From: Pseudobdellovibrionaceae bacterium
GTDB lineage: Bacteria; Bdellovibrionota; Bdellovibrionia; Bdellovibrionales; Bdellovibrionaceae
Assembly (NCBI GenBank): GCA_043779385.1
Contig: JAYWEU010000297.1
Location: 1-46,880, forward strand
Length of the DNA stretch: 46,880 nt
Direction of reading: 5' to 3'
Part shown: positions 1 to 46,880 of the stretch, one piece after another
Numbering within the stretch: the stretch's first letter is position 1
Layout: every line of letters starts with the position of its first letter
Position numbers and translations under genes: made by a program
Notes under the pieces: generated by a model
What the model was told of the DNA's origin: nothing
Database searches by the model: none
Seen by the model: only the letters and a program-made list of their open reading frames with translations

Positions 1-61
1 CACAAGATAAGAAAAGTCCTACAAATGGAATGAATAAAAGTGGTCCCATTTGGATTTTCAT
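1..61 (-). CDS. N-terminus of a probable lipoprotein (gene runs out of the window)
   Basis: Reverse-strand ATG at 61..59 with AGGAG (rc of 66..70) 5 nt upstream. Translation is MKIQMGPLLFIPFVGLFLSC, a signal peptide ending in a lipobox-like LSC. Truncated by the window edge. Confidence 0.4.
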   Translation of the reverse strand, partial: MKIQMGPLLFIPFVGLFLSC

Positions 62-149
62 AAGGCTCCTTGATAAAGTTGGTTTCCTCTTAAATCTTGG
101 AATGATTTAGGAGGAAACTCAATCACAAAGCCGTTTTATTTAATCCAAT

Positions 150-662
150 CTAGCGCGACTGCCCTAGTTCCATTGTCCAGTAGGTCTTAAAAGTCGAAGA
201 TTCGTAAAAGCCGCAAGCAACGCCGACTTCGCGAAAATGAGGGCTCATGATATTCGCGCAGTGGCCGGGGCTTTTGATCCAACTGTTGATGGCGCTTTCG
301 ACAGTGGCAGGCCCTGCTGAAATATTTTCTCCGGCCGACCGCCAGTTGTATCCAGCCCTTTCCATTCGATCGGTGAAAGGTTTTCCGTCGCGGCTGTCAT
401 GTTCGAAATAATTGTGATGGGCCATATCCATGGAATGCTCGGCCGCGGCTTCAGCAAGTCTTAAATTCCATAGAAGGGCGGTTGCGGCCTTAAAAAATTG
501 AGTTCCGCAGGACCTTGCAGAAGCTCGCGAGGCATTGACTCGGGCCAAGACTTCTTGCTGAAGACCGCTTAATTGACAGTTTTGGGCCGTGGCATAAGCT
601 CTGGAAAAAGTCAGAGCTATCAAAAGAATAAAAAAGCGCTGAACAAACAAAGGACCTCCCAC
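150..662 (-). CDS. secreted CAP/SCP (PR-1 / YkwD-like) domain protein
   Basis: 170-aa ORF with a signal peptide (LIALTFSRAYA|TAQ). CAP-family motifs are visible (HSMDMAHHNYFEH, GENISAG, WIKSPGHCANIM). The track start 662 is GTG. TTG at 650, with GGAGG 4 nt upstream, is an alternative start. Confidence 0.8.
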   Translation of the reverse strand: MGGPLFVQRFFILLIALTFSRAYATAQNCQLSGLQQEVLARVNASRASARSCGTQFFKAATALLWNLRLAEAAAEHSMDMAHHNYFEHDSRDGKPFTDRMERAGYNWRSAGENISAGPATVESAINSWIKSPGHCANIMSPHFREVGVACGFYESSTFKTYWTMELGQSR

Positions 663-783
663 TTAAGTTAGAATTCCTAAAAATTATTTTAGGAGGTCAA
701 AGTTTGTTTTAAAATCACCGCGTCGTTCAACGTTTTATCTGTGATAAATCGCGAGCTGTCTGTGACGAGAAGCTCGCAAGGAT

Positions 784-1956
784 CTAGCGGAACGCTGCGA
801 TACCGGTGATTTGTTGGCCGACAACAAGTCGATGAATATCTTCAGTGCCCTCATAGGTGTTCACTGTTTCCAAATTCATCATGTGTCGAATCACTGGATA
901 TTCATCGATGATCCCGTTGGCTCCCAACAGATCTCGAGCATCGCGCGCAACATCTAAAGCCATTCGACAATTATTCATTTTCACCAAGGAAACATGGTGA
1001 GGAAGAATTCGACCAGATTCTTTCAAGCGGCCCATTTGTAAAGCAAGCAACTGACCCTTGGTAATTTCCTGCACCATTTTAACCAGCTTCCCTTGTGGAA
1101 GTTGGTAGGCGGCAAGTGGCTTATCCTGTTCAAAAATCACTCGCTCTTTGGAATAATGAAGTGCCGTGTGGTAACAAGCGTTCGCAGCGCCGACAACACC
1201 CCAGGCAATTCCGTAACGAGCTTGCGTCAAGCATCCCAAGGGACCTTTAAGGCCTTCAATATTGGGCAGCATATTTTCTTCTGGAACAAAACAATTTTGC
1301 AGGTGAAGTTCAGAGGTTGTACTGACTCGTAAAGAAAATTTGCCCTTCATGGTGCTGGTCGTAAATCCTTCCATGCCTTTTTCAACAATAAAGCCTTTTA
1401 CTTTTCCATCCAGCTTGGCCCAAACAATCGCGATGTCTGCAATACAACCGTTAGTGATCCACATTTTATTGCCGGTGATTTTATATCCACCTTTCACTTT
1501 TTCAGCACGAGTGAGCATGCCGCCCGGATTTGATCCCGCATCAGGCTCTGTCAAACCAAAGCAGCCAATCAATTCGGCCTTTGCTAGTTTAGACAGATAT
1601 TTTTTCTTCTGAGCTTCGGACCCGTAAGCAAAAATCGGATACATCACTAGGGCGCCTTGCACAGAACAAAAAGAGCGAATGCCCGAATCGGCGCGCTCTA
1701 GTTCTTGCATTAAAAGACCGTAAGAAATATGACCTAAGCCAGGGCAGTCGTAACCTTGAATTGTTGAACCCAGCAGGCCCATCTCAGCAAAGCGCGGAAT
1801 TAAATGTTTGGGAAATTCTTCTTTTCGATTGGCCTCTTGCAAAGTCGGCATCACTTCTTTCGTGACAAAATCGCGAACCGTGTTGCGTACCATCAATTCT
1901 TCTTCAGAAAAAAGAGAATCTTCTTCCATGTAGTTTAAAGACTCATAGACAGCCAT
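784..1956 (-). CDS. gcdH: acyl-CoA dehydrogenase, glutaryl-CoA dehydrogenase-like
   Basis: 390-aa ORF starting at ATG with GAGGAG 5 nt upstream. Motifs GCFGLTEPDAGSNPGGM, MWITNG and the C-terminal NTYEGTEDIHRLVVGQQITGIAAF match, from memory, glutaryl-CoA dehydrogenases better than other ACADs. Confidence 0.8.
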   Translation of the reverse strand: MAVYESLNYMEEDSLFSEEELMVRNTVRDFVTKEVMPTLQEANRKEEFPKHLIPRFAEMGLLGSTIQGYDCPGLGHISYGLLMQELERADSGIRSFCSVQGALVMYPIFAYGSEAQKKKYLSKLAKAELIGCFGLTEPDAGSNPGGMLTRAEKVKGGYKITGNKMWITNGCIADIAIVWAKLDGKVKGFIVEKGMEGFTTSTMKGKFSLRVSTTSELHLQNCFVPEENMLPNIEGLKGPLGCLTQARYGIAWGVVGAANACYHTALHYSKERVIFEQDKPLAAYQLPQGKLVKMVQEITKGQLLALQMGRLKESGRILPHHVSLVKMNNCRMALDVARDARDLLGANGIIDEYPVIRHMMNLETVNTYEGTEDIHRLVVGQQITGIAAFR

Positions 1957-1982
1957 AAATACTCCTCATTGGGGTGCTGTAT

Positions 1983-2011
1983 ATTATCGCAAAGCCTCGG
2001 GATTCTGGCAA
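1983..2011 (-). promoter_or_regulatory. sigma-70-type promoter candidate for the acyl-CoA dehydrogenase
   Basis: Reverse strand reads TTGCCA (2011..2006) - 17 nt - GATAAT (1988..1983). It lies 27 nt upstream of the ATG at 1956. Confidence 0.4.
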
Positions 2012-2078
2012 GTCCAACAGTCGCGCATTGCCAATTTTCAATACTTGACTCAAAGCTGTAAGCTGGCACCTTAGATTG

Positions 2079-4295
2079 ATGTATAACAGAGCAGAAATCG
2101 TCGACGAAAACTTTACAAAATTTGTTAAAGCCAGCCACTTTCCACCGGCCAGGACGCATGTCAATTTGCAGGATTCTGGCTTAAAGTCGACAGAGCTCAT
2201 TGATCTTTTTGAAAGCCAAGTGATCAGTCGACATCTGGATCTAAGGGCCCGCATTTTAAAAAATACCAATCAATGTTTTTACACCATTGGAAGCTCAGGG
2301 CATGAAGGGAACGCCGTCTTTGGAAAAGTTTTTCGAACGACGGATATGGCTTTTTTGCATTATCGCAGTGGGGCTTTGATGATTCAAAGGGCTAAGCAAA
2401 GACCGGGATCAACACCAATTTACGATACCATGCTTTCTTTTGCAGCTTCCAGTGACGAACCGATCGCTGGTGGGCGGCATAAAGTTTTTGGCAGTTTACC
2501 ATTAATGGTTCCTCCGCAAACCAGCACGATTGCCTCGCATCTACCAAAGGCTGTCGGAGCGGCGCTTTCGATCACTCGAGCCCGAGATTTAGGTCATGAC
2601 GGCCTCATGCCGAATGACAGCCTCGTGATCTGTTCTTTCGGAGATGCTTCGGCCAATCACTCGACCGCTTTAGGGGCGATCAATACGGCGGCTTGGACCG
2701 CTTATCAAAAAGTGCGGTTGCCCTTAATTTTTATTTGTGAAGATAACGGTCTTGGAATTTCTGTTTCGACGCCAGCCAGCTGGATTGAAAATAATTTCTC
2801 ATCGAAACCCTCGCTTCAATATTTAAAAGTCGACGGTTTAAATTTATTAGATCTTTATCAAAAGACAAAAGCTTTGGAAGAAATTGTTCGAACCACCCGC
2901 AAGCCGGCCTTCTTACATATGGAAACCGTTCGACTGATGGGGCACGCAGGCTCTGATATGGAATTCGGTTACCATTCTTTAGAAAAAATTGAATCTTTGG
3001 AATTTAACGATCCCCTTCTACATTCGGCTCGTATTATTTTGGAAAATAAATTGTTGTCGCCTGAAGAAATTTTAAAAATGTACGAAGGGGAAAGGGCTCG
3101 GGTTGAACACGTGGGTCTGGCTGCCATTCAGCGACCCAAGCTTTTGAAGCCTGAAGATATTCGCTCGACAGTCATCGCTTGTGTTGAACAAAAAATGGCG
3201 CCGGCTGCGCCCGAAGAATCATTGCGTGAAAAAACTTTTGGCCGCGAGTACGCAAAACTTTCGACGCCTCAACATATGGCAAAGTTAATTAATTATGGTT
3301 TGACGGACTTAATGCTGCGTTATCCTCAGACCATGGTTTTTGGCGAAGATGTCGCGCAAAAAGGCGGCGTTTATAATGTCACTGATGGATTATTTGCTAA
3401 ATTTGGTGCGAAAAGAGTTTTTAATTCTTTATTAGATGAGCAATCCATTCTAGGGGCAGCGATTGGTTTAGCTCATAATGGATTTTTACCGATTCCTGAA
3501 ATTCAATTCCTTGCCTACGTTCATAATGCCGAAGATCAAATCCGAGGCGAAGCCGCCACCTTGGCCTTCTTTTCCAAAGGGCAGTTTACAAACCCCATGG
3601 TGCTGCGGATTGCAGGTCTGCCTTATCAAAAAGGCTTTGGCGGGCATTTTCATAATGATAATTCATTGGCTATTTTTCGCGATATTCCCGGATTAATCAT
3701 CGCAGTTCCTAGCAATGGAATAGATGCCGTAAAAATGATGCGAGCCTGTGTTCGCGAGGCTTATGAAAAAGGCCGCGTGATTGTTTTTATCGAGCCCATT
3801 GCTTTGTATATGACAAAAGATTTACATCAAGTCGATGATAAAGGCTGGACCTTTCCTTACCCTTCAGGCACCGATGAAATCTTGATTGGAGAATTCGGTG
3901 TTTATGGGGATGGAAAAGATCTAACAATATTAACTTATGGGAATGGCTATTATTTTTCTAGGCAGGCTGAAAAAATCCTGAAAGAAAAACACAATGTGCA
4001 TTGTAAAATTATTGATCTACGTTGGATTGCGCCCTTAAATCATCAGGCCCTAGCCGCAGAGCTTGAAAATTCCAAAAATGTTCTGATTGTCGATGAATGT
4101 CGAAAAACCGGATCCCTCAGTGAGGCCTTGGTTGCATCGATGGTGGAAAATATGAAAACGCTTCCTAAAATTAAAGTCATTGCTGCTCATGACTGTTTTA
4201 TTACTTTGGGCGTCGCGGCCGCAGCGGGCTTGCCTTCAAAAGAAGAAATTATTGAAGCCGCCCTTCAAATGAAAGGAATCAAGGTTCCTTCATGA
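2079..4295 (+). CDS. fused 2-oxoacid dehydrogenase E1 component (alpha + beta in one polypeptide), TPP-dependent
   Basis: 739-aa ORF. The track start 2076 is TTG and the first ATG is 2079. The N half carries the TPP motif GDASANHSTALGAINTAAW...ICEDNGLGIS. The C half has transketolase-like beta-subunit motifs (FGEDVAQKGGVYNVT, EQSILGAAIGLA, EIQFLAY). Confidence 0.85.
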   Translation: MYNRAEIVDENFTKFVKASHFPPARTHVNLQDSGLKSTELIDLFESQVISRHLDLRARILKNTNQCFYTIGSSGHEGNAVFGKVFRTTDMAFLHYRSGALMIQRAKQRPGSTPIYDTMLSFAASSDEPIAGGRHKVFGSLPLMVPPQTSTIASHLPKAVGAALSITRARDLGHDGLMPNDSLVICSFGDASANHSTALGAINTAAWTAYQKVRLPLIFICEDNGLGISVSTPASWIENNFSSKPSLQYLKVDGLNLLDLYQKTKALEEIVRTTRKPAFLHMETVRLMGHAGSDMEFGYHSLEKIESLEFNDPLLHSARIILENKLLSPEEILKMYEGERARVEHVGLAAIQRPKLLKPEDIRSTVIACVEQKMAPAAPEESLREKTFGREYAKLSTPQHMAKLINYGLTDLMLRYPQTMVFGEDVAQKGGVYNVTDGLFAKFGAKRVFNSLLDEQSILGAAIGLAHNGFLPIPEIQFLAYVHNAEDQIRGEAATLAFFSKGQFTNPMVLRIAGLPYQKGFGGHFHNDNSLAIFRDIPGLIIAVPSNGIDAVKMMRACVREAYEKGRVIVFIEPIALYMTKDLHQVDDKGWTFPYPSGTDEILIGEFGVYGDGKDLTILTYGNGYYFSRQAEKILKEKHNVHCKIIDLRWIAPLNHQALAAELENSKNVLIVDECRKTGSLSEALVASMVENMKTLPKIKVIAAHDCFITLGVAAAAGLPSKEEIIEAALQMKGIKVPS

Positions 4296-5323
4296 TGACA
4301 AAGCAAGGGGTCAAAAAAGATCGAGTCGTCGTGATCTGTCCAGGGCGCGGGACCTACACCAAAGAAACTTTGGGATATTTAAAAAAGTTTCGACCGGCTT
4401 TCAGCGAATTCCTTAATCTTATGGACGAAAAACGGGCGGCCCTGGGCATGCCAACCTTGAGTGAGCTTGATAACGAGCCCGTCTTTAAACCCCAGATGCA
4501 CACCAAGGGCGAGCACGCCTCGGCGTTAATTTATGCCTGCAGTTATTGTGATTTTTTAAATTTGGATCCTGAAAAATACGAAATTGTCGCGGTCACGGGC
4601 AATTCCATGGGATGGTATATCGCTTTAGCGGTCGCTGGAGTTTTGAATGTTCATGGAGCTTTTGAAGTCATCAATACCATGGGCTCTATGATGAAAGATG
4701 AAATCATCGGTGGACAGATGATTTACCCACTGGTCGATGACAACTGGAGGGTCAAGCAAAGCAATGTTGATCTGGTTCATGCAGCGCTGAAAGAAGTGAA
4801 TTTGCAACCTGACTGCAAAGCTTATATTTCAATCCAATTGGGTGGATATGCGGTGATTGGTGGCCATCAAAAAGCCTTGGATTTTTTATTAAAAAAACTT
4901 CCAAAAATTGAAAACTATCCTTTCCAACTGATCAATCACGCAGCCTTTCATACGCCACTTTTAAAACAGACTTCAGAAAAAGCTCGGCAAATTCTTTCCA
5001 AAGATTTATTTCATCGTCCGCAAATTCCCTTGATTGATGGTCGCGGGCATGTGTGGACTGAATTTGCCACCAGTCGCGATGATATTTACAACTATACTTT
5101 TCAACATCAAGTGATCCAACCTTATGACTTTACAACGGCGATCACCGTTGCCTTAAAAGAGTTTTCTCCTGATCGCTTGGTGCTTTTGGGTCCCGGAAAC
5201 ACATTAGGTGGCGCGATTGGTCAAATTCTTGTGCAAAATAAATGGCTTCAAATCTCTGCCAAAAGCGATTTTATTGAATTACAGAAAGAAAATCCGTTTT
5301 TAATCTCTTTAGGCCGTCCTTAG
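4292..5323 (+). CDS. FabD-like acyltransferase (malonyl-CoA:ACP transacylase superfamily)
   Basis: 343-aa ORF whose ATG overlaps the E1 stop (ATGA at 4292..4295). It has the PGRGTY oxyanion loop, the GNSMG nucleophile elbow and an NHAAFHTP His motif. Confidence 0.75.
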   Translation: MMTKQGVKKDRVVVICPGRGTYTKETLGYLKKFRPAFSEFLNLMDEKRAALGMPTLSELDNEPVFKPQMHTKGEHASALIYACSYCDFLNLDPEKYEIVAVTGNSMGWYIALAVAGVLNVHGAFEVINTMGSMMKDEIIGGQMIYPLVDDNWRVKQSNVDLVHAALKEVNLQPDCKAYISIQLGGYAVIGGHQKALDFLLKKLPKIENYPFQLINHAAFHTPLLKQTSEKARQILSKDLFHRPQIPLIDGRGHVWTEFATSRDDIYNYTFQHQVIQPYDFTTAITVALKEFSPDRLVLLGPGNTLGGAIGQILVQNKWLQISAKSDFIELQKENPFLISLGRP

Positions 5324-5384
5324 ATAAAATCATTCCTGACAGTCTGGTTAATTTTAGCTATATCTGGAGCTTGAAGGTCTATAA

Positions 5385-6167
5385 ATGAATTTATGTTTTG
5401 AAAAAAAGCATTATTGCACCCATTTAAAAAGCTGGAATCTGATAGAGTCTTGCTTATGGCCGTATCTGATTGACGGTCTTCATAAAAATGAAAAAGTTCA
5501 TTACTATACAGATCGATTTACGCCGGTAGAACTTCTGCAATTTTGGCCGCTGTCTTCAGAACAAAAAAATATTTTAGATGCCGCTCTGGCCAACGGAAAT
5601 CTTGAAATTTTTTCTGGTGAACAAGTCTACTTAGTCGATGGTCAATTTAATATCGATGATCGATTGAATTTTGCTAAAATCGCAATCGCTAAGGCCCAAG
5701 CAGAAGGGTTTAGCGGGTTTCGCATCGCTGCTGAAATGGAATGGATTAAAAAGGCGAAGAATGTGAATATTATTGATTTAGTCAGCGATTATGAAATGCG
5801 ATGCAATGACCTTTTTGACTCAAATTTTATCACCTGCCTTTGTATTTATTGCGATGAATCTCTGACCCCTGATTTATGCTTTCGAGCTTTGCACGCTCAT
5901 CCCCAAGTTCACGCTTTGAATCAGACCACGCAAGAAATCTTTAAGAATCCGTTTATGAATAAAAGCGGTCCAGATCCACTTCATGATTTACGGCATTGGA
6001 TTCGCTATTTAAAATCAATGGGACTGAATTGGATCGCTCATGTCGATAGCGGGACCAAAACAAAATTTAAAAGTGATGTTTACCAAAATTTAGCCAAATA
6101 TATTGAGGGCAATGATTTTTCCCAAAAAGGAATTCCTGATATATTCCTTAACATCAGCGCTTTATAG
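5385..6167 (+). CDS. MEDS-like (DcmR-type sensory) domain protein
   Basis: 260-aa ORF with GAAGG upstream. The pattern KVHYYTD ... GFSGFRIAAEMEW ... YEMRCNDLF ... CLCIYCDE ... HAHPQV fits my memory of the MEDS consensus. No HMM was run. Confidence 0.5.
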   Translation: MNLCFEKKHYCTHLKSWNLIESCLWPYLIDGLHKNEKVHYYTDRFTPVELLQFWPLSSEQKNILDAALANGNLEIFSGEQVYLVDGQFNIDDRLNFAKIAIAKAQAEGFSGFRIAAEMEWIKKAKNVNIIDLVSDYEMRCNDLFDSNFITCLCIYCDESLTPDLCFRALHAHPQVHALNQTTQEIFKNPFMNKSGPDPLHDLRHWIRYLKSMGLNWIAHVDSGTKTKFKSDVYQNLAKYIEGNDFSQKGIPDIFLNISAL

Positions 6168-6175
6168 GAATTCGA

Positions 6176-7441
6176 ATGAATTCAACTCATCAAAGAATCC
6201 TTTTGATTGGCGGCGGCCATACGCACTGCTTGGTTCTAAAAAACTGGCGGGCCAAAGACCTTAAGGGCGTTCATCTGACTTTAATTTCTGAGACCGCGGC
6301 TTCACCCTATAGCGGGATGTTAACTGGATTTATTTCGGGAGCTTACACCGATCAACAGATTCATATTTCACTCTTGCCGCTGATCAAAAAATTCAATGGT
6401 GAATTTGTGCAGGACTCTGTTGTAGATATTGATTTCAAAAATCAGAAAGTACTGACTAAAAACGGCCAAGAGCTGACATTTGATATTCTTTCGATCAATA
6501 CGGGTTCGATTCCACAATCGCAAGGAATGATGGGCGCTCAGAATTATTCTGTTCCGATAAAACCGATCAAATCATTTCAAGCTAGGTTCACCGAATTTCT
6601 GAAAAAAGCGAGCGTTGAAAGCCAGTCGCGATCCCTCGTCGTGATTGGGGCTGGTGTTGCAGGCATCGAATGTTCCCTGGCTTTTGAAAGTCGGTCTCGA
6701 CACTTGGGTGTTAATTCTGAAATTCACTTGATCGAAGCCTCAGAAAATTTTTTGCCGGGATTTCCAAAAGGGGCTCAAGAAAATATTTCTGATTTGTTAG
6801 CTGGCCGTAGGATTCATTTGCATCTTGGAAAAAAGGTCACTGAAATCACGTCCGAAGAAGTAATTTTTTCAGACAAAACTAAATTGAAGACGGACTTTAC
6901 TGTTTTGACAACGTCGGGCCAACCTGCGCCTTGGATTCAAAATTTGAAACTGAAGCATCATGGACCATTTATTCAAATCAACAAGTTTTTAGAAACGTCT
7001 GAAAGCCAAGTTTTTGCGGCGGGTGATGTGGCCCAGAATCCTGACAAGCCAGTTCCACGGGCGGGTGTTTTTGCGGTTCGCGAAGCTAAAGTTCTTGCGC
7101 ACAATATTCAAGCCCTTCTTGGGGGTACGGCCAAGACCGCTTTTTTACCTCAAAAAGATTTTTTGAGCTTAATTTCTGATGGCGACGGTAAATGCACAGC
7201 GATCAAGGGATCTTGGTTTTTTTCCAATTCTAAATTAATGTGGATTTTAAAAGATTTTATTGATCGAAAATTTGTGCGTCAGTTTGATTCCTTAGGATCA
7301 AATTTTATAAAAACAGCGGACAAACGCTACCTGCAATCCATGTTTCTATTAACTTGGATTTGTTTATCATATTCTGATGGTTTTTTTAGGACAAAGTCTT
7401 TAGGCTGTGCGGCGGCTTTAATCATCTTAAGCCTGATTTAG
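6176..7441 (+). CDS. FAD-dependent pyridine nucleotide-disulfide oxidoreductase (NDH-2-like; type found fused to SelD in other bacteria)
   Basis: 421-aa ORF with AGGA upstream. It has two dinucleotide-binding motifs (ILLIGGGHTH and VVIGAGVAGIE) and the FAAGDVA motif. The N-terminal block HLTLISE..SPYSGMLTG..., and the DILSINTGS block further downstream, resemble the oxidoreductase half of oxidoreductase-SelD fusion proteins. Confidence 0.75.
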   Translation: MNSTHQRILLIGGGHTHCLVLKNWRAKDLKGVHLTLISETAASPYSGMLTGFISGAYTDQQIHISLLPLIKKFNGEFVQDSVVDIDFKNQKVLTKNGQELTFDILSINTGSIPQSQGMMGAQNYSVPIKPIKSFQARFTEFLKKASVESQSRSLVVIGAGVAGIECSLAFESRSRHLGVNSEIHLIEASENFLPGFPKGAQENISDLLAGRRIHLHLGKKVTEITSEEVIFSDKTKLKTDFTVLTTSGQPAPWIQNLKLKHHGPFIQINKFLETSESQVFAAGDVAQNPDKPVPRAGVFAVREAKVLAHNIQALLGGTAKTAFLPQKDFLSLISDGDGKCTAIKGSWFFSNSKLMWILKDFIDRKFVRQFDSLGSNFIKTADKRYLQSMFLLTWICLSYSDGFFRTKSLGCAAALIILSLI

Positions 7442-7640
7442 CTGCTAAAACCAGCCATGGCAACAGATGGTAGACAAAATCAAAATAATCCAAGAGGCTT
7501 AGAGGCTGCCCTGCCGAGAGACGATGAACGTGTTTCCAAAGATGAGGTGGGGAGAAGGGGGCTAACCCCAAGGTTAAAGCCCCAGCGAAGACCACCCACC
7601 AGGAAAGCGTATTTAAATAGAGGTTCAATTTAGATAACAT
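7422..7640 (-). CDS. small two-TM membrane protein, unknown function
   Basis: 72-aa ORF with two hydrophobic segments. It overlaps the 3' end of the preceding gene convergently by 20 nt. No family recognised. Confidence 0.4.
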   Translation of the reverse strand: MLSKLNLYLNTLSWWVVFAGALTLGLAPFSPPHLWKHVHRLSAGQPLSLLDYFDFVYHLLPWLVLAAKSGLR

Positions 7641-7796
7641 GGGCTGAGTTTATTGAATGTGACTTTTTATGACAAAGGATTTGACGCTCAAAATTGAAAA
7701 ATTATCGACTTCAAAGGACTCACACAAATCTCTTGTTTCAAAATGAGAAATGACCTTTAGAGTTCCTAGACCTTGGCCGAAGAATTAGAGGGGCCA

Positions 7797-8666
7797 ATGA
7801 CATGGGCCGTTCAGAGCTTTAGCCAAAGGAAATGTGTGGATGACGTTAAGACCAGAACGATTCGAAATCCTGAGAACGAGTCTTCGCAAAATTTAGAAGA
7901 AACAATTCTAATTTGCGAGAAAGCAGCCCCCGAAGAGGTTCTGCGTTATGCCTTGGAACGGAATATATCTCAGATCGTGCAGGAGACAAGTCCTCACCAT
8001 GAGATTGAAGTCAAATCATCCATGGCTATGATGGATGCGCCCGCTTCGTTTTTTGATTTTCCTTTGGCCACTATTTTGACTCCTGACAAGGTGACAGTTC
8101 AATCTGAAAAAACCTTGCGCCAGTTAGAAATTCCTTTTTTTAAGTCCGATGAAAAGGAAGCTATTTTAGATTCTATTGGGGAATATATGAGGACTTTGGC
8201 CGGATCGGGAACTTTAGAGTCTGATGTTCGATTAGTTGCCGATGAGCTTTTTACGAATGCGATTTTTAATGCAGGTTTTCAGACAATTCCAGGGGGAGCC
8301 AATCGGGCAGATTCAATCATCTTGGATCAAAAGCAAACTTGTCGCTTGTTGGTAGGATCAAAAGACGACCGGTTGGTTGTCGTTTGTGAAGATTTGTTTG
8401 GGACCCTTAATATTTTAAAGCTTTTGAATCGGATCAGAAAATGTTACGAAGAAGGAGCTCATAACTCGATCACCTGGGATCAGCCAGGAGCCGGAATCGG
8501 CAGCTACCTGGTTTTTAAAAGTTGTATGAGCGTTTACTATGCTGTTCAAGAAAATGAGCGAACGATGGTTGCTTGTGTTTTTCCTTTACGAAAAGGGATG
8601 AGGGCTCGCTCAGAAATAGGTAAAGGCGTCCACTTTGTGAATGTCTCAAAAAAGGATAAAGCATGA
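7797..8666 (+). CDS. RsbW/SpoIIAB-like HATPase-domain protein (putative anti-sigma serine kinase)
   Basis: The ORF opens at TTG 7773, but ATG 7797 has AGAGGGG 3-4 nt upstream. The C-terminal half has an N-box-like ADELFTNAIFNA, a G1-like CEDLFGTLN and a G2-like GAGIGSYL. The N-terminal ~150 aa are unassigned. Confidence 0.55.
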   Translation: MTWAVQSFSQRKCVDDVKTRTIRNPENESSQNLEETILICEKAAPEEVLRYALERNISQIVQETSPHHEIEVKSSMAMMDAPASFFDFPLATILTPDKVTVQSEKTLRQLEIPFFKSDEKEAILDSIGEYMRTLAGSGTLESDVRLVADELFTNAIFNAGFQTIPGGANRADSIILDQKQTCRLLVGSKDDRLVVVCEDLFGTLNILKLLNRIRKCYEEGAHNSITWDQPGAGIGSYLVFKSCMSVYYAVQENERTMVACVFPLRKGMRARSEIGKGVHFVNVSKKDKA

Positions 8667-9175
8667 ATCCGTTTAAATCCTCGCAATTGACAAATAATAA
8701 AACCCTCCACCTCACTTTAGAGGGCGAGATTCAGGGCAGCTGCCAGCTGCCCGAACTTGATATGAATGGAATGACTGAGTTGGATATGGATGTCGGCAAA
8801 GTCACCTACATTAACTCAGGTGGCATTCGAAATTGGATCGTTTGGATGGTGCAATTGAGTAAAAATTTTCCTGCTGTTGATATCGTTTTTCGAGAACTCC
8901 CACCCATCTTGGTCAGTCAAATTACCAATGTCGATTCGTTTATTCCAAAAAAATCAAAAATTAAATCGGTCTATATTCCTTTTTTCTGTGATCACTGTGG
9001 TGCCACAGCCACACGATTATTTGAGCCCGAAAAATACTTTGAGCAGTCCAAGTCGAAAGAAGAAATTTTGGCCATGATGTGCGACATGACTTGTCCCCAA
9101 TGCGCAAAGCCCATGGAAATGGACGCCTTTCCTGAAAAGTACCTTACCTGCCTAGAGCAACATCGCGGAAATTAA
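8663..9175 (+). CDS. STAS-like anti-sigma-antagonist domain fused to a C-terminal Cys4 zinc ribbon
   Basis: 170-aa ORF whose ATG overlaps the upstream stop (ATGA 8663..8666). VTYINSGGIRNWI resembles the STAS phospho-Ser loop (the F-I-D-S-S-G-L class), with Ser52. The C-terminus has CDHC...CPQC. Confidence 0.55.
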   Translation: MNPFKSSQLTNNKTLHLTLEGEIQGSCQLPELDMNGMTELDMDVGKVTYINSGGIRNWIVWMVQLSKNFPAVDIVFRELPPILVSQITNVDSFIPKKSKIKSVYIPFFCDHCGATATRLFEPEKYFEQSKSKEEILAMMCDMTCPQCAKPMEMDAFPEKYLTCLEQHRGN

Positions 9176-9186
9176 GCGTCAAAGGC

Positions 9187-10383
9187 CTAAACCAAGGGTA
9201 AATGAATCGACAGGCCCTGCTCCCTGGAGGTTAGGGTTACGGCCTCACAGCCACAAGCTAAAATCGAAAGAATCGATTGCAAGGTGGCCCATTCAAAGTG
9301 CGGCATCCCCGCAAAATAGAGTTTGATGATAATATGATTTTGATCTTTTTCGACCAAGCCTTGGATGCCTGACATTTCTAAATTGTTTCGTAAGGCTGTT
9401 TCTGAAATAGAAGTTAAGACCGATCCTAAAAAAGTAATGGCAAAGTTTTTAGGAACTTTCAAATGAAAGCGCTCTGTTGGAGGACTCCACGAAACGCCAC
9501 CAACCAGTTTGGTTAAATGATGGGATAGACTTTCACCAGCCACTAAAATATCAGCAACCTCACAAGACAATGCCCCCGGTTTTAAACTCAGAGCGCCTTC
9601 AAGTCCGTACATGGTTCCTGTCATCCTGGTCACCGAATTTTGGATGAGCTGCAATAACGTCGGCACTTTTTGATGGGACCGAACCGTGTCCTTTAAAGAA
9701 CTTAAACCTCTTAATAGGTCTGCTGACGTGATTCGATCTTCTGCGTGCTCTTGTAAAAGAAAAAAAATCGGATTGATTTGCTGGGTTAAGTGGGCGGCTT
9801 GTCCCGAAGCCAAAGTCAAAGCGCCAAGAATATTTCGAATTTCGCTGATCGCGGGAGTGGACGCTTTTTCTAATAAAATTAATTCCGAGGCCGTCCCCTT
9901 TTTTAAACTTTGTAAATGTTGACCGGCTTTTAAAGCTAGTTCAAGCATTCGGCTGCGAACCGTTTGATGCAAACAATTCTTTTTGACATCAATCACACAA
10001 AGACTTCCCACCGTTGTGCCATTTACAACGACCGGAAATCCAAAGTAAGAAACAATCCCATAACGCTGAATCAATTCTTGAGGCAGGTCAGGGTGTAGGG
10101 CGGTATCTTCTATAGATAAAGGTTGGCCCTTGTCGACGACAAATTGACAAAGGGACGAGCACCGATCTGTCGCCCTAGAAATCGCTAGGTCCGGAGGCAA
10201 GCCAATATGGGCTTTAAAGTATTGAATTTGGTGCATCACAATTGAGACCAGTGAAATCGGGAAGCCGGTGATCGACTTTGCTTCACCAACAATTTTCTGT
10301 AACACCACATCAAGCTTCGTATCGACAACGGTTCGGCCATGATCCATTGGCAAAGCTAAGTTTTCAAGTTTAGGAACACCCAT
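9187..10383 (-). CDS. GAF-domain protein with a degenerate histidine-kinase-like C-terminus
   Basis: 398-aa ORF starting at ATG with GAGGTG 5 nt upstream. It has an N-terminal GAF-like region (aa ~20-150). An H-box-like AISEIRNILGAL has Ser at the His position. No G1/G2 ATP-binding boxes are visible. Confidence 0.6.
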   Translation of the reverse strand: MGVPKLENLALPMDHGRTVVDTKLDVVLQKIVGEAKSITGFPISLVSIVMHQIQYFKAHIGLPPDLAISRATDRCSSLCQFVVDKGQPLSIEDTALHPDLPQELIQRYGIVSYFGFPVVVNGTTVGSLCVIDVKKNCLHQTVRSRMLELALKAGQHLQSLKKGTASELILLEKASTPAISEIRNILGALTLASGQAAHLTQQINPIFFLLQEHAEDRITSADLLRGLSSLKDTVRSHQKVPTLLQLIQNSVTRMTGTMYGLEGALSLKPGALSCEVADILVAGESLSHHLTKLVGGVSWSPPTERFHLKVPKNFAITFLGSVLTSISETALRNNLEMSGIQGLVEKDQNHIIIKLYFAGMPHFEWATLQSILSILACGCEAVTLTSREQGLSIHLPLV

Positions 10384-10555
10384 GTTTTCACCTCTACCTG
10401 ATTCATCGGATCAAGACCTGGACCTTTGCAGACAAGTTAATTTAACGAAGTCACCGATGCGACTGTGCCAGATTGAGCTGACCTTTAGGCTAAGGACAAT
10501 TGCCGAACGCCTGAATCGATGTGACAATAAGGACAGAACTTTTAGAGGAGATCTC

Positions 10556-11311
10556 ATGAAATATATTCTCATTTTGATAATGCTGATTCCGCATTTGACT
10601 TGGGCTGCAGGTCGCACTCGATCTAGAAAATCAACCAGCAGTTTTTCAGGATCCTCTTTCGGCGGCGACAGCCTCTTCAGAATTCAAGGCAGTTACGGAG
10701 TTGCCATCGTCGATCCCGTCGATCTTGCCAATTACCGGAAACAGTTTCTTTGGAATAATACGACAGCGGCCGATGGAATTTTGGATCGATTGCCTCAAAC
10801 TGATTTTGGCCTCGGAGTTCGCATTGGCCCCGGCCATCTGATGGTTCATTACTTTACGGCTCGGCAGGATCTTAAAAATACAGATATCGGAGCGACGGGT
10901 GTTTCTGTCAAAGACAGTTTCAATTATGCCGCGACCTATTTATTTTATGATGTGCCTTTTGTTTTTGGAGATTTTCTTTTAACAACAGGACTTGGCATCG
11001 GCAAGGCCAACAAATTTGAATATCACGAAACATTGACAGGTGGAAATGCGGAAGACATCACTTGGTCTGACGCTCCGATGGGTTATCGAGCGCGGGCTTC
11101 TTTAGGTTATCTTTACTCGAATACTTTCGGCATTTTCGTAGAACTTGGTTACGAAATAATGAAAAGCACTTTGACCGCGACCAGTGATTACCAATCAACC
11201 ATCAACGGTGTGCCTATTCGCAGTGGCCAAAAATTGATCGGCAGAAGTGGTGCGGTGGAGGCCGATCTTTCAGGGGCTCGTTTGGCGGCCGGGCTGATGT
11301 TGATGTTTTAA
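10556..11311 (+). CDS. outer-membrane beta-barrel protein
   Basis: The internal ATG 10556 is preceded by AGGAG. The signal peptide is MKYILILIMLIPHLTWA|AG. Alternating beta-strand-like sequence ends in the aromatic terminus LMLMF. The track ORF start 10382 is a spurious extension. Confidence 0.7.
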   Translation: MKYILILIMLIPHLTWAAGRTRSRKSTSSFSGSSFGGDSLFRIQGSYGVAIVDPVDLANYRKQFLWNNTTAADGILDRLPQTDFGLGVRIGPGHLMVHYFTARQDLKNTDIGATGVSVKDSFNYAATYLFYDVPFVFGDFLLTTGLGIGKANKFEYHETLTGGNAEDITWSDAPMGYRARASLGYLYSNTFGIFVELGYEIMKSTLTATSDYQSTINGVPIRSGQKLIGRSGAVEADLSGARLAAGLMLMF

Positions 11312-11325
11312 CCGCAAAGGTCAAA

Positions 11326-11823
11326 GTGATGCACGAATTCAATAAGATTTCCTATGATAAAAAAGATCTTTTTTATAAAGAACTTTGCGGTGAGCTGACG
11401 GGCCTTTATGAAAAATATTGGCTGACCAATCTAGCCAATGCGGCCGCCGCCTTGAATGCACATATGCCAAAGATCAATTGGGTGGGATTTTATCTTTGGC
11501 AAGAGGGGGAGCTTCGTTTGGGGCCCTTTCAGGGTCTTCCCGCCTGCCTCAGGATTCCATTGGGTCGCGGCGTGTGCGGAACCGCCGCGCAAAATCGCCA
11601 GACAATGCTGGTTGATGATGTGGATCAGTTCCCCGGACATATTGCTTGTGATTCCCGGTCAAAATCTGAAATTGTCATTCCTTTAGTTTTTCAAAATCGT
11701 TTACTGGGGGTCTTAGACGTTGATTCTCCTGAAGTTCAACGTTTTGATTTAACAGATGCACAGGGTCTTGAAAAGCTCGTGCAAGAACTACTTCAATTGA
11801 CGACTTGGCCTGCTTCCTTCTAA
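11326..11823 (+). CDS. msrC: free methionine-(R)-sulfoxide reductase (GAF-fold, YebR/MsrC family)
   Basis: 165-aa ORF with family motifs WVGFYL, GRGVCGTAA and GHIACDSRSKSEIVIPL. Start is GTG 11326 or ATG 11329. Confidence 0.8.
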   Translation: MMHEFNKISYDKKDLFYKELCGELTGLYEKYWLTNLANAAAALNAHMPKINWVGFYLWQEGELRLGPFQGLPACLRIPLGRGVCGTAAQNRQTMLVDDVDQFPGHIACDSRSKSEIVIPLVFQNRLLGVLDVDSPEVQRFDLTDAQGLEKLVQELLQLTTWPASF

Positions 11824-11841
11824 AAAGGAAGTCGGTTCCCT

Positions 11842-13137
11842 ATGAAAAATCGAATTGTTCGACCCACCACTCAGTTTTCAGGCAAACCCCTTGTTCCAGG
11901 GGACAAATCAATATCTCATCGAGCTTTAATCATCGGTGCTTTATCAGAAGGCCGTACTTTGATAAAAGACTTGCTTGATAGCGCCGATGTTCAAGCGACC
12001 GCTGAATGCCTTCAGAGGATGGGCCTACAGATCACTCAAAAAAATAATATCACCGAGGTCATTGGCCGCGGTCTCTTTGGCCTCAGATCTCCTGGGCAAA
12101 CTTTAAATTGTGGGAATTCTGGCACGACATTGCGGCTATTGATGGGTCTTCTAGCAGGGCAAAAAAATTTTTCAAGTGAACTGACTGGCGATAAATCCTT
12201 AATTCGTCGTCCCATGAAAAGAGTTGCCGATCCTTTACGTTTAATGGGTGCGGATCTGATTTTGACAGAGGAAAACTTTGCGCCTTTAAAAATTCACGGA
12301 GCGCCCTTGTACGGCATCGATTATGAATTAAAAATTGCCAGTGCCCAAATTAAAACAGCTTTGATTTTAGCGGCCTTAACCAGCGAAGGTAAAACACGGA
12401 TCACCGGCCAGATTCATAGTCGTGATCACACTGAACGAATGCTTCAATCGTTAGGTGTAGAAATAAAAATAACGGCCTCGGAAATTGAAATCTCTGGAGG
12501 ACAAAAAATTGAGCCTTCGACAATTCTTGTTCCCGGTGATCCCTCCACTGCGGCCTTTTGGTTAGCCGGGGCTTGCCTTATTCCGGGTGCAGAAGTTGAA
12601 ATGCAGCCGATTTCCTTAAATCCCTCACGCTTAGGTTTTGTCCGTGTGCTTCAAAAAATGGGCGCCCCCATTGAATTGGAAGTGACCGATGAAAAGGCAG
12701 AACCAGTGGGTCGACTTAGATTGCGCCATCGTGACATCAGCGGCTCTTTAAAAGCAGTCCGGATTGAAGCCACCGAGATCCCATCTCTGATTGATGAGTT
12801 GCCCTTACTGGCTGTCCTCGCGACGCAAGCAGAAGGGCTGACAGAAGTTTTTGGTGCCCAGGAGTTACGAGTCAAAGAAACCGACCGCATCGAAGCGATA
12901 GCGACGAATTTGCGATCGATGGGTGGACATCTTGAAGCGCGCCCAGATGGTTTTTCGATTCAAGGGCCCCAAAAACTTCGCGGTGCTGCCTTGCAAAGCT
13001 TTGATGATCATCGAATTGCGATGGCCTTCAGCATTGCCGCACTGACAGCTGATGGCGAAAGTCTGATTGAAAATGCTGACTGTGTTGGGGTTTCTTATCC
13101 AGAATTTTTTAATATTTTACAGATGATGACTTCGTGA
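11842..13137 (+). CDS. aroA: 3-phosphoshikimate 1-carboxyvinyltransferase (EPSP synthase)
   Basis: 431-aa ORF with PGDKSISHRALI, LNCGNSGTTLRLL, ELRVKETDRI and DDHRIAMAF motifs. Confidence 0.95.
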   Translation: MKNRIVRPTTQFSGKPLVPGDKSISHRALIIGALSEGRTLIKDLLDSADVQATAECLQRMGLQITQKNNITEVIGRGLFGLRSPGQTLNCGNSGTTLRLLMGLLAGQKNFSSELTGDKSLIRRPMKRVADPLRLMGADLILTEENFAPLKIHGAPLYGIDYELKIASAQIKTALILAALTSEGKTRITGQIHSRDHTERMLQSLGVEIKITASEIEISGGQKIEPSTILVPGDPSTAAFWLAGACLIPGAEVEMQPISLNPSRLGFVRVLQKMGAPIELEVTDEKAEPVGRLRLRHRDISGSLKAVRIEATEIPSLIDELPLLAVLATQAEGLTEVFGAQELRVKETDRIEAIATNLRSMGGHLEARPDGFSIQGPQKLRGAALQSFDDHRIAMAFSIAALTADGESLIENADCVGVSYPEFFNILQMMTS

Positions 13138-13149
13138 TCGGGGAATTTG

Positions 13150-14229
13150 ATGGCAGGAAATAGTTTTGGCAATCTTTTTAGAGTCACAACATTTGGTGAG
13201 TCCCACGGACCCGTGATCGGCGCCGTGATCGATGGCTGCCCTGCGGGGTTATTTGTCGATCTAGAATTTATTCAGCAACAATTAGACAAAAGAAAACCGG
13301 CGCAAAGTTTATTAACGACGCAGCGGAAAGAGAGTGATTGTCCTGAGATTATTTCCGGCGTGTTTGAAGGAAAAACGACAGGAGCCCCTTTGGCCGCTCT
13401 TTTTCGAAACGAAGATCAGCGGTCGCAAGATTACAATGCGCTTGTGACCAAGTACCGTCCTTCCCATAGCGATTTCAGTTATGATGCAAAGTACGGAAGC
13501 CGGGATCATCGCGGCGGCGGAAGGTCCAGCGCCCGCGAAACTGTGGCCAGGGTCTTTGCGGGAGCTATCGCGCAACTGTTGTTGAAAAATTTCGGAATCA
13601 CGGTGCAAGGCTACGTTTCACAAGTTGGAAATATTAAATTGCAAAAATCTTGGACCGATTTGAATTTGCAAATGACCTGGCAAAATTCCGTGCATTGTCC
13701 CGACCCAGAAACGGCGGCTGCGATGCAAGTTTTAATTGAAAGAGTCCGCGAAGAAGGCGACACCCTTGGCGGGGTTGTGACAGCCGTCATTCAAGGTTGT
13801 CCAGCAGGATTGGGCGAGCCCGTTTTTGATCGTCTGCATGCCGATCTTGGGAAAGCCATGCTCAGCATTAACGCCGTCAAAGGTTTTGAATACGGTTCAG
13901 GATTTTCAGGAGCTAGCATGAAAGGGTCAGAGCACAATGATCCTTTTATAAAATCAATGGACCAAATTCAAACTTCAAAAAATGATTCTGGTGGAATCCA
14001 AGGCGGTATCAGCAACGGAATGCCAATTTATTTTAATGTCGCCTTTAAGCCTGTGGCGACATTAATGAAAAAACAAATGACGGTCACTCAGAAGGGCGAA
14101 ACGACTGAAATTGAAGGCAAGGGCCGTCATGATCCCTGTGTCCTTCCCCGTGCGGTGGCTATCGTTGAAGCCATGGCCGCAATCACAATCGCCGATCACT
14201 GGCTGCGAAATCGAACGGCTCGCATTTAG
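13150..14229 (+). CDS. aroC: chorismate synthase
   Basis: The N-terminus [20 protein letters not shown] matches AroC. It also has [10 protein letters not shown] and GRHDPCV motifs. The track start 13147 is TTG, immediately before the ATG. Confidence 0.95.
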
Positions 14230-14293
14230 GTTTTTTTGCATTCTAAATTTTTAAAAAGGGACAATTTTCCACCTCGGGGCTTTTTGCTGGCGC

Positions 14294-14315
14294 AATTCAA
14301 CGGCTCCGTTGAATT
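14294..14315. promoter_or_regulatory. perfect 10-bp inverted repeat AATTCAACGG-ct-CCGTTGAATT upstream of a sigma-54 promoter
   Basis: Read directly from the sequence. It lies 17 nt upstream of the -24 element at 14332. It could be an activator or repressor site, or part of the aroC termination region. Confidence 0.35.
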
Positions 14316-14331
14316 CGTTGGGTTGTTGCTG

Positions 14332-14346
14332 TGGCATCACCTTTGC
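14332..14346 (+). promoter_or_regulatory. sigma-54 (RpoN) type promoter
   Basis: TGGCAT-cacct-TTGC has exact GG-N10-GC spacing. It lies 51 nt upstream of ATG 14398, which has its own AAGGAG. Confidence 0.6.
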
Positions 14347-14397
14347 GTCCTAACACCCATTAATGTCATTACCTCACCTCAAAAAAGGAGAAATTAT

Positions 14398-14655
14398 ATG
14401 GTTATCATTGCAACACTTGTGATTGGTTTGATCGTCGGTTTAATTGCACGATTTTTAATGCCGGGACGTGATCCCATGGGCTTTGTATTGACGGCCATTC
14501 TTGGAATTGTCGGCGCTTGGTTAGGTTCTTGGCTAGGTCAGGCGATGGGACTTTACGGACAAGGCGAGCCCGCGGGCTTCGTCATGGCGGTGATCGGAGC
14601 CATGATTGTTCTTTTTATTTACCACCTTGCTTCGCCAGGCCTTCGAAAAGTATAA
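14398..14655 (+). CDS. GlsB/YeaQ/YmgE-family small stress membrane protein
   Basis: 85-aa product MVIIATLVIGLIVGLIARFLMPGRDPMGF...GAWLG is typical of the family. AAGGAG lies 7 nt upstream. The track ORF start 14236 is an extension over non-coding DNA. Confidence 0.8.
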   Translation: MVIIATLVIGLIVGLIARFLMPGRDPMGFVLTAILGIVGAWLGSWLGQAMGLYGQGEPAGFVMAVIGAMIVLFIYHLASPGLRKV

Positions 14656-14674
14656 ATCCTGACCTTCAAAAAAA

Positions 14675-14700
14675 TTTCCAGCTTGGCGGCAAGCTGGAAA
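14675..14700 (-). terminator. 11-bp hairpin (TTTCCAGCTTG-gcgg-CAAGCTGGAAA) with a T-run only in the reverse orientation
   Basis: The stem-loop was read directly. A7 precedes it on the + strand, which equals T7 after it on the - strand. Both flanking genes are on the + strand. Confidence 0.35.
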
Positions 14701-14717
14701 AATTCTAAGCTTTAAAA

Positions 14718-15269
14718 ATGAAAAGACCACAGGCCCTGGCGTTTTTTTTTGGTGGGGTTTTGCCCCTGGTGGCGTTTGCTGTCATCGAAGATCAGTACGG
14801 AACCCTGGCTGGAATTATTGCCGGTATGGTGTTTGGCTTAGGCGAAGTTCTTTACGAATACGTCACACAAAAAAAAATTTCGACCATCACCTGGGTCAGT
14901 AATTTAATGATCTTGAGTCTGGGAGGTCTTTCGCTGGTTTCGTCAGACGGAATTTGGTTTAAACTTCAACCGGCTTTGTTTGAAGGTTTCTTTGTTTTAT
15001 TTCTATGGGGTTCCCTTCTTGCAAAAAAAAATATCTTAGTCTTAATGGCTGAAAAGCAGGGTCAGGTGATGCCCGAATTTCTTCATCCAAAAATGAAGGG
15101 TTTTGCCTTTCGCTTAGGCTTATTTTTTTTGGCGCACACCGGTCTGGCGGTCTGGTCGGCTTTTTTCTGGACTACGGCCCACTGGGCTCTGCTCAAGGGG
15201 GTTGGTTTGCCGACTAGTATGGTGATTTATGTGGTCGCAGAAATGTTGATTATTCGGCGCCGAATCTAA
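14718..15269 (+). CDS. polytopic inner-membrane protein, YciB/IspZ (septation protein A)-like
   Basis: 183-aa ORF with about 5 TM segments. Its size and layout resemble YciB. The assignment is by eye only. Confidence 0.45.
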   Translation: MKRPQALAFFFGGVLPLVAFAVIEDQYGTLAGIIAGMVFGLGEVLYEYVTQKKISTITWVSNLMILSLGGLSLVSSDGIWFKLQPALFEGFFVLFLWGSLLAKKNILVLMAEKQGQVMPEFLHPKMKGFAFRLGLFFLAHTGLAVWSAFFWTTAHWALLKGVGLPTSMVIYVVAEMLIIRRRI

Positions 15270-15379
15270 TTGCCTTGATGACTCTATCCCTAAGACTGGA
15301 ATTGTTAAAAAAAATTGTTAATCCGCAAAGATAAGGTGAAGATGGCCTTGTTATCTACACATCTATAGGAGTCCAATAT

Positions 15380-16531
15380 ATGAAAACAGAACAAATCGTG
15401 ATTCGTAAGCCGGCCGATTTTAATTCGGCCAAATTGCAGCCTTTGAATAAAAATAATCCTCAGATCATTTTTGCTTTTGCCGACTGTAATTTTTTTGAAG
15501 ATCCGGGCTTTGCTAAGAAATTAAAAGCTGAATTTCCAAACGCCAATGTGATTGGTTGTTCCACGGCCGGTGAAATTGTCAATGATGGAATCACATCGGG
15601 AAGTTTAGTTTTAACGGCAGCGACCTTTAAAAATCCAAAGATTAAGTTAGCATCAGAAGCCTCAAAAGGCATTGAAGATTCAGAGGCCATGGGTCACCGC
15701 TTGGCTACAAGTTTGGCAGCCCCAGATTTGACGGCAATATTTATTCTTGCACAAGGAACAAATCTTAATGGCAGTGCAATGATTCAAGGAATGCAAAAAA
15801 AAGTAGGAAATAAAGTCATTATTACTGGCGGCCTTGCCGGTGATAATGGCCGTTTCACAAAAACGTTCGTGATGCTGAATGATACAGTCATGACCGAAGG
15901 TTGTGCTGCGATTGGTTTTTACGGCGATGCCATTAAAGTTTCATTTGGTTCTGTCGGAGGCTGGCAAGCTTTTGGACCTAGTCGTAAAGTGACTCGCGTT
16001 GTGGGAAATATTTTATATGAAATCGACGGTGTTTCCGCTTTGACCGTTTACAAGAATTATTTGGGCGAGTTCGCTAAAGATTTGCCAGGATCAGCCTTGC
16101 ATTTTCCATTATCAGTTCTTGAGCATGGCGAAGACAAATCAGATCTGATCCGAACAATTTTAGGAATCGACGAAAAAAATGGCAGCCTTATTTTAGCTGG
16201 GGACGTTCCACAAGATGGAAATGTCCGATTGATGCATGCCCAAACGACAGATCTTGTGAAAGGGGCGGGGCTGGCCGCAGACCTAGCAGGAAAGGGAATC
16301 CTTTCCCTTGATGCTGCCGACTCATTAGGAATTCTGGTTAGCTGTGTTGGACGTAAACTGGTTGTCGGCGAAGAAGATATTGAAGAAGAAGTGGAAACAG
16401 TCAGAGCGTCCTTAAAAGGGGCCCCGGTGACTGGATTTTATTCTAATGGTGAAATCTGCCCGTCAGCAGGGGTTATCACGGATTGTCGACTTCATAACCA
16501 GACGATGACAATCACAGTTTTCAGGGATTAG
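15380..16531 (+). CDS. FIST (N + C) domain sensory protein
   Basis: 383-aa cytoplasmic ORF. It has blocks typical of FIST_N/FIST_C: VIGCSTAGEI, ITGGLAGD, GFYGD and a C-terminal GFYSNGEI. Confidence 0.7.
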   Translation: MKTEQIVIRKPADFNSAKLQPLNKNNPQIIFAFADCNFFEDPGFAKKLKAEFPNANVIGCSTAGEIVNDGITSGSLVLTAATFKNPKIKLASEASKGIEDSEAMGHRLATSLAAPDLTAIFILAQGTNLNGSAMIQGMQKKVGNKVIITGGLAGDNGRFTKTFVMLNDTVMTEGCAAIGFYGDAIKVSFGSVGGWQAFGPSRKVTRVVGNILYEIDGVSALTVYKNYLGEFAKDLPGSALHFPLSVLEHGEDKSDLIRTILGIDEKNGSLILAGDVPQDGNVRLMHAQTTDLVKGAGLAADLAGKGILSLDAADSLGILVSCVGRKLVVGEEDIEEEVETVRASLKGAPVTGFYSNGEICPSAGVITDCRLHNQTMTITVFRD

Positions 16532-17569
16532 ATGTCCGTTTCAAAAAAACTGCAGCGCCAATTTAAAAAATCTTTTGGCAACGCAGACTTTGATCAAGAG
16601 CTTTTGGAAGCGATCACACATTTGCGATCGCTTCCTTCGTTAACGCCCGATCAAGAAAAAATGGTTCAATTTATCGAAGGCTTTCAAGCTTTCACTGAAA
16701 CGGTTCAAGCGGCTTATGATCAAGCGGATAAAATGCTGGCAATGGCCAACCGCAGTCTCTCCATTTCATCCGATGAGCTAAATAACACCAACGGCAAACT
16801 TAAAGATTTAAATCGAACCGTTCAAACAATGTTAAATAATTTAGGGGAAGGCATTAAAGCCGCCCGCGAGATTCAACAGTCTCTGATGCCTCCGCTGCAT
16901 CAAGAGTTTGAAAATGTTTTAATGGATGTCTTTTATCACCCCTCGGAAGATCTTTCCGGAGATTTCTTTGATGTCTACAGGCAAGGTCAATGGGTTTACT
17001 TTTATCTCGCGGATGTCACTAGTCATGGAACAGCTTCGGCGCAAGTGACCTATTTAATTAAGGGTATTTTTCAAGAGATCATGTCCAGCAGCCCAGTTCC
17101 CTTGGCCTTAGATTTTTTGATCAAAGATTTTTGTCGGCGATTTGTCGATTATAAATTAACCTACGCCGTTGGCCTGCAAACTTATCGACTTGATCTAAAC
17201 TCAAAGATATTAGAAGTTTGCGCAAGTAATGCTCCGGCACCTATTTTAACTCGAGCCGGTGTCAGCCAACCGATTTCAATCACCCCAGGGCCCTTAATTT
17301 TCGCAGAATCCTTTAATTTGGATTATGTATTTACGAGCCAATCAGTGCAGCTTCAACCAGAAGATTCAATTTATTGCTTCACTGACGGAGCCTTTGAATT
17401 AAACAATACAGGCCAGAGTGATGATTTTAACGAAAGAAAATTCGCCAAACTTTTAAACCAAGCGCCCCATCAGGGGTGGGAAGACAGCCTCTTGAAGGGC
17501 TTGCAAGCGGCCGCTGGCAAAAGCCACTTTGATGACGATATCACCATCTTAAGACTGCATCTGAAGTAA
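16532..17569 (+). CDS. PP2C-family (SpoIIE/RsbU-type) serine phosphatase
   Basis: 345-aa ORF whose ATG directly abuts the FIST stop. It has a coiled-coil N-terminus followed by PP2C metal motifs (SGDFFDV, LADVTSHGTASA, FTDGAFE, DDDITILRL). Confidence 0.8.
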   Translation: MSVSKKLQRQFKKSFGNADFDQELLEAITHLRSLPSLTPDQEKMVQFIEGFQAFTETVQAAYDQADKMLAMANRSLSISSDELNNTNGKLKDLNRTVQTMLNNLGEGIKAAREIQQSLMPPLHQEFENVLMDVFYHPSEDLSGDFFDVYRQGQWVYFYLADVTSHGTASAQVTYLIKGIFQEIMSSSPVPLALDFLIKDFCRRFVDYKLTYAVGLQTYRLDLNSKILEVCASNAPAPILTRAGVSQPISITPGPLIFAESFNLDYVFTSQSVQLQPEDSIYCFTDGAFELNNTGQSDDFNERKFAKLLNQAPHQGWEDSLLKGLQAAAGKSHFDDDITILRLHLK

Positions 17570-18364
17570 GACATCGTTAAAATATTCGGACTTCATTGCA
17601 AGCCTTTGAATATAAGGTTTAACGTCTTCTTGCTGAGCTTTCGGAAACCGATGAAGTTTTTGAATATGTTCGCGCGGAACATAACGAAAAGTAAAATTTA
17701 ATCTCCGAGTTTCAAATTCAGGCGTATTTAAATCAAAAATTTCTGTGCGTTTGCGATCGACCCGTTGAACCCGGTGAAAAAGTTGTTTTTTAAATTTATC
17801 CCCACCAAATATTTGCAATGAAGAGTCGTCCAACCACTGTTGAAGAACAACCTGGCTATTGGCCCCGCGATGGCCACTGCGCACAAATTGAAAAAGGGCG
17901 CGGTCGCCAAATGATACAGAGGCCACCGGGCCTGGTTCAAAATCTTTGTGTTCACCTACGCGGGCGACATCTTCGCGCTTTCCATTTTCATCAATGTGCG
18001 AGCCATAATAATTAATCAGACAGGTGTTGAGTTCCCAATTCCGTGGAACATCCCGTGGTTCAAAATGCTGACGAACAAAATTTTCAATCTCGTGAACCAT
18101 GTGTTGAATTTCATCAGGAAAAGTTTCTGCTTCAACACAACGAAACTCGATCCCCTTCGGTGGATGATAATAATTTAAACAGGCAAATTGCCAGTTCCCC
18201 AGCCAGTAAACCGGGCGCAACAGGCGTCGCTGAGTCTGTCCAGGGGGAGGAGAGTTGTTTGCGGAAAACCTCTCTTCCCAAATGGGATAAACAGACTTTA
18301 ATTCAGTAAGAATCCTTTGTTTCCGAAGTGGTGAAATAAATCCAGGTTGGTAATGCAGATTCAT
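17549..18364 (-). CDS. AlkB-like Fe(II)/2-oxoglutarate dioxygenase
   Basis: 271-aa ORF with HKD (HxD), a distal His (LFHRV) and RRLNFTFR (the RxNxTxR 2OG-binding motif). Confidence 0.7.
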   Translation of the reverse strand: MNLHYQPGFISPLRKQRILTELKSVYPIWEERFSANNSPPPGQTQRRLLRPVYWLGNWQFACLNYYHPPKGIEFRCVEAETFPDEIQHMVHEIENFVRQHFEPRDVPRNWELNTCLINYYGSHIDENGKREDVARVGEHKDFEPGPVASVSFGDRALFQFVRSGHRGANSQVVLQQWLDDSSLQIFGGDKFKKQLFHRVQRVDRKRTEIFDLNTPEFETRRLNFTFRYVPREHIQKLHRFPKAQQEDVKPYIQRLAMKSEYFNDVLLQMQS

Positions 18365-18483
18365 GGGCTTGGATTTACTGAGTTTTACAGCCTTCTGTCA
18401 AAGGGTTCTAGTCCTTCAGAGGGACTTTATGGATTGCCTGCAATATCCGACGCCAAAAAGCTTAAAATAAGGGATAATGAGAC

Positions 18484-19002
18484 ATGCCCAATGTAAAGGT
18501 TTCTATTTTCCTTTTTATTTTGCTGAGCCTTTTAAAGGCGCAGGCCGGTGGGCCATTGCAGACCTGTACTGAAATCAGTCAAATGAATGAGCAAAAAGAA
18601 AATTTTCCTAAATCTTTTTTAACGCTGCCTCTGTATTTAACCATCAAAGGTTTGTTCGGATATGGCGGAGCGATTGAGGTTTTAAAAGTCAAAGATCCTG
18701 CGAATGGAGAAGATCATATTAAAGCCATTTCCAATGTCAAAGCTCCGGGTTTAGATTACCAAACCGATTGCTACATTAAAAAAGTTTGTAAAATGGGGCA
18801 AAAATTTGAATTGGTTTTAGAAAATGGTCGCCGAATTAAGACCGAAGAAAATCAAGACCAAATCAAAGTCGAAGGACATCAATTTAAACGGGGAAGTCTC
18901 GACGACTTTATCAGAGTCTCGAATGCTATCGATGAAAAAAGAGGGTCCGCTTCAGTGCCTGCCGCAAGTTCATCAGGGCCCTCGGGGTTGGGAAGCAAAT
19001 GA
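18484..19002 (+). CDS. secreted protein, unknown function
   Basis: 172-aa ORF with signal peptide MPNVKVSIFLFILLSLLKAQA|GG. No family recognised. Confidence 0.6.
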   Translation: MPNVKVSIFLFILLSLLKAQAGGPLQTCTEISQMNEQKENFPKSFLTLPLYLTIKGLFGYGGAIEVLKVKDPANGEDHIKAISNVKAPGLDYQTDCYIKKVCKMGQKFELVLENGRRIKTEENQDQIKVEGHQFKRGSLDDFIRVSNAIDEKRGSASVPAASSSGPSGLGSK

Positions 19003-19520
19003 TGATTCCAATAAAGCTTCTTATCCTTGGATTTTTTTGGCTGGTGGGGGTCGCGCATGCAATTGAATCTCCCGTCACTGCAAAGGAAGAAATTAAATTT
19101 GTCAGTCGCGAAGAAAATAACCTATTAGCTTTGGATAAAGTCGATGAGTTTATCGGCGTCATCTGGCGCTTACAGTCAGCCGCCAGCCCCTCTAAACAAA
19201 TTGATTTGTATCAATTTAAAAATTTTGCAGCTTTAAGAAGTGACGGCCCACTTTGCTTGAAAGTGGCCACTCGCATTTTTGGACCTGAAAAAGAAATCAC
19301 TTTGAAAAAAACAAGATCAGAAATAATTCCATCAATATCAGCCGGGCATTTTTGTAGCCTAGTGATGACCGATCCTGACCCACAAGCTCTTATTAAAGAA
19401 CGCCACCTTTTTGTCAAAGTTCTGCATGCGAAAGTCTTTGGTTTTGTTTTCCGATTTGCAAAAGCACCGACGCCCAGTGAAATTAAGGACGCGCAAAATT
19501 TCATCGAGGGCCTTCGTTAG
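18999..19520 (+). CDS. secreted protein, unknown function
   Basis: 173-aa ORF whose ATG overlaps the upstream stop (ATGA 18999..19002). Signal peptide LILGFFWLVGVAHA|IE. Confidence 0.6.
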   Translation: MMIPIKLLILGFFWLVGVAHAIESPVTAKEEIKFVSREENNLLALDKVDEFIGVIWRLQSAASPSKQIDLYQFKNFAALRSDGPLCLKVATRIFGPEKEITLKKTRSEIIPSISAGHFCSLVMTDPDPQALIKERHLFVKVLHAKVFGFVFRFAKAPTPSEIKDAQNFIEGLR

Positions 19521-19550
19521 GAAATAGGCCCAGCGAATAAGCCCCGAGAA

Positions 19551-20645
19551 TCAGGGCTTCCCATAATTCAAAGGAAGAAACTGCAGACGATCCCATGGAA
19601 CCCCATTAAGTATTGCATAACTAAGAGTTCCATTAAACAGCGCCGGATACGGATTTATTTCTCCCAATGATGTGTAGGAAATCGCATTTTGCATTCTGAT
19701 AGAAACTGCACCAGCCCGGTCCCAAACAACAAATCCGTATTTTTGCCCAGCTTTTGCGATAATTTTAGCGATGGGATGAATATTCAAAGAATCAATATCC
19801 AAACTTGGATCTAGACGAAATCTGAGTCCCTCAGGGATGGTTCCGGCTCCGTTTCCATCAGAGCGATGCGCGGGCCATGAGTACAGACTTGCGGACGTTG
19901 TGTTCACCATGGCGACGCCGATGGCATGCCGAATTTCTCCGCGTCGTAATTCTTCTGCGGTGATTTGCCCGCCAATAAATGAAAGGCTTGTTGCTGTTGT
20001 GCCATAAGATCCTGTAAATTGTCCTTGGGCTTTAGAAACATTTTGCAACCGTCCACCCCAGCAGCCCTCCCAATCACCAGAAGTATTTTTTCGCATCTTC
20101 CAGAATTCCCATAAAGTATCGGTCGAGGGTTGGTACACGCTCATTTCCATATCGGACCCAGCAGAGGCTTGCGCATTTGCAGGGATCGGGACCTGAGCCC
20201 ACATCGTTGATAAAGTCGCATCCAGATAACCCTTATTTTGGCAATCCCACGGAGTGACCTTCACGGTCGGAGCATTGGCGTCCACATAAAATATGGGGCT
20301 CGAATAAGAGGTCGTGTTAATTCCCACTGAATTATAGTAGGTGTTCCTTTGTTGAATAAAATCTTGAACCATATTTGCAGAATTCGCATGAACAGGAGCA
20401 TCGATGGGAATCGGCGTGTACCAAAAACTTGTCGGAGCAAAAACACTGTCTGTGATCAGTTTTCCAAGATCGACCGGTAGAGCTGGAACGCCCGAACTGG
20501 GCAGCACAGTCGAGGAGAGGGAAACACTATTAAGTGCTAAATTGGAGTTCACCTCAAAAGAGTTTTTCCCACAGTTTTGAAAAAAAAGGATCAGGGTCAG
20601 CATAGCTATTAAAATATATCCTGACCTTGCGGCCTTGGTTTTCAC
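19551..20645 (-). CDS. secreted protein / possible lipoprotein, unknown function
   Basis: 364-aa ORF. The N-terminal hydrophobic segment ends in FFQNCG. It has conserved-looking blocks (GEIRHAIGVAM, WPAHRSDGNG, EGLRFRLDP). I recall similar uncharacterised proteins but cannot name a family. Confidence 0.6.
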   Translation of the reverse strand: MKTKAARSGYILIAMLTLILFFQNCGKNSFEVNSNLALNSVSLSSTVLPSSGVPALPVDLGKLITDSVFAPTSFWYTPIPIDAPVHANSANMVQDFIQQRNTYYNSVGINTTSYSSPIFYVDANAPTVKVTPWDCQNKGYLDATLSTMWAQVPIPANAQASAGSDMEMSVYQPSTDTLWEFWKMRKNTSGDWEGCWGGRLQNVSKAQGQFTGSYGTTATSLSFIGGQITAEELRRGEIRHAIGVAMVNTTSASLYSWPAHRSDGNGAGTIPEGLRFRLDPSLDIDSLNIHPIAKIIAKAGQKYGFVVWDRAGAVSIRMQNAISYTSLGEINPYPALFNGTLSYAILNGVPWDRLQFLPLNYGKP

Positions 20646-20766
20646 TAATTCCCCCGATACACTCCAGGCTATCGTATATTTTAATCAATGCAGTAAAAAC
20701 CCCTGACGGGACCTCTTAAATTCTTAATTTGAGACAAGAAGTGATAAAGAAGAATATTTGTTAGGT

Positions 20767-21177
20767 TTAAAGACAGTAAATAAACGTCATCTCGATTTTG
20801 ACATCAGGGTGAAGGCTACGATGGACAGGGCAGGTGTGGGCAATATGTTCAAATTTATGCCGGTGAGTTTCGTCTAAATTTTTTGGTAATTTTAATTCCA
20901 AAATAAAGCGACCAATTTTTCGAACCGGTGTTGTGATCATTTCTTTTAAAACTTTGGCTTCACTGCCGCTCAATACAATTCCTTCACGCTCAGCAGATAT
21001 GGCGATGGTCGTAAGAACACAAGAAGCAAGGGCCGCGCCCACAAGGTCCGTGGGTGAAAAAGCTTCCCCGCGACCCATATTATCTTTCGGCGCGTCCGTC
21101 TGGATTCGATTTTTCGAAGGACCATGTTCCAAATCACAATGAAGTCCGCCGCTATAAATCACTTTCATTTCAACCAT
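20767..21177 (-). CDS. OsmC/Ohr-family peroxiredoxin-like protein
   Basis: 136-aa ORF carrying the two family Cys contexts (ALASCVLTT and HTCPVHRS). It starts 5 nt after the S1-domain gene. Confidence 0.8.
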   Translation of the reverse strand: MVEMKVIYSGGLHCDLEHGPSKNRIQTDAPKDNMGRGEAFSPTDLVGAALASCVLTTIAISAEREGIVLSGSEAKVLKEMITTPVRKIGRFILELKLPKNLDETHRHKFEHIAHTCPVHRSLHPDVKIEMTFIYCL

Positions 21178-21182
21178 AAGAC

Positions 21183-22364
21183 CTACTTCTTTTTAAAATC
21201 TTTTAACAAATCACCCAACGTGCCAAACTTTGATTCACTGGAATGGGATTTCCACGAGTCATCATGCAATTCGCCGGGGAGCCCTAAAGAAATTTTTCTC
21301 TCATCGGCCCGCAGTTCATCAATTTGCACAAATATCTTGTCGCCCTTTTTCTTATTCTCATATTGCGCGACATCAGTGGAATCACGCCATTTTAATTTTG
21401 GTAAAAGTCCTGTCACGCCAGGCCCAAGATTGACGAATAAACCGTAAACTTCCTTCTTCTCGACAACACCTTCAAAAACTTTTCCCAATGGATAATTTTG
21501 TAAAACACTTAGCCAAGGGTCGCTTTCTCCACCGCCTTGTTTGAGCGAAAAAGACATTCGTAAGCGACCGTCCAGCTCTTCAATTTTTAAAAGTTTCACA
21601 CTGACTTTCATTCCGGTATGAACCGAGTCCTCTGTTTTAATTCCACGGGACCAGGAAAGTTCAGATACAGGAATAAGTCCTTCAAGCTCATTTTCTAGTT
21701 TGACGAAAGCGCCAAATTTTTCCATACGAGTGACGGTTCCTTCGAACAGATCTCCCACCCGAGCTTTTTCAAGCATCTGACCTTCAATTTCTGCCATTCC
21801 TTGTTCCAGAAGTCGCCTTCTTGAGACAACAATATTTCGACCGTTATTTTCGTAGGCAGTAACAATAAATTCTAGTTTACGGCCGACATAAGCAGCCGGT
21901 TCGGTGGGGGAGCGAAGTTCAATTTGGCTTAGAGGGCAAAAAGCTTTCTCAACGCCAATCCCAATTCGGAAGCCGCCTTTAACAAGCTCCAAAACTTTTC
22001 CTTCAACCGGAATCTCCATATCAAAAGCATCTTCTAGGTTTTCAACATCCTGAGCCCCTGATCTGGCTAATTTATAACGCAGTAAAACCTCGCCCTCGCG
22101 AACTTTCAAGACAACAACTTCAAGTGCGTCGCCGACTTTAAATTTCGGATTTTTATTCTCGTCCCAAATTTCGCGAATCGGCAGGTGCCCATCCACCGCC
22201 GAGCCCGTCGACACATAAACAAATTCTTTATTGATCGTCAGGATTTCACCCTTAAATGAGTCCCCTTGTTTTAATTTTGTACCGCGCTGGCTTTGTTCAA
22301 ATAAAGAGCCAAAGTCATTTTCTGGGGTGCTGACTTCATCGCCAAATAAATCTTTTTTTGCCAT
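21183..22364 (-). CDS. S1 RNA-binding-domain protein (four S1 repeats, shorter than canonical RpsA)
   Basis: 393-aa ORF with a repeated G-x-V-x-x-V-x-x-F/G-x-F-V pattern (e.g. FEGTVTRMEKFGAFVKL and FEGVVEKKEVYGLFVNL). Confidence 0.8.
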   Translation of the reverse strand: MAKKDLFGDEVSTPENDFGSLFEQSQRGTKLKQGDSFKGEILTINKEFVYVSTGSAVDGHLPIREIWDENKNPKFKVGDALEVVVLKVREGEVLLRYKLARSGAQDVENLEDAFDMEIPVEGKVLELVKGGFRIGIGVEKAFCPLSQIELRSPTEPAAYVGRKLEFIVTAYENNGRNIVVSRRRLLEQGMAEIEGQMLEKARVGDLFEGTVTRMEKFGAFVKLENELEGLIPVSELSWSRGIKTEDSVHTGMKVSVKLLKIEELDGRLRMSFSLKQGGGESDPWLSVLQNYPLGKVFEGVVEKKEVYGLFVNLGPGVTGLLPKLKWRDSTDVAQYENKKKGDKIFVQIDELRADERKISLGLPGELHDDSWKSHSSESKFGTLGDLLKDFKKK

Positions 22365-22398
22365 TTAAAAAATCCTCAAAAGAAGGTGGTGGAAAAGA

Positions 22399-22428
22399 AT
22401 AATAGGACACTTGGGCCCAAGGGGTCAA
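22399..22428 (-). promoter_or_regulatory. sigma-70-type promoter candidate for the S1-domain gene, with a palindromic spacer
   Basis: Reverse strand reads TTGACC (22428..22423) - 18 nt - TATTAT (22404..22399). The spacer contains the 12-bp palindrome CTTGGGCCCAAG (22410..22421). Confidence 0.35.
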
Positions 22429-22518
22429 AATCTAATATTGAGACATTTTATTTTGAGCCTAGGGGTCTTAGCCCCAAAACCTCAAGTTTTAGGTTTAAAA
22501 GCCGATGAATTAGACACT

Positions 22519-22803
22519 ATGAAATACCTACTTCTTGCCATTTCATTAGCTTTTTTGTCTGGCTGTAACATCACAGCCGCCATCGATGAAATCAATCCGG
22601 CTTCCTTGATAGCCAAAGTCACTTCAGAAAAATTAACAGGGGCCGAGTTCAATTCAGGAGCCCGAAATAACTTAGTCACAGGCGGCGCCTACAAGGTGAA
22701 CTACTCCTTGGGAACAATGGGTCAGCAACTGAAGACCACAACGGCCGGCGGCTACCAAGTCTATATGACGGTCCAAGGAAAAGTTCTTTCCGAAGGACCT
22801 TGA
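22519..22803 (+). CDS. small lipoprotein, unknown function
   Basis: Internal ATG 22519 gives MKYLLLAISLAFLSGC with a canonical lipobox. The track start 22411 is an extension. Confidence 0.65.
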   Translation: MKYLLLAISLAFLSGCNITAAIDEINPASLIAKVTSEKLTGAEFNSGARNNLVTGGAYKVNYSLGTMGQQLKTTTAGGYQVYMTVQGKVLSEGP

Positions 22804-22838
22804 TCCTGTTCTGCGTAACCAATTTATGTCCAATCCCC

Positions 22839-23404
22839 TTAATTCAACGCCAACTCCCGTGCGGCTAATAAATTATGCGTGCGACAAAGTAAACGTAAGT
22901 TATCAGGCAAACTCGACCCTCCCCAAGCCACAGGTGTCACGTGATCAATCTGAACTTGAAACTGAGATCTGCATCTGCTTCCATCAGGGCTTTGATATTG
23001 GCAGCAACCTTGCGCTTCGGCGTAGAGTTGTCTTTTCAGGTGAACCGAGATTGGCGCACGCTTTCCTTTGGGTGCTGCTAGGGGTGTCTTCTGCGCTTTT
23101 GGAGTTTCAAACTCCGTAGCGGAGCCCGCTTAGCGGCATCAATTCTTCGAATAGCAGAAGCTTCTGAATAGCCATATTTTTTAATCATCATGGTATACAT
23201 ACTATCAAAGCCAAGCTCGGCATAAAGCTTACGACTCATAATTTCTAGAATGTGGGATAACACGAGGTGCATAATCTTACGTTCAGTCTGAACAAGATTT
23301 TCGGTTCTGAACAGAAGGTCATCGTTAGAAATATATTTCAGATTACAGGTATCATCTTGAGATAGAACTGAATTCGAATTCAGAGCAGTAAAAGTTAATT
23401 CCAT
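22839..23404 (-). pseudogene. HNH endonuclease split by a frameshift
   Basis: The 108-aa N-terminal ORF (23404..23078) ends at TAG. A different reverse frame is open from 23129 to TAA at 22841..22839. It encodes ...KRAPISVHLKRQLYAEAQGCCQYQSPDGSRCRSQFQVQIDHVTPVAWGGSSLPDNLRLLCRTHNLLAARELALN, a clear HNH motif (DH...N...H-N). One indel between about 23081 and 23130 would fuse the two halves. Confidence 0.75.
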
Positions 23405-23786
23405 TTTGTCTCCTTTTAAAAAACTGAAAGGACCATATCATGGAATTTTTAAATGCAATTTTAGATTTTCTTGGAGTCAATTTGCTTTCATAGATGTCTG
23501 GAATTTGCCACTTATGAGGCCCATGATTGGCTTGCCTCAAGATTATTTTTTACGAATGTCGCAGGGATCGGAAAGTTTATTATCTCTGAATATAATTTGA
23601 TTGTGCGACTCGAAAATCACCTGCAAGAAGTATTTTAAAAAAAATTAAGAATAAATAAAATAACGCAAGGAATAACCGCAAGGGAGCCTCATTTACCCGA
23701 TTTCGAAAAGCATAAAGTTGAGTCATAAAAATTCCAGAAACTTCCTAGGCTTGTTTGTTAACGTTTCGTTTGATAAATGTTTAGCA

Positions 23787-24380
23787 ATGTCTTGGGAACA
23801 ATACTTTGAAAAAAATAAAGGCCGGGCTGTTAGGCCTCTTTATGCTAAGGCGATTGAGCTTATCTCGATGGCTCAATCAGGTGAGTTTACGGCCATAGAT
23901 CTTGGATGTGGGGCTGGTATAGAGTCAGTTGATCTGTTGTCGCGTGGTTGGAATGTCATTGCGATGGATCGGGAGCCAACTTCAATATCTGCTACCCTTG
24001 AACTAGCTGGCCCCCAGTTAGCTCAGAAATTAAAAACTGTTTGCAGTAGTTTCGAAGATTTATCTGATGTTCCTGCTGCCGAATTCATTTACTCGTACCA
24101 CTCGTTACCCTTCTGCCATGTTGATCATTTTGATCGATTGTGGACCTTAATTCAAAGTGCCGTGAAACCACATGGTATTTTTGCGGGAAGTTTTTTTGGT
24201 TTGAACGATGAGTGGGTCCAATCAGGCCATTCAACTGGCGTCAGCACAGAAACGCTCAAGCGATATCTTTTGAATTTCGATATTCTCCACTACGACGAAG
24301 TCCAAAAGGTAGGTCCTACAGCTTTGAGTGGACCTAAAAATTGGCACTTCATCGATGTCATTGGTAGAAAAAAGATCTGA
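23787..24380 (+). CDS. class I SAM-dependent methyltransferase (small-molecule type, TehB-like)
   Basis: SAM motif I is AIDLGCGAGIESVDLL, followed by the acidic loop VIAMDRE. Start ATG 23787 (MSWEQYFEKN) is preferred over the track TTG 23718. Confidence 0.75.
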   Translation: MSWEQYFEKNKGRAVRPLYAKAIELISMAQSGEFTAIDLGCGAGIESVDLLSRGWNVIAMDREPTSISATLELAGPQLAQKLKTVCSSFEDLSDVPAAEFIYSYHSLPFCHVDHFDRLWTLIQSAVKPHGIFAGSFFGLNDEWVQSGHSTGVSTETLKRYLLNFDILHYDEVQKVGPTALSGPKNWHFIDVIGRKKI

Positions 24381-24415
24381 GTAAAATCCACAGACCCTTT
24401 CAAGTCGTGCAGTTT

Positions 24416-25396
24416 TTACTTCTTAAATAAATGTGAATACTGCCCATAGCCAGCTTTTTCTAAATCCGCGGCTTTAATAAACTTCATGGATGCTGAATTC
24501 ATGCAATAACGCTCGCCGGTTGGTTCTGGCCCGTCGGGAAAAACATGCCCTAAGTGCGAATCCCCTAATTTCGAACGAACTTCAGTGCGATCTCCCAGGA
24601 AAACACGACGATCTTTTTTCAGAACAATATTTTGTTTTTCAATGGGACGACTAAAGCTGGGCCAGCCAGTGCCAGATTCATATTTATCAATCGAAGAAAA
24701 CAAGGGTTCTCCTGACACAACATCAACATAAATGCCGGCCTCATGATTGTCCCAATATTCATTTTTAAATGGTCTTTCGGTGCCTTCTTTTTGGGTCACA
24801 TCAAACTGTTCGGGCGTCAGTTTTTTCTTCAATTCCGCTTCGCTGGGTTTTACAAAAGCTTCTTTCACAGTTTCCTTCATGGTTTCCTTACCTTCAGGCT
24901 CGGCGATCAGTTTTTTGATCATGGCCTCGGTCTCGGCGTAAGCACCCTCGCCAGCATGGGTGTATCTAATTTCGCCTTTTTTATCGATCAAATAAATAAA
25001 GGGCCAATAATTTTGATGGTAGCTTTTCCAAAGTGCCGAGTCACTGTCTAGCACTACGGGATATTGAATTCCCAAGCTTTTAACGGCGGCCTGAACGTTG
25101 GCCGTTTCTTTTTCATGAGCTGTTTCCGGTGTATGAATTCCAATCACGCGAAATTGCGAGGCCGGAAATTGCTGATGCCATCCTTTAATATGTGGGATGA
25201 CATTCTTGCAGTTATAGCAGTCAAAAGTCCAAAATTCGATCAAGGTAACTTTGCCCTTGAGGTCCTTCAATTGAAGAGGCGGTGAATTAATCCAGACATT
25301 CGGACTGCTTGGAAATTCAACATTCAAAGGCTGAGCCAACAGCGTTCCAGACTGAAACAACCAAAAGCCCAAAGAAAGAATCCACAATTTACGCAT
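24416..25396 (-). CDS. msrB: periplasmic thioredoxin-like (TlpA/redoxin) domain fused to methionine-(R)-sulfoxide reductase MsrB
   Basis: 326-aa ORF with GGAGG upstream and signal peptide LFQSGTLLA|QP. The redoxin motif is WTFDCYNC. The MsrB half has [30 protein letters not shown] and RYCMNS. Confidence 0.9.
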
Positions 25397-25418
25397 ACAA
25401 CCTCCATTGAACCTGGTG

Positions 25419-25444
25419 TTCGTAAGTTTTGAGTATAAGGTTAC
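25419..25444 (-). promoter_or_regulatory. ECF-type promoter GTAACC-N16-CGAA driving Trx-MsrB
   Basis: Reverse strand reads GTAACC (25444..25439), 16 nt, CGAA (25422..25419). It lies 22 nt upstream of ATG 25396. The -35 box is one arm of a 9-bp inverted repeat. Confidence 0.65.
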
Positions 25445-25457
25445 AAAAAAATAAATT

Positions 25458-25482
25458 GTAACCTTTCCTAATTTTTAACGAA
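25458..25482 (+). promoter_or_regulatory. ECF-type promoter GTAACC-N15-CGAA driving msrA / ECF sigma / anti-sigma
   Basis: GTAACC (25458..25463), 15 nt, CGAA (25479..25482). It lies 21 nt upstream of ATG 25504 and is the mirror image of the reverse-strand element. Confidence 0.6.
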
Positions 25483-25503
25483 CTTAAATCATGCGAGGTG
25501 TCT

Positions 25504-26118
25504 ATGTCTCAAATTAAATCAGTCTTATTGGGATTCTTAACAGTTCTCTTAATTAATGGATCAGCGTCGGCTGAACCGGCCGGTTCGGCTTCTCAGAAAG
25601 CCGTGTTTGCGGGAGGTTGCTTTTGGTGTATGCAAGCCCCCTTCGATCAGCTGCCGGGTGTGATTTCGACGGCGGTGGGATATACGGGAGGACGCGTTGC
25701 CAATCCGACTTACGAGCAAGTCTCTCATGAAAATACAGGTCATGCGGAAGCCGTTGAAGTTCTTTTCGATCCTAAAAAAATATCCTACGAGAAAATTCTA
25801 GATGTTTACTGGCACCAAATTGATCCTACGACGGTGGACGCGCAGTTCGTTGATGTCGGGGACTCTTACCGGACCGCCATTTTTTATCAGAACGAGGATC
25901 AAAAGAAATTAGCGGAAGCTTCGAAAGCGGCTTGGGAAAAAAAAGGAACTTTTAAAAAGCCGATTGTGTCTCAGATCGTGTCGGCAGGGCCCTTCTATAA
26001 AGCCGAAGATTATCATCAGTCTTATTACAAAAAAAATCCCGTCAGATACAATTTTTATCGCTCTCGATCAGGTCGGGATCGATACTTGACTTCGATCTGG
26101 GGAAAAAGTGATCACTAA
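25504..26118 (+). CDS. msrA: periplasmic peptide-methionine (S)-S-oxide reductase MsrA
   Basis: Signal peptide LLINGSASA|EP. The catalytic motif is GGCFWCMQ, and HAEAVEV and DYHQ(S)YY motifs are present. ATG 25504 (AGG 5 nt upstream) is preferred over the track GTG 25498. Confidence 0.9.
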   Translation: MSQIKSVLLGFLTVLLINGSASAEPAGSASQKAVFAGGCFWCMQAPFDQLPGVISTAVGYTGGRVANPTYEQVSHENTGHAEAVEVLFDPKKISYEKILDVYWHQIDPTTVDAQFVDVGDSYRTAIFYQNEDQKKLAEASKAAWEKKGTFKKPIVSQIVSAGPFYKAEDYHQSYYKKNPVRYNFYRSRSGRDRYLTSIWGKSDH

Positions 26119-26158
26119 TTGATAGACTAAGAAGCGCTGTTAAAGTTATCGTTTCTTC

Positions 26159-26713
26159 ATGTCAAAGATCACGGATCCGCGTCAGCTGATGATTCAAGTC
26201 CAATCGGGCGATGAATTAGCTTACGCAAAGCTTTTAGAAATTATCTCGGTCCTAGTGCGCAGCTTCGCTCGAGGACGACTGCATCGCTGGCGTTTAAGTC
26301 AACAGATCGACGTCGAAGATATTGTCCAGGAGGTCTTAATGGCAGTGCACTTAAAAAAAGGAACTTACGATCCTTCCCAAGCTTTAGAGCCGTGGATATT
26401 TGCAATTGCCAACTATAAAATGGTCGATGCAATTCGCCGGCACCGATTTACAACGAATCTTGAAAATATTCCTGACCTTGCAGATCCATACTCGGCCGCT
26501 GACAGCAAAGAAACCAACGAAACTTTGCAGTGGGGATTTTTGCAGCTCAACGATCGTGAACGTGAGCTTCTGACTTTAGTTAAGCTGAATGAAAAATCCA
26601 TCAAGGAAGTTGCCCTAGAGATGAATTTGTCAGAGTCTGCCGTTAAAGTCGGTGTTCACCGAGCGATGAGTAAATTAAAAGAAATTTTCAAGGTGCCGTC
26701 CCATGAAGACTGA
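26159..26713 (+). CDS. ECF (sigma-70 family group 4) RNA polymerase sigma factor
   Basis: 184-aa ORF. Region 2 (DVEDIVQEVLMAVHLK, WIFAIANYKMVDAIRR) and region 4 (RERELLTLVKLNEKSIKEVALEMNLSESAVKVGVHRA) are recognisable. Confidence 0.85.
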   Translation: MSKITDPRQLMIQVQSGDELAYAKLLEIISVLVRSFARGRLHRWRLSQQIDVEDIVQEVLMAVHLKKGTYDPSQALEPWIFAIANYKMVDAIRRHRFTTNLENIPDLADPYSAADSKETNETLQWGFLQLNDRERELLTLVKLNEKSIKEVALEMNLSESAVKVGVHRAMSKLKEIFKVPSHED

Positions 26714-27338
26714 ACAACTGATTTTACAACTCAGTAAAGAGGCTAAGCCCACGGTGGCTTTTGTGCCTGTCAAAAGCTGGCTGTTGTGGTGCTTGGCACC
26801 GATGACCGTGATGATTTTGAGATTTTTTTTATGGCAAACGCAGTCGCCGAATTTGACGAAAAATTTTGATCTGGCTTTTTTACAGGAAACAATTTTGTTA
26901 GGATTATTATTTGGTTTAGTGCCTTATTTGACTTTCAAACAATCAGTGCCGGGATTTAAAAATTCTAAATTAATGTTTTTGACGGGGTTTCTCTTTAGCG
27001 GCTGGATTATTTTATTAATCTTACGAGCGACCCGTGCGGACATGGCTGATACGCAATCAGCTCATTTTTCCGAAGGACTGGCTTGCAGTTACGAGATCCT
27101 TCAAATGGCCCTTGTTCCTTTGGCTGTTTTATTCTTTATTTTAAGACGGGGAGCCTCGGTGCATCCCTTGCGAAGTGGAATCATGGCAGCCACCAGTGCA
27201 ACGATGATGGGAACTCTGGTTTTACAGGTGATCTGTCAATCCCCAAGCCCGGTTCATATTTTAGCGTATCACGTGGGCGCAGTTCTGGCGATAAGTCTGT
27301 TAGGAGCCGTTCTAGGACTCCGAATCTTGCGCTGGTAA
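26703..27338 (+). CDS. nrsF: DUF1109 / NrsF-type six-TM anti-sigma factor
   Basis: 211-aa ORF overlapping the sigma gene by 11 nt. The N-terminus MKTEQLILQLSKEAKP matches my memory of the DUF1109 signature (MxTxxLIxxL). About six TM segments. Confidence 0.65.
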   Translation: MKTEQLILQLSKEAKPTVAFVPVKSWLLWCLAPMTVMILRFFLWQTQSPNLTKNFDLAFLQETILLGLLFGLVPYLTFKQSVPGFKNSKLMFLTGFLFSGWIILLILRATRADMADTQSAHFSEGLACSYEILQMALVPLAVLFFILRRGASVHPLRSGIMAATSATMMGTLVLQVICQSPSPVHILAYHVGAVLAISLLGAVLGLRILRW

Positions 27339-27407
27339 ATAGTCTTGCTTGCACCGCAGGATTGGCAAACCCTAAATTCTAAGATGAACTAAGGATCGGG
27401 GGTTCCA

Positions 27408-28364
27408 GTGCATTTATTGACATTGTCGCTAGCGTTCTTTTTATTCCTTTTTCAAACCTCATTTGTTCAGGCGCAAAATATATCAAGTCAGATCAGTGAT
27501 CGATTGGTTCAAGATCTTGATTGCAAAAATATTTCGGTCGCAGGCATTTATTCTAAAATTCGCGAGGACGCCTATTCGATTCAAGCTCAGATTCCTGATG
27601 CCAACTGGGCGACGGGATATCTTGCGAATTGCTGGAGCCTGGCCCATTCGCAAAGATTAGTATTTATGCTTTCGCGGCTAGATCCTGCTGCAGACATGAG
27701 CGAAGCTAAGCTGCGCGGGGTTTTGGATATGTTCCGCGGTTCAAGCCCAGAAGAAGCAGCCCGATTTCCAAACCCTATTTTACAAGAAAGACCACTTCGT
27801 CAATACACTGTTTTTTCAACGGATCGAAATTTTTCAGAAGGCTCAAGCTTATATTCGTCTTTGCAAAAGGGATTTTCTGAGTCCGGAATCCTGGGGATCC
27901 CAAGAAATTTTAGAAACGAGATCGAAATTTTTCAGATTTACCACTTTCACCGCACAAAAAATCTGCCAATGTTTTTAGGAAATTGGGAAAGATCGACAAC
28001 TGAAAACCAGCAAAGTTTCGAACAGATCATTAAAGCGATCGATCAGCACCGTCTGAATCTTTTGGTTTTGCGGGCGGATCGTACGGTTCAACATGTGGTG
28101 ATTCCTAAGCGGTATGAAATCGCTAGTGACGGAAAATATATTTTTCATGTTTTTGATGCGAATTTTCCAGACCGCGAAAATGCTTTTGCGTATGATCCTC
28201 AAATTCAACAATTCGAAGGCGGCAGTGTGATGGGTGCTTTCTATCACACACCTTATTTAACAAAAGCCGTCGGAGTCTTTATCGTCGATGAGGGTGAAAA
28301 TAAAAGAATCGACGAAGCCTTGGTTCGTTACTACCAAAAGGCTTGTCGAAATTTAGTTAATTAA
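27408..28364 (+). CDS. secreted protein, possible papain-fold Cys-His-Asp hydrolase
   Basis: 318-aa ORF starting at GTG with signal peptide FLFQTSFVQA|QN. Candidate nucleophile is in GYLANCWSLAHS. A later QHVVIP...YIFHVFDANFP resembles the His-strand / Asp arrangement of C39-like peptidases. This is weak, by-eye evidence. Confidence 0.35.
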   Translation: MHLLTLSLAFFLFLFQTSFVQAQNISSQISDRLVQDLDCKNISVAGIYSKIREDAYSIQAQIPDANWATGYLANCWSLAHSQRLVFMLSRLDPAADMSEAKLRGVLDMFRGSSPEEAARFPNPILQERPLRQYTVFSTDRNFSEGSSLYSSLQKGFSESGILGIPRNFRNEIEIFQIYHFHRTKNLPMFLGNWERSTTENQQSFEQIIKAIDQHRLNLLVLRADRTVQHVVIPKRYEIASDGKYIFHVFDANFPDRENAFAYDPQIQQFEGGSVMGAFYHTPYLTKAVGVFIVDEGENKRIDEALVRYYQKACRNLVN

Positions 28365-28377
28365 ATTATTAAAAAAA

Positions 28378-30195
28378 CTATTCAGTGGCGCGGTTCGGAG
28401 TGCGATCACGGAACGTGCTGCGCGCGTGCGGGTTCGTGCTATTTTCAGTAAACCGCTTCGGCATACGACCAAAAGTCACACCCCGAGGAGGACGTTGTCC
28501 ACCCTCTGCCGGTGCGCGCTCTGATCCAACACTCACAGATCGCTCGGTGCGGGCACGAAAAGGCCGCTCTGATCTTTCAGCACTTGGCGCGCGAGAAGGT
28601 CTTGTTGATTCTTCACTAGAAGCCCTGCGTGCGGGACGAGTATCGCCCTCTGAAGAAGGTCTTCGTGTTGGACGGCTGCTTTCAGCTCCATCAACCGGAG
28701 AGGGTCTTCGTGTCGGGCGCGAGTCACTGTCACCCGAAGCTCTGCGTGTTGGACGAGAAGAACTTCGCTCATCGCTTCCACGACGGTTCGAAGGTCCACT
28801 ACTGCGACGGTCACTGCCACCACGGTCGTATCGACGAGGTCCTGATTCACGATCACCATCAGCACTCATACGAGGACCTGGCATATCAAAACGCTCAGCT
28901 TCAGAAAAAATATCAGGATTCATCATGGCTAAAAATCGACCCGCGACTTCTTCGCCTGTCATTTGGCCCAAAGCCTCTTTCCAAGAAGTGTCCATGACTT
29001 CGACGGCGCGAACTCCCGATTTTTCGCCAACGAATTTAGCCAGCATTGAAGAGATTTTTTTAGTTCCAATATCACGACGACTTGGAATCACGCCCTCGCG
29101 CATACGGGTTTTTGTCATTGTTTCAATTCGGCGTAAAATACCCATATGACTTGGCGTCACTAAGCTCATGGCAATTCCCGTTTTTCCACTTCGAGCTGTT
29201 CGACCAATCCGGTGAACGTAGCTGTCGAGTTCACGGGGTAGCGAATAGTTGATCACATGAGTGATATCTTTCACATCAAGACCGCGTGAAGCCACGTCTG
29301 TACAAATAAGGACTGTGACTTTGCGATCGCGGAAAGACTGCATGGTCTTTTCACGGGAACGCTGATCTTTATCGCCATGTAAACAGTCCACCTTGTAACC
29401 GCGATCAATCAAGTACTGACTTAAATCAGCGACCAAAGATTTAGTCTGACAAAAAATAACTCCGTAAAAATCTTCTGCCGCTTCGATCAATTTACAAAGA
29501 ATTTCAGGCTTATTGGATTCACGAGTGACATAATAAAGTTGATCAACCGTCGCTGATAACATTTCTTTTTTGTTCGATTGAACTTGCTGCGGATTGGTCA
29601 AATATTTATCAGCCACGCGGCGAACATCAGAGCTCATGGTTGCAGAAAATAACCAGATACGAGCTTGTTCACGATCAACAGAACTTAAAATTTTATCAAG
29701 TTCGTCTTTAAAGCCCATTGAAATCATCTCATCGGCTTCATCTAATATCAGTTGTTTCAGATTTCCTAATTTAAGAGTGCCGCGTTCAATATGATCAACA
29801 ACGCGACCCGGAGTTCCAACAACAACTTGCATGCCAGACTTCATACCTTGCAATTGTTCGCTGTAGCTAGCGCCACCATAAACCGGCAAAGCCCGAATGC
29901 CTTTGTGTTTACCCAGCATATTAATTTGACCGGCCACTTGCAATGCAAGCTCGCGAGTGGGGCAAAGAATTAATGTTTGCACGGCCTTGATCGAAGCATC
30001 AATTTGCTCGAGCATGGGAATTGAAAAGGCGGCTGTTTTACCAGTGCCCGTAGCTGCCAAACCAATGAAATCCGTGGGAGCTCCGAGAAGAATCGGTAAT
30101 GCTTGAGCTTGAATCGGACTTGGTGTGGTGTATCCCATTTCTGTAATTGCCTTAGCAACAGCGGGACTTAACGATAGTTCATCAAAAGTTTTCAC
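28378..30195 (-). CDS. DEAD-box ATP-dependent RNA helicase (DeaD/CsdA-like) with a long Arg/Ser/Pro-rich tail
   Basis: 605-aa ORF starting at GTG. It has the Q motif, AATGTGKT, DEAD (LILDEADEM), SAT, and HRIGRTARSG. The C-terminal ~160 aa are low-complexity. Confidence 0.9.
   Translation of the reverse strand: MKTFDELSLSPAVAKAITEMGYTTPSPIQAQALPILLGAPTDFIGLAATGTGKTAAFSIPMLEQIDASIKAVQTLILCPTRELALQVAGQINMLGKHKGIRALPVYGGASYSEQLQGMKSGMQVVVGTPGRVVDHIERGTLKLGNLKQLILDEADEMISMGFKDELDKILSSVDREQARIWLFSATMSSDVRRVADKYLTNPQQVQSNKKEMLSATVDQLYYVTRESNKPEILCKLIEAAEDFYGVIFCQTKSLVADLSQYLIDRGYKVDCLHGDKDQRSREKTMQSFRDRKVTVLICTDVASRGLDVKDITHVINYSLPRELDSYVHRIGRTARSGKTGIAMSLVTPSHMGILRRIETMTKTRMREGVIPSRRDIGTKKISSMLAKFVGEKSGVRAVEVMDTSWKEALGQMTGEEVAGRFLAMMNPDIFSEAERFDMPGPRMSADGDRESGPRRYDRGGSDRRSSGPSNRRGSDERSSSRPTRRASGDSDSRPTRRPSPVDGAESSRPTRRPSSEGDTRPARRASSEESTRPSRAPSAERSERPFRARTERSVSVGSERAPAEGGQRPPRGVTFGRMPKRFTENSTNPHARSTFRDRTPNRATE
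28595..28760 (-). repeat. imperfect tandem coding repeat (4-5 units of about 37-45 nt) encoding [ST]RP[TA]RR[AP]S
   Basis: The + strand shows recurring cttcgtgttggacg / ctgcgtgcgggacg / cttcgtgtcgggcg / ctgcgtgttggacg units. The peptide is SRPTRRASGDSDSRPTRRPSPVDGAESSRPTRRPSSEGDTRPARRASSEESTRPSRAPS. Locally GC-rich. Confidence 0.7.
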
Positions 30196-30440
30196 GGAGA
30201 TCTCATTTCTTAGGTTGCCGAAGAAAATAGCACATCTTTGAAAAAAGTGGCGAAATCATCAAATTTGACCCGCAGATTTGTAAAATTTCATAAGATGGGT
30301 TGGCCCGAGGGGGCCATTTGTGAGGCTTTCTTGCTTCATAACAGGGTCCTTAAGGGTCTCAACATCACTAAAATGCCCGGGCTTGCCATTTGCAGCCTAA
30401 AAATTTTACTAAAACCTTAATGGCAAAGTCGGGAGAAATG

Positions 30441-30668
30441 ATGGGACAACAAGACAATAAACCTAATAATGAAACGACAGTGGACGGAAAGCCGCTGGTG
30501 CATCAACCACAATCAGGGGTCATATCAGCCACTGAAGAGTATATTAATGAATACACTCGAGATGACGACCCCTTGCTATCCCCCTCAGAAAGAGGGAATA
30601 CGCGGGCCGATCTTTTACATGAAACGGCGGAAGAAATTCCGAAGGGCATCAGCCATCCGATTCAGTAA
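30441..30668 (+). CDS. small hydrophilic hypothetical protein (doubtful)
   Basis: In-frame ATG 30441 has GGGAG 5 nt upstream. The 75-aa polar product has no recognised family. It could be non-coding DNA upstream of the helicase gene. Confidence 0.3.
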   Translation: MGQQDNKPNNETTVDGKPLVHQPQSGVISATEEYINEYTRDDDPLLSPSERGNTRADLLHETAEEIPKGISHPIQ

Positions 30669-30691
30669 AAATGTCCTTCAAAGCTTGGAAT

Positions 30692-31855
30692 TTAATAAAG
30701 TTGGCCCAAGAAGTTTTTCCATTGGGTCTTTTGATTAAACTCTAAATTTTCATAGCGTTCGGAATAGCGTTCGTATTCGGACAGGCTGCTGGGCAGCCAA
30801 ATCGAAAGACCATGGGTCATATTGTCTTGGTTTTGATCATTAGCAATCACCAATTTATTGTGGGCTGCTCTTAGATCTTCGCCGGATTTTTTGATCAATG
30901 ACGAAGCCATTAACTTATTTGTAAAGTCCATCATGTCCCGGTAGTCAGTCATCGCAAAATACTTAGATTCTTGAAGAGCTTTGACGACCGCTGTTTTTTT
31001 AGCTGACGACATTTGCACCATTTCAGTGGTGAAATTTTTGATGGCTTGATGGTAATCATCCATGAAGTTTAAATCAAAAACTGACATCGTTGCGGCATCG
31101 TGACCGTACAGGCCGCCTGTATAAGCTGTCTTGTATTCAATGGAAAGAATTTTAGAAATCTCGAGCGGCGTTGCACTTGGCTGAGATTGCCATTTTTGCA
31201 AAAAAGTATTGTAGGGCCAACCGGCACCGGGTTCTAGGTCTTGGGACCCGATGAAATAATTAACCGAAGCTTTCATTTGATCTGCGACCTCGACCATACC
31301 CATCAAGCAAGCGTCAGAAGCATAGATATCGACTTTGTGACCAAGCTGGCTTGCAATCTCTTGCATTGCTTGTCCAAGTTCTTCAGTTTTAATGGAGTTT
31401 CCAGTGCGATCATCAAATGAAATATCTTTGATCACAAAGTTGGGGCGGTGCCAGCCATTGCCGTGATTCCAAACGACGATAAAGGTATGTTTGGCAGGAT
31501 ATTGATTTTGGGCCCAAGTTGCAAAGTCCACCAATTGATGCCAATCGCCCATATCCACGGCGCCCATTTCTTGCACAACCGGAGACGTGACCTCTGAAGA
31601 ATCATGATCTTTTTTGATCAACAGGCGCTGAACACCGGGGCGGGCTAGCGAGCCCCATTGGACGATAATATTCATTTTGTCGTTAGAGCCAATTTGTTCC
31701 ATTTGATTAATATTAAGCTGGCCATAGGAATCAAGACTGTTGATGCCATTGAGAAAAACTAAAAAGTTCCAATCTTTGATGTCGTTGGCAAGGGCGCGAA
31801 ACGAGAAAAATAAAATTGCAGCAAGGACGAATAAATTTTTTAAGGGGTTCTTCAA
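30692..31855 (-). CDS. secreted clostripain-family (C11) cysteine peptidase
   Basis: 387-aa ORF starting at TTG with AGGAG 6 nt upstream. It has a signal peptide (LFFSFRALA|ND), a His context VVWNHGNGW and a Cys context IYASDACLMG. Confidence 0.7.
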   Translation of the reverse strand: MKNPLKNLFVLAAILFFSFRALANDIKDWNFLVFLNGINSLDSYGQLNINQMEQIGSNDKMNIIVQWGSLARPGVQRLLIKKDHDSSEVTSPVVQEMGAVDMGDWHQLVDFATWAQNQYPAKHTFIVVWNHGNGWHRPNFVIKDISFDDRTGNSIKTEELGQAMQEIASQLGHKVDIYASDACLMGMVEVADQMKASVNYFIGSQDLEPGAGWPYNTFLQKWQSQPSATPLEISKILSIEYKTAYTGGLYGHDAATMSVFDLNFMDDYHQAIKNFTTEMVQMSSAKKTAVVKALQESKYFAMTDYRDMMDFTNKLMASSLIKKSGEDLRAAHNKLVIANDQNQDNMTHGLSIWLPSSLSEYERYSERYENLEFNQKTQWKNFLGQLY

Positions 31856-31975
31856 ATCAATCTCCTGAATTGGGGTGGTGTCCCCTAAGGATATGATTTT
31901 TTCGTGCTGGACCTCGTCGAGAAAAGCCTAAAACCCTACTGAAAGCCGGTCTAGATTTACGTCAAAAAAAAGGAC

Positions 31976-32896
31976 TTGGCTTTAATCGACCTCACGGGCA
32001 AATTTATTCGCATGCTGATCTTTAATTATGTTAAGGGAGTCCTTTCACTTTTTATTTTTGGTTTGAATACATTGATTTGTACGATGCTTCTTTATCCTTT
32101 TTTGTTTTTGAAAACCATTTCGCCAGCTGGTTTATTAAAGAAGTTTTTCAATCGTTGCATGGTGGGAATTGGCGAGACTTGGATTTCAGTCAATAATATC
32201 AATTTGGATGTGACTCAAAATATTCAATGGGACATTCAAGGGCTGGATGGCCTGTCGATAGATCGCTCTTATTTAATTTTGGTGAATCATCAATCCTGGA
32301 TGGATATCGTGATTCTTCAATATTTTTTAAATCACAGAATTCCTTTTATCCGATTTTTTTTAAAAAAAGAATTGATCTATGTGCCCTTGTTGGGCGGCGC
32401 TTGGTGGGCTTTGGATTTTCCATTTATGAAAAGATACAGCCTGAAAGAACTTCGAAAGAACCCCGAAAAACGCCGCGAAGATTTTGAAACGGCAAAGCAA
32501 ACAGGTTTAAAATTTCGACAGTCTTCTGTTTCCATCCTCAGTTTTTTGGAAGGAACTCGGTTTACGAAAGCAAAGCACGAGGCTCAGAAATCACCCTATG
32601 AAAATTTATTAGTGCCAAAAGTCGGTGGGCTTTCTGCAGTCATGCAAGGCATGGGTGAAAATTTCTACCGAGTTTTAGATATTACAATTATTTATCCAGA
32701 GGGCGTTGTCAGCTTGCTTCAGGCATTTATGGGACGATTACGACGTGTCCAAGTTCGGGTTCGTCAATTGCCTGTGCCGGTGCACTTATTAAGTGGAGAT
32801 TACTTAAATGACCCCAGCTATCGTCAAAACGTACAAACATGGGTCAGGGATGTCTGGGTTAAAAAAGACCAGATCATTTCGGGAATGAAAAATTAA
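31976..32896 (+). CDS. lysophospholipid/glycerolipid acyltransferase (YihG-like, HX4D motif)
   Basis: 306-aa ORF with an N-terminal TM segment, NHQSWMD (HX4D) and an FLEGTRF block. The start is uncertain (TTG 31976 or ATG 32012). Confidence 0.7.
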   Translation: MALIDLTGKFIRMLIFNYVKGVLSLFIFGLNTLICTMLLYPFLFLKTISPAGLLKKFFNRCMVGIGETWISVNNINLDVTQNIQWDIQGLDGLSIDRSYLILVNHQSWMDIVILQYFLNHRIPFIRFFLKKELIYVPLLGGAWWALDFPFMKRYSLKELRKNPEKRREDFETAKQTGLKFRQSSVSILSFLEGTRFTKAKHEAQKSPYENLLVPKVGGLSAVMQGMGENFYRVLDITIIYPEGVVSLLQAFMGRLRRVQVRVRQLPVPVHLLSGDYLNDPSYRQNVQTWVRDVWVKKDQIISGMKN

Positions 32897-32918
32897 TCTG
32901 ATGGTGTTTGTTGTCTGT

Positions 32919-32947
32919 GGCAGAACGACTCTTTGAGGATTTCTGCC
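32919..32947. promoter_or_regulatory. inverted repeat GGCAGAA-N15-TTCTGCC, candidate enhancer (UAS) for the downstream sigma-54 promoter
   Basis: Read directly. Its centre is about 82 nt upstream of the -24 GG at 33015, a typical enhancer-binding-protein distance. Confidence 0.3.
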
Positions 32948-33013
32948 TCGGACAAATAAAATTCAAAAATAATGACAAGCTAGCCAAGCTGCTCGGGACC
33001 GGTAAAAACTGAT

Positions 33014-33029
33014 TGGCACCGCATTTGCT
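33014..33029 (+). promoter_or_regulatory. sigma-54 (RpoN) promoter
   Basis: TGGCAC-cgcat-TTGCT is a full consensus match with GG-N10-GC spacing. It lies 29 nt upstream of ATG 33059, which has AAGGAGG. Confidence 0.7.
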
Positions 33030-33058
33030 TTAGCAAAGGTCCAACAAAGGAGGAGTTT

Positions 33059-33241
33059 ATGTTAAGAGCTGCTATTATATTTTTCGTACTGGGCTTAATT
33101 GGAATTGTTTTAGGGGCTTACAATTTTGCGGGTCTGTCTTTAGAAATAGGCAAAATTGTTTTGTTCGCCTTCTTGATTCTGGCAGCGATCAGTTTCTTGG
33201 CTTCTTTGTTGACGGGTAAAAATAGAACGACTCTGCCTTAA
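33059..33241 (+). CDS. DUF1328 (YtjA/UPF0391) small membrane protein
   Basis: 60-aa product MLRAAIIFFVLGLIGIVLGAYNFAGLS... is the typical family sequence. It has a strong RBS. Confidence 0.8.
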   Translation: MLRAAIIFFVLGLIGIVLGAYNFAGLSLEIGKIVLFAFLILAAISFLASLLTGKNRTTLP

Positions 33242-33254
33242 CAGGCTGGCTTTG

Positions 33255-33279
33255 AAGGTGGTCTACAGAAGACCGCCTT
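33255..33279 (+). terminator. hairpin after the DUF1328 gene (10-bp stem with one G-U, 5-nt loop), weak T tract
   Basis: AAGGTGGTCT-acaga-AGACCGCCTT, followed by TAAGTT. It overlaps the stop codon of the convergent Hpt gene. Confidence 0.35.
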
Positions 33280-33559
33280 TAAGTTCTAGAAACCAGTTTT
33301 TAAAATCTTTCACACAAATTTCTAACTGGACTAAATTTTTATTTTTTGCTGACGTTTCGATTTCATCGGCAATGCAACCTAGCTCATTAAAGCCAAAGGA
33401 GGCGGCGTTACCTTTCAGTTGATGCCCAAGCCGCTCAAAGTAGGCCCAGTCTAAATTTAATAATTTTAAGTCACAATTTTCGACATCTCTTAAACGACGA
33501 TCCAGATAACGCTCACGCATTTCAAGAGGAATCAGGAAGGGATTAGTATCCATATTCAT
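33263..33559 (-). CDS. stand-alone histidine phosphotransfer (Hpt) protein
   Basis: 98-aa ORF with the Hpt signature HQLKGNAASFG. Its start overlaps the stop of the upstream regulator gene by 17 nt. Confidence 0.8.
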   Translation of the reverse strand: MNMDTNPFLIPLEMRERYLDRRLRDVENCDLKLLNLDWAYFERLGHQLKGNAASFGFNELGCIADEIETSAKNKNLVQLEICVKDFKNWFLELKGGLL

Positions 33560-34985
33560 TCAGCTTGCGATACAGGGTTTTACGATCAATCCCTAGCATT
33601 TTTGCAGTCTTATCCTTGGCTCCTTTATTAAATTCTAGAATTTTAATAATATGAGTTTTAACGATCTCATCCAGCAAGAAGTGGGGTACGGGGGTCTCAA
33701 TGCCCTTGGCACTTTGTTCTTCTTGATAGTTCGAAGATGTAATCAATGGCAGGGCCTTATTTTCTGAAGGCAGATGAGAAGGGTCTATCAACATATCGGC
33801 GGGAGTAATTTCTTCGGATTGGCAAAGCACCACGGCCCGCTCGACTGTATTTTCAAGCTCACGCACATTTCCAGACCAACGATGCCGAAGGAGAAAACTT
33901 AAAGTTTCATTTGAAAATCTTTTAGCAGTGGAAACATTCACCGATGAAAAGCGACGCAAGAAAAACTCTGCCAATGGCATAATATCTTCGGGTCTATCCC
34001 GAAGTGGAGGAATATGGATCGGGATCACATTTAACCTAAAGTACAAATCTTCACGAAACCGGTGTTCAATGACTTCTTGTTTTAGATTGCGGTGAGTGGC
34101 TGCTAAAATTCGGACATTGATATCCCGAAAACGATTTTCACCAATACGTTTTATTTTTCGATCTTGCAGAACTCGCAAAAGTTTTGCTTGCAAGGGCTGA
34201 CTTAAATCACCAATTTCATCCAGAAAAAGTGTTCCGCCTTCAGCCTCTTCAAAGAGGCCGGCTTTCTTGTCGATAGCGCCGGTGAAGGATCCCTTGGCAT
34301 AACCAAAAAGCTCGGCTTCAAGCAAAGTCTCAGGGATAGCAGCACAGTTAATAGCGATAAAGGGGCCATCACTGCGGCTGCCAGACTCATGAATAGTTCG
34401 GGCAATCACTTCTTTTCCCGTACCACTTTCGCCAGTGATTAAAATGTTGGCTTGGCTTTGCGCGACTCTGCGAGCTAAATCTAAGGCATTTCTAAATCCC
34501 TGACTTTTTGCCACCACCTTGTCCGAGGGAGTTTCTGTCTTTTCTTTCAAAGCCTGTCGAAGATGAGTGTTCTCATGAAGAATTTCTTTAAACCGCACCG
34601 CACGTTGAAGAGAAATTTCCAATTGCGGTAAATGAAGCGGTTTAACAATAAAATCAAAGGCGCCTGCTTGGATGGCCTCGTAAGCCGTTTGGATCGAGGA
34701 CTTCGAAGTGATAAGAATCATTGGCAGAGTCACGCCCCAAGCTCGAAGCTTTTTAATCAGCTCTGTCCCGGTTAAATCTGGAAGTAATAAATCTGTAATA
34801 ATGACATCAGCATAAAGATTTCTTTTTTTAGCCTCTTCAAGCAGCTGCAAGGGGCTTTCGAAAAATGTCATCGAATAACCACGAGGGGTGAAGTAAGCCT
34901 TTAGTAAATCTTGAACATCGATGTCATCTTCAATCACAATAATTTCTATATCTTGATTTTTGGTATTCCCGAGCGTCAGTGCCAT
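33543..34985 (-). CDS. sigma-54-dependent response regulator (NtrC family: REC + AAA+ + Fis-type HTH)
   Basis: REC domain (IIVIEDD...ITDLLLPD...K), Walker A GESGTGKE, GSFTGA loop, Walker B LFLDEIG, and a C-terminal HTH (TAKMLGIDRKTLYRKL). ATG 34985 is preferred over the track start 35042. Confidence 0.9.
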   Translation of the reverse strand: MALTLGNTKNQDIEIIVIEDDIDVQDLLKAYFTPRGYSMTFFESPLQLLEEAKKRNLYADVIITDLLLPDLTGTELIKKLRAWGVTLPMILITSKSSIQTAYEAIQAGAFDFIVKPLHLPQLEISLQRAVRFKEILHENTHLRQALKEKTETPSDKVVAKSQGFRNALDLARRVAQSQANILITGESGTGKEVIARTIHESGSRSDGPFIAINCAAIPETLLEAELFGYAKGSFTGAIDKKAGLFEEAEGGTLFLDEIGDLSQPLQAKLLRVLQDRKIKRIGENRFRDINVRILAATHRNLKQEVIEHRFREDLYFRLNVIPIHIPPLRDRPEDIMPLAEFFLRRFSSVNVSTAKRFSNETLSFLLRHRWSGNVRELENTVERAVVLCQSEEITPADMLIDPSHLPSENKALPLITSSNYQEEQSAKGIETPVPHFLLDEIVKTHIIKILEFNKGAKDKTAKMLGIDRKTLYRKLNEYGY

Positions 34986-35100
34986 AAGTTGAGTTCCTTT
35001 TTGACCAAGATTAACTACTTTACAAGGGGAAATTTGCCACAATAGGGGGGCCGAGTCTAACTTCTAATTGTGAAGATTCCGAGATATTTGGATATCGCGC

Positions 35101-35116
35101 TGGTACGCTTGTTGCT
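35101..35116 (+). promoter_or_regulatory. sigma-54 (RpoN) promoter
   Basis: TGGTAC-gcttg-TTGCT with GG-N10-GC spacing. It lies 27 nt upstream of ATG 35144, which has AAGGAG 6 nt upstream. Confidence 0.6.
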
Positions 35117-35143
35117 TTGATCAAAGTCAACAAGGAGATATTT

Positions 35144-35338
35144 ATGAAACCGTTTGAAGATCAAAAAAATTCAGAAGAAGAAAAAAAAACACAAAATGAG
35201 CAAAAGCGCACAGCTCCGATGGCACCACAAAAGTCCAGTGAATCGATGGACGAGAATCAAAAAAGCGATGACACGACGAATCCCTATCATGATTTTGAAA
35301 TGGATGAAAACAATGTCGAAGAAGACACCAAACATTAA
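35144..35338 (+). CDS. small, highly acidic/hydrophilic protein (hydrophilin-like), unknown function
   Basis: 64-aa product MKPFEDQKNSEEEKKTQNEQ...DENNVEEDTKH. It has a good RBS and a terminator hairpin immediately downstream. Confidence 0.55.
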   Translation: MKPFEDQKNSEEEKKTQNEQKRTAPMAPQKSSESMDENQKSDDTTNPYHDFEMDENNVEEDTKH

Positions 35339-35344
35339 AAAAAG

Positions 35345-35365
35345 AGGCCTCCCATTGGGAGGCCT
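35345..35365. terminator. bidirectional intrinsic terminator
   Basis: 9-bp GC-rich stem AGGCCTCCC-att-GGGAGGCCT. A-run on the 5' side, and a single T then GTT on the 3' side. It lies between convergent genes. Confidence 0.7.
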
Positions 35366-35428
35366 TGTTAGCATCTAAGAGTGATCGATGGGGAAATAGA
35401 TAGGCTGTAGCAAGATGGCTGATTTTAA

Positions 35429-35722
35429 TTAGCGATGAACACTAAATTTACTAGAAACGAAAGATGAGACCATTTTAAAAGAAGGCAAAGTAAAGCGCCT
35501 TTCAAGTTTGCGTCTTAAATCTTTTCGTAGTTGTAGATAGATCACTCCAAGATTTTCTAATTCAGTTTTAGTAAGATAAGTTTTAATTTTTGGAAATAGT
35601 TCTTGTTCTTCCTCTTTAAGATGATGTGCGACCAGTTTTAAGGCAGCCAACGACTCGCGCAGAATCTGGTGATCGCGCTTGATCATTTGAAGAATACTGT
35701 TGTTTTGAACAGGTTTTTTCAT
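35429..35722 (-). CDS. short hemerythrin-HHE-like protein
   Basis: ATG 35722 has AGAGG 4-5 nt upstream (the track start 35728 is GTG). It has IKRDHQILRE and HHLKEEEQELFP (H/HxxxE-type ligands), but the segment between them is much shorter than in canonical hemerythrin domains. Confidence 0.45.
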   Translation of the reverse strand: MKKPVQNNSILQMIKRDHQILRESLAALKLVAHHLKEEEQELFPKIKTYLTKTELENLGVIYLQLRKDLRRKLERRFTLPSFKMVSSFVSSKFSVHR

Positions 35723-35750
35723 CGGCACCTCTGTTTAAAAAATCATATTA

Positions 35751-35766
35751 TGCAATTGCAAGACCA
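35751..35766 (-). promoter_or_regulatory. sigma-54 (RpoN) type promoter
   Basis: Reverse strand reads TGGTCT-tgcaa-TTGCA with GG-N10-GC spacing. It lies 28 nt upstream of ATG 35722. Confidence 0.5.
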
Positions 35767-35968
35767 GACCCCTTGCTTAAGAAGATGGAAGTTCCCAGTG
35801 GGACGCGGCTACTAATTATTGATTGAATTCTGAAATCACTTGTTTTTACGTCGCTTTGTTGATCATAGATCCGTTCAATCTAGCCCCAAATGGGTCAACT
35901 CGCCCCAGTCTTTTAAGAGAACGTCTTGCCAAAAGGCATTAAAAGTTCACTTGGACGGTTTAATTGCT

Positions 35969-35984
35969 TGGACTCTAAATTGCA
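35969..35984 (+). promoter_or_regulatory. sigma-54-like promoter (weaker -24 box)
   Basis: TGGACT-ctaaa-TTGCA with GG-N10-GC spacing. It lies 44 nt upstream of ATG 36029. Confidence 0.4.
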
Positions 35985-36028
35985 ATTTAATCCCCGACGA
36001 TGAGTGCACATACTTTGAAGGAGATCAT

Positions 36029-36706
36029 ATGAAAAAGATTATTTTAATGTTTTCAATTTTAACAAGCGTCTTTACTAATTTTTCCGTGGCGTTTGCAGCT
36101 GACGATACCGTGGACTCATCGCGGACTGGCGATGCCGATGTTCGATCTCATCGAAGCTCTGGTGGTTTATTCGTTGAGCCTATGCTGATTTATTCTAAAA
36201 ATGAAGCTTCCATAAAAACTTCGCAACTGCCACTTCTGACTGGCGACAGCTCAGGAACCATCAACGATGCAGCGATTGGTGCAAGACTTGGCTTTCATGT
36301 GGCAGATATTTTTATTTTAGCGGCCGATGGTCGATATGGAAAATCTCGGTTTCAGGACTCGCTTTATTCGACGGCTGACGGATCAGATTATAATTATGGT
36401 GTGACGGCTGGAGTTCAAACGCCATTGGCCGGCATCCAATTGTTTGGAACTTATATTTTGGGCGGGGTCTTTGATCCTGCGGCGGGCGCCAATAATATAG
36501 ATATGAAATTTACAGACGCCCGGGGTTACAGAGTCGGAGCAGGCCTTCATATTTTGGCGGCCAGTGTAAATCTAGAGTATCAAGATCTGACTTATAATAA
36601 CTCGACGATTGAATCTTTTGGAAATTTCACAGTCAATCAATCATCAAAAGTGGATGCGACTCAGCGGGGATACGCCGTCAGTTTAGGTTTTCCAATCGAA
36701 TTATAA
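36029..36706 (+). CDS. outer-membrane beta-barrel protein
   Basis: Internal ATG 36029 has GAAGGAG upstream. Signal peptide is ILTSVFTNFSVAFA|AD, followed by alternating beta-strand pattern. The track start 35840 is an extension. Confidence 0.65.
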   Translation: MKKIILMFSILTSVFTNFSVAFAADDTVDSSRTGDADVRSHRSSGGLFVEPMLIYSKNEASIKTSQLPLLTGDSSGTINDAAIGARLGFHVADIFILAADGRYGKSRFQDSLYSTADGSDYNYGVTAGVQTPLAGIQLFGTYILGGVFDPAAGANNIDMKFTDARGYRVGAGLHILAASVNLEYQDLTYNNSTIESFGNFTVNQSSKVDATQRGYAVSLGFPIEL

Positions 36707-36750
36707 TTTAATTAACGAAGCCAAAATGGTCTTCCACAAAAGGAGTTAAA

Positions 36751-37059
36751 ATGGATCAATCATTAGATCGCAACTTGAATAAAGCAGGAGATAAAATTTT
36801 AAATGCGGGACGGGATGCAAAAAATGTCATCACAGAGTCTGCTCAGAAAATGACGGATTCTGCAAAAAATCTTGAGGTCCCTGCGGCCATCACAGAACAA
36901 TTGAAAGCCTTAAAAGAACAGTCACAAGTGGTTTTAGACCGCACTGAGGAGCTGGTTAAAAAGCATCCTTTCTATGCAGTTCTTGGCGCTGCGGCGGTGG
37001 GTGCTATCGTTGCTAGCCTTGTGAGCAGTGGTCTTTCATCGCGTCGGAACAATCGCTAA
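36751..37059 (+). CDS. DUF883 (ElaB/YqjD-like) tail-anchored stress protein
   Basis: 102-aa ORF with a helical hydrophilic N-part and a C-terminal anchor (KKHPFYAVLGAAAVGAIVASLV) typical of the family. Confidence 0.7.
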   Translation: MDQSLDRNLNKAGDKILNAGRDAKNVITESAQKMTDSAKNLEVPAAITEQLKALKEQSQVVLDRTEELVKKHPFYAVLGAAAVGAIVASLVSSGLSSRRNNR

Positions 37060-37086
37060 AATTTTTTTATAAAAAGGAAAAACAAA

Positions 37087-37545
37087 ATGCTTCGACTTTT
37101 CACTCTACTAGCTACGTATTTTATCGGAAAATCCTTAAGCCACATTAACGGTCAGGCCGGGACGGCTCCGCTGATGTTTCGCTTACCACTTCTTATGATC
37201 AGAAAAATTTTAAAGCTTTTTATGATTGGATTTGGAAGTTTGCTGGTCGGTGTGGTGGGTTTGACATTTCTTTTGAAAGATATTTTTTTTCAATTGCAAG
37301 TGAATAGCCAAATACTCCTTACAGCCACGACTGGAATTTCACTTCTAGTGGTGGCTTCAGGGTTTGGTATTTGTGTTTGGACTTTTCGTAAAAAGAATTG
37401 GGTGGATGCCGAAGATCTGACAGTTCCTGCCGAGCCCATCGTGGGTCAAGAGGCTCCTCATCAGTCAGACTTGATGACAGCTTTGATGGCCATGGCTTCA
37501 GATTTCCTGAATGAAAAAGCTCATCGGCGAGCGTCCCCTCTTTAG
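37087..37545 (+). CDS. membrane protein, possibly a YqjE/DUF1469-like partner of the DUF883 protein
   Basis: 152-aa ORF with 2-3 TM segments. Its position directly after a DUF883 gene mirrors E. coli yqjD-yqjE. The sequence match is not verified. Confidence 0.35.
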   Translation: MLRLFTLLATYFIGKSLSHINGQAGTAPLMFRLPLLMIRKILKLFMIGFGSLLVGVVGLTFLLKDIFFQLQVNSQILLTATTGISLLVVASGFGICVWTFRKKNWVDAEDLTVPAEPIVGQEAPHQSDLMTALMAMASDFLNEKAHRRASPL

Positions 37546-37597
37546 GGGGATCTGAATTTTAAAATGCTAAAAGTTTTCACAACCAAAAGGAGATTTT

Positions 37598-37882
37598 ATG
37601 ATCAACGAAAATATTGTTAAGGGCCAGTGGAAAGAAATTAAAGGCGAAATTCAAAAAAAATGGGGACAGTTAACCAATGATGATTTGGATCGTGTCCAAG
37701 GTGATGTCAAAGCTTTGGAAGGCCTGATGCAAAAGAAATTAGGTTTTCAGCAAGAGCATGCCCGAACCGAGTTAAGCTCATTTTTGGAGCGCTGGACTTC
37801 TAAAAGTGATTCCTCAAAACCCTCAGATGAAAGCGCAAATAATTTCAGATCTAGCAAAAGTAATAAAGAAACCAATTTCTAA
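37598..37882 (+). CDS. CsbD-family general stress protein
   Basis: 94-aa ORF. GQWKEIKGEIQKKWGQLTNDDLDRVQGD is the CsbD signature. Confidence 0.85.
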   Translation: MINENIVKGQWKEIKGEIQKKWGQLTNDDLDRVQGDVKALEGLMQKKLGFQQEHARTELSSFLERWTSKSDSSKPSDESANNFRSSKSNKETNF

Positions 37883-37906
37883 GAGAACGAAAAGACATTT
37901 ACGACA

Positions 37907-37934
37907 AAAGAGTGGGTGGTAACTCACTCTTTTG
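37907..37934 (+). terminator. intrinsic terminator after csbD
   Basis: AAAGAGTG - 10-nt loop - CACTCTTT; the final TTT of the stem leads into TGG. Confidence 0.55.
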
Positions 37935-38063
37935 GTGCCTTAGTTCTGCTAGTCAGCAGCGATTGCCTAGGTTGTAGCTGCTTTGACAAACTCTTAGATT
38001 AATTGGCACCTCATCTTGATGAGCGTCCCTGGCCCTGATATCTTTAGAATCAGAGGTCACAGA

Positions 38064-38507
38064 GTGAAAAAAGTTTTTCATTTAGTCTATATTAGCGAAG
38101 CCTACGAACAGATTTGCTATTCCGATATTCAAAACATCTTAGAGTCCTCTAAAACCAATAATTTAAAAAACAATATCTCGGGTCTTCTTATCTACAAGGA
38201 TCATCATTTTATTCAAATTCTTGAAGGGGACGAGTCAGCAGTGATCAAGACGATGGGGCGAATTATTCAAGATCGTCGAAATCATCACGTTCGAGTCATT
38301 ATTGAATCCTTAAGTAACCAAAGAATTTTTGAAAATTGGGCCATGGCTTTTCATGATGGGGATATCAATCCCTCAGCCTCTGAAGTGGTGATAAAAATTT
38401 TTGAGACCGCCTTAGATCAGAATCAAAAAGAAAAAGAAAGTCTTCTGCCGCTGCTTCAATGTTTCCGGCGAAGCGCACCCCTTTTTAGAGAAGACTCCAT
38501 CAGCTAA
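38064..38507 (+). CDS. short BLUF-domain (blue-light FAD) photoreceptor
   Basis: GTG 38064 has AGAGG upstream. Tyr in HLVYIS, Gln in FIQILEG and Trp/Met in FENWAMAF are the conserved BLUF photocycle positions. Confidence 0.75.
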   Translation: MKKVFHLVYISEAYEQICYSDIQNILESSKTNNLKNNISGLLIYKDHHFIQILEGDESAVIKTMGRIIQDRRNHHVRVIIESLSNQRIFENWAMAFHDGDINPSASEVVIKIFETALDQNQKEKESLLPLLQCFRRSAPLFREDSIS

Positions 38508-38510
38508 GGT

Positions 38511-38543
38511 AAAAAAAAAGCCACCTTTTCGAGGTGGCTTTTT
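38511..38543. terminator. bidirectional intrinsic terminator
   Basis: A9 - GCCACCT-tttcg-AGGTGGC - T5, between convergent genes. Confidence 0.8.
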
Positions 38544-38566
38544 AAGAAGACGAACTAAGTTAAAAA

Positions 38567-38812
38567 TTACTTAGTAGCTTTTTCTTCTTTTTTTGCTTCT
38601 TTAGCAGCATGCTTTTCCATTTTTTCATGCTTTTTCATAGCATGCTTTTCTTTTTTCATCTCAGTAGCAGCAGGCATTGCAGCTTCTGTAGTAGTTGTTG
38701 TTGTAGTTGTAGCAGCAGGAGTTGCAGCAGGTGTAGCAGCTGTGTGAGCAGTGTCAGCAGCAAACGCAGAACCAGCAACGATAACAGACAATAATAAAGC
38801 AGCGATTTTCAT
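38567..38812 (-). CDS. small secreted Ala/Thr- and Met/Lys/His-rich repeat protein (MxKDx-repeat-like)
   Basis: Internal ATG 38812 has AGGAGG upstream. Signal peptide is MKIAALLLSVIVAGSAFA|AD, followed by (ATPA)2, T8 and EMKKEKHAMKKHEKMEKHAAKEAKKEEK. Confidence 0.6.
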   Translation of the reverse strand: MKIAALLLSVIVAGSAFAADTAHTAATPAATPAATTTTTTTTEAAMPAATEMKKEKHAMKKHEKMEKHAAKEAKKEEKATK

Positions 38813-38897
38813 AAATCCTCCTAGGATTTGGTTGTTAATATTCGCTTCGGATGAGCAAAGACTAACAGACATAGGTAAAAGACATATTAAAAGCAGA

Positions 38898-40379
38898 TTA
38901 AATATTTTTAATCTCGTTACGAATTTCAAAATGGAATTCAGCGCCTTTGCTTATGTTATCAGCAAGATAGAGCTTACTGCTATGAAGTTGTGCAATCTTA
39001 TAAGCGATCGCTAAACCTAAACCATAGCCCTGAGTGGCTCGATCAGCGTCCTGACCCCGACGGAAGCGTTCAAAAATACGCTCGCGCTCTAAGGGGGGGA
39101 TGCCACGGCCCTGATCCTTGATAATAATTTCAGAGGTTGCCGGCGTCCAAACAAGCTTCACCATCACCATTTCTTTTTCTGGCGAATATTTAATGGCATT
39201 TTCTAATAAAATAACAACGACGTGCTGAAGCAGATCAAAATCTCCGCGCACCATTTTTGGTTCTTGGTGATTGTCGCTGATATCAAATTTTATTTTAATA
39301 TTTTTCGACTGAGCTAACCCTTCAACGCGGCCCAAAGCATCGATAATCACTTCGTCCATGCTGAGGGACTGTAGGTTGAGGGCACCAAACCCAGCATCCA
39401 CGCGCGCCAATAATAACATGTCCTTTACGATTCTGGAAAGATGATCGACTTCCTGCAAAGTGCTTTTAAAAACGCGATTTTTTTCTTCTTCCGTCGCGTT
39501 GGGTTTTAAAGCCCGCTCGACTTCGCCTTTCATAATCGTTAGCGGCGTGAGCAACTGATGGGATGCATCGGCGACAAAACGCTCTTGGCTCAAAAAAGCC
39601 TTTTCAATTCGGTCCAGCATTTCATTCAAAGTCAGCGCCAGTTGTTTGATTTCGTCGTTGGGAACAGGAACAGGCACCCTTTGCGAGAGCTCATGAATAT
39701 CGATCGACTGAGCTGTCTGAATCATATGGGTCACCGGTGCTAAGGCCCGGCCCGAGACAAAAAATCCAATCAGGCCCGCGATGATCAGAACAAGGGGAAT
39801 GCCAACTTGTAAGTAGTGCAGCCGATTTTGAATTTGGCTTTCCAGAAGATGCATGGGCACAGCGATTTGCAATAAATAGTGGGGGTTTGAAATATTATCC
39901 AGAGGAAAGCTGATCACGCGGTAACTGAGGGCTTCGGCAGAGGGAATCTTGTCCTCAACTTCAACGGTTCTGAAAATAGCTTCTTCACCTTTTCTAATTT
40001 TAGCAAAATCATTTTTATAGGGAGGATCAAACGTCCCGAATTCGCCAACGCGGGTTTCAATCTTGCCCTTTTCGTCACGCACTTGAATTAAGGCTGTTCC
40101 CAATGGGAAAGGCAGGATTTTTCCGTGATCCACTTTCAGTGGCGGAAATGCCAAATCTCCTTCGCGATCAATTTCGATGGATTCTGAAACATCGACCGAG
40201 TAATTAAAAAGCGCATCGTCGAAATCTCTTTGTAAAGTTTGAATCGTAAAGACAAATAGAATGGCATTGAAAACCACTGTCGTGGAGCCAAAAATCAAAA
40301 GGAGCAACAGAGCCAGCTTGGCTCGAATGTTAACCTTTTGGAACAGCCGTGGAATTTTCTTTAAGAACGTAGCCAACAC
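38898..40379 (-). CDS. sensor histidine kinase (periplasmic loop, HAMP, HisKA, HATPase)
   Basis: 493-aa ORF starting at GTG. It has two TM segments flanking a ~140-aa loop, the H-box FVADASHQLLTPL, an N-box LENAIKYS and a G2 box GYGLGLAI. Confidence 0.9.
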   Translation of the reverse strand: MLATFLKKIPRLFQKVNIRAKLALLLLLIFGSTTVVFNAILFVFTIQTLQRDFDDALFNYSVDVSESIEIDREGDLAFPPLKVDHGKILPFPLGTALIQVRDEKGKIETRVGEFGTFDPPYKNDFAKIRKGEEAIFRTVEVEDKIPSAEALSYRVISFPLDNISNPHYLLQIAVPMHLLESQIQNRLHYLQVGIPLVLIIAGLIGFFVSGRALAPVTHMIQTAQSIDIHELSQRVPVPVPNDEIKQLALTLNEMLDRIEKAFLSQERFVADASHQLLTPLTIMKGEVERALKPNATEEEKNRVFKSTLQEVDHLSRIVKDMLLLARVDAGFGALNLQSLSMDEVIIDALGRVEGLAQSKNIKIKFDISDNHQEPKMVRGDFDLLQHVVVILLENAIKYSPEKEMVMVKLVWTPATSEIIIKDQGRGIPPLERERIFERFRRGQDADRATQGYGLGLAIAYKIAQLHSSKLYLADNISKGAEFHFEIRNEIKNI

Positions 40380-41028
40380 CCACCACCGTATGAATCAATT
40401 TTTTTGAAAAAGGCGCATCGACTTTTTTTCTCAGAAGATTAATGTAAACATCAATGACATTGCTTTCTGAATCAAAATGAATGTCCCACACATGTTCTGC
40501 GATAGAAACTCGGCCCAAAGGGCGCTCGGGATTTCGCATAAAATACTCTAGAAGCGCAAATTCTTTAGAGGTCAGCGGCACCTCTTGATTTTCCCGGCGC
40601 ACAATTCGAGAGATTAAATCTAACTCAAGATCGGAATATCTTAAGACAGAGGTGCTGGCATTGGTTGCGCCTTTGCGACGAAGGAGGGCGCGGACCCGGG
40701 CTAAAAGCTCATCAAATGAATACGGCTTGGTCAGATAATCGTCGGCACCAGCGTCCAGCCCTGCAATTTTATCTTTCGTCGTTGAAAGCGCCGTCAGCAT
40801 AAGGATAGGACCTTCAAAACCATCCCGTCTGAAATGTCGGGCGGTATCGAAGCCATTTTGATCGGGCAGCATGACATCTAAGATCACCAAATCATATTCG
40901 CCTTGGGACATATAACTTTCCGCCGCAGCCCCGCTTTCGGCGGTATCGACCGCATAGCCACCCTCATTCAGTCCTTTTTTTAAGAACTGGGCGACTTTCA
41001 CTTGATCTTCGACAACTAAAATTCGCAT
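40330..41028 (-). CDS. OmpR-family response regulator
   Basis: 232-aa ORF with a REC domain (MRILVVEDQ...LDVMLPD...K) and a winged-helix output domain (LTSKEFALLEYF...RVSIAEHVW). The downstream kinase ORF, as tracked, overlaps it by 50 nt. Confidence 0.9.
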   Translation of the reverse strand: MRILVVEDQVKVAQFLKKGLNEGGYAVDTAESGAAAESYMSQGEYDLVILDVMLPDQNGFDTARHFRRDGFEGPILMLTALSTTKDKIAGLDAGADDYLTKPYSFDELLARVRALLRRKGATNASTSVLRYSDLELDLISRIVRRENQEVPLTSKEFALLEYFMRNPERPLGRVSIAEHVWDIHFDSESNVIDVYINLLRKKVDAPFSKKLIHTVVGVGYVLKENSTAVPKG

Positions 41029-41052
41029 GTCTGGGCCTTTAAGTTTTTGAAA

Positions 41053-41445
41053 TTAATTTCTTGGGCTGTCCTTGGCGTCTGTTTCTTCGCTGATTTCCAC
41101 GGTCAATATATTATCTTGATCATCCAGGGTCACAGAAACTTTAGAGCCCTCGGCTTCCGAACTTTTAACAAGCCGGTTTCTAAGCTTGGTATAGTTCTTA
41201 ACTGTCGAAGAAAGAACGTAGGGGCCGCTTTTTTTAAGGCCCTCAAAATAGACTAAGGTGTCTTCTCGGGATGTTTTTGTCGTTTTGACTTTCGCAGACA
41301 AGCCGCCCGCATTTTCTTTTTCATAGATATTAGCGTTGTAATTTTTTTTCACCGGTGTCGTTGGGGTTGGTGCAGACACCTCTTCAGCCCAAGCGATCCC
41401 CGTATTGATCGATAAGACCCAAATAATTGTTAAAAGTGTTTTCAT
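41053..41445 (-). CDS. secreted protein, unknown function (first gene of the two-component operon)
   Basis: 130-aa ORF with signal peptide LSINTGIAWA|EE. It ends 24 nt upstream of the regulator gene. Confidence 0.55.
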   Translation of the reverse strand: MKTLLTIIWVLSINTGIAWAEEVSAPTPTTPVKKNYNANIYEKENAGGLSAKVKTTKTSREDTLVYFEGLKKSGPYVLSSTVKNYTKLRNRLVKSSEAEGSKVSVTLDDQDNILTVEISEETDAKDSPRN

Positions 41446-41537
41446 TTCGACCTCGTGCTTTGATTCTGCCCAAGGCTCCTTCCTGAATCAAGCGGGAAGG
41501 ATTGAGCCTGAGATTAGTCTGTGATATAGCTCAGTGC

Positions 41538-42587
41538 ATGACTGAATCTATCAAATTGACCCAGACAGTGCAAAAGGGTGGCTGTGCCGCCAAACTTGCG
41601 GCCTCAGACCTACGAAGAATCCTTGGCCAAGTGCGATTTCCACCGCGCCCTGAAGCGCTTTTAGTGGATGGAGGGCTTTTTGATGATGCCGCCATTTATA
41701 AAATTTCAGACCAGATCGCCCTGGTTCAAACTTTGGATTTTTTTACTCCGATTGTCGACACCGCTAAAATTTTTGGAGCGATCGCTGCGGCCAATGCCCT
41801 GAGTGATGTCTATGCCATGGGTGGGAGACCCGAAACATGCTTAGCGATTTTGGCCTTTCCTTCGCAAACTTTGCCCGAGCAAATTGCCATCGATGTTTTG
41901 CAGGGCGCTTGTGATGTCATCGCTGAAGCCAAAGCGGTCTTAGCGGGGGGACATTCGATTGATGATGACACTTTGAAGTTTGGACTGTCTGTCACAGGTC
42001 GGGTGCATCCCGATCGCATTTGGGCCAATAACAAGGCTCGTCCCGGGGACGCGTTGATTTTAACGAAACCGCTTGGCACGGGGGCCCTAACGGCCGCTTT
42101 GAAAAGGCAACAAGCCACTGAATCCGATATTGAAGCGGCGTTGTACAGCATGACTCGACTCAATAATGTGATTGATATTTTATCCGAGGCGTCGGCTTTG
42201 GCTGTGCATGCTGCAACGGATATTACTGGCTTTGGTTTTTCAGGTCATAGTTTGCAATTGGCTCAAGCCAGTCGCGTTCAACTTGAAATCGACTGGCCCT
42301 CTTTACCGCAGTTTTCACAGACCATGCACTATTTGGAAAAAGGTTTTTTAACCAAAGCGCATCGTGCAAATGCCCAGTACACCCAAGAGAAAATTGAAGT
42401 TTCAGCCTTGTCTGAATTGCAACGGCTTTTACTGCATGATCCGCAGACCAGCGGTGGACTTCTTTTGTCAGTCGATGAGAAACATCTGACAACAATCTTA
42501 AGCGAAATCACGGAGCACTTTCCTTTTGCGCGGCAGATTGGTTCGGTGAAAGAAGCGCAAGGGTCGATGTTTTGCGTGTATCGATGA
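41538..42587 (+). CDS. selD: selenide, water dikinase (selenophosphate synthetase), Cys-type
   Basis: The N-terminal motif GGCAAKL has Cys, not Sec, plus Lys. AIR-synthase-like blocks are present (DDAAIY, TLDFFTPIVD, DVYAMGG). ATG 41538 is preferred over the track start 41502. Confidence 0.9.
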   Translation: MTESIKLTQTVQKGGCAAKLAASDLRRILGQVRFPPRPEALLVDGGLFDDAAIYKISDQIALVQTLDFFTPIVDTAKIFGAIAAANALSDVYAMGGRPETCLAILAFPSQTLPEQIAIDVLQGACDVIAEAKAVLAGGHSIDDDTLKFGLSVTGRVHPDRIWANNKARPGDALILTKPLGTGALTAALKRQQATESDIEAALYSMTRLNNVIDILSEASALAVHAATDITGFGFSGHSLQLAQASRVQLEIDWPSLPQFSQTMHYLEKGFLTKAHRANAQYTQEKIEVSALSELQRLLLHDPQTSGGLLLSVDEKHLTTILSEITEHFPFARQIGSVKEAQGSMFCVYR

Positions 42588-43681
42588 CTTCAAAAACTTC
42601 GGACCTTCTGCCTTTTTTTAAAGAAAAAAGCCCTTTATTGGATGTCCGAGCTCCCGTGGAATTTTTAGCAGGCCATATTCCTGGCGCTGTAAATTTACCA
42701 ATCTTAAATGACGAAGAACGAGCCCAGGTGGGAACTCTTTATAAACAAAAAGGTCAAGAGGCCGCAATTCAGCTGGGGGAAAAGCTGGTCAGCGGCAGTG
42801 TAAAAGATCAAAGAGTCAGCGAGTGGAAGAACTTTTTTGCAAAAAATCCGAAGTCTTTGGTTTATTGTTTTCGAGGTGGGCTTCGCAGTCGCACCGCCCA
42901 GGCCTGGCTGGCGGAGAGCGGTGTCGAAGTCCCTCGTTTAGAAGGCGGTTACAAGGCTGCGCGACAAATGTTTTTGGCTACTTTTCAAAAAGCGGTCGAT
43001 GAGCGGCCTTTTCTTCTTATTTCAGGTCCTACGGGAGGAGGCAAATCGCATCTGTTAAGAGCCGCCCAGAACTTTATGTCGGCCATCGACCTTGAAAAGC
43101 GAGCTCAGCATCGAGGTTCGGCTTTTGGTTTTGAATCTGAACCACAACCTCAGCAGGCCCAATTTGAAAACTTGCTAGCTCAAGATTTATTGCGAATTTT
43201 TGAAACCGGCGCGGCTTCAAAAGAAACGCCGCTATTGTTTGAAGATGAAAGCCGTTTGATCGGACTAAACGTGATCCCTGAAAGTCTTTTTGTTAAAATG
43301 CGGGCGTCACCGATCGTTTGGGTGGATGAACCTTTAGACCAAAGAGTAGAAAATATTTTTGCTGATTATATTACAAATACCGCCATCGGGCAGGGTGATG
43401 AAAACCAGGGTTTAGCCTTGTTTCAGCGCTACGAAAAAAGCTTGTTGTCAATCCAGCGCCGGTTGGGGGGGCTTAAAACTCAAGAGCTCATGGCTGATTT
43501 GCAGTTTTCACGAACTGAGTACTTTGAGAAAAAGAATCTGGAATCCAATCGGATTTGGATCAAGAAATTATTAGTAGATTACTACGATCCCCTTTATTTA
43601 AACAGCCTAGAGAAAAGAAATCCGCAGATTTTATTCAAGGGAACCAGCAAAGAAATTCTTTTATTTTTTCAAACTCTTTGA
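42584..43681 (+). CDS. selU: tRNA 2-selenouridine synthase (rhodanese + P-loop)
   Basis: ATG 42584 overlaps the selD stop (ATGA). It has the rhodanese active-site loop CFRGGLRS and Walker A GPTGGGKS. Confidence 0.85.
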   Translation: MTSKTSDLLPFFKEKSPLLDVRAPVEFLAGHIPGAVNLPILNDEERAQVGTLYKQKGQEAAIQLGEKLVSGSVKDQRVSEWKNFFAKNPKSLVYCFRGGLRSRTAQAWLAESGVEVPRLEGGYKAARQMFLATFQKAVDERPFLLISGPTGGGKSHLLRAAQNFMSAIDLEKRAQHRGSAFGFESEPQPQQAQFENLLAQDLLRIFETGAASKETPLLFEDESRLIGLNVIPESLFVKMRASPIVWVDEPLDQRVENIFADYITNTAIGQGDENQGLALFQRYEKSLLSIQRRLGGLKTQELMADLQFSRTEYFEKKNLESNRIWIKKLLVDYYDPLYLNSLEKRNPQILFKGTSKEILLFFQTL

Positions 43682-44578
43682 TTTAAAAAATCCGAAGTTT
43701 CCCGTCGGTAAAAATAGAATTAAAACAGCAAGTGTCGTAAAAACAAAAGCCCCCAGGGCATCCCGAGTCAGTTGCTCTCCAAAAACAAAAAAAGCTAAAA
43801 TAGATGATAAGGCGGGTTCCAAAAGCTTTCCGCAACTCATAAAATTTAAATTCATTCGTTTCATCAGATAGGAAAACAAAACGTGGCCCAATAAGGTCGG
43901 GAATAAAATACTAAGGCCAATCGCCAACCAGGTGGTCGGGCCATAGCCCGTAAAACTTTTGCCACCGACCCAAGCATTCATGCCAAATAAAAATGCGGTC
44001 AAAGAGTAGGCGATCAAAGTGTATTCTGAGTTGGCCATGGTCAAACGCGCTTTTTTGCCCGTTACAAGGTAAACAGCAAATAACATGGCCGACAGTAAGG
44101 CTGAAAGATCCCCCATCAGAAAGCCATTTTCAAAAGAGACGCTGTGGCTGACTAAGCCATAAACGCCGATGGCGGCGCAAAGATAGGCTAAGCCAAGTCT
44201 AGCGGTCAGCTTTTCGCGAAACACAAAAAACGAAGCCAAAGAAACAAAAACGGGATTGGTGGCAAAAATGATCATGCAGTTGGCAATTCTGGTGTGCTGA
44301 GCTGAATAGAAATAAGTCCAAAGATGGGCAAAGAAAAAAAGACCTGACAGCAGAACAAGGCCTAATTCAGACTTTGTTTTTTGCCGGGATTCCGAATTGA
44401 TATAATTAAAATACCTTCGAAAATCGCCTGTTTTTAAAGCAAAGGGAAGGATCACTAAGGCTGAAGCCATTAATCGCCAAAACCCAATCACCTCGAGGGG
44501 TGCCCCTGCAATGCGTACTAAGGTGGCCGACGACGCCAAACTTGTGATGGCCAAAAGGTAAAAAAGCAAATGCAGCAT
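43661..44578 (-). CDS. EamA/DMT-superfamily transporter
   Basis: 305-aa ORF with about 10 TM segments in two repeated halves. Confidence 0.75.
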   Translation of the reverse strand: MLHLLFYLLAITSLASSATLVRIAGAPLEVIGFWRLMASALVILPFALKTGDFRRYFNYINSESRQKTKSELGLVLLSGLFFFAHLWTYFYSAQHTRIANCMIIFATNPVFVSLASFFVFREKLTARLGLAYLCAAIGVYGLVSHSVSFENGFLMGDLSALLSAMLFAVYLVTGKKARLTMANSEYTLIAYSLTAFLFGMNAWVGGKSFTGYGPTTWLAIGLSILFPTLLGHVLFSYLMKRMNLNFMSCGKLLEPALSSILAFFVFGEQLTRDALGAFVFTTLAVLILFLPTGNFGFFKSKSLKK

Positions 44579-44696
44579 TTCAAAAATCTAGCAGTTTTAT
44601 TTTTATACGTCATGTTAACTCTATTAAAACTCGGAATTTGCTTAGATGATGAGCCGTACGCAATTGGAAACAGTTTGTTAATTTCAAGGAGATGAA

Positions 44697-45425
44697 ATGA
44701 AAGCATTAAATATTGGGCTCGTGGTTTTGGTTTCTTTAGGCTTTGTCGCCTGTCAAAAAAAATTAGACACCGACCAAAAAAAGGTCAGCTATGCTATTGG
44801 TCGTCAAATTGGTCAGAACATTAAACAAGTTGGTTTAGAAGTTGATGCCGATGTGGTTGGCATGTCGATCGCCGATGTTCTAAAAGATAAAAATCAAATG
44901 ACAGAAGAAGATATCAAAGCGGCTCAGGCAAAGCTTCAAGAAATGATGATGAAAAAAAGCCAAGAAGCCAATGCTAAAAGCCAAGAACAAGCTGGAGAGA
45001 ATAAAAAGAAAGCCGATGAATTCTTAGCTAAAAACAAAACAGCTGAAGGTGTTAAAACAACAGCTTCTGGTCTTCAGTATATTGTTGATAAAGAAGGAAC
45101 AGGCGCTTCTCCAAAAGAAAGCGATATGGTTCGGGTTCATTACAAAGGAACTTTACTATCAGGCGAAGAGTTTGATTCTTCTTACGCGCGTAAAGAGCCA
45201 GCTGAATTTCCAGTCAGTGGAGTGATCAAAGGTTGGGGCGAAGCGCTTCAATTAATGAAAGTCGGCGGCAAATATAAACTGTTCGTTCCACCAGACCTAG
45301 CTTACGCTGATAAATCCGGTGGAAAAATTCCTCCCAATTCATTGTTGATCTTTGAAGTTGAATTATTGGATGTTGTGAAGCCACCAAAACCAGGTGCAGC
45401 GGCTCCAGCTCCTAAAAAGAAATAG
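44697..45425 (+). CDS. FKBP-type peptidyl-prolyl isomerase lipoprotein (Mip/FkpA-like)
   Basis: Lipobox LGFVAC. It has an N-terminal dimerisation-helix region and an FKBP core (VRVHYKGTLLSGEEFDSS, GVIKGWGEAL, IPPNSLLIFEVELL). Confidence 0.9.
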   Translation: MKALNIGLVVLVSLGFVACQKKLDTDQKKVSYAIGRQIGQNIKQVGLEVDADVVGMSIADVLKDKNQMTEEDIKAAQAKLQEMMMKKSQEANAKSQEQAGENKKKADEFLAKNKTAEGVKTTASGLQYIVDKEGTGASPKESDMVRVHYKGTLLSGEEFDSSYARKEPAEFPVSGVIKGWGEALQLMKVGGKYKLFVPPDLAYADKSGGKIPPNSLLIFEVELLDVVKPPKPGAAAPAPKKK

Positions 45426-45427
45426 TC

Positions 45428-46018
45428 ATGGAGTTTAATCCGGCCTTGGATCCCGTCTTCCATTTAGATCAATGGATCCAAGCCGCAAAAGATAAAGGAC
45501 TGACAGATCCAAACGCCATGACATTGGCGACGGTTGGTCCCACTCTTCAACCCTCAAGTCGAGTGGTTTTATATAAAGGCCTCATTCGCGGAGGCCTTTC
45601 TTTTTATACTAATTTTGGTGGTCAAAAAGCTCAGGAAATGGAATCCAATTCTAAAGTCGCTGCCAATTTTTTTTGGGCGTCCTTGGCTCGGCAAATTCGT
45701 GTTCAGGGTGAAGTTTCAAAATTAACTCGAGCGGAGTCCGAAACCTATTTTAAGACTCGTTCGCGCCTTAGTCAGCTTGGCGCCTGGGCCTCCCAGCAAA
45801 GTCAGGAAGTAGGTAGTCTGAAGGCTTTGGCTGATCGAATGAAAGAAATTGAAGAAAGCTTTAAAGGCCAGGATGTTCCCTGCCCCCCGCATTGGGGGGG
45901 ACTGCATTTAATTCCTAATTATTTCGAGTTTTGGATTGGCCGAGAGGGTCGTCTGCACGAAAGATACTGCTATGAAAAGCAAGATCGTGATTGGCGCCGT
46001 TTTATGAGGTTCCCGTGA
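45428..46018 (+). CDS. pdxH: pyridoxamine 5'-phosphate oxidase
   Basis: 196-aa ORF with RVVLYKG, the QIRVQG block, GAWASQQS and FEFWIGREGRLHER motifs. Confidence 0.9.
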   Translation: MEFNPALDPVFHLDQWIQAAKDKGLTDPNAMTLATVGPTLQPSSRVVLYKGLIRGGLSFYTNFGGQKAQEMESNSKVAANFFWASLARQIRVQGEVSKLTRAESETYFKTRSRLSQLGAWASQQSQEVGSLKALADRMKEIEESFKGQDVPCPPHWGGLHLIPNYFEFWIGREGRLHERYCYEKQDRDWRRFMRFP

Positions 46019-46623
46019 AGCGTATTCTCCTGACGGGCTTTGCCCCGTTCCTTGGAGAAATAATTAATCCCAGTGAAAAGTTAGTTCGCGCCATCGGTGA
46101 AAATTCAGACTATGCCTGGTTGGACACGTTAATTTTGCCTGTTTCTTTTAAAAAAGCTCCAGAAATTCTTTTCCAAAGTTTCAGCCAGCAAGACTACGAC
46201 AAAGTGATTATACTGGGGCAAGCCGGTGGGCGCCGAAAAATATCCTTAGAGCGTGTGGCTTTGAACTGGGTCGAAACTTATTCCCCCGATGAAAGCGGTT
46301 ATACGCCAAAGCCGGGAGTGATCGATTCTGCCGCCGAGAAAGCTTTTTTTTCTAATTGGCCCTTGCATGAAATTGAGAAAACCTTGGTCGATCAAAAAAT
46401 TCCTGCAGAAATTTCGTTCTCAGCCGGAAGTTATGTTTGCAACTATTTATATTTCAAAGTGACGGCCGAATTATCTTTGATGAATAAATCTTGTTTGTTT
46501 GTGCATCTGCCTTTTTTACCTGAGCAGATCGCTCATAAAAAAGACCAGCCAGCGATGGAGTTTTCTGTGATGCAAATAGGTGTCGAAGAAATTTTAAAAT
46601 TCTTAAAGAATAATTCCTTTTAA
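46015..46623 (+). CDS. pcp: pyroglutamyl-peptidase I (pyrrolidone-carboxylate peptidase)
   Basis: GTG 46015 overlaps the pdxH stop (GTGA). The product begins VKRILLTGFAPF. Triad contexts are GQAGGRRKISLERVALN (Glu), SAGSYVCNYLYF (Cys) and LFVHLPF (His). Confidence 0.85.
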   Translation: MKRILLTGFAPFLGEIINPSEKLVRAIGENSDYAWLDTLILPVSFKKAPEILFQSFSQQDYDKVIILGQAGGRRKISLERVALNWVETYSPDESGYTPKPGVIDSAAEKAFFSNWPLHEIEKTLVDQKIPAEISFSAGSYVCNYLYFKVTAELSLMNKSCLFVHLPFLPEQIAHKKDQPAMEFSVMQIGVEEILKFLKNNSF

Positions 46624-46880
46624 GAAAACACTGGCGATGGTGAAATAAATGATCAATCCCGTGACATCGACGATGGTCGCGACAAAAGGCGCCGAGGCTG
46701 AAGCCGGATCAAGACGACATTTCTTTAAAATAAAGGGCAGCATCGAACCGCTGATCGTTCCCCAAAGGACAACTCCCAGAACACTGGCTGCGACTGTGAC
46801 TGCAATCATTTTGTAGTGAGGGCCATAAACCTGCTCGGCCACAGGCCATAAACTAATTCTTAAAAGTCCAATCAAACCAA
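46603..46880 (-). CDS. mgtE: magnesium transporter MgtE, C-terminal part (gene continues beyond the window)
   Basis: The reverse frame is open to the window edge. DPASASAPFVATIVDVTGLIIYFTIASVFL is the MgtE TM5 signature. Confidence 0.8.
   Translation of the reverse strand, partial: GLIGLLRISLWPVAEQVYGPHYKMIAVTVAASVLGVVLWGTISGSMLPFILKKCRLDPASASAPFVATIVDVTGLIIYFTIASVFLKGIIL

What the first reader, a model, noticed from the sequence alone, without database searches (positions are those of the whole stretch)
2079..5323. Fused E1-alpha/beta TPP dehydrogenase translationally coupled to a FabD-like acyltransferase, with no E2/E3: candidate non-canonical 2-oxoacid-to-acyl-carrier module
Seen in the sequence:
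- One 739-aa polypeptide carries both halves of a 2-oxoacid dehydrogenase E1 (TPP motif GDASANH...EDNG, then a transketolase-like beta half).
- Its TGA overlaps the ATG of the next ORF (ATGA, 4292-4295).
- That ORF has acyltransferase hallmarks: a PGRG oxyanion loop, a GNSMG nucleophile elbow and an AAFH His motif.
- Aligned by eye to E. coli FabD (GHSLGE ... R117 at Ser+25), the residue at Ser+25 is Met (GNSMGWYIALAVAGVLNVHGAFEVINTM). The Arg that binds the malonyl carboxylate therefore appears absent, which argues for a non-carboxylated acyl substrate.
- No lipoyl-E2 or E3 gene lies anywhere in the 47 kb.
- The same-strand neighbours are a MEDS-like protein and a pyridine-nucleotide-disulfide oxidoreductase-fold flavoprotein (6176-7441).
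- The unit is divergently transcribed from a glutaryl-CoA-dehydrogenase-like ACAD.

Inference: decarboxylation by E1 may be coupled to acyl transfer by an alpha/beta-hydrolase acyltransferase rather than a lipoyl swinging arm, possibly with the flavoprotein as oxidant. I do not know of a characterised example. This is my best candidate for an undescribed system in the window.
Basis: partly seen in the sequence, partly recalled or inferred. Interest (0 to 1): 0.7.

Follow-up and report, generated by a model that had tools for sequence, protein, structure and literature searches.

The report
E1–acyltransferase pair for 2-oxoadipate breakdown
A fused thiamine-dependent E1 enzyme, a FabD-like acyltransferase locked to it and a glutaryl-CoA dehydrogenase form a three-gene unit kept from predatory bacteria to marine algae; it probably burns the lysine breakdown product 2-oxoadipate, using an acyltransferase of a kind never described in such enzyme systems.

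Summary
Every sequence-level observation was reproduced. These are the 739-aa E1 alpha/beta fusion, the ATGA overlap with a 343-aa FabD-fold protein, Met at the FabD Arg117 position, no E2/E3 in the window, and a divergent acyl-CoA dehydrogenase.

New evidence changes the picture.
- E1 lies directly upstream of the acyltransferase (AT) in 83 of 84 related loci from several phyla.
- In marine eukaryotic contigs the two are fused into one protein.
- The dehydrogenase is a true glutaryl-CoA dehydrogenase (GCDH) and sits beside the pair in 45 of 51 complete loci.
- Other lineage-specific neighbours also handle 2-oxoadipate or glutarate.
- The MEDS and flavoprotein genes are not conserved with the pair.
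- E1 keeps both histidines used to acylate lipoate.

Most likely this is a 2-oxoadipate -> glutaryl-CoA -> crotonyl-CoA module. E1 loads glutaryl onto a lipoyl group borrowed from another complex. The AT then passes it to CoA, standing in for an E2 catalytic core. The AT role is inferred, not shown.

I found no published description of this pairing. Verdict: real, conserved, probably a new variant of a 2-oxoacid dehydrogenase system.

The parts
784..1956 (-). Glutaryl-CoA dehydrogenase (GCDH) orthologue, transcribed divergently from E1.
   Evidence: It has the three ACAD Pfam domains. phmmer gives E=3e-129 to human GCDH 1siq over residues 16-389. The ELERxDSGxRS arginine and the YEGT glutamate are aligned and kept. 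An orthologue lies beside the E1-AT pair in 45 of 51 loci that have enough flank, in three different arrangements.
1957..2075 (.). 119-bp divergent intergenic region between GCDH and E1, the presumed shared control region.
   Evidence: One sigma-70-like match on the minus strand (2011-1983, 10 of 12) could serve GCDH. The scan as a whole is not above chance, so this is only a placement.
2076..4295 (+). Fused E1 alpha/beta thiamine-diphosphate enzyme, the proposed 2-oxoadipate-specific E1. The true start may be ATG 2079.
   Evidence: Pfam finds E1_dh, Transket_pyr and Transketolase_C. The beta half matches Geobacillus PDH E1 beta at E=2e-41; the alpha half matches PDH/BCKDH E1 alpha only at about 1e-13. 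The following are invariant in 72 family members: G189, D190 and N224 (ThDP-Mg motif); Glu455 (= E59 beta); His290 (= H271 alpha); His526 (= H128 beta); and His95-Tyr96, with Arg97 kept in 71 of 72 (the exception is an X).
4292..5323 (+). FabD-fold acyltransferase of a distinct family, translationally coupled to E1. Proposed glutaryl transferase.
   Evidence: The ATGA overlap is. The AlphaFold model has pLDDT 96.4 and its best Foldseek matches are FabD/MCAT structures. Ser105 and His220 are invariant. Arg19, Arg48, Asn104, Gln142 and Asp249 are nearly invariant. Met130 sits at the FabD Arg117 position. The family has 122 representative clusters at E<1e-30. E1 lies directly upstream in 83 of 84 loci.

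Best explanation
The unit is three genes: GCDH, the E1 alpha/beta fusion and the FabD-fold acyltransferase (AT). Together they form a catabolic module for 2-oxoadipate, the common intermediate of lysine and tryptophan breakdown.

Step 1 (inferred from residues and context). E1 decarboxylates 2-oxoadipate on thiamine diphosphate. It then reductively transfers the glutaryl group to a lipoyl-lysine. That lipoyl group is not encoded in the module and is borrowed from a housekeeping E2, with E3 also supplied in trans.

Step 2 (inferred). The AT works in complex with E1, or fused to it. It takes glutaryl onto Ser105 and passes it to CoA. In this it does the job of an E2 catalytic core with an unrelated fold.

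Step 3 (well supported by homology). GCDH converts glutaryl-CoA to crotonyl-CoA and CO2.

Shown here: the gene trio, its conservation, the fusion and the catalytic residues. Inferred: the substrate, the lipoyl donor and the direction of acyl transfer.
For: E1-AT linkage:
- E1 is directly upstream of AT in 83 of 84 loci. These come from Bdellovibrionota, Oligoflexus, Marinimicrobia/Fidelibacterota, Alteromonadales, Oceanospirillales-type and Alphaproteobacteria.
- A candidate AT start overlaps the E1 stop by 4 nt in 36 of 83 loci and by 8 nt in 23.
- E1 beta-AT single-chain fusions occur in three distinct eukaryote-type proteins. In the contigs fetched for one of them (P0362), a GCDH-like gene lies divergently next door.

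The 2-oxoadipate/glutaryl theme:
- The neighbour is a true GCDH, present in 45 of 51 complete loci in three arrangements.
- An HglS/DUF1338 2-oxoadipate dioxygenase/decarboxylase gene lies next to AT in L082, L052 and L073.
- A homocitrate-synthase-like gene lies between AT and GCDH in 8 Marinimicrobia loci.
- A family III CoA-transferase is nearby in 3 loci.
- A divergent LysR regulator is present in 24 loci.

E1 competence for lipoate: H128 beta and H271 alpha equivalents, E59 beta and the Mg/ThDP motif are invariant in 72 copies. PMC2663715 states that His is kept at the H128 beta position in all known E1s and acts in reductive acetylation.

AT competence: the Ser-His dyad is invariant and the fold is FabD-like.

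The three conserved genes then make three consecutive steps, with nothing else conserved.

Precedent for E1 plus acyltransferase using lipoyl groups in trans: actinobacterial OdhA (PMC10415282).
Against: - There is no biochemical or genetic datum for any member. Five literature searches found none.
- No FabD-fold enzyme is known to me to use a dihydrolipoyl thioester as donor (from my own knowledge).
- The lipoyl carrier and E3 could not be looked for in the same genomes.
- If a housekeeping E2 binds this E1, its own catalytic core might do the transfer and leave the AT without this role.
- The substrate assignment rests on gene neighbourhood only.
- Six of 51 complete loci lack a GCDH nearby.
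Confidence: 0.45

Rival explanations
1. Conventional complex plus an accessory enzyme. The E1 fusion docks on a housekeeping E2 (E2o, E2b or E2p), whose own catalytic core makes glutaryl-CoA. The FabD-like protein does something else with glutaryl thioesters. It might move glutaryl between CoA and an acyl carrier protein, or clear wrongly acylated lipoyl, CoA or ACP thiols by hydrolysis.
For: - E1 keeps all features of a lipoate-dependent E1.
- Human 2-oxoadipate dehydrogenase E1 simply shares E2o and E3 with the 2-oxoglutarate complex (PMC9367764 abstract, listed).
- All characterised FabD-fold relatives found here act between CoA and ACP or as hydrolases.
- Glutaryl-CoA/ACP feeds biotin synthesis in some bacteria (PMC7645780 abstract).
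Against: - An accessory role does not explain why AT is as conserved as E1 itself, why it is translationally coupled, or why it is fused to E1 in eukaryote-type proteins.
- No ACP gene or other small conserved ORF lies near any copy.
- The module pairs with a catabolic GCDH, not with biosynthetic genes.
Confidence: 0.25
2. Acyl transfer is lipoyl-independent. The E1-bound intermediate is oxidised by some other acceptor and the acyl group goes from acyl-ThDP directly to the AT serine, then to CoA or ACP.
For: - No E2, E3, lipoyl-domain or ACP gene lies in the window or in 87 related loci.
- E1 and AT are tightly coupled or fused.
- The alpha half of E1 is very divergent from canonical E1 alpha (about 1e-13).
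Against: - The module contains no conserved oxidant. The flavoprotein and MEDS genes are found only in the window.
- Both histidines tied to lipoate acylation are invariant, whereas ThDP enzymes that do not use lipoate often have Gln or Asn at the beta position (PMC2663715).
- Without an electron acceptor the enamine cannot become an acyl group (established ThDP chemistry).
Confidence: 0.08
3. A different substrate or direction. The E1 acts on another 2-oxo acid (2-oxoglutarate, 2-oxopimelate or a sulfur- or branched-chain oxo acid), or works as a carboligase. On this view the GCDH neighbour reflects a looser metabolic link.
For: - Substrate specificity was not tested.
- JGI pipelines call the E1 '2-oxoisovalerate dehydrogenase E1'.
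- Six complete loci lack GCDH.
- The alpha half is too divergent for specificity to be read from known structures.
Against: Four independent kinds of neighbour all handle 2-oxoadipate or glutarate/glutaryl-CoA: GCDH, HglS, a homocitrate-synthase-like gene and a family III CoA-transferase. The '2-oxoisovalerate' name is only a best-hit transfer, and NCBIfam scores are far below every equivalog cut-off.
Confidence: 0.12

Closest known systems
2-oxoadipate dehydrogenase complex of animals (DHTKD1 E1a + DLST E2o + DLD E3)
   Same: The proposed overall reaction is the same (2-oxoadipate -> glutaryl-CoA) and it feeds GCDH. The E1 has no E2/E3 of its own and uses those of another complex (PMC9367764 and 10.1101/2020.01.20.912931 abstracts, listed).
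   Different: DHTKD1 is a homodimeric OGDH-type E1. Here the E1 is an alpha/beta (PDH/BCKDH-type) fusion. An obligatory FabD-fold partner is present, which has no counterpart in the animal complex.
[quoted passage not shown]
   Same: An E1 is joined to its own acyltransferase, lacks a lipoyl domain and depends on lipoyl groups of another complex's E2 and on a shared E3 (PMC10415282). The gene pair here is likewise a single chain in some eukaryote-type proteins.
   Different: In OdhA the transferase is a canonical E2o catalytic domain fused N-terminally to an E1o. Here it is a FabD-fold Ser-His enzyme placed after an alpha/beta-type E1. Use of lipoyl in trans is shown for OdhA but only inferred here.
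FabD, malonyl-CoA:ACP transacylase (and trans-AT / acyl-hydrolase relatives)
   Same: The fold is the same (TM 0.73-0.83). There is a nucleophile elbow GxSxG with invariant Ser, an invariant His partner and an N-terminal PGxG oxyanion loop.
   Different: - Identity is only 19-20%, and the NCBIfam fabD score is 49 against a cut-off of 260.9.
- Arg117 is replaced by Met, and never by Arg or Lys anywhere in the family.
- Gln11 is replaced by Arg, and GHS by GNS.
- There is an extra conserved C-terminal helix region (W318, K324, F327, Q331).
- The gene context is an E1 and a GCDH, not fatty-acid or polyketide genes.
PDH/BCKDH alpha2beta2 E1 components
   Same: Domain order and all catalytic residues match.
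   Different: The alpha and beta halves are fused. The alpha half is very divergent. The ThDP motif reads GDAS...EDN rather than GDG...NN. No E2/E3 genes lie in the operon, in any of the 87 related loci or in the window.
Pseudomonas putida gcdR-gcdH-gcoT glutarate operon
   Same: A divergent LysR regulator is followed by a GCDH gene and then by genes that supply glutaryl-CoA. In Alteromonadales the order is LysR <-> GCDH-E1-AT. The P. putida regulator is described in PMC6667623 (title and abstract).
   Different: There glutaryl-CoA comes from glutarate through a CoA-transferase. Here that place is taken by E1+AT, which implies a 2-oxo acid as the input. I did not test homology of the LysR proteins to GcdR.

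Membership tests
2-oxoacid dehydrogenase E1, alpha/beta type | E1_dh + Transket_pyr + Transketolase_C domains above the Pfam cut-offs | tested here: met
   Scores are 76.3, 76.3 and 53.6 bits against cut-offs of 22, 27 and 25.9.
2-oxoacid dehydrogenase E1, alpha/beta type | ThDP-Mg motif and the cofactor-activating glutamate | tested here: met
   G189, D190, N224 and E455 are invariant in 72 copies. The motif variant is GDAS...EDN.
2-oxoacid dehydrogenase E1, alpha/beta type | Histidines used for reductive acylation of lipoate (Geobacillus H271 alpha and H128 beta) | tested here: met
   H290 and H526 align to them and are invariant in 72 copies. Their roles are described in PMC2663715.
2-oxoacid dehydrogenase E1, alpha/beta type | Works with a lipoyl-bearing E2 and an E3, usually encoded alongside | tested here: not met
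   No AceF, SucB or Lpd homologue (tblastn E<=1e-3) is found in the window or in 87 related loci totalling 1.46 Mb. Whether such genes lie elsewhere in the same genomes could not be tested.
NCBIfam equivalogs for PDH E1 alpha / E1 beta | Score above the curated cut-off | tested here: not met
   The best scores are 133 bits against a cut-off of 321 (E1 beta subfamily) and 78.6 against 411 (E1 alpha).
FabD (ACP S-malonyltransferase, TIGR00128) | Score above the curated cut-off | tested here: not met
   49.3 bits against a cut-off of 260.9. Pfam Acyl_transf_1 has no hit for the window protein and only weak hits for 13 of 36 family members.
FabD (ACP S-malonyltransferase, TIGR00128) | Arg117, which binds the malonyl carboxylate | tested here: not met
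   Met130 is aligned to it. The column is M/T/L/V/A/I in 36 members.
FabD (ACP S-malonyltransferase, TIGR00128) | Ser-His dyad on a FabD fold | tested here: met
   S105 and H220 are invariant. Foldseek gives TM 0.73-0.83 to FabD structures.
FabD (ACP S-malonyltransferase, TIGR00128) | Transfers an acyl group to an acyl carrier protein | not testable with these tools
   No ACP gene lies near any copy. The activity itself needs an assay.
Glutaryl-CoA dehydrogenase (the neighbour at 784-1956) | Close full-length similarity to characterised GCDH, with the carboxylate-binding Arg and the catalytic Glu | tested here: met
   E=3e-129 to human GCDH. The SGxRS Arg and the YEGT Glu are aligned and kept. 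The only NCBIfam glutaryl-CoA dehydrogenase model among the matches, NF045552 (named GlutCoADH_Des), is not reached: 209 bits against a cut-off of 470.
OdhA-type two-in-one E1-E2 fusion | E2 catalytic (2-oxoacid_dh) domain on the same chain as an E1o | tested here: not met
   There is no 2-oxoacid_dh domain. The partner has a FabD fold and the E1 is of the alpha/beta type. The resemblance is functional only.

The most novel reading that the evidence does not exclude
A widespread family of 2-oxoadipate dehydrogenases, present in at least 594 places in a one-genome-per-species collection and also in marine eukaryote-type contigs, has replaced the E2 catalytic core with an unrelated FabD-fold Ser-His acyltransferase bound or fused to E1. 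It would take acyl groups from a lipoyl arm supplied in trans or, in the most radical form, directly from the E1 active site. That would be the first 2-oxoacid dehydrogenase system whose transacylase is not an E2, and the first FabD-fold enzyme working on a lipoyl thioester.
Probability: 0.35. Interest if true: 0.8.

Novelty: new variant of a known kind. Interest (0 to 1): 0.68.

Why it matters
The 2-oxoacid dehydrogenase complexes are a textbook example of a fixed E1-E2-E3 design. Actinobacterial OdhA was considered notable for merely fusing E1 and E2.

An E1 that is always paired with, or fused to, an acyltransferase of a different fold would be a second and more radical departure. It would show non-homologous replacement of the transacylase step.

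It would also assign a function to two large families that are now labelled '2-oxoisovalerate dehydrogenase E1', 'thiamine pyrophosphate-dependent enzyme', 'ACP S-malonyltransferase' or even 'MFS transporter'. It would fill the 2-oxoadipate -> glutaryl-CoA step of lysine and tryptophan catabolism in many marine and predatory bacteria, and apparently in some algae. And it would offer a compact two-protein route to glutaryl-CoA for engineering.

Culturable carriers exist (Thalassotalea, Colwellia, Shewanella, Zooshikella, Oligoflexus), so the hypothesis can be tested directly.

Tried and rejected
- The 36-sequence alignment A1 was too diverse for the search for related loci. A 9-sequence alignment worked.
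- The MEDS and flavoprotein genes as part of the system: rejected, because they are absent from all related loci.
- A conserved small carrier gene (ACP, lipoyl protein) near the pair: none found among ORFs of 55-135 aa.
- E2/E3 near any copy: none found.
- The apparent 1028-aa E1+AT ORF in L077 is an alternative-frame artefact of a high-GC genome. P0319 looks like a chimeric or deleted assembly. Neither was used as fusion evidence.
- The promoter/terminator scan of 1850-7700 was not above chance and did not define operon ends.
- Five literature searches returned nothing on this pairing.
- I did not attempt an E1+AT complex model. The structure tool returns no coordinates or inter-chain error and accepts only window or database sequences.
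- I considered mapping the residues of E1 beta that bind the E2 peripheral-subunit-binding domain. I dropped this because they are poorly conserved even among canonical E1s, and I could not recall them reliably.


Full report
**1. What is in the window**

The ORF list gives three relevant genes:
- a 739-aa ORF at 2076-4295 on the + strand. It starts at TTG 2076; ATG 2079 is the second codon and may be the real start;
- a 343-aa ORF at 4292-5323 on the + strand;
- a 390-aa ORF at 784-1956 on the - strand.

The bases at 4290-4299 read tcATGAtgac, so the stop of the first ORF overlaps the start of the second.

Pfam finds E1_dh, Transket_pyr and Transketolase_C on the 739-aa protein. It finds nothing on the 343-aa protein. 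The divergent protein has three ACAD domains. The next two + strand genes carry MEDS and Pyr_redox_2.

NCBIfam places the 343-aa protein far below the fabD cut-off (49 against 260.9 bits). It puts the flavoprotein in TIGR03169, a family named for lying N-terminal to SelD.

The closest database relatives of both proteins come from Bdellovibrionota metagenome bins.

**2. The acyltransferase (AT)**

HMMER alignments to solved FabD structures (best E=1e-7) match several features:
- PGRG to the PGQG loop;
- GNSMG to GHSLG;
- AAFH to the FabD His motif;
- Met130 to the malonyl-binding arginine.

An AlphaFold model built on 36 family members is confident (pLDDT 96.4, pTM 0.94). Its best structural matches are FabD/MCAT proteins, with TM 0.73-0.83 at 19-20% identity.

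The family is discrete. A search of 1.84 billion representatives gives 122 clusters at E<1e-30.

Conservation in an alignment of 36 members down to 31% identity:

| Position | State in the family |
|---|---|
| Ser105, His220, Gly250, Gly252, Trp152 | invariant |
| Arg19 (at the place of FabD Gln11) | 35 of 36 |
| Arg48 | 34 of 36 |
| Asp249 | 35 of 36 |
| Arg117-equivalent column | M/T/L/V/A/I, never Arg or Lys |

However, the family does carry a conserved active-site arginine elsewhere. The loss of Arg117 therefore does not argue for a non-carboxylated substrate.

**3. The E1**

The beta half resembles PDH and BCKDH E1 beta well (E=2e-41). The alpha half is remote (about 1e-13).

Alignments to human PDH E1 alpha and to Geobacillus E1 beta place the following:
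- His290 at the GH(S) histidine of the alpha loop;
- His526 at H128 beta;
- Glu455 at E59 beta;
- His95-Tyr96-Arg97 at the Tyr-Arg of BCKDH alpha.

In 72 full-length family members, His290, His526, Glu455, His95 and Tyr96 are invariant, as are the ThDP-Mg motif residues G189, D190 and N224. Arg97 is kept in 71 of 72, the exception being an X.

The Geobacillus study assigns H128 beta to general acid/base catalysis in reductive acetylation of lipoate. It notes that His is kept there in all known E1s, whereas other ThDP enzymes may have Gln or Asn (PMC2663715). By every testable residue this E1 is therefore a lipoate-using E1.

**4. Conservation of the pairing**

I scanned one genome per species for the AT. 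Eighty loci were fetched and four more came from contig look-ups.

tblastn with the window proteins shows an E1 fusion directly upstream of the AT in 83 of 84 loci. The one exception starts inside the AT gene.

The organisms include Bdellovibrionota, Oligoflexus, Marinimicrobia/Fidelibacterota, Colwellia, Thalassotalea, Shewanella, Glaciecola, Pseudoalteromonas, Aestuariirhabdus, Motiliproteus, Nevskia, Micavibrio and other Alphaproteobacteria. Zooshikella carries a homologue of the acyltransferase (AT); its neighbours were not examined.

A candidate AT start overlaps the E1 stop by 4 nt in 36 loci and by 8 nt in 23. In 80 of 83 loci it lies within 30 nt. My choice of start codon favours small gaps, so these numbers are only indicative.

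Neither the MEDS gene nor the flavoprotein gene occurs in any related locus.

**5. The third conserved gene and the pathway theme**

All-against-all clustering of ORFs from the loci finds only three families shared across phyla: AT (84 loci), E1 (83) and the ACAD (59).

Among 51 loci with enough flank on both sides, 45 carry the ACAD:
- upstream on the same strand in 23;
- upstream and divergent in 11;
- downstream in 11.

The ACAD is a glutaryl-CoA dehydrogenase orthologue. It scores E=3e-129 to human GCDH, with the carboxylate-binding Arg and the catalytic Glu aligned.

Lineage-specific neighbours repeat the theme:
- a gene of the HglS/DUF1338 family lies next to the AT in three loci and within 8 kb in two more. 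The Pfam family is named 2-oxoadipate dioxygenase/decarboxylase, and the enzyme is described in 10.1101/450254;
- a gene scoring 405.9 bits against the homocitrate synthase model, whose cut-off is 413.55, lies between AT and GCDH in eight Marinimicrobia loci. By established knowledge, homocitrate synthase is the first enzyme of the route that makes 2-oxoadipate;
- a family III CoA-transferase lies nearby in three loci;
- a divergent LysR regulator is present in 24 gammaproteobacterial loci.

The common metabolite is 2-oxoadipate, or its product glutaryl-CoA.

**6. No E2, E3 or carrier nearby**

tblastn with E. coli AceF, SucB and Lpd gives no hit at E<=1e-3 in the window or in 87 related loci, 1.46 Mb in all. 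Clustering of small ORFs of 55-135 aa shows no conserved ACP-like or lipoyl-protein-like gene.

**7. Fusion proteins**

One representative, P0362, contains the C-terminal part of E1 beta, a Pro/Ser-rich linker and then the AT.

Its contigs have 63-64% GC and carry septin, metacaspase and ART genes, so they are eukaryotic. One comes from a Tara Oceans sample. The E1 exons and the AT are in the same frame, and a GCDH-like gene lies divergently next to them.

Two further proteins, 55-60% identical to P0362, show the same fusion. One of them runs to the AT C-terminus. This is strong evidence that E1 and AT act together physically.

**8. Mechanism**

The three conserved genes can be read as three consecutive steps.
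1. E1 decarboxylates 2-oxoadipate and, as its residues indicate, acylates a lipoyl group.
2. The AT moves glutaryl to CoA through an acyl-Ser105 intermediate.
3. GCDH oxidises and decarboxylates glutaryl-CoA to crotonyl-CoA.

The lipoyl domain and E3 would be borrowed from a housekeeping complex. This has precedent. Animal 2-oxoadipate dehydrogenase borrows E2o and E3 (PMC9367764). Actinobacterial OdhA carries its own transferase domain and uses the lipoyl groups of AceF (PMC10415282).

A dedicated transferase would make sense if the E2 that supplies the lipoyl arm cannot handle a negatively charged C5 acyl group. That point is inference. The conserved Arg19 and Arg48 are candidates for binding the distal carboxylate, which is also inference.

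I give this reading about 0.45. A conventional E2-dependent complex in which the AT has another role with glutaryl thioesters gets about 0.25. Another substrate gets about 0.12.

**9. Comparison with known systems and novelty**

The E1 passes every residue and domain test for an alpha/beta-type E1. It fails the usual context test, because no E2/E3 is encoded alongside. It also scores far below all NCBIfam equivalog cut-offs.

The AT has the FabD fold and dyad but fails the FabD membership tests on score, Arg117 and Gln11.

Five full-text literature searches found no paper that describes an E1 paired with a FabD-like protein, or a bacterial alpha/beta-type 2-oxoadipate E1. Public annotations are generic or wrong: 'ACP S-malonyltransferase', '2-oxoisovalerate dehydrogenase E1 component', 'thiamine pyrophosphate-dependent enzyme' and 'MFS transporter'.

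I rate this a new variant of a known kind of system. It is real and widely conserved, and its key step is still unproven.

Noticed in passing
window 5385-6167 and 6176-7441 (+): A MEDS-domain protein and a TIGR03169 'Nterm_to_SelD' pyridine-nucleotide-disulfide oxidoreductase (368 bits, cut-off 310) follow the AT on the same strand. They occur in none of 87 related loci, so they look like a separate, window-specific pair of unknown role.
   Followed up: partly
L085 6397-9788 (also L086, L087); proteins P0362, P0439, P0440: Marine eukaryotic contigs (63-64% GC; septin, metacaspase and ART genes; one from Tara Oceans) encode the E1 and the AT as one polypeptide, with a GCDH-like gene divergently adjacent. 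The organism was not identified.
   Followed up: partly
L082 11322-12137; L052 11076-11906; L073 11172-12011; L055 17489-18334; L076 18598-19398: HglS/DUF1338 genes (2-oxoadipate dioxygenase/decarboxylase) lie beside or near the E1-AT pair. L082 has no GCDH in the locus. This suggests two alternative fates of 2-oxoadipate encoded together.
   Followed up: partly
L016, L017, L023, L027, L029, L035, L062, L065 (about 0.9-2.1 kb after the AT start): In Marinimicrobia a homocitrate-synthase-like gene (405.9 bits against a cut-off of 413.55) sits between the AT and GCDH. This links a 2-oxoadipate-forming enzyme with 2-oxoadipate-consuming ones.
   Followed up: partly
protein P0195 (NCBI NDE16441.1): A 771-aa E1 alpha/beta fusion of this family is named 'MFS transporter' in its NCBI record, which looks like a misannotation.
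   Followed up: no
protein P0455 (Chromera velia CCMP2878, 805 aa): An alveolate alga has an E1 alpha/beta fusion homologue with the same GGxFH motif. Whether an AT follows it is unknown.
   Followed up: no
window 7773-8666 and 8663-9175 (+): Two + strand ORFs (297 and 170 aa) that overlap by 4 nt have no Pfam match. Their function is unknown.
   Followed up: no
window 150-662 (-): A 170-aa protein with a CAP/SCP domain and a hydrophobic N-terminus, probably secreted, lies next to the GCDH gene.
   Followed up: no
L077 7964-11050: A 1028-aa 'ORF' spans both E1 and AT in a high-GC Nevskia bin. It is an alternative-frame artefact, since the E1 and AT matches are in different frames, and not a fusion.
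   Followed up: yes

Follow-up and report, generated by a model that had tools for sequence, protein, structure and literature searches.

Two motifs of the kind read by ECF sigma factors lie back to back in the 107-nt gap between the divergent genes of a thioredoxin-MsrB fusion (Trx-MsrB) and of MsrA in a contig from a Pseudobdellovibrionaceae bacterium, an organism known only from metagenome-assembled genomes. The whole stretch analysed, 46,880 nt long, is referred to here as the window. The locus raises the question of whether these motifs are promoters for the ECF sigma factor encoded nearby, an operator for some other regulator, or chance resemblances. Sequence comparison indicates that the 64-bp core spanned by the motifs is very probably a divergent promoter pair for the ECF16 (SigF-type) sigma factor whose gene lies 0.7 kb downstream; the original prediction of a bidirectional pair driving msrB on one side and msrA-sigma-nrsF on the other is supported by this comparison and by the literature. 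The features concerned are as follows.

24416 to 25396, minus strand: predicted exported fusion of a thioredoxin-like domain (CYNC) and MsrB, 326 aa (Pfam SelR 2e-46, AhpC-TSA/Redoxin)
25419 to 25444, minus strand: predicted ECF16 promoter P(msrB), with -35 GTAACC at 25444-25439, a 16-nt spacer and -10 CGAA at 25422-25419
25437 to 25465, no strand: perfect 10-nt inverted repeat, AAGGTTACAA at 25437-25446 and TTGTAACCTT at 25456-25465 (repeat finder)
25458 to 25482, plus strand: predicted ECF16 promoter P(msrA-sigma-nrsF), with -35 GTAACC at 25458-25463, a 15-nt spacer and -10 CGAA at 25479-25482
25504 to 26118, plus strand: predicted exported MsrA and first gene of the sigma operon, 204 aa counted from the ATG at 25504 (Pfam PMSR 3.3e-65; NCBIfam msrA 1.8e-61)
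26108 to 26172, plus strand: conserved msrA-sigma element, with a sigma70-like TTGATA-N16-TAAAGT (26119-26146) and, in the RNA, a stem-loop in which the sigma AUG is paired
26159 to 26713, plus strand: ECF sigma factor, ECF16/SigF-like, 184 aa (Pfam Sigma70_r2, Sigma70_r4_2, Sigma70_ECF)
26703 to 27338, plus strand: NrsF/DUF1109 membrane anti-sigma factor, 211 aa (Pfam PF06532 1.9e-22, full length)
27408 to 28364, plus strand: downstream neighbour, exported 318-aa protein of unknown family

Promoter motifs and genes of the module

All coordinates in the gap were checked on the sequence. The motifs had been placed exactly, with GTAACC-16 nt-CGAA on the reverse strand ending 22 nt before the ATG of Trx-MsrB (25396) and GTAACC-15 nt-CGAA on the forward strand ending 21 nt before the ATG of msrA. 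The putative msrB transcript carries a GGAGG Shine-Dalgarno sequence at 25405-25401, and that of msrA is GAGG at 25495-25498. Transcription from P(msrB) is predicted to start at about 25412-25414, a position placed by means of the 6-nt distance past the -10 box reported for Bradyrhizobium japonicum ecfF (PMC3420878), and that from P(msrA-sigma-nrsF) at about 25486-25489. The consensus GTAACC-N16-CGAA had been given correctly and is the Caulobacter SigF site (PMC3511200); for group 16 it is also quoted as tGTAACc-N16-CGAA (PMC3420878) and as (T/C)GTAAC-N17-CGAA (PMC8315932).

The motif is rare. A scan of the window bore out the claim that it holds no other GTAACC-N15/16-CGAA, and 0.09-0.16 such motifs are expected by chance across its whole length. 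When spacers of 14 to 18 nt are allowed, three motifs are observed against 0.23 expected, a number reached by none of 100 dinucleotide shuffles. The third copy has the N17 spacing and is found at 11126-11152 on the minus strand; it lies within ORF 10382-11311, in antisense orientation, and is probably a chance match. Extra regulon members were sought in the window by a mismatch-tolerant scan, which gave only this copy and a 9-of-10 site at 34031-34057, antisense within a sigma54-activator gene; both were treated as chance. Between 23500 and 28600, Rfam returned no family match, just a sub-threshold snoRNA chance hit.

The Msr proteins possess their catalytic and redox motifs, GCFWC in MsrA and RYCMN and CYNC in Trx-MsrB, as read from the translations. 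The fusion matches the NCBIfam MsrB model TIGR00357 (1e-59) and, in two stretches, the PilB-type MsrA/B model PRK14018. Both proteins are predicted to be periplasmic: MsrA begins with the signal peptide MSQIKSVLLGFLTVLLINGSASA, read from its translation, and the N-terminus of Trx-MsrB appears signal-peptide-like when its 21-residue sequence is judged by eye. A scan of the module genes and 16 neighbours found no DsbD/CcdA membrane electron donor for the Trx domain; to call the module self-contained, as had been done, goes beyond these observations. Pfam confirms the predicted order of an ECF sigma gene followed by an overlapping DUF1109/NrsF anti-sigma gene, with an overlap of 11 nt. The sigma factor contains only regions 2 (residues 32-96) and 4 (residues 129-173), as in group-4 proteins. 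NrsF is a divergent member of its family, since its match to the NCBIfam equivalog model is weak (25 bits, where the cut-off is 300). Its cysteines C128 and C178 are invariant in an alignment of eight NrsF proteins that covers the window clade and five distant loci. The composition of the sigma-nrsF cassette gave no sign of recent acquisition.

Conservation of the predicted promoter boxes and the palindrome of the -35 boxes

The locus was compared with its relatives in Pseudobdellovibrionaceae, namely L012 (86% sigma identity), L005 and L023 (83-84%), and L011. Across the three diverged lineages represented by the window, L012 and L005/L023, all 20 box positions are invariant, as against 15 of the 31 spacer positions (Fisher p = 4e-5), and spacer divergence between lineages reaches 9 of 16 positions. 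The P(msrB) boxes are unchanged in L011, L012, L005 and L023 while 11 of the 16 spacer positions vary, the N15 form of P(msrA-sigma-nrsF) is conserved in all lineages, and the N16 and N15 spacings are both kept. L005 has acquired a 42-nt insertion in the msrB leader, which lies outside the promoter. The distance between the opposed -35 hexamers does change, being 13 nt in the window and 13, 12 and 10 nt over the three lineages.

These observations bear on the inverted repeat, which had been described as a perfect 9-bp repeat with an 11-nt spacer. The 9-nt arms AAGGTTACA (25437-25445) and TGTAACCTT (25457-25465) are indeed perfect; the repeat finder, however, extends them to 10 nt with 9 nt between them, an A/T-rich core that separates the opposed -35 boxes. 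A perfect repeat midway between two divergent genes resembles a classic operator, and its arms are conserved in relatives. It could accordingly be supposed that TTGTAACCTT/AAGGTTACAA binds a dimeric factor, for example a redox-sensing repressor, acting on both genes, and that the CGAA boxes are incidental, but this is very improbable. The arm-to-arm distance is 9, about 8 and about 6 nt in close relatives, a change that a dimeric binder would not tolerate, and in L012 the repeat has shrunk to the 7 nt of TGTAACC. The CGAA boxes lie outside the repeat, keep their N16 and N15 distances and are as invariant as the -35 boxes, in the midst of diverging spacers. Unrelated genomes have single copies of the half-site with CGAA in front of sigma or bufA1 genes, and the module has no candidate regulator gene besides sigma-nrsF. 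The palindromic operator was rejected on the variable half-site spacing and the equally conserved outlying CGAA boxes. Fixed boxes combined with a drifting distance between the -35 boxes are in keeping with two promoters, and the repeat has no role of its own: it is the appearance of two opposed -35 boxes. The term mirror-image is therefore apt for these two boxes and not for the spacers, which differ by 1 nt in length and are unlike in sequence.

A natural comparison with and without the sigma factor is provided by a single syntenic locus, L021, which lacks sigma-nrsF and was read at that locus only. In L021 nothing usable is left of the minus-strand motif, whose GGTTAC has become GATGAG and whose TTCG is gone, and the plus-strand motif survives in the degraded form GTAACT-N15-AGAA. 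When the sigma-nrsF cassette comes or goes between the window and this locus, the promoter boxes come or go with it, and so does the Trx domain of MsrB. Degraded motifs at a sigma-less locus, along with boxes that stay fixed while spacers change, support the core reading of a divergent ECF16 promoter pair.

The same data weigh on the supposition that both motifs are chance matches or dead relics and that msrA and msrB are transcribed from unrecognised housekeeping promoters. An A/T-rich region could conceal weak sigma70 promoters, but a sigma70-type scan of 25397-25503 found no site, and under a mononucleotide model one motif copy per strand within the 107-nt gap has a joint probability of about 7e-9. 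The relic form is seen in L021, from which the window differs, and the boxes are invariant between lineages whose spacers have diverged. This supposition is hardly credible.

The downstream 318-aa gene was considered as a further member of the module and rejected. Its product has no match in Pfam, NCBIfam or PDB sequences, its family has none in the JGI metagenome search, and its moderate AlphaFold model (pLDDT 65) gave no Foldseek match below E = 0.06. The gene was left out of the regulon because it adjoins msrA in the sigma-less L021 too, with the same upstream element, TTGGCA-N17-TGAACT (27362-27390 in the window). It is probably controlled by this element of its own, and read-through from the sigma operon may reach it.

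Sigma factor, its expression and the architecture of predicted promoter pairs

None of the best NCBIfam models for the sigma factor has a name, and none reaches its cut-off. Its placement as ECF16/SigF-like is supported by gene context and the context of homologues, on which the assignment is based in place of ECF classification models. An NrsF/DUF1109 gene follows and overlaps the sigma gene in all five distant homologues looked up and in the best plasmid hit. For NrsF-linked sigma factors of about 40% identity, GTAACC-N15/16-CGAA precedes their own operon or bufA1 (bufferin) operons in seven of seven hits, and the rarer N15 form is found upstream of one distant NrsF-linked sigma gene (L013).

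By analogy with characterized systems, we infer the initiation sites, the dependence on sigma, read-through from msrA into sigma and the inducing signal, and the following scheme may be proposed. In the unstressed cell, the six-helix membrane anti-sigma factor NrsF would hold the sigma factor. Oxidants such as hypochlorite or peroxide would act on the two conserved cysteines of NrsF and release it, and RNA polymerase carrying sigma would bind TGTAACC (-35) and CGAA (-10) on both strands. Leftward transcription would yield the exported thioredoxin-MsrB fusion, and rightward transcription the exported MsrA, then sigma and nrsF. The two stereospecific methionine-sulfoxide reductases of the periplasm would thereby be co-induced, with sigma amplifying its own synthesis and NrsF serving as a built-in brake.

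The amplification step depends on how sigma is expressed. The sigma gene had been said to lack any promoter-like motif of its own. This is right for the ECF motif: a scan found none immediately before the gene, and no ECF-type copy with at least 8 of 10 matches and a usable -35 from msrA to the end of nrsF. It is not right for the sigma70 type, as the 40-nt gap between msrA and sigma contains TTGATA-N16-TAAAGT. The stem-loop over the sigma start (-17.3 kcal/mol, z -1.9) shows compensatory changes in 3 of 20 consensus pairs over five lineages. It is thus conceivable, though rather unlikely, that the ECF16 promoters are real but sigma-nrsF is transcribed mainly from a housekeeping promoter at 26119-26146, in which case sigma would not be meaningfully autoregulated and the module would be a simple feed-forward regulon. 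The gap is conserved in five lineages, with TAAAGT invariant and TTGATA near-invariant. The element was picked by a sigma70-type scan with 9 of 12 matches, but such matches occur in the region at chance frequency (8 found, 5.9 expected), and its extended -10 TG is not conserved. The sigma ATG lies about 6 nt from the predicted internal start and has no preceding Shine-Dalgarno sequence, as in leaderless mRNA, and the stem-loop is expected to impede sigma translation on the long transcript; on the other hand, no terminator-like site was found in the gap to separate msrA from sigma. A second, basal promoter of bcrS was inferred in Brucella (PMC8315932), whereas ECF16 autoregulation has been reported or inferred in Bradyrhizobium, Brucella and Sinorhizobium (PMC3420878, PMC8315932, PMC6180224), and sigF-nrsF of Azospira is also preceded by a SigF-type promoter (PMC4436054). 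A basal promoter and inducible read-through are in any case compatible. If the gap element and hairpin mean that sigma-nrsF has a promoter of its own for most of its expression, or that its translation from the long transcript is poor, the autoregulatory loop would be weakened. More speculatively, the position of msrA before sigma together with the hairpin that sequesters the start codon could be a clade-specific way to obtain much enzyme but little sigma from a single promoter.

Back-to-back pairs of this type are numerous, at least 120 being found in a metagenome scan. At 80 inspected pair loci, a sigma homologue lies beside the pair in 60 and msrA or msrB is nearby in 12; pairs of the same type often drive a DsbD_TM-Redoxin-Thioredoxin_10 (CcdA-Trx) fusion. 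The N15 spacing accounts for 7 of 160 promoter instances in this census, whose search pattern is biased toward N16. In the raw set of these 80 metagenomic loci, the distances between opposed -35 hexamers form clusters at 14 nt, 23 nt and 32-34 nt, with a period of about 10 bp. Msr-linked pairs, including that of the window (13 nt), fall mostly in the tightest class. A speculative reading is that back-to-back ECF16 pairs are a constrained architecture and not two independent promoters, and that the msrA-hairpin-sigma order limits sigma output. If so, the sigma-4 domains of two holoenzymes would abut in the tightest class, with predicted starts about 74-77 bp apart, and the geometry would couple the promoters, whether by cooperation, by mutual exclusion or by A/T-rich UP-like DNA that both share, to give a fixed ratio of sigma to effector.

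Relation to known ECF16 systems

Published ECF16 systems in Caulobacter, Bradyrhizobium, Azospira, Brucella and Sinorhizobium include autoregulation, sensing of hypochlorite or reactive oxygen species, Msr targets and divergent double promoters. The generalization that NrsF-partnered sigma factors control msrA-type genes applies in that Msr genes are recurrent ECF16 targets (PMC8315932, PMC4436054, PMC3420878), but not for Caulobacter, where the msrA homologues were not SigF-dependent in a heavy-metal microarray (PMC3511200); the link stands on firmer ground in Bradyrhizobium, Azospira and Brucella.

EcfF-OsrA of Bradyrhizobium japonicum (ECF16; PMC3420878), like the window, consists of an ECF sigma factor and an overlapping DUF1109 anti-sigma factor. 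The two conserved cysteines, C129 and C179 in OsrA, where they are needed for the response to the signal, correspond to C128 and C178 in the window. The autoregulated EcfF promoter, GTAAC(g/a)-N14-15-(c/t)CG(t/a), covers both window spacings, and the regulon comprises mostly peptide methionine sulfoxide reductases and a CcdA-like 'cytochrome c biogenesis' protein. The msr genes of this alphaproteobacterium are scattered transcription units, whereas those of the window lie in or beside the sigma operon; induction by H2O2 has been shown for EcfF-OsrA and is a prediction for the window. The Azospira suillum locus SigF-NrsF/yedY1Z1-mrpX (PMC4436054) shares with the window a compact sigF-nrsF unit, a divergent periplasmic methionine-sulfoxide repair operon and a SigF-type promoter on each side of a single intergenic region. 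Its SigF regulon is limited to neighbours and is induced specifically by reactive chlorine species. It differs in its effectors, which are the molybdoenzyme MsrP/YedYZ and a sacrificial Met-rich peptide in place of thiol-based MsrA and Trx-MsrB, and in the first gene after the promoter, which is sigma and not msrA.

BcrS-AbcS of Brucella melitensis (ECF16; PMC8315932) is HOCl-inducible and autoregulated, with a TGTAAC -35 and a GCGAA(A/T) -10 mapped by 5'-RACE for the sigma operon and a target. AbcS shares the two cysteines with the NrsF of the window and the output is of Msr type, but the target is bcrXQP (MsrPQ-type) and the regulon is larger, with links to type IV secretion. SigF-NrsF of Caulobacter crescentus (PMC3511200) provides the prototype GTAACC-N16-CGAA site and the NrsF cysteines, and in RpoE7-EcfR7 of Sinorhizobium meliloti (PMC6180224) predicted promoters flank a divergent intergenic region as in the window. 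The main targets of these two systems are DUF692/DUF2063 (bufferin-type) operons and their signals are chromate and cadmium, whereas the window has Msr. A 2026 paper on Cupriavidus yielded no usable ECF16 comparison.

Outside ECF16, comparison with Hopman 2010 shows that sigmaE (Ecf)-msrAB/pilB of Neisseria (PMC2893595) is an autoregulated ECF sigma factor with a tiny regulon and an envelope Trx-MsrA-MsrB effector, and the Trx-MsrB of the window has its best match, in two stretches, to this PilB-type model. Neisseria sigmaE belongs to another ECF group, with a cytoplasmic ZAS anti-sigma factor and the promoter GTMAGBWTT-N12-13-CGTCTAAH; the window locus is alike in output and is not a member of that family.

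The locus adds one more, unremarkable case to a regulatory design that is widespread and has been described before; for specialists it confirms a known pattern and overturns nothing. Its annotation gains promoters, predicted starts, operon structure and a regulator. The SigF/NrsF (ECF16) oxidant response, described earlier in Alpha- and Betaproteobacteria, is extended to Pseudobdellovibrionaceae (Bdellovibrionota), where it appears to be wired to classical thiol-dependent periplasmic MsrA and Trx-MsrB and not to MsrPQ or bufferin operons.

Predicted promoters and genes of the module

The core interpretation, that an ECF promoter pair serves msrB and the msrA-sigma-nrsF operon, is supported by direct observation of the identity of the motifs, their conservation and their co-occurrence with the sigma gene. 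The elements concerned are the following.

Genes and promoter elements of the module
24416-25396, minus strand: fusion of a Trx-like domain (AhpC-TSA/Redoxin, CYNC) to MsrB (SelR), by Pfam and NCBIfam
25405-25401, minus strand: Shine-Dalgarno sequence of msrB, GGAGG
25444-25439 and 25422-25419, minus strand: GTAACC, 16 nt, CGAA; 22 nt to ATG 25396 of the 326-aa ORF
25458-25463 and 25479-25482, plus strand: GTAACC, 15 nt, CGAA; 21 nt to ATG 25504
25495-25498, plus strand: Shine-Dalgarno sequence of msrA, GAGG
25504-26118, plus strand: MsrA, by Pfam and NCBIfam
26159-26713, plus strand: ECF sigma factor, regions 2 and 4, by Pfam and NCBIfam
26703-27338, plus strand: NrsF/DUF1109 (PF06532, 1.9e-22); 11-nt overlap with the sigma gene

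Checked on the sequence, both outward motifs and their spacings (25419-25482) match the original prediction exactly, and its sigma gene followed by an overlapping DUF1109/NrsF anti-sigma gene is borne out. The perfect inverted repeat it described is present as AAGGTTACAA/TTGTAACCTT, with arms of 10 nt rather than 9, placed 9 nt apart by the repeat finder. In the whole window GTAACC-N14-18-CGAA occurs three times against 0.23 expected; with the N15/16 spacing only these two copies exist, as had been claimed, against 0.09-0.16 expected. One N15/16 copy per strand inside the 107-nt gap has a joint probability of about 7e-9, and chance does not account for the two motifs. The third exact copy, GTAACC-N17-CGAA at 11126-11152 on the minus strand, lies antisense inside the ORF 10382-11311, and a 9/10 match at 34031-34057 on the plus strand lies antisense within the sigma54-activator gene 33543-35042; both are probably chance occurrences.

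The N-termini of MsrA and Trx-MsrB look signal-peptide-like on reading. The best NCBIfam model for Trx-MsrB is the PilB-type Trx-MsrA-MsrB, matched in two stretches, so that the protein looks like a PilB whose MsrA domain resides on a gene of its own. Its MsrB domain, judged from the sequence, reads SGTGWPSF and has no CxxC zinc motifs; many MsrBs carry a recycling cysteine at that site (SGCGWPSF). The catalytic sulfenate may be reduced directly by the fused Trx-like CYNC domain. Among the nearby annotated genes none was found that would supply electrons to the periplasmic Trx domain, and the earlier description of the module as self-contained is thus unproven.

Conservation and the sigma gene

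The nearest genomes are MAGs from the Pseudobdellovibrionaceae (phylum Bdellovibrionota). Sigma identity is 96-97% in L001-L004 and L011, 86% in L012, and 83-84% in L005, L006 and L023, and both motifs are kept with their N16 and N15 spacings in all these loci of the window clade. Across three distinct lineages 20 of 20 box positions are invariant as against 15 of 31 spacer positions (Fisher p = 4e-5), while the -35 hexamers stand 13, 12 and 10 nt apart. The inverted repeat of L012 is reduced to TGTAACC itself, and L005 carries a 42-nt insertion in the msrB leader that does not disrupt the promoter. As read from the aligned loci, this pattern is that predicted for two independent promoters; a fixed palindromic operator does not predict the variable hexamer gap, reduced repeat and invariant boxes. 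Adjoining the 3' end of msrB, the 1.6-kb segment 22807-24415 is an indel polymorphism, absent from L001 (94-96% identical) and present in L012 (83%); it holds small ORFs, with a TehB-like methyltransferase at 23718-24380 and GC of about 0.34 at 23200-23800.

Over about 15.9-35.6 kb the sigma-less locus L021 (JAYSSI010000027.1) is collinear with the window except at two points, seen when L021 5664-7001 is set against window 24416-27408: the segment delimited exactly by the stop codons of msrA and nrsF is absent, and the L021 MsrB lacks the Trx domain, with signal peptide and linker kept. Between msrB and msrA of L021 no minus-strand motif survives (GGTTAC is replaced by GATGAG, with no TTCG), and the plus-strand motif persists in a degraded form, GTAACT-N15-AGAA. 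In this single comparison, then, the boxes are intact where the sigma gene is present, and regulator, promoters and redox domain are gained or lost together.

Downstream of nrsF, the plus-strand gene 27408-28364 encodes an exported protein of 318 aa for which Pfam, NCBIfam and PDB give no relative and 5.8 billion proteins yield only 9 homologues. Its invariant Cys75-Trp76, His229, Asp250 and Asn252 suggest a papain-like Cys-His-Asp hydrolase; the AlphaFold model (pLDDT 65) gives no Foldseek hit. In every lineage, the sigma-less L021 among them, a conserved element TTGGCA-N17-TGAA(C/A)T (27362-27390) lies upstream of the gene. At 28378-30195 on the minus strand is a DEAD-box helicase with a long, low-complexity, Arg/Ser/Pro-rich C-terminal tail of repeated SRPTRRPS-like units, where GC climbs locally to 0.59 (28400-28800).

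The claim that the sigma gene has no promoter motif of its own holds for ECF-type motifs, none of which reaches 8/10 from msrA to the end of nrsF, but not for the sigma70 type, as the conserved msrA-sigma gap contains a sigma70-like TTGATA-N16-TAAAGT at 26119-26146. No terminator-like site is found in this 40-nt gap, and no Shine-Dalgarno sequence precedes the sigma start codon. A conserved plus-strand stem-loop at 26108-26172 (-17.3 kcal/mol, z -1.9) overlaps the sigma70-like element, itself conserved, and pairs the sigma AUG; compensatory changes occur in 3 of 20 consensus pairs across five lineages, and a few pairs are broken. A basal internal promoter is plausible, and so is damped translation of sigma from the long mRNA; simple autoregulation would be modified by either, but not overturned.

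Distant homologues and back-to-back pairs

Beyond the window clade sigma identity falls to about 40%. An overlapping NrsF gene lies 3' of sigma in all five distant homologues looked up, and likewise in the best plasmid hit, and two cysteines (C128 and C178, window numbering) are invariant across eight aligned NrsF proteins. GTAACC-N15/16-CGAA occurs in seven copies in these five distant loci, all seven upstream of and facing either the sigma operon or a bufferin operon (bufA1-mbnB-hvfC-doxX). Such operons adjoin the NrsF-linked sigmas at L017 2114-2502, L019 7286-9885 and L020 11294-13924, each preceded by TGTAACC-N16-CGAAC, in agreement with known Caulobacter SigF targets.

JGI metagenomes were scanned for TTCG-N16-GGTTAC-N5-35-GTAACC-N15/16-CGAA, giving at least 120 stretches with back-to-back pairs. 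Among the matches listed, which comprise 80 loci, a sigma homologue lies beside the pair in 60, a detectable nrsF in 30 (many contigs are short), and msrA and/or msrB near it in 12. The first divergent gene in these 80 loci encodes a BufA1 precursor in at least 17 and a DsbD_TM-Redoxin-Thioredoxin_10 fusion in 5, and a thioredoxin-like protein was counted about 10 times among the otherwise unclassified flanking ORFs. The window is thus one instance of a widespread arrangement.

The distance separating the -35 hexamers in the same listed loci is unevenly distributed, with maxima at 14, 23 and 32-34 nt. The periodicity is about 10 bp (vector strength 0.56; p < 2e-4 relative to both a uniform and a smoothed null, with loci counted irrespective of shared ancestry), and the centre of longer gaps is usually A/T-rich within otherwise GC-rich DNA. 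Msr-linked pairs among the matches listed mostly have gaps of 13-24 nt; the window gap is 25445-25457, and its clade itself ranges from 10 to 13 nt. A geometric constraint on back-to-back ECF16 promoter pairs is considered unlikely.

Proposed mechanism and known systems

By analogy with characterised systems, sigma would be sequestered at the membrane by NrsF, and oxidation, probably via the two NrsF cysteines, would free it. The holoenzyme would start about 6-8 nt past each CGAA, roughly at 25486-25489 (plus) and 25412-25414 (minus), with predicted leaders of about 15-17 nt. These predicted starts are about 74-77 bp apart, so that the two sigma-4/-35 contacts would nearly abut. Exported Trx-MsrB and MsrA would be induced jointly, and read-through into sigma-nrsF would create a positive loop restrained by NrsF.

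By its gene context and that of its homologues, the locus probably belongs to the known ECF16 SigF/NrsF kind. Caulobacter SigF binds GTAACC-N16-CGAA (PMC3511200), the consensus given in the original prediction, and the published group-16 model, tGTAACc-N16-CGAA, agrees as well (PMC3420878). In B. japonicum, ecfF-osrA, three msr genes and one CcdA-like gene have upstream EcfF promoters of the form GTAAC(g/a)-N14-15-(c/t)CG(t/a); transcription starts 6 nt past the -10 box, and OsrA C129 and C179 are required for function (PMC3420878). Brucella BcrS/AbcS is induced by HOCl and autoregulated, with RACE-mapped TGTAAC and GCGAA boxes (PMC8315932). In Neisseria, sigmaE likewise governs a Trx-MsrA-MsrB protein, but its ZAS anti-sigma and different promoter make it an analogue rather than a relative (PMC2893595). 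The literature search found no paper on a SigF/NrsF system in Bdellovibrio; this lineage is a new one for such systems. In Azospira, SigF/NrsF reacts to chlorine species and drives a divergent operon for periplasmic methionine-sulfoxide repair from a shared intergenic region, each side of which carries a SigF promoter (PMC4436054); for Sinorhizobium RpoE7, too, two promoters are predicted within a divergent gap (PMC6180224). The window's own features are that msrA stands between promoter and sigma and that one pair serves both classical Msr enzymes.

Follow-up and report, generated by a model that had tools for sequence, protein, structure and literature searches.

The window analyzed here is a 47-kb stretch of DNA from a member of the Pseudobdellovibrionaceae, a relative of predatory bacteria, and holds 57 genes with 8.3% intergenic sequence. 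Within it, an NtrC-class sigma-54 enhancer-binding protein (EBP) and a stand-alone Hpt protein are encoded among genes for small stress-type proteins, preceded by four predicted sigma-54 promoters, P1 to P4 (Table 1). P2 is oriented divergently from the EBP gene. The hairpin at which the acidic and hemerythrin-like genes converge is kept in a related lineage (L002; lineages are given by L numbers throughout), and the hairpin with T-run previously seen to close the gene string from the outer-membrane protein (OMP) to CsbD was recovered by the terminator scan (hairpin 37914-37929).

Table 1. Genes and predicted regulatory features (positions in the window)
Feature	Position	Strand	Remarks
Enhancer-like site GGGACAATTTTCCAC	14258-14272	+	upstream of GlsB/YeaQ sigma-54 motif
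Predicted sigma-54 motif TGGCATcacctTTGCG	14332-14347	+	score 13.0, third best in window; intergenic; 50 nt 5' of start
GlsB/YeaQ/YmgE gene, 85 aa	14398-14655	+	Transgly_assoc E=5.4e-16
Predicted sigma-54 motif GGGCTTgccatTTGCA	30379-30394	+	score 11.0; intergenic; 46 nt 5' of 75-aa ORF
Hydrophilic ORF, 75 aa	30441-30668	+	
Weaker half-site-like copy GTGGCAGAACGACTC	32917-32931		near P1 dyad
Candidate enhancer (UAS) dyad GAGGCAGAAATCCTC	32935..32949	-	exact pattern match; 64 nt upstream of P1 TGG
P1, predicted sigma-54 promoter TGGCACcgcatTTGCT	33014-33029	+	29 nt 5' of ATG at 33059; score 16.4
DUF1328/YtjA-type two-TM protein, 60 aa	33059..33241	+	Pfam DUF1328 E=5.9e-4, full model length
Stand-alone Hpt, 98 aa	33263..33559	-	HQLKGNAASFG; Pfam Hpt 31.1 bits vs 24.6 gathering score
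NtrC-class sigma-54 EBP, 480 aa	33543..34985	-	REC, Sigma54_activat E=1.6e-70, AAA_lid_14, HTH_8 (Pfam)
Candidate enhancer dyad GTGGCAAATTTCCCC	35026..35040	-	exact match; 60 nt upstream of P2 TGG
P2, predicted sigma-54 promoter TGGTACgcttgTTGCT	35101-35116	+	27 nt 5' of ATG at 35144; score 16.4
Very acidic, disordered-type protein, 64 aa	35144..35338	+	conserved motif NPY[HT][DE][FL][EQ]M[DE]E
Bidirectional terminator hairpin AGGCCTCCCAATGGGAGGCCT	35345..35365	.	terminator scan; between convergent acidic and hemerythrin-like genes
Hemerythrin-domain (PA2171-like) remnant, 97 aa	35429..35722	-	in-frame internal deletion, ~84 residues (alignment)
P3, predicted sigma-54 promoter TGGTCTtgcaaTTGCA	35766-35751	-	28 nt 5' of ATG at 35722; score 10.0
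Degenerate enhancer-like site GGGTCAACTCGCCCC	35891..35905	+	2 mismatches; 62 nt upstream of P4, 124 of P3
P4, predicted sigma-54 promoter TGGACTctaaaTTGCA	35969-35984	+	44 nt 5' of ATG at 36029; score 9.5
Secreted beta-barrel OMP, 225 aa	36029..36706	+	via homologues
Tail-anchored protein resembling ElaB/YqjD (DUF883), 102 aa	36751..37059	+	DUF883_C E=0.048
Membrane protein, 152 aa	37087..37545	+	conserved partner of DUF883-like gene
CsbD-family protein, 94 aa	37598..37882	+	Pfam CsbD 44.1 bits vs 40 gathering score
Intrinsic terminator, P4 operon end, GGGTGGTAACTCACTC then TTTTGG	37914..37935	+	terminator scan

The family labels that the earlier note gave to the output genes held to differing degrees. 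The CsbD label stands above the Pfam gathering score, and the OMP label is borne out by many homologues (40-57% identity, one from B. bacteriovorus) that carry PF13505 (OMP_b-brl), the 225-aa protein itself having no direct Pfam match. Taken alone, the DUF1328-type protein falls under threshold (20.6 bits against a gathering score of 27; NCBIfam PRK13682 E=4e-9, below cut-off), but a 55% identical B. bacteriovorus protein has a precomputed PF07043 match. Likewise, the 97-aa hemerythrin-like ORF matches Pfam Hemerythrin at E=0.014 and the NCBIfam PA2171 family at E=1.7e-8, below cut-off; its label holds by orthology, with orthologues of 185-192 aa carrying PF01814 (L002, E=5e-10; L165 and L167, precomputed), but the ORF in the window is internally deleted. 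The DUF883 label draws on weak matches, 7 of 14 homologues matching the model weakly, and in hhalign the C-terminal 34 residues align with a sequence of E. coli ElaB (P=0.0015). One homologue of this protein is annotated by JGI as ElaB/YqjD/DUF883. "Hydrophilin-like" is descriptive only for the 64-aa acidic protein (GRAVY -2.15, pI 4.5, 0% Gly), which has no Pfam or NCBIfam match and shares its conserved motif with a 100-aa protein in L002 and an 80-aa protein in L165. The 152-aa membrane protein, also without a Pfam or NCBIfam family match, is kept in L002, L161, L165 (40% identity) and L167. Confident family assignment is thus missing for three effectors, and "general stress" remains a label taken from the effector families. 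PA2171 is a persister protein that binds the ribosome and FtsZ (PMC13041383), and YjbJ (CsbD-like) and YtjA (DUF1328) are small sigma-S-controlled proteins in Salmonella (PMC5437024).

The EBP proved, as previously claimed, to be the only one in the window, with a REC domain, a Fis-type HTH_8, GESGTGKE and GSFTGA. Its receiver residues (DD, D, T/S, K) are intact as read from the translation, Walker A and GSFTGA are present, and it reaches no NCBIfam equivalog cut-off. Orthologues with 53-98% identity occur throughout the Bdellovibrionota, and among them the HTH segment GAK[DE][KQ]TAK.LGIDRKTLYRKL is conserved. The Hpt has the HxxKG histidine, and of the NCBIfam models LuxU comes closest to it (E=3e-5, below cut-off). 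The reported overlap of its ORF with the EBP stop amounts to 17 nt and is the same in L002, L165 and L167; in Bacteriovoracaceae the Hpt gene is convergent and not co-transcribed with the EBP gene. Where flanks exist, the 25 EBP loci at >=53% identity have Hpt in 18, DUF1328 in 20 and CsbD in 12, and of some 135 other EBP loci not one shows this linkage. In L163, L165/166 and L161 the island also encodes a hybrid kinase (HisKA-HATPase-REC, in some cases with CHASE); no such kinase was found in the window or near the Bacteriovoracaceae loci examined. The earlier proposal of a His-Asp phosphorelay is strengthened by these three related lineages, whose island kinase is a candidate for the missing one.

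To score the promoters we used a sigma-54 weight matrix that approximates the Barrios consensus, with Markov-2 simulations as null. All four GG-N10-GC motifs are present where they had been placed, each followed by an SD sequence. P1 and P2 outscore every other match in the whole window (score >=16: 2 versus 0.14 expected). P3 and P4 are at noise level by score, with 22 matches at >=9.5 versus 18.8 expected in the window, and their -24 elements are non-consensus (TGGTCT, TGGACT), missing the usual CA after GG. The simple pattern is likewise not enriched: the earlier estimate of about 5 chance occurrences, made for TGG-N9-TTGC, was too low, the right spacing being N8, and TGG-N8-TTGC gives 10 matches versus 8.9 expected, half of them (5/10) in coding DNA. 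At >=9.4, 6 of 23 matches fall in intergenic DNA, namely P1-P4 and two outside the earlier finding (before 14398-14655 and 30441-30668). All six are oriented to the start codon of a small stress-type gene 27-50 nt away. The comparison of coding with intergenic matches that had been proposed as a check, run on the 47-kb window, thereby yielded 6 well-placed intergenic matches versus 0.46 expected from the coding-DNA match rate and 57 genes. The placement of the motifs is decisive for the claim that they exceed chance.

P1-P4 recur at equal distance from orthologous starts in the window, L002, L161, L163, L165 and L167, and the N5 spacers and flanking DNA vary around them, the intergenic spacers that hold P3 and P4 being otherwise unalignable. 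P1 is kept in L001, L002 and L167, 27-29 nt 5' of the DUF1328 ATG, and P2, as TGGTAY-N5-TTGCT, in L001, L002, L163, L165 and L167. P3 is found as TGGTCY-N5-TTGCA 27-29 nt 5' of the hemerythrin start in L002, L163, L165 and L167, and P4 as TGG[AT][AC][CT]-N5-TTGCA 35-55 nt 5' of the OMP start in L002, L161, L163, L165 and L167; counting the window, P3 occurs in five and P4 in six lineages (up to six family-level lineages). The P4 equivalent in L165 is near-consensus (TGGAAC, score 13.7). Across the loci of EBP orthologues (216 kb), 69 matches score >=13 versus 9.75 expected, and distant loci in Bacteriovoracaceae, Peredibacter and Halobacteriovorax have 4-6 strong sigma-54 motifs each, which precede DUF1328, CsbD and small hydrophilic genes. 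The N-termini of these distant small hydrophilic proteins recall ElaB, with no Pfam match. In Bacteriovoracaceae, strong sigma-54 motifs precede OMP operons and CsbD genes, and in cultured B. bacteriovorus such motifs stand before CsbD and before DUF1328-OMP; the same wiring as in the window is also found in B. bacteriovorus, L170 and L171. The comparative tests agree with the sigma-54 wiring of a stress-like gene set proposed earlier. The arrangement of sigma-54 promoters, phosphorelay activator and shared enhancer site appears to be kept across the phylum Bdellovibrionota and seems to be undescribed.

A candidate enhancer dyad, G[AGT]GGCA-N4-[AT]CC[ACT]C (15 bp), was defined by a pattern written after sites had been seen. 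The pattern approximates the palindrome GTGGCAAATTTGCCAC. Exact matches in the window number 2 versus 0.25 expected, both at P1 and P2, and the P2 dyad is also 41-55 nt upstream of the EBP ATG. The inverted repeat GGCAGAA-N15-TTCTGCC suggested earlier as the P1 enhancer exists at 32919-32947 but is not conserved (TTATGCC in L001, none in L002); that suggestion was half right, the conserved dyad overlapping the right arm only. L001 keeps the P1 dyad and L002 has a related sequence, GGGGCAATACGACC, and the identical 15-mer of the P2 dyad lies beside the P2 equivalent in L001, L002, L163, L165 and L167 as a conserved block within an otherwise diverged spacer. Exact dyads occur 38-69 nt upstream of P3/P4-type motifs in L161, L163, L165 and L167, and the P4 enhancer-like site (score 13.1 with a hand-curated matrix) is positionally homologous to those 38-63 nt upstream of P4 in the same four lineages. 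A blind matrix trained only on Bacteriovoracaceae sites has the 32935-32949 dyad as its top match in the window; however, its scores of 17.4 and 15.1 are unremarkable next to null maxima that average 14.7 and it does not list the P4 site, and therefore the significance of the dyad rests on position. At ortholog loci, each of the 21 dyad matches has a sigma-54 motif downstream of it, 38-140 nt away (mostly 50-64). These 21 matches come from 0.28 Mb of loci with an EBP orthologue versus 6 from 1.28 Mb around other EBPs, a roughly 16-fold rate, and the dyad thus appears largely specific to loci with this EBP orthologue.

We considered whether sigma-54 serves only P1 and P2, with P3 and P4 being conserved binding sites or other promoters and the hemerythrin-like gene and OMP-CsbD operon transcribed by sigma-70-family polymerase. 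The noise-level scores, the -24 hexamers and the degenerate enhancer near P3/P4 in the window all fit such a division. Yet the GG-N10-GC motifs with TTGCA hold a fixed distance from orthologous starts while their flanks change, exact dyads lie upstream in four lineages, the L165 equivalent of P4 approaches consensus, strong sigma-54 motifs precede OMP operons and CsbD genes in Bacteriovoracaceae, and a sigma-70 scan there found nothing above chance; we therefore judge it unlikely. A chance origin of the motifs in AT-rich spacers of an ordinary sigma-70-transcribed cluster would suit the unenriched TGG-N8-TTGC count, but the P1 and P2 scores far above null, the positional test and the conservation of motifs across lineages and classes contradict it, making it by far the least credible alternative.

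Slightly less probable than the division of P1/P2 from P3/P4 is that the promoters depend on sigma-54 but answer to another EBP, the adjacent EBP/Hpt pair controlling its immediate neighbours at most, or unrelated targets. Delta-type genomes are rich in EBPs (PMC3526173), in B. bacteriovorus no activator lies within 8 kb of the motifs that precede CsbD and DUF1328, and regulon members in the window lie 2.5-19 kb away (14332, 30379). Against this, EBP, Hpt, DUF1328 and CsbD remain linked in ortholog loci despite reshuffled order and orientation, six lineages have the dyad next to the start of this EBP gene itself, loci of other EBPs seldom contain it, and the EBP DNA-binding helix is conserved together with the dyad. 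The upstream dyad that promoters share would tie them to one activator.

We thus favour, at a probability of about 0.75, reading this region as the centre of a regulon in which sigma-54 drives genes for small stress-type proteins. The direct observations for the region are its sequence features, the statistics on them and their conservation, and from these we infer sigma-54 dependence, the dyad-binding protein, the direction in which phosphate moves and the signal for induction. Sigma-54 RNA polymerase would wait in closed complexes at P1-P4, and probably also at the GlsB/YeaQ promoter, and the activator would bind the ~15-bp dyad centred ~70 nt upstream of each -24 element. Phosphate would pass from a hybrid histidine kinase, its gene presumably elsewhere in this genome, to the kinase's own receiver, to the Hpt, which may be translationally coupled to the activator, and on to the activator's receiver Asp, whereupon the activator would spend ATP to open the promoters. 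The predicted outputs are the DUF1328/YtjA membrane peptide, the acidic disordered protein, the decayed PA2171-like hemerythrin protein and the operon for the beta-barrel OMP, ElaB-like tail-anchored protein, membrane protein and CsbD. The proposed LuxO/LuxU-style sigma-54 phosphorelay leading to general-stress-type effectors is computationally well supported. The window does not contain rpoN. The sigma factors reported for B. bacteriovorus HD100 are RpoD, FliA, RpoN, two ECF and Bd3314, RpoS not being named (PMC3464611).

Two further units in the window may belong to the same regulon. The unit at 30379..30668 is a possible member: no match to the enhancer dyad was found for it, and its ORF shares 72% identity with the one in L002, which AGGCCTcaggtTTGCA precedes; L001 has GGGCTCgtcatTTGCA. 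The GlsB/YeaQ gene with its upstream motifs (14258..14655) is probably an outlying member. Its sigma-54 motif is followed by an SD sequence and ATG, and YeaQ homologues in L172-L175 are preceded by sigma-54 motifs with GGGG.AA.TTTGC-type sites.

Our analysis supports, with corrections, a reading of the island (the genes behind the candidate promoters P1-P4, an NtrC-class enhancer-binding protein, EBP, and a stand-alone 98-aa phosphotransfer protein, Hpt) as a sigma-54 unit gated by a phosphorelay, the functional steps of which we infer from sequence. All four sigma-54 motifs proposed in the earlier note, before a DUF1328-type gene (P1), a 64-aa acidic ORF (P2), a hemerythrin-like gene (P3) and an operon for an OMP, a DUF883-like protein, a 152-aa membrane protein and CsbD (P4), were found in place, with GG-N10-GC spacing in 4 of 4 and an SD sequence after each. 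They were scored with a sigma-54 weight matrix that approximates the published consensus, using Markov-2 simulations as the null. On this approximate matrix P1 and P2 (16.4 each) came near the consensus (TGGCAC-N5-TTGCW) and were the top two sites of the window, which holds two sites scoring at least 16 where 0.14 are expected. P3 (10.0) and P4 (9.5) had weak -24 hexamers, and about 20 other sites in the window scored equally well. The chance estimate of about 5 matches, made for TGG-N9-TTGC, had to be replaced: that pattern has the wrong spacing, and its 13 matches do not include the claimed sites. The right pattern, TGG-N8-TTGC, matched 10 times in the window against 8.9 expected, and thus is not enriched in its bare form.

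The argument from non-coding position and orientation to genes held. Six of the 23 sites scoring at least 9.4 were intergenic, though intergenic DNA makes up 8.3% of the window, and 6 of 6 were oriented to a start codon at a distance of 27-50 nt (0.46 expected). Position weighs more than matrix score as evidence for promoters. Beyond P1-P4, the intergenic hits comprised one before a GlsB/YeaQ/YmgE gene, whose product scored 59 against the PF04226 Transgly_assoc gathering score of 25.3 (E=5e-16), and one before a 75-aa hydrophilic ORF without match in direct Pfam and NCBIfam searches. Other candidates were rejected. TGGCACgttggGTGAT (21210-21225), before an OsmC-like ORF, lies inside the coding region of the upstream gene and lacks the -12 GC; TGGCACctcatCTTGA, before the BLUF gene, lacks a -12 GC at the correct spacing; and TGGTTCTGCGTTTGCT (38759-38774) falls within the stretch that encodes the signal peptide of a small secreted protein, and its conservation in the relative L002 is attributed to coding.

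Features of the window and of related loci
Feature	Locus	Position	Strand	Sequence or domains	Remark
P1	window	33014-33029	+	TGGCACcgcatTTGCT	ATG 29 nt downstream
P2	window	35101-35116	+	TGGTACgcttgTTGCT	ATG 27 nt downstream
P3	window	35766-35751	-	TGGTCTtgcaaTTGCA	ATG 28 nt downstream
P4	window	35969-35984	+	TGGACTctaaaTTGCA	ATG 44 nt downstream
P4 equivalent	L002			TGGACTtggttTTGCA	
P4 equivalent	L161			TGGACTcgaatTTGCA	
P4 equivalent	L163			TGGACCcgaaaTTGCA	
P4 equivalent	L165			TGGAACtgatcTTGCA	
P4 equivalent	L167			TGGTCCctaaaTTGCA	
Dyad near P1	window	32935-32949			64 nt upstream of P1
Dyad near P2	window	35026-35040			60 nt upstream of P2, just upstream of activator's own start
P4 dyad-like site	window	35891-35905			two mismatches; position homologous to relatives' dyads
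YeaQ dyad-like site	window	14258-14272			one mismatch; 59 nt upstream of YeaQ promoter
EBP (activator)	window	33543-34985	-		
Hpt	window	33263-33559	-		
GlsB/YeaQ/YmgE gene	window	14398-14655			
75-aa hydrophilic ORF	window	30441-30668			
Hemerythrin-like ORF	window	35429-35722			
BLUF gene	window	38064-38507			
Secreted low-complexity protein	window	38567-38812	-		
Kinase	window	38898-40379		HAMP-HisKA-HATPase	
Kinase/OmpR-type pair	window	38898-41028	-		
Hybrid kinase	L163			CHASE-HisKA-HATPase-REC	909 aa
Hybrid kinase	L165/166			HisKA-HATPase-REC	652 aa
Hybrid kinase	L161				C-terminal fragment, contig edge
BrkB/YihY-family gene	L002	7690-8472			between Hpt and DUF1328
Extra gene	L161	2460-3131			between membrane protein and CsbD
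Extra gene	L163	6949-7590			between membrane protein and CsbD
Extra gene	L165	6815-7423			between membrane protein and CsbD
Direct repeats	L169	7560-7620		AATTGCCCC	spacer of divergent CsbD/DUF1328
Structured RNA	L009	7736-7911			
Structured RNA	L018	7742-7902			

The promoters were next compared among relatives. The window comes from a Pseudobdellovibrionaceae bacterium (Bdellovibrionota) and has a GC content of about 42%. Its relatives included L001, a MAG contig with a 98% identical activator protein, and L002 (83%); further family-level loci were reached by way of proteins homologous to the DUF883-like protein and the OMP. All six lineages had P4 or an equivalent of it, 35-55 nt ahead of the OMP start. 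P3, as TGGTCY-N5-TTGCA, preceded the start of the hemerythrin gene by 27-29 nt in five lineages (the window, L002, L163, L165 and L167), P2 was kept as TGGTAY-N5-TTGCT in six, and P1 was kept in four. The spacers and flanks around these conserved elements differed and were mostly unalignable. Predicted -24/-12 elements held fixed amid changing spacers and flanks are the pattern expected of functional elements.

At greater distance, loci from Bacteriovoracaceae, Peredibacter and Halobacteriovorax encoded an activator about 55% identical, and Hpt, CsbD and either one or two DUF1328 genes remain linked to it there. Sigma-54 matches scoring at least 13 numbered 69 in these loci against 9.75 expected, and lay 25-50 nt before the SD and ATG of DUF1328, of CsbD and of small genes that encode ElaB-reminiscent N-termini without a Pfam match. 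Such linkage of the EBP to Hpt, DUF1328 and CsbD was seen in none of about 135 loci with other EBPs (~40% identity). Cultured B. bacteriovorus carries TGGCACcattgATGCT 47 nt before CsbD and TGGCACcgtcgTTGCT 41 nt before DUF1328-OMP, and L170 and L171 have the same gene set around the activator, further permuted. Furthermore, YeaQ homologues on four Bdellovibrionota contigs had sigma-54 motifs 23-32 nt before their starts; for YeaQ genes beside ~41%-identical EBPs in Myxococcota and Acidobacteriota loci (L019, L021, L077) a clear promoter relation was not found. Some loci contained additional genes: a BrkB/YihY-family gene in L002, a gene for a product of about 200-220 aa in L161, L163 and L165 (with a lipoprotein-like N-terminus in L161 and L165), and, in L171, Ku and LigD (NHEJ) adjoining the EBP-DUF1328 cluster.

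The inverted repeat GGCAGAA-N15-TTCTGCC, previously put forward as an enhancer, was not conserved: L001, although 98% identical, carries a mutation in one of the arms, and L002 has no such repeat. What survives of this proposal is its right arm, which overlaps a 15-bp dyad near P1. This dyad, AGGGGCAAAATTCCCC, was obtained by Gibbs sampling of the regions upstream of the promoters and can be written G[AGT]GGCA-N4-[AT]CC[ACT]C. Within the window the pattern matched at two places and no more (0.25 expected); it matched 21 times in 0.28 Mb of ortholog loci compared to 6 in 1.28 Mb of control EBP loci. Each of the 21 preceded a sigma-54 motif by 38-140 nt, mostly by 50-64 nt; L167 has a single dyad between P3 (69 nt) and P4 (62 nt), and L165 has one dyad per promoter. 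Because the pattern was composed after the sites were seen, and because the window sites scored no higher on a fully blind enhancer matrix than the best chance matches in simulated sequence, the argument for the dyad rests on position and specificity. The HTH segment of the activator is conserved among orthologues, which fits a conserved candidate site. One enhancer-matrix match (45318-45335, score 16) is treated as chance because it falls within an FKBP-type gene and is not followed by a sigma-54 motif. In B. bacteriovorus (L169) the exact dyad pattern was absent, and two direct repeats resembling one dyad half were located ~58-80 nt upstream of the DUF1328 sigma-54 motif.

As the earlier note had it, the activator is the sole EBP of the window; no second one was found there. 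It has the NtrC-class Pfam domains REC, Sigma54_activat, AAA_lid_14 and HTH_8 (a Fis-type C-terminal HTH), and its translation contains GESGTGKE, LFLDEIG, GSFTGA (an A-to-S variant of the GAFTGA loop) and all the expected receiver residues (DD, D, T/S, K), with the receiver Asp in a VIITDLLLP motif. It stayed under every NCBIfam equivalog cut-off, matching AtoC (412 bits), NtrC (382), LuxO (351, cut-off 800) and also ZraR. The Hpt assignment was confirmed (PF01627, 31.1 bits against a gathering score of 24.6), with HQLKG fitting HxxKG and a 17-nt overlap with the activator at its stop codon; the nearest NCBIfam model was LuxU, at 24.3 bits against a cut-off of 140. In Bacteriovoracaceae Hpt is convergent with the activator yet still adjacent.

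Neither rpoN nor a hybrid kinase was found in the window. Its sole kinase is a classical HAMP-HisKA-HATPase protein paired with an OmpR-type regulator, and, lacking a receiver domain, is an unlikely donor to Hpt. L002 and L161 keep the pair in synteny with the island, and L164 shows the kinase only, at the locus edge. Three of the six family-level lineages have a hybrid kinase within the island, placed just upstream of P4. This predicted protein would supply the component that the earlier note had left blank, and a phosphate route from the kinase to its own receiver, then to Hpt and on to the EBP receiver, would fit these genes.

The effector assignments fared unevenly. CsbD was firm (PF05532, 44.1 against a gathering score of 40). 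For DUF1328/YtjA (PF07043), the 60-aa peptide scored 20.6, below the gathering score of 27, although the match spans the whole model; NCBIfam PRK13682 matched below cut-off (E=4e-9), and the peptide shares 55% identity with a PF07043 protein of B. bacteriovorus. The OMP had no direct match to PF13505 OMP_b-brl, but dozens of its homologues (40-57% identity) carry this domain, and its N-terminus reads as signal-peptide-like. For DUF883 (ElaB/YqjD) there was a weak C-terminal glycine-zipper DUF883_C match (E=0.048) that recurs in 7 of 14 homologues, without an N-domain match; hhalign to ElaB spans the C-terminal 34 residues and is marginal (P=0.0015). Direct Pfam and NCBIfam searches with the 152-aa membrane protein were without match. 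Hydrophilins are defined by Gly above 6% and high hydrophilicity. The label hydrophilin-like was dropped for the 64-aa acidic protein, which has a GRAVY of -2.15 yet 0% Gly and falls in no Pfam or NCBIfam family; an NPYxDxEMDE-like motif is common to its positional equivalents. The hemerythrin-like ORF of the window has an incomplete domain (PF01814, E=0.014), whereas its orthologues pass Pfam (L002, 40.3 bits). Compared with L002, L165 and L167 it has an in-frame internal deletion of ~84 codons, and despite this deletion keeps its promoter, SD and start; the gene may be decaying or newly functional. The hemerythrin-domain orthologues (185-192 aa) are distant kin of the P. aeruginosa persister protein PA2171; the score against the PA2171 equivalog was 59, below its cut-off of 190.

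How far do known systems account for this arrangement? In Vibrio, the hybrid kinases LuxN, LuxQ and CqsS signal through the LuxU Hpt to the sigma-54 EBP LuxO and thence to the qrr promoters. Shared with it are a REC-AAA+-HTH activator, a stand-alone Hpt gene directly downstream in the same operon, hybrid kinases as inputs (here predicted, in relatives) and one activator site common to several sigma-54 promoters. However, equivalog membership fails, the kinase is absent from the window, the lineage is another one, and the targets here are protein-coding stress-type genes rather than Qrr sRNAs; the LuxO binding site differs in sequence from the dyad. LuxO-LuxU is the nearest working analogue of the putative relay, though the latter is not a member. 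PspF-psp, the phage-shock system, is a sigma-54 envelope stress response, and it too has divergent sigma-54 promoters flanking the activator gene and driving small membrane-associated stress proteins, but PspF has no receiver and is controlled by PspA binding, the effectors are not homologous, and PspF models stayed below cut-off. NtrC, AtoC and ZraR share the domain architecture and dyad enhancers upstream of the -24 element, and differ in regulon content and in input, which here would come via the Hpt relay instead of an adjacent cognate kinase.

General stress responses have their textbook cases in the sigma-70-family alternative factors RpoS, SigB and EcfG. The effectors belong to the families found in those regulons (CsbD/YjbJ, DUF1328/YtjA, GlsB/YeaQ/YmgE, ElaB/YqjD-like and PA2171-like proteins), whereas the control does not: theirs is an alternative sigma factor under partner switching or proteolysis, and here it would be sigma-54, which needs an ATPase activator. 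Going by published sigma-factor inventories, Bdellovibrionota appear to be without RpoS. The sigma factors listed for B. bacteriovorus HD100 are RpoD, FliA, RpoN, two ECF factors and Bd3314, and RpoS is not named (PMC3464611). In Salmonella, YjbJ (CsbD-like) and YtjA (DUF1328) are sigma-S-controlled (PMC5437024). Full-text literature searches returned nothing tying sigma-54 to these effector families, nor anything on this system in Bdellovibrio. The machinery, a sigma-54 activator with a phosphorelay, is known; new are its predicted wiring to general-stress-type effectors, the candidate enhancer and their phylum-wide conservation.

Tentatively, at a probability of roughly 0.3, the EBP/Hpt relay and sigma-54 may form a general stress or dormancy switch of Bdellovibrionota. 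One activator, via a GTGGCAAATTTGCCAC-like enhancer, would induce dispersed small proteins that target ribosomes and membranes (CsbD, YtjA, YeaQ, ElaB-like and PA2171-like), and signals would enter through a hybrid kinase of the CHASE type and perhaps also through the BLUF blue-light sensor conserved next to the island. Such a switch could help the non-growing attack phase to survive. If the same effector families are run from sigma-54 with an ATP-dependent, phosphorelay-gated activator, the lineage would have solved the same problem independently. In the absence of their activator, sigma-54 promoters are regarded as all but silent, which would give such a stress response different dynamics. 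Little is known of gene regulation in predatory Bdellovibrionota, and the predicted parts (six promoters, the 15-bp enhancer, activator, Hpt and candidate kinase) are testable and open to direct study in cultured B. bacteriovorus and Peredibacter.

The short BLUF protein (PF04940, E=2.7e-26) is encoded just downstream of the CsbD terminator, with no sigma-54 motif before its gene in the window. L002, L161, L163/164 and L165/166 likewise have a BLUF gene close to the island, in some cases following a Na+/H+ antiporter gene; that it serves as a light input to the island is speculation. A small secreted low-complexity protein, with a signal peptide, a Thr/Ala/Pro-rich stretch and a Lys/His/Glu-rich tail, is kept in L002 and probably in L161.

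In Bacteriovoracaceae loci L006-L018 and L081-L086 a sigma-54 promoter lies between the Hpt and Methyltransf_32 genes and is followed by a conserved structured RNA of 110-150 nt, of which the window has no copy. Rfam gave no match to it, its sole match being a tRNA in L009. The RNA combines a hairpin on its 5' side, ACGUnnGGUCCGAAUGGACCnACG, with an unpaired CCUGCAC and with a 3' hairpin of 9 bp that immediately precedes the methyltransferase ATG, and RNAalifold predicts 18 pairs, 11 of them with compensatory changes. The Bacteriovoracaceae version of the system may thus include a structured RNA made from a sigma-54 promoter, which could be an sRNA, in parallel to LuxO-qrr, or a regulatory leader.
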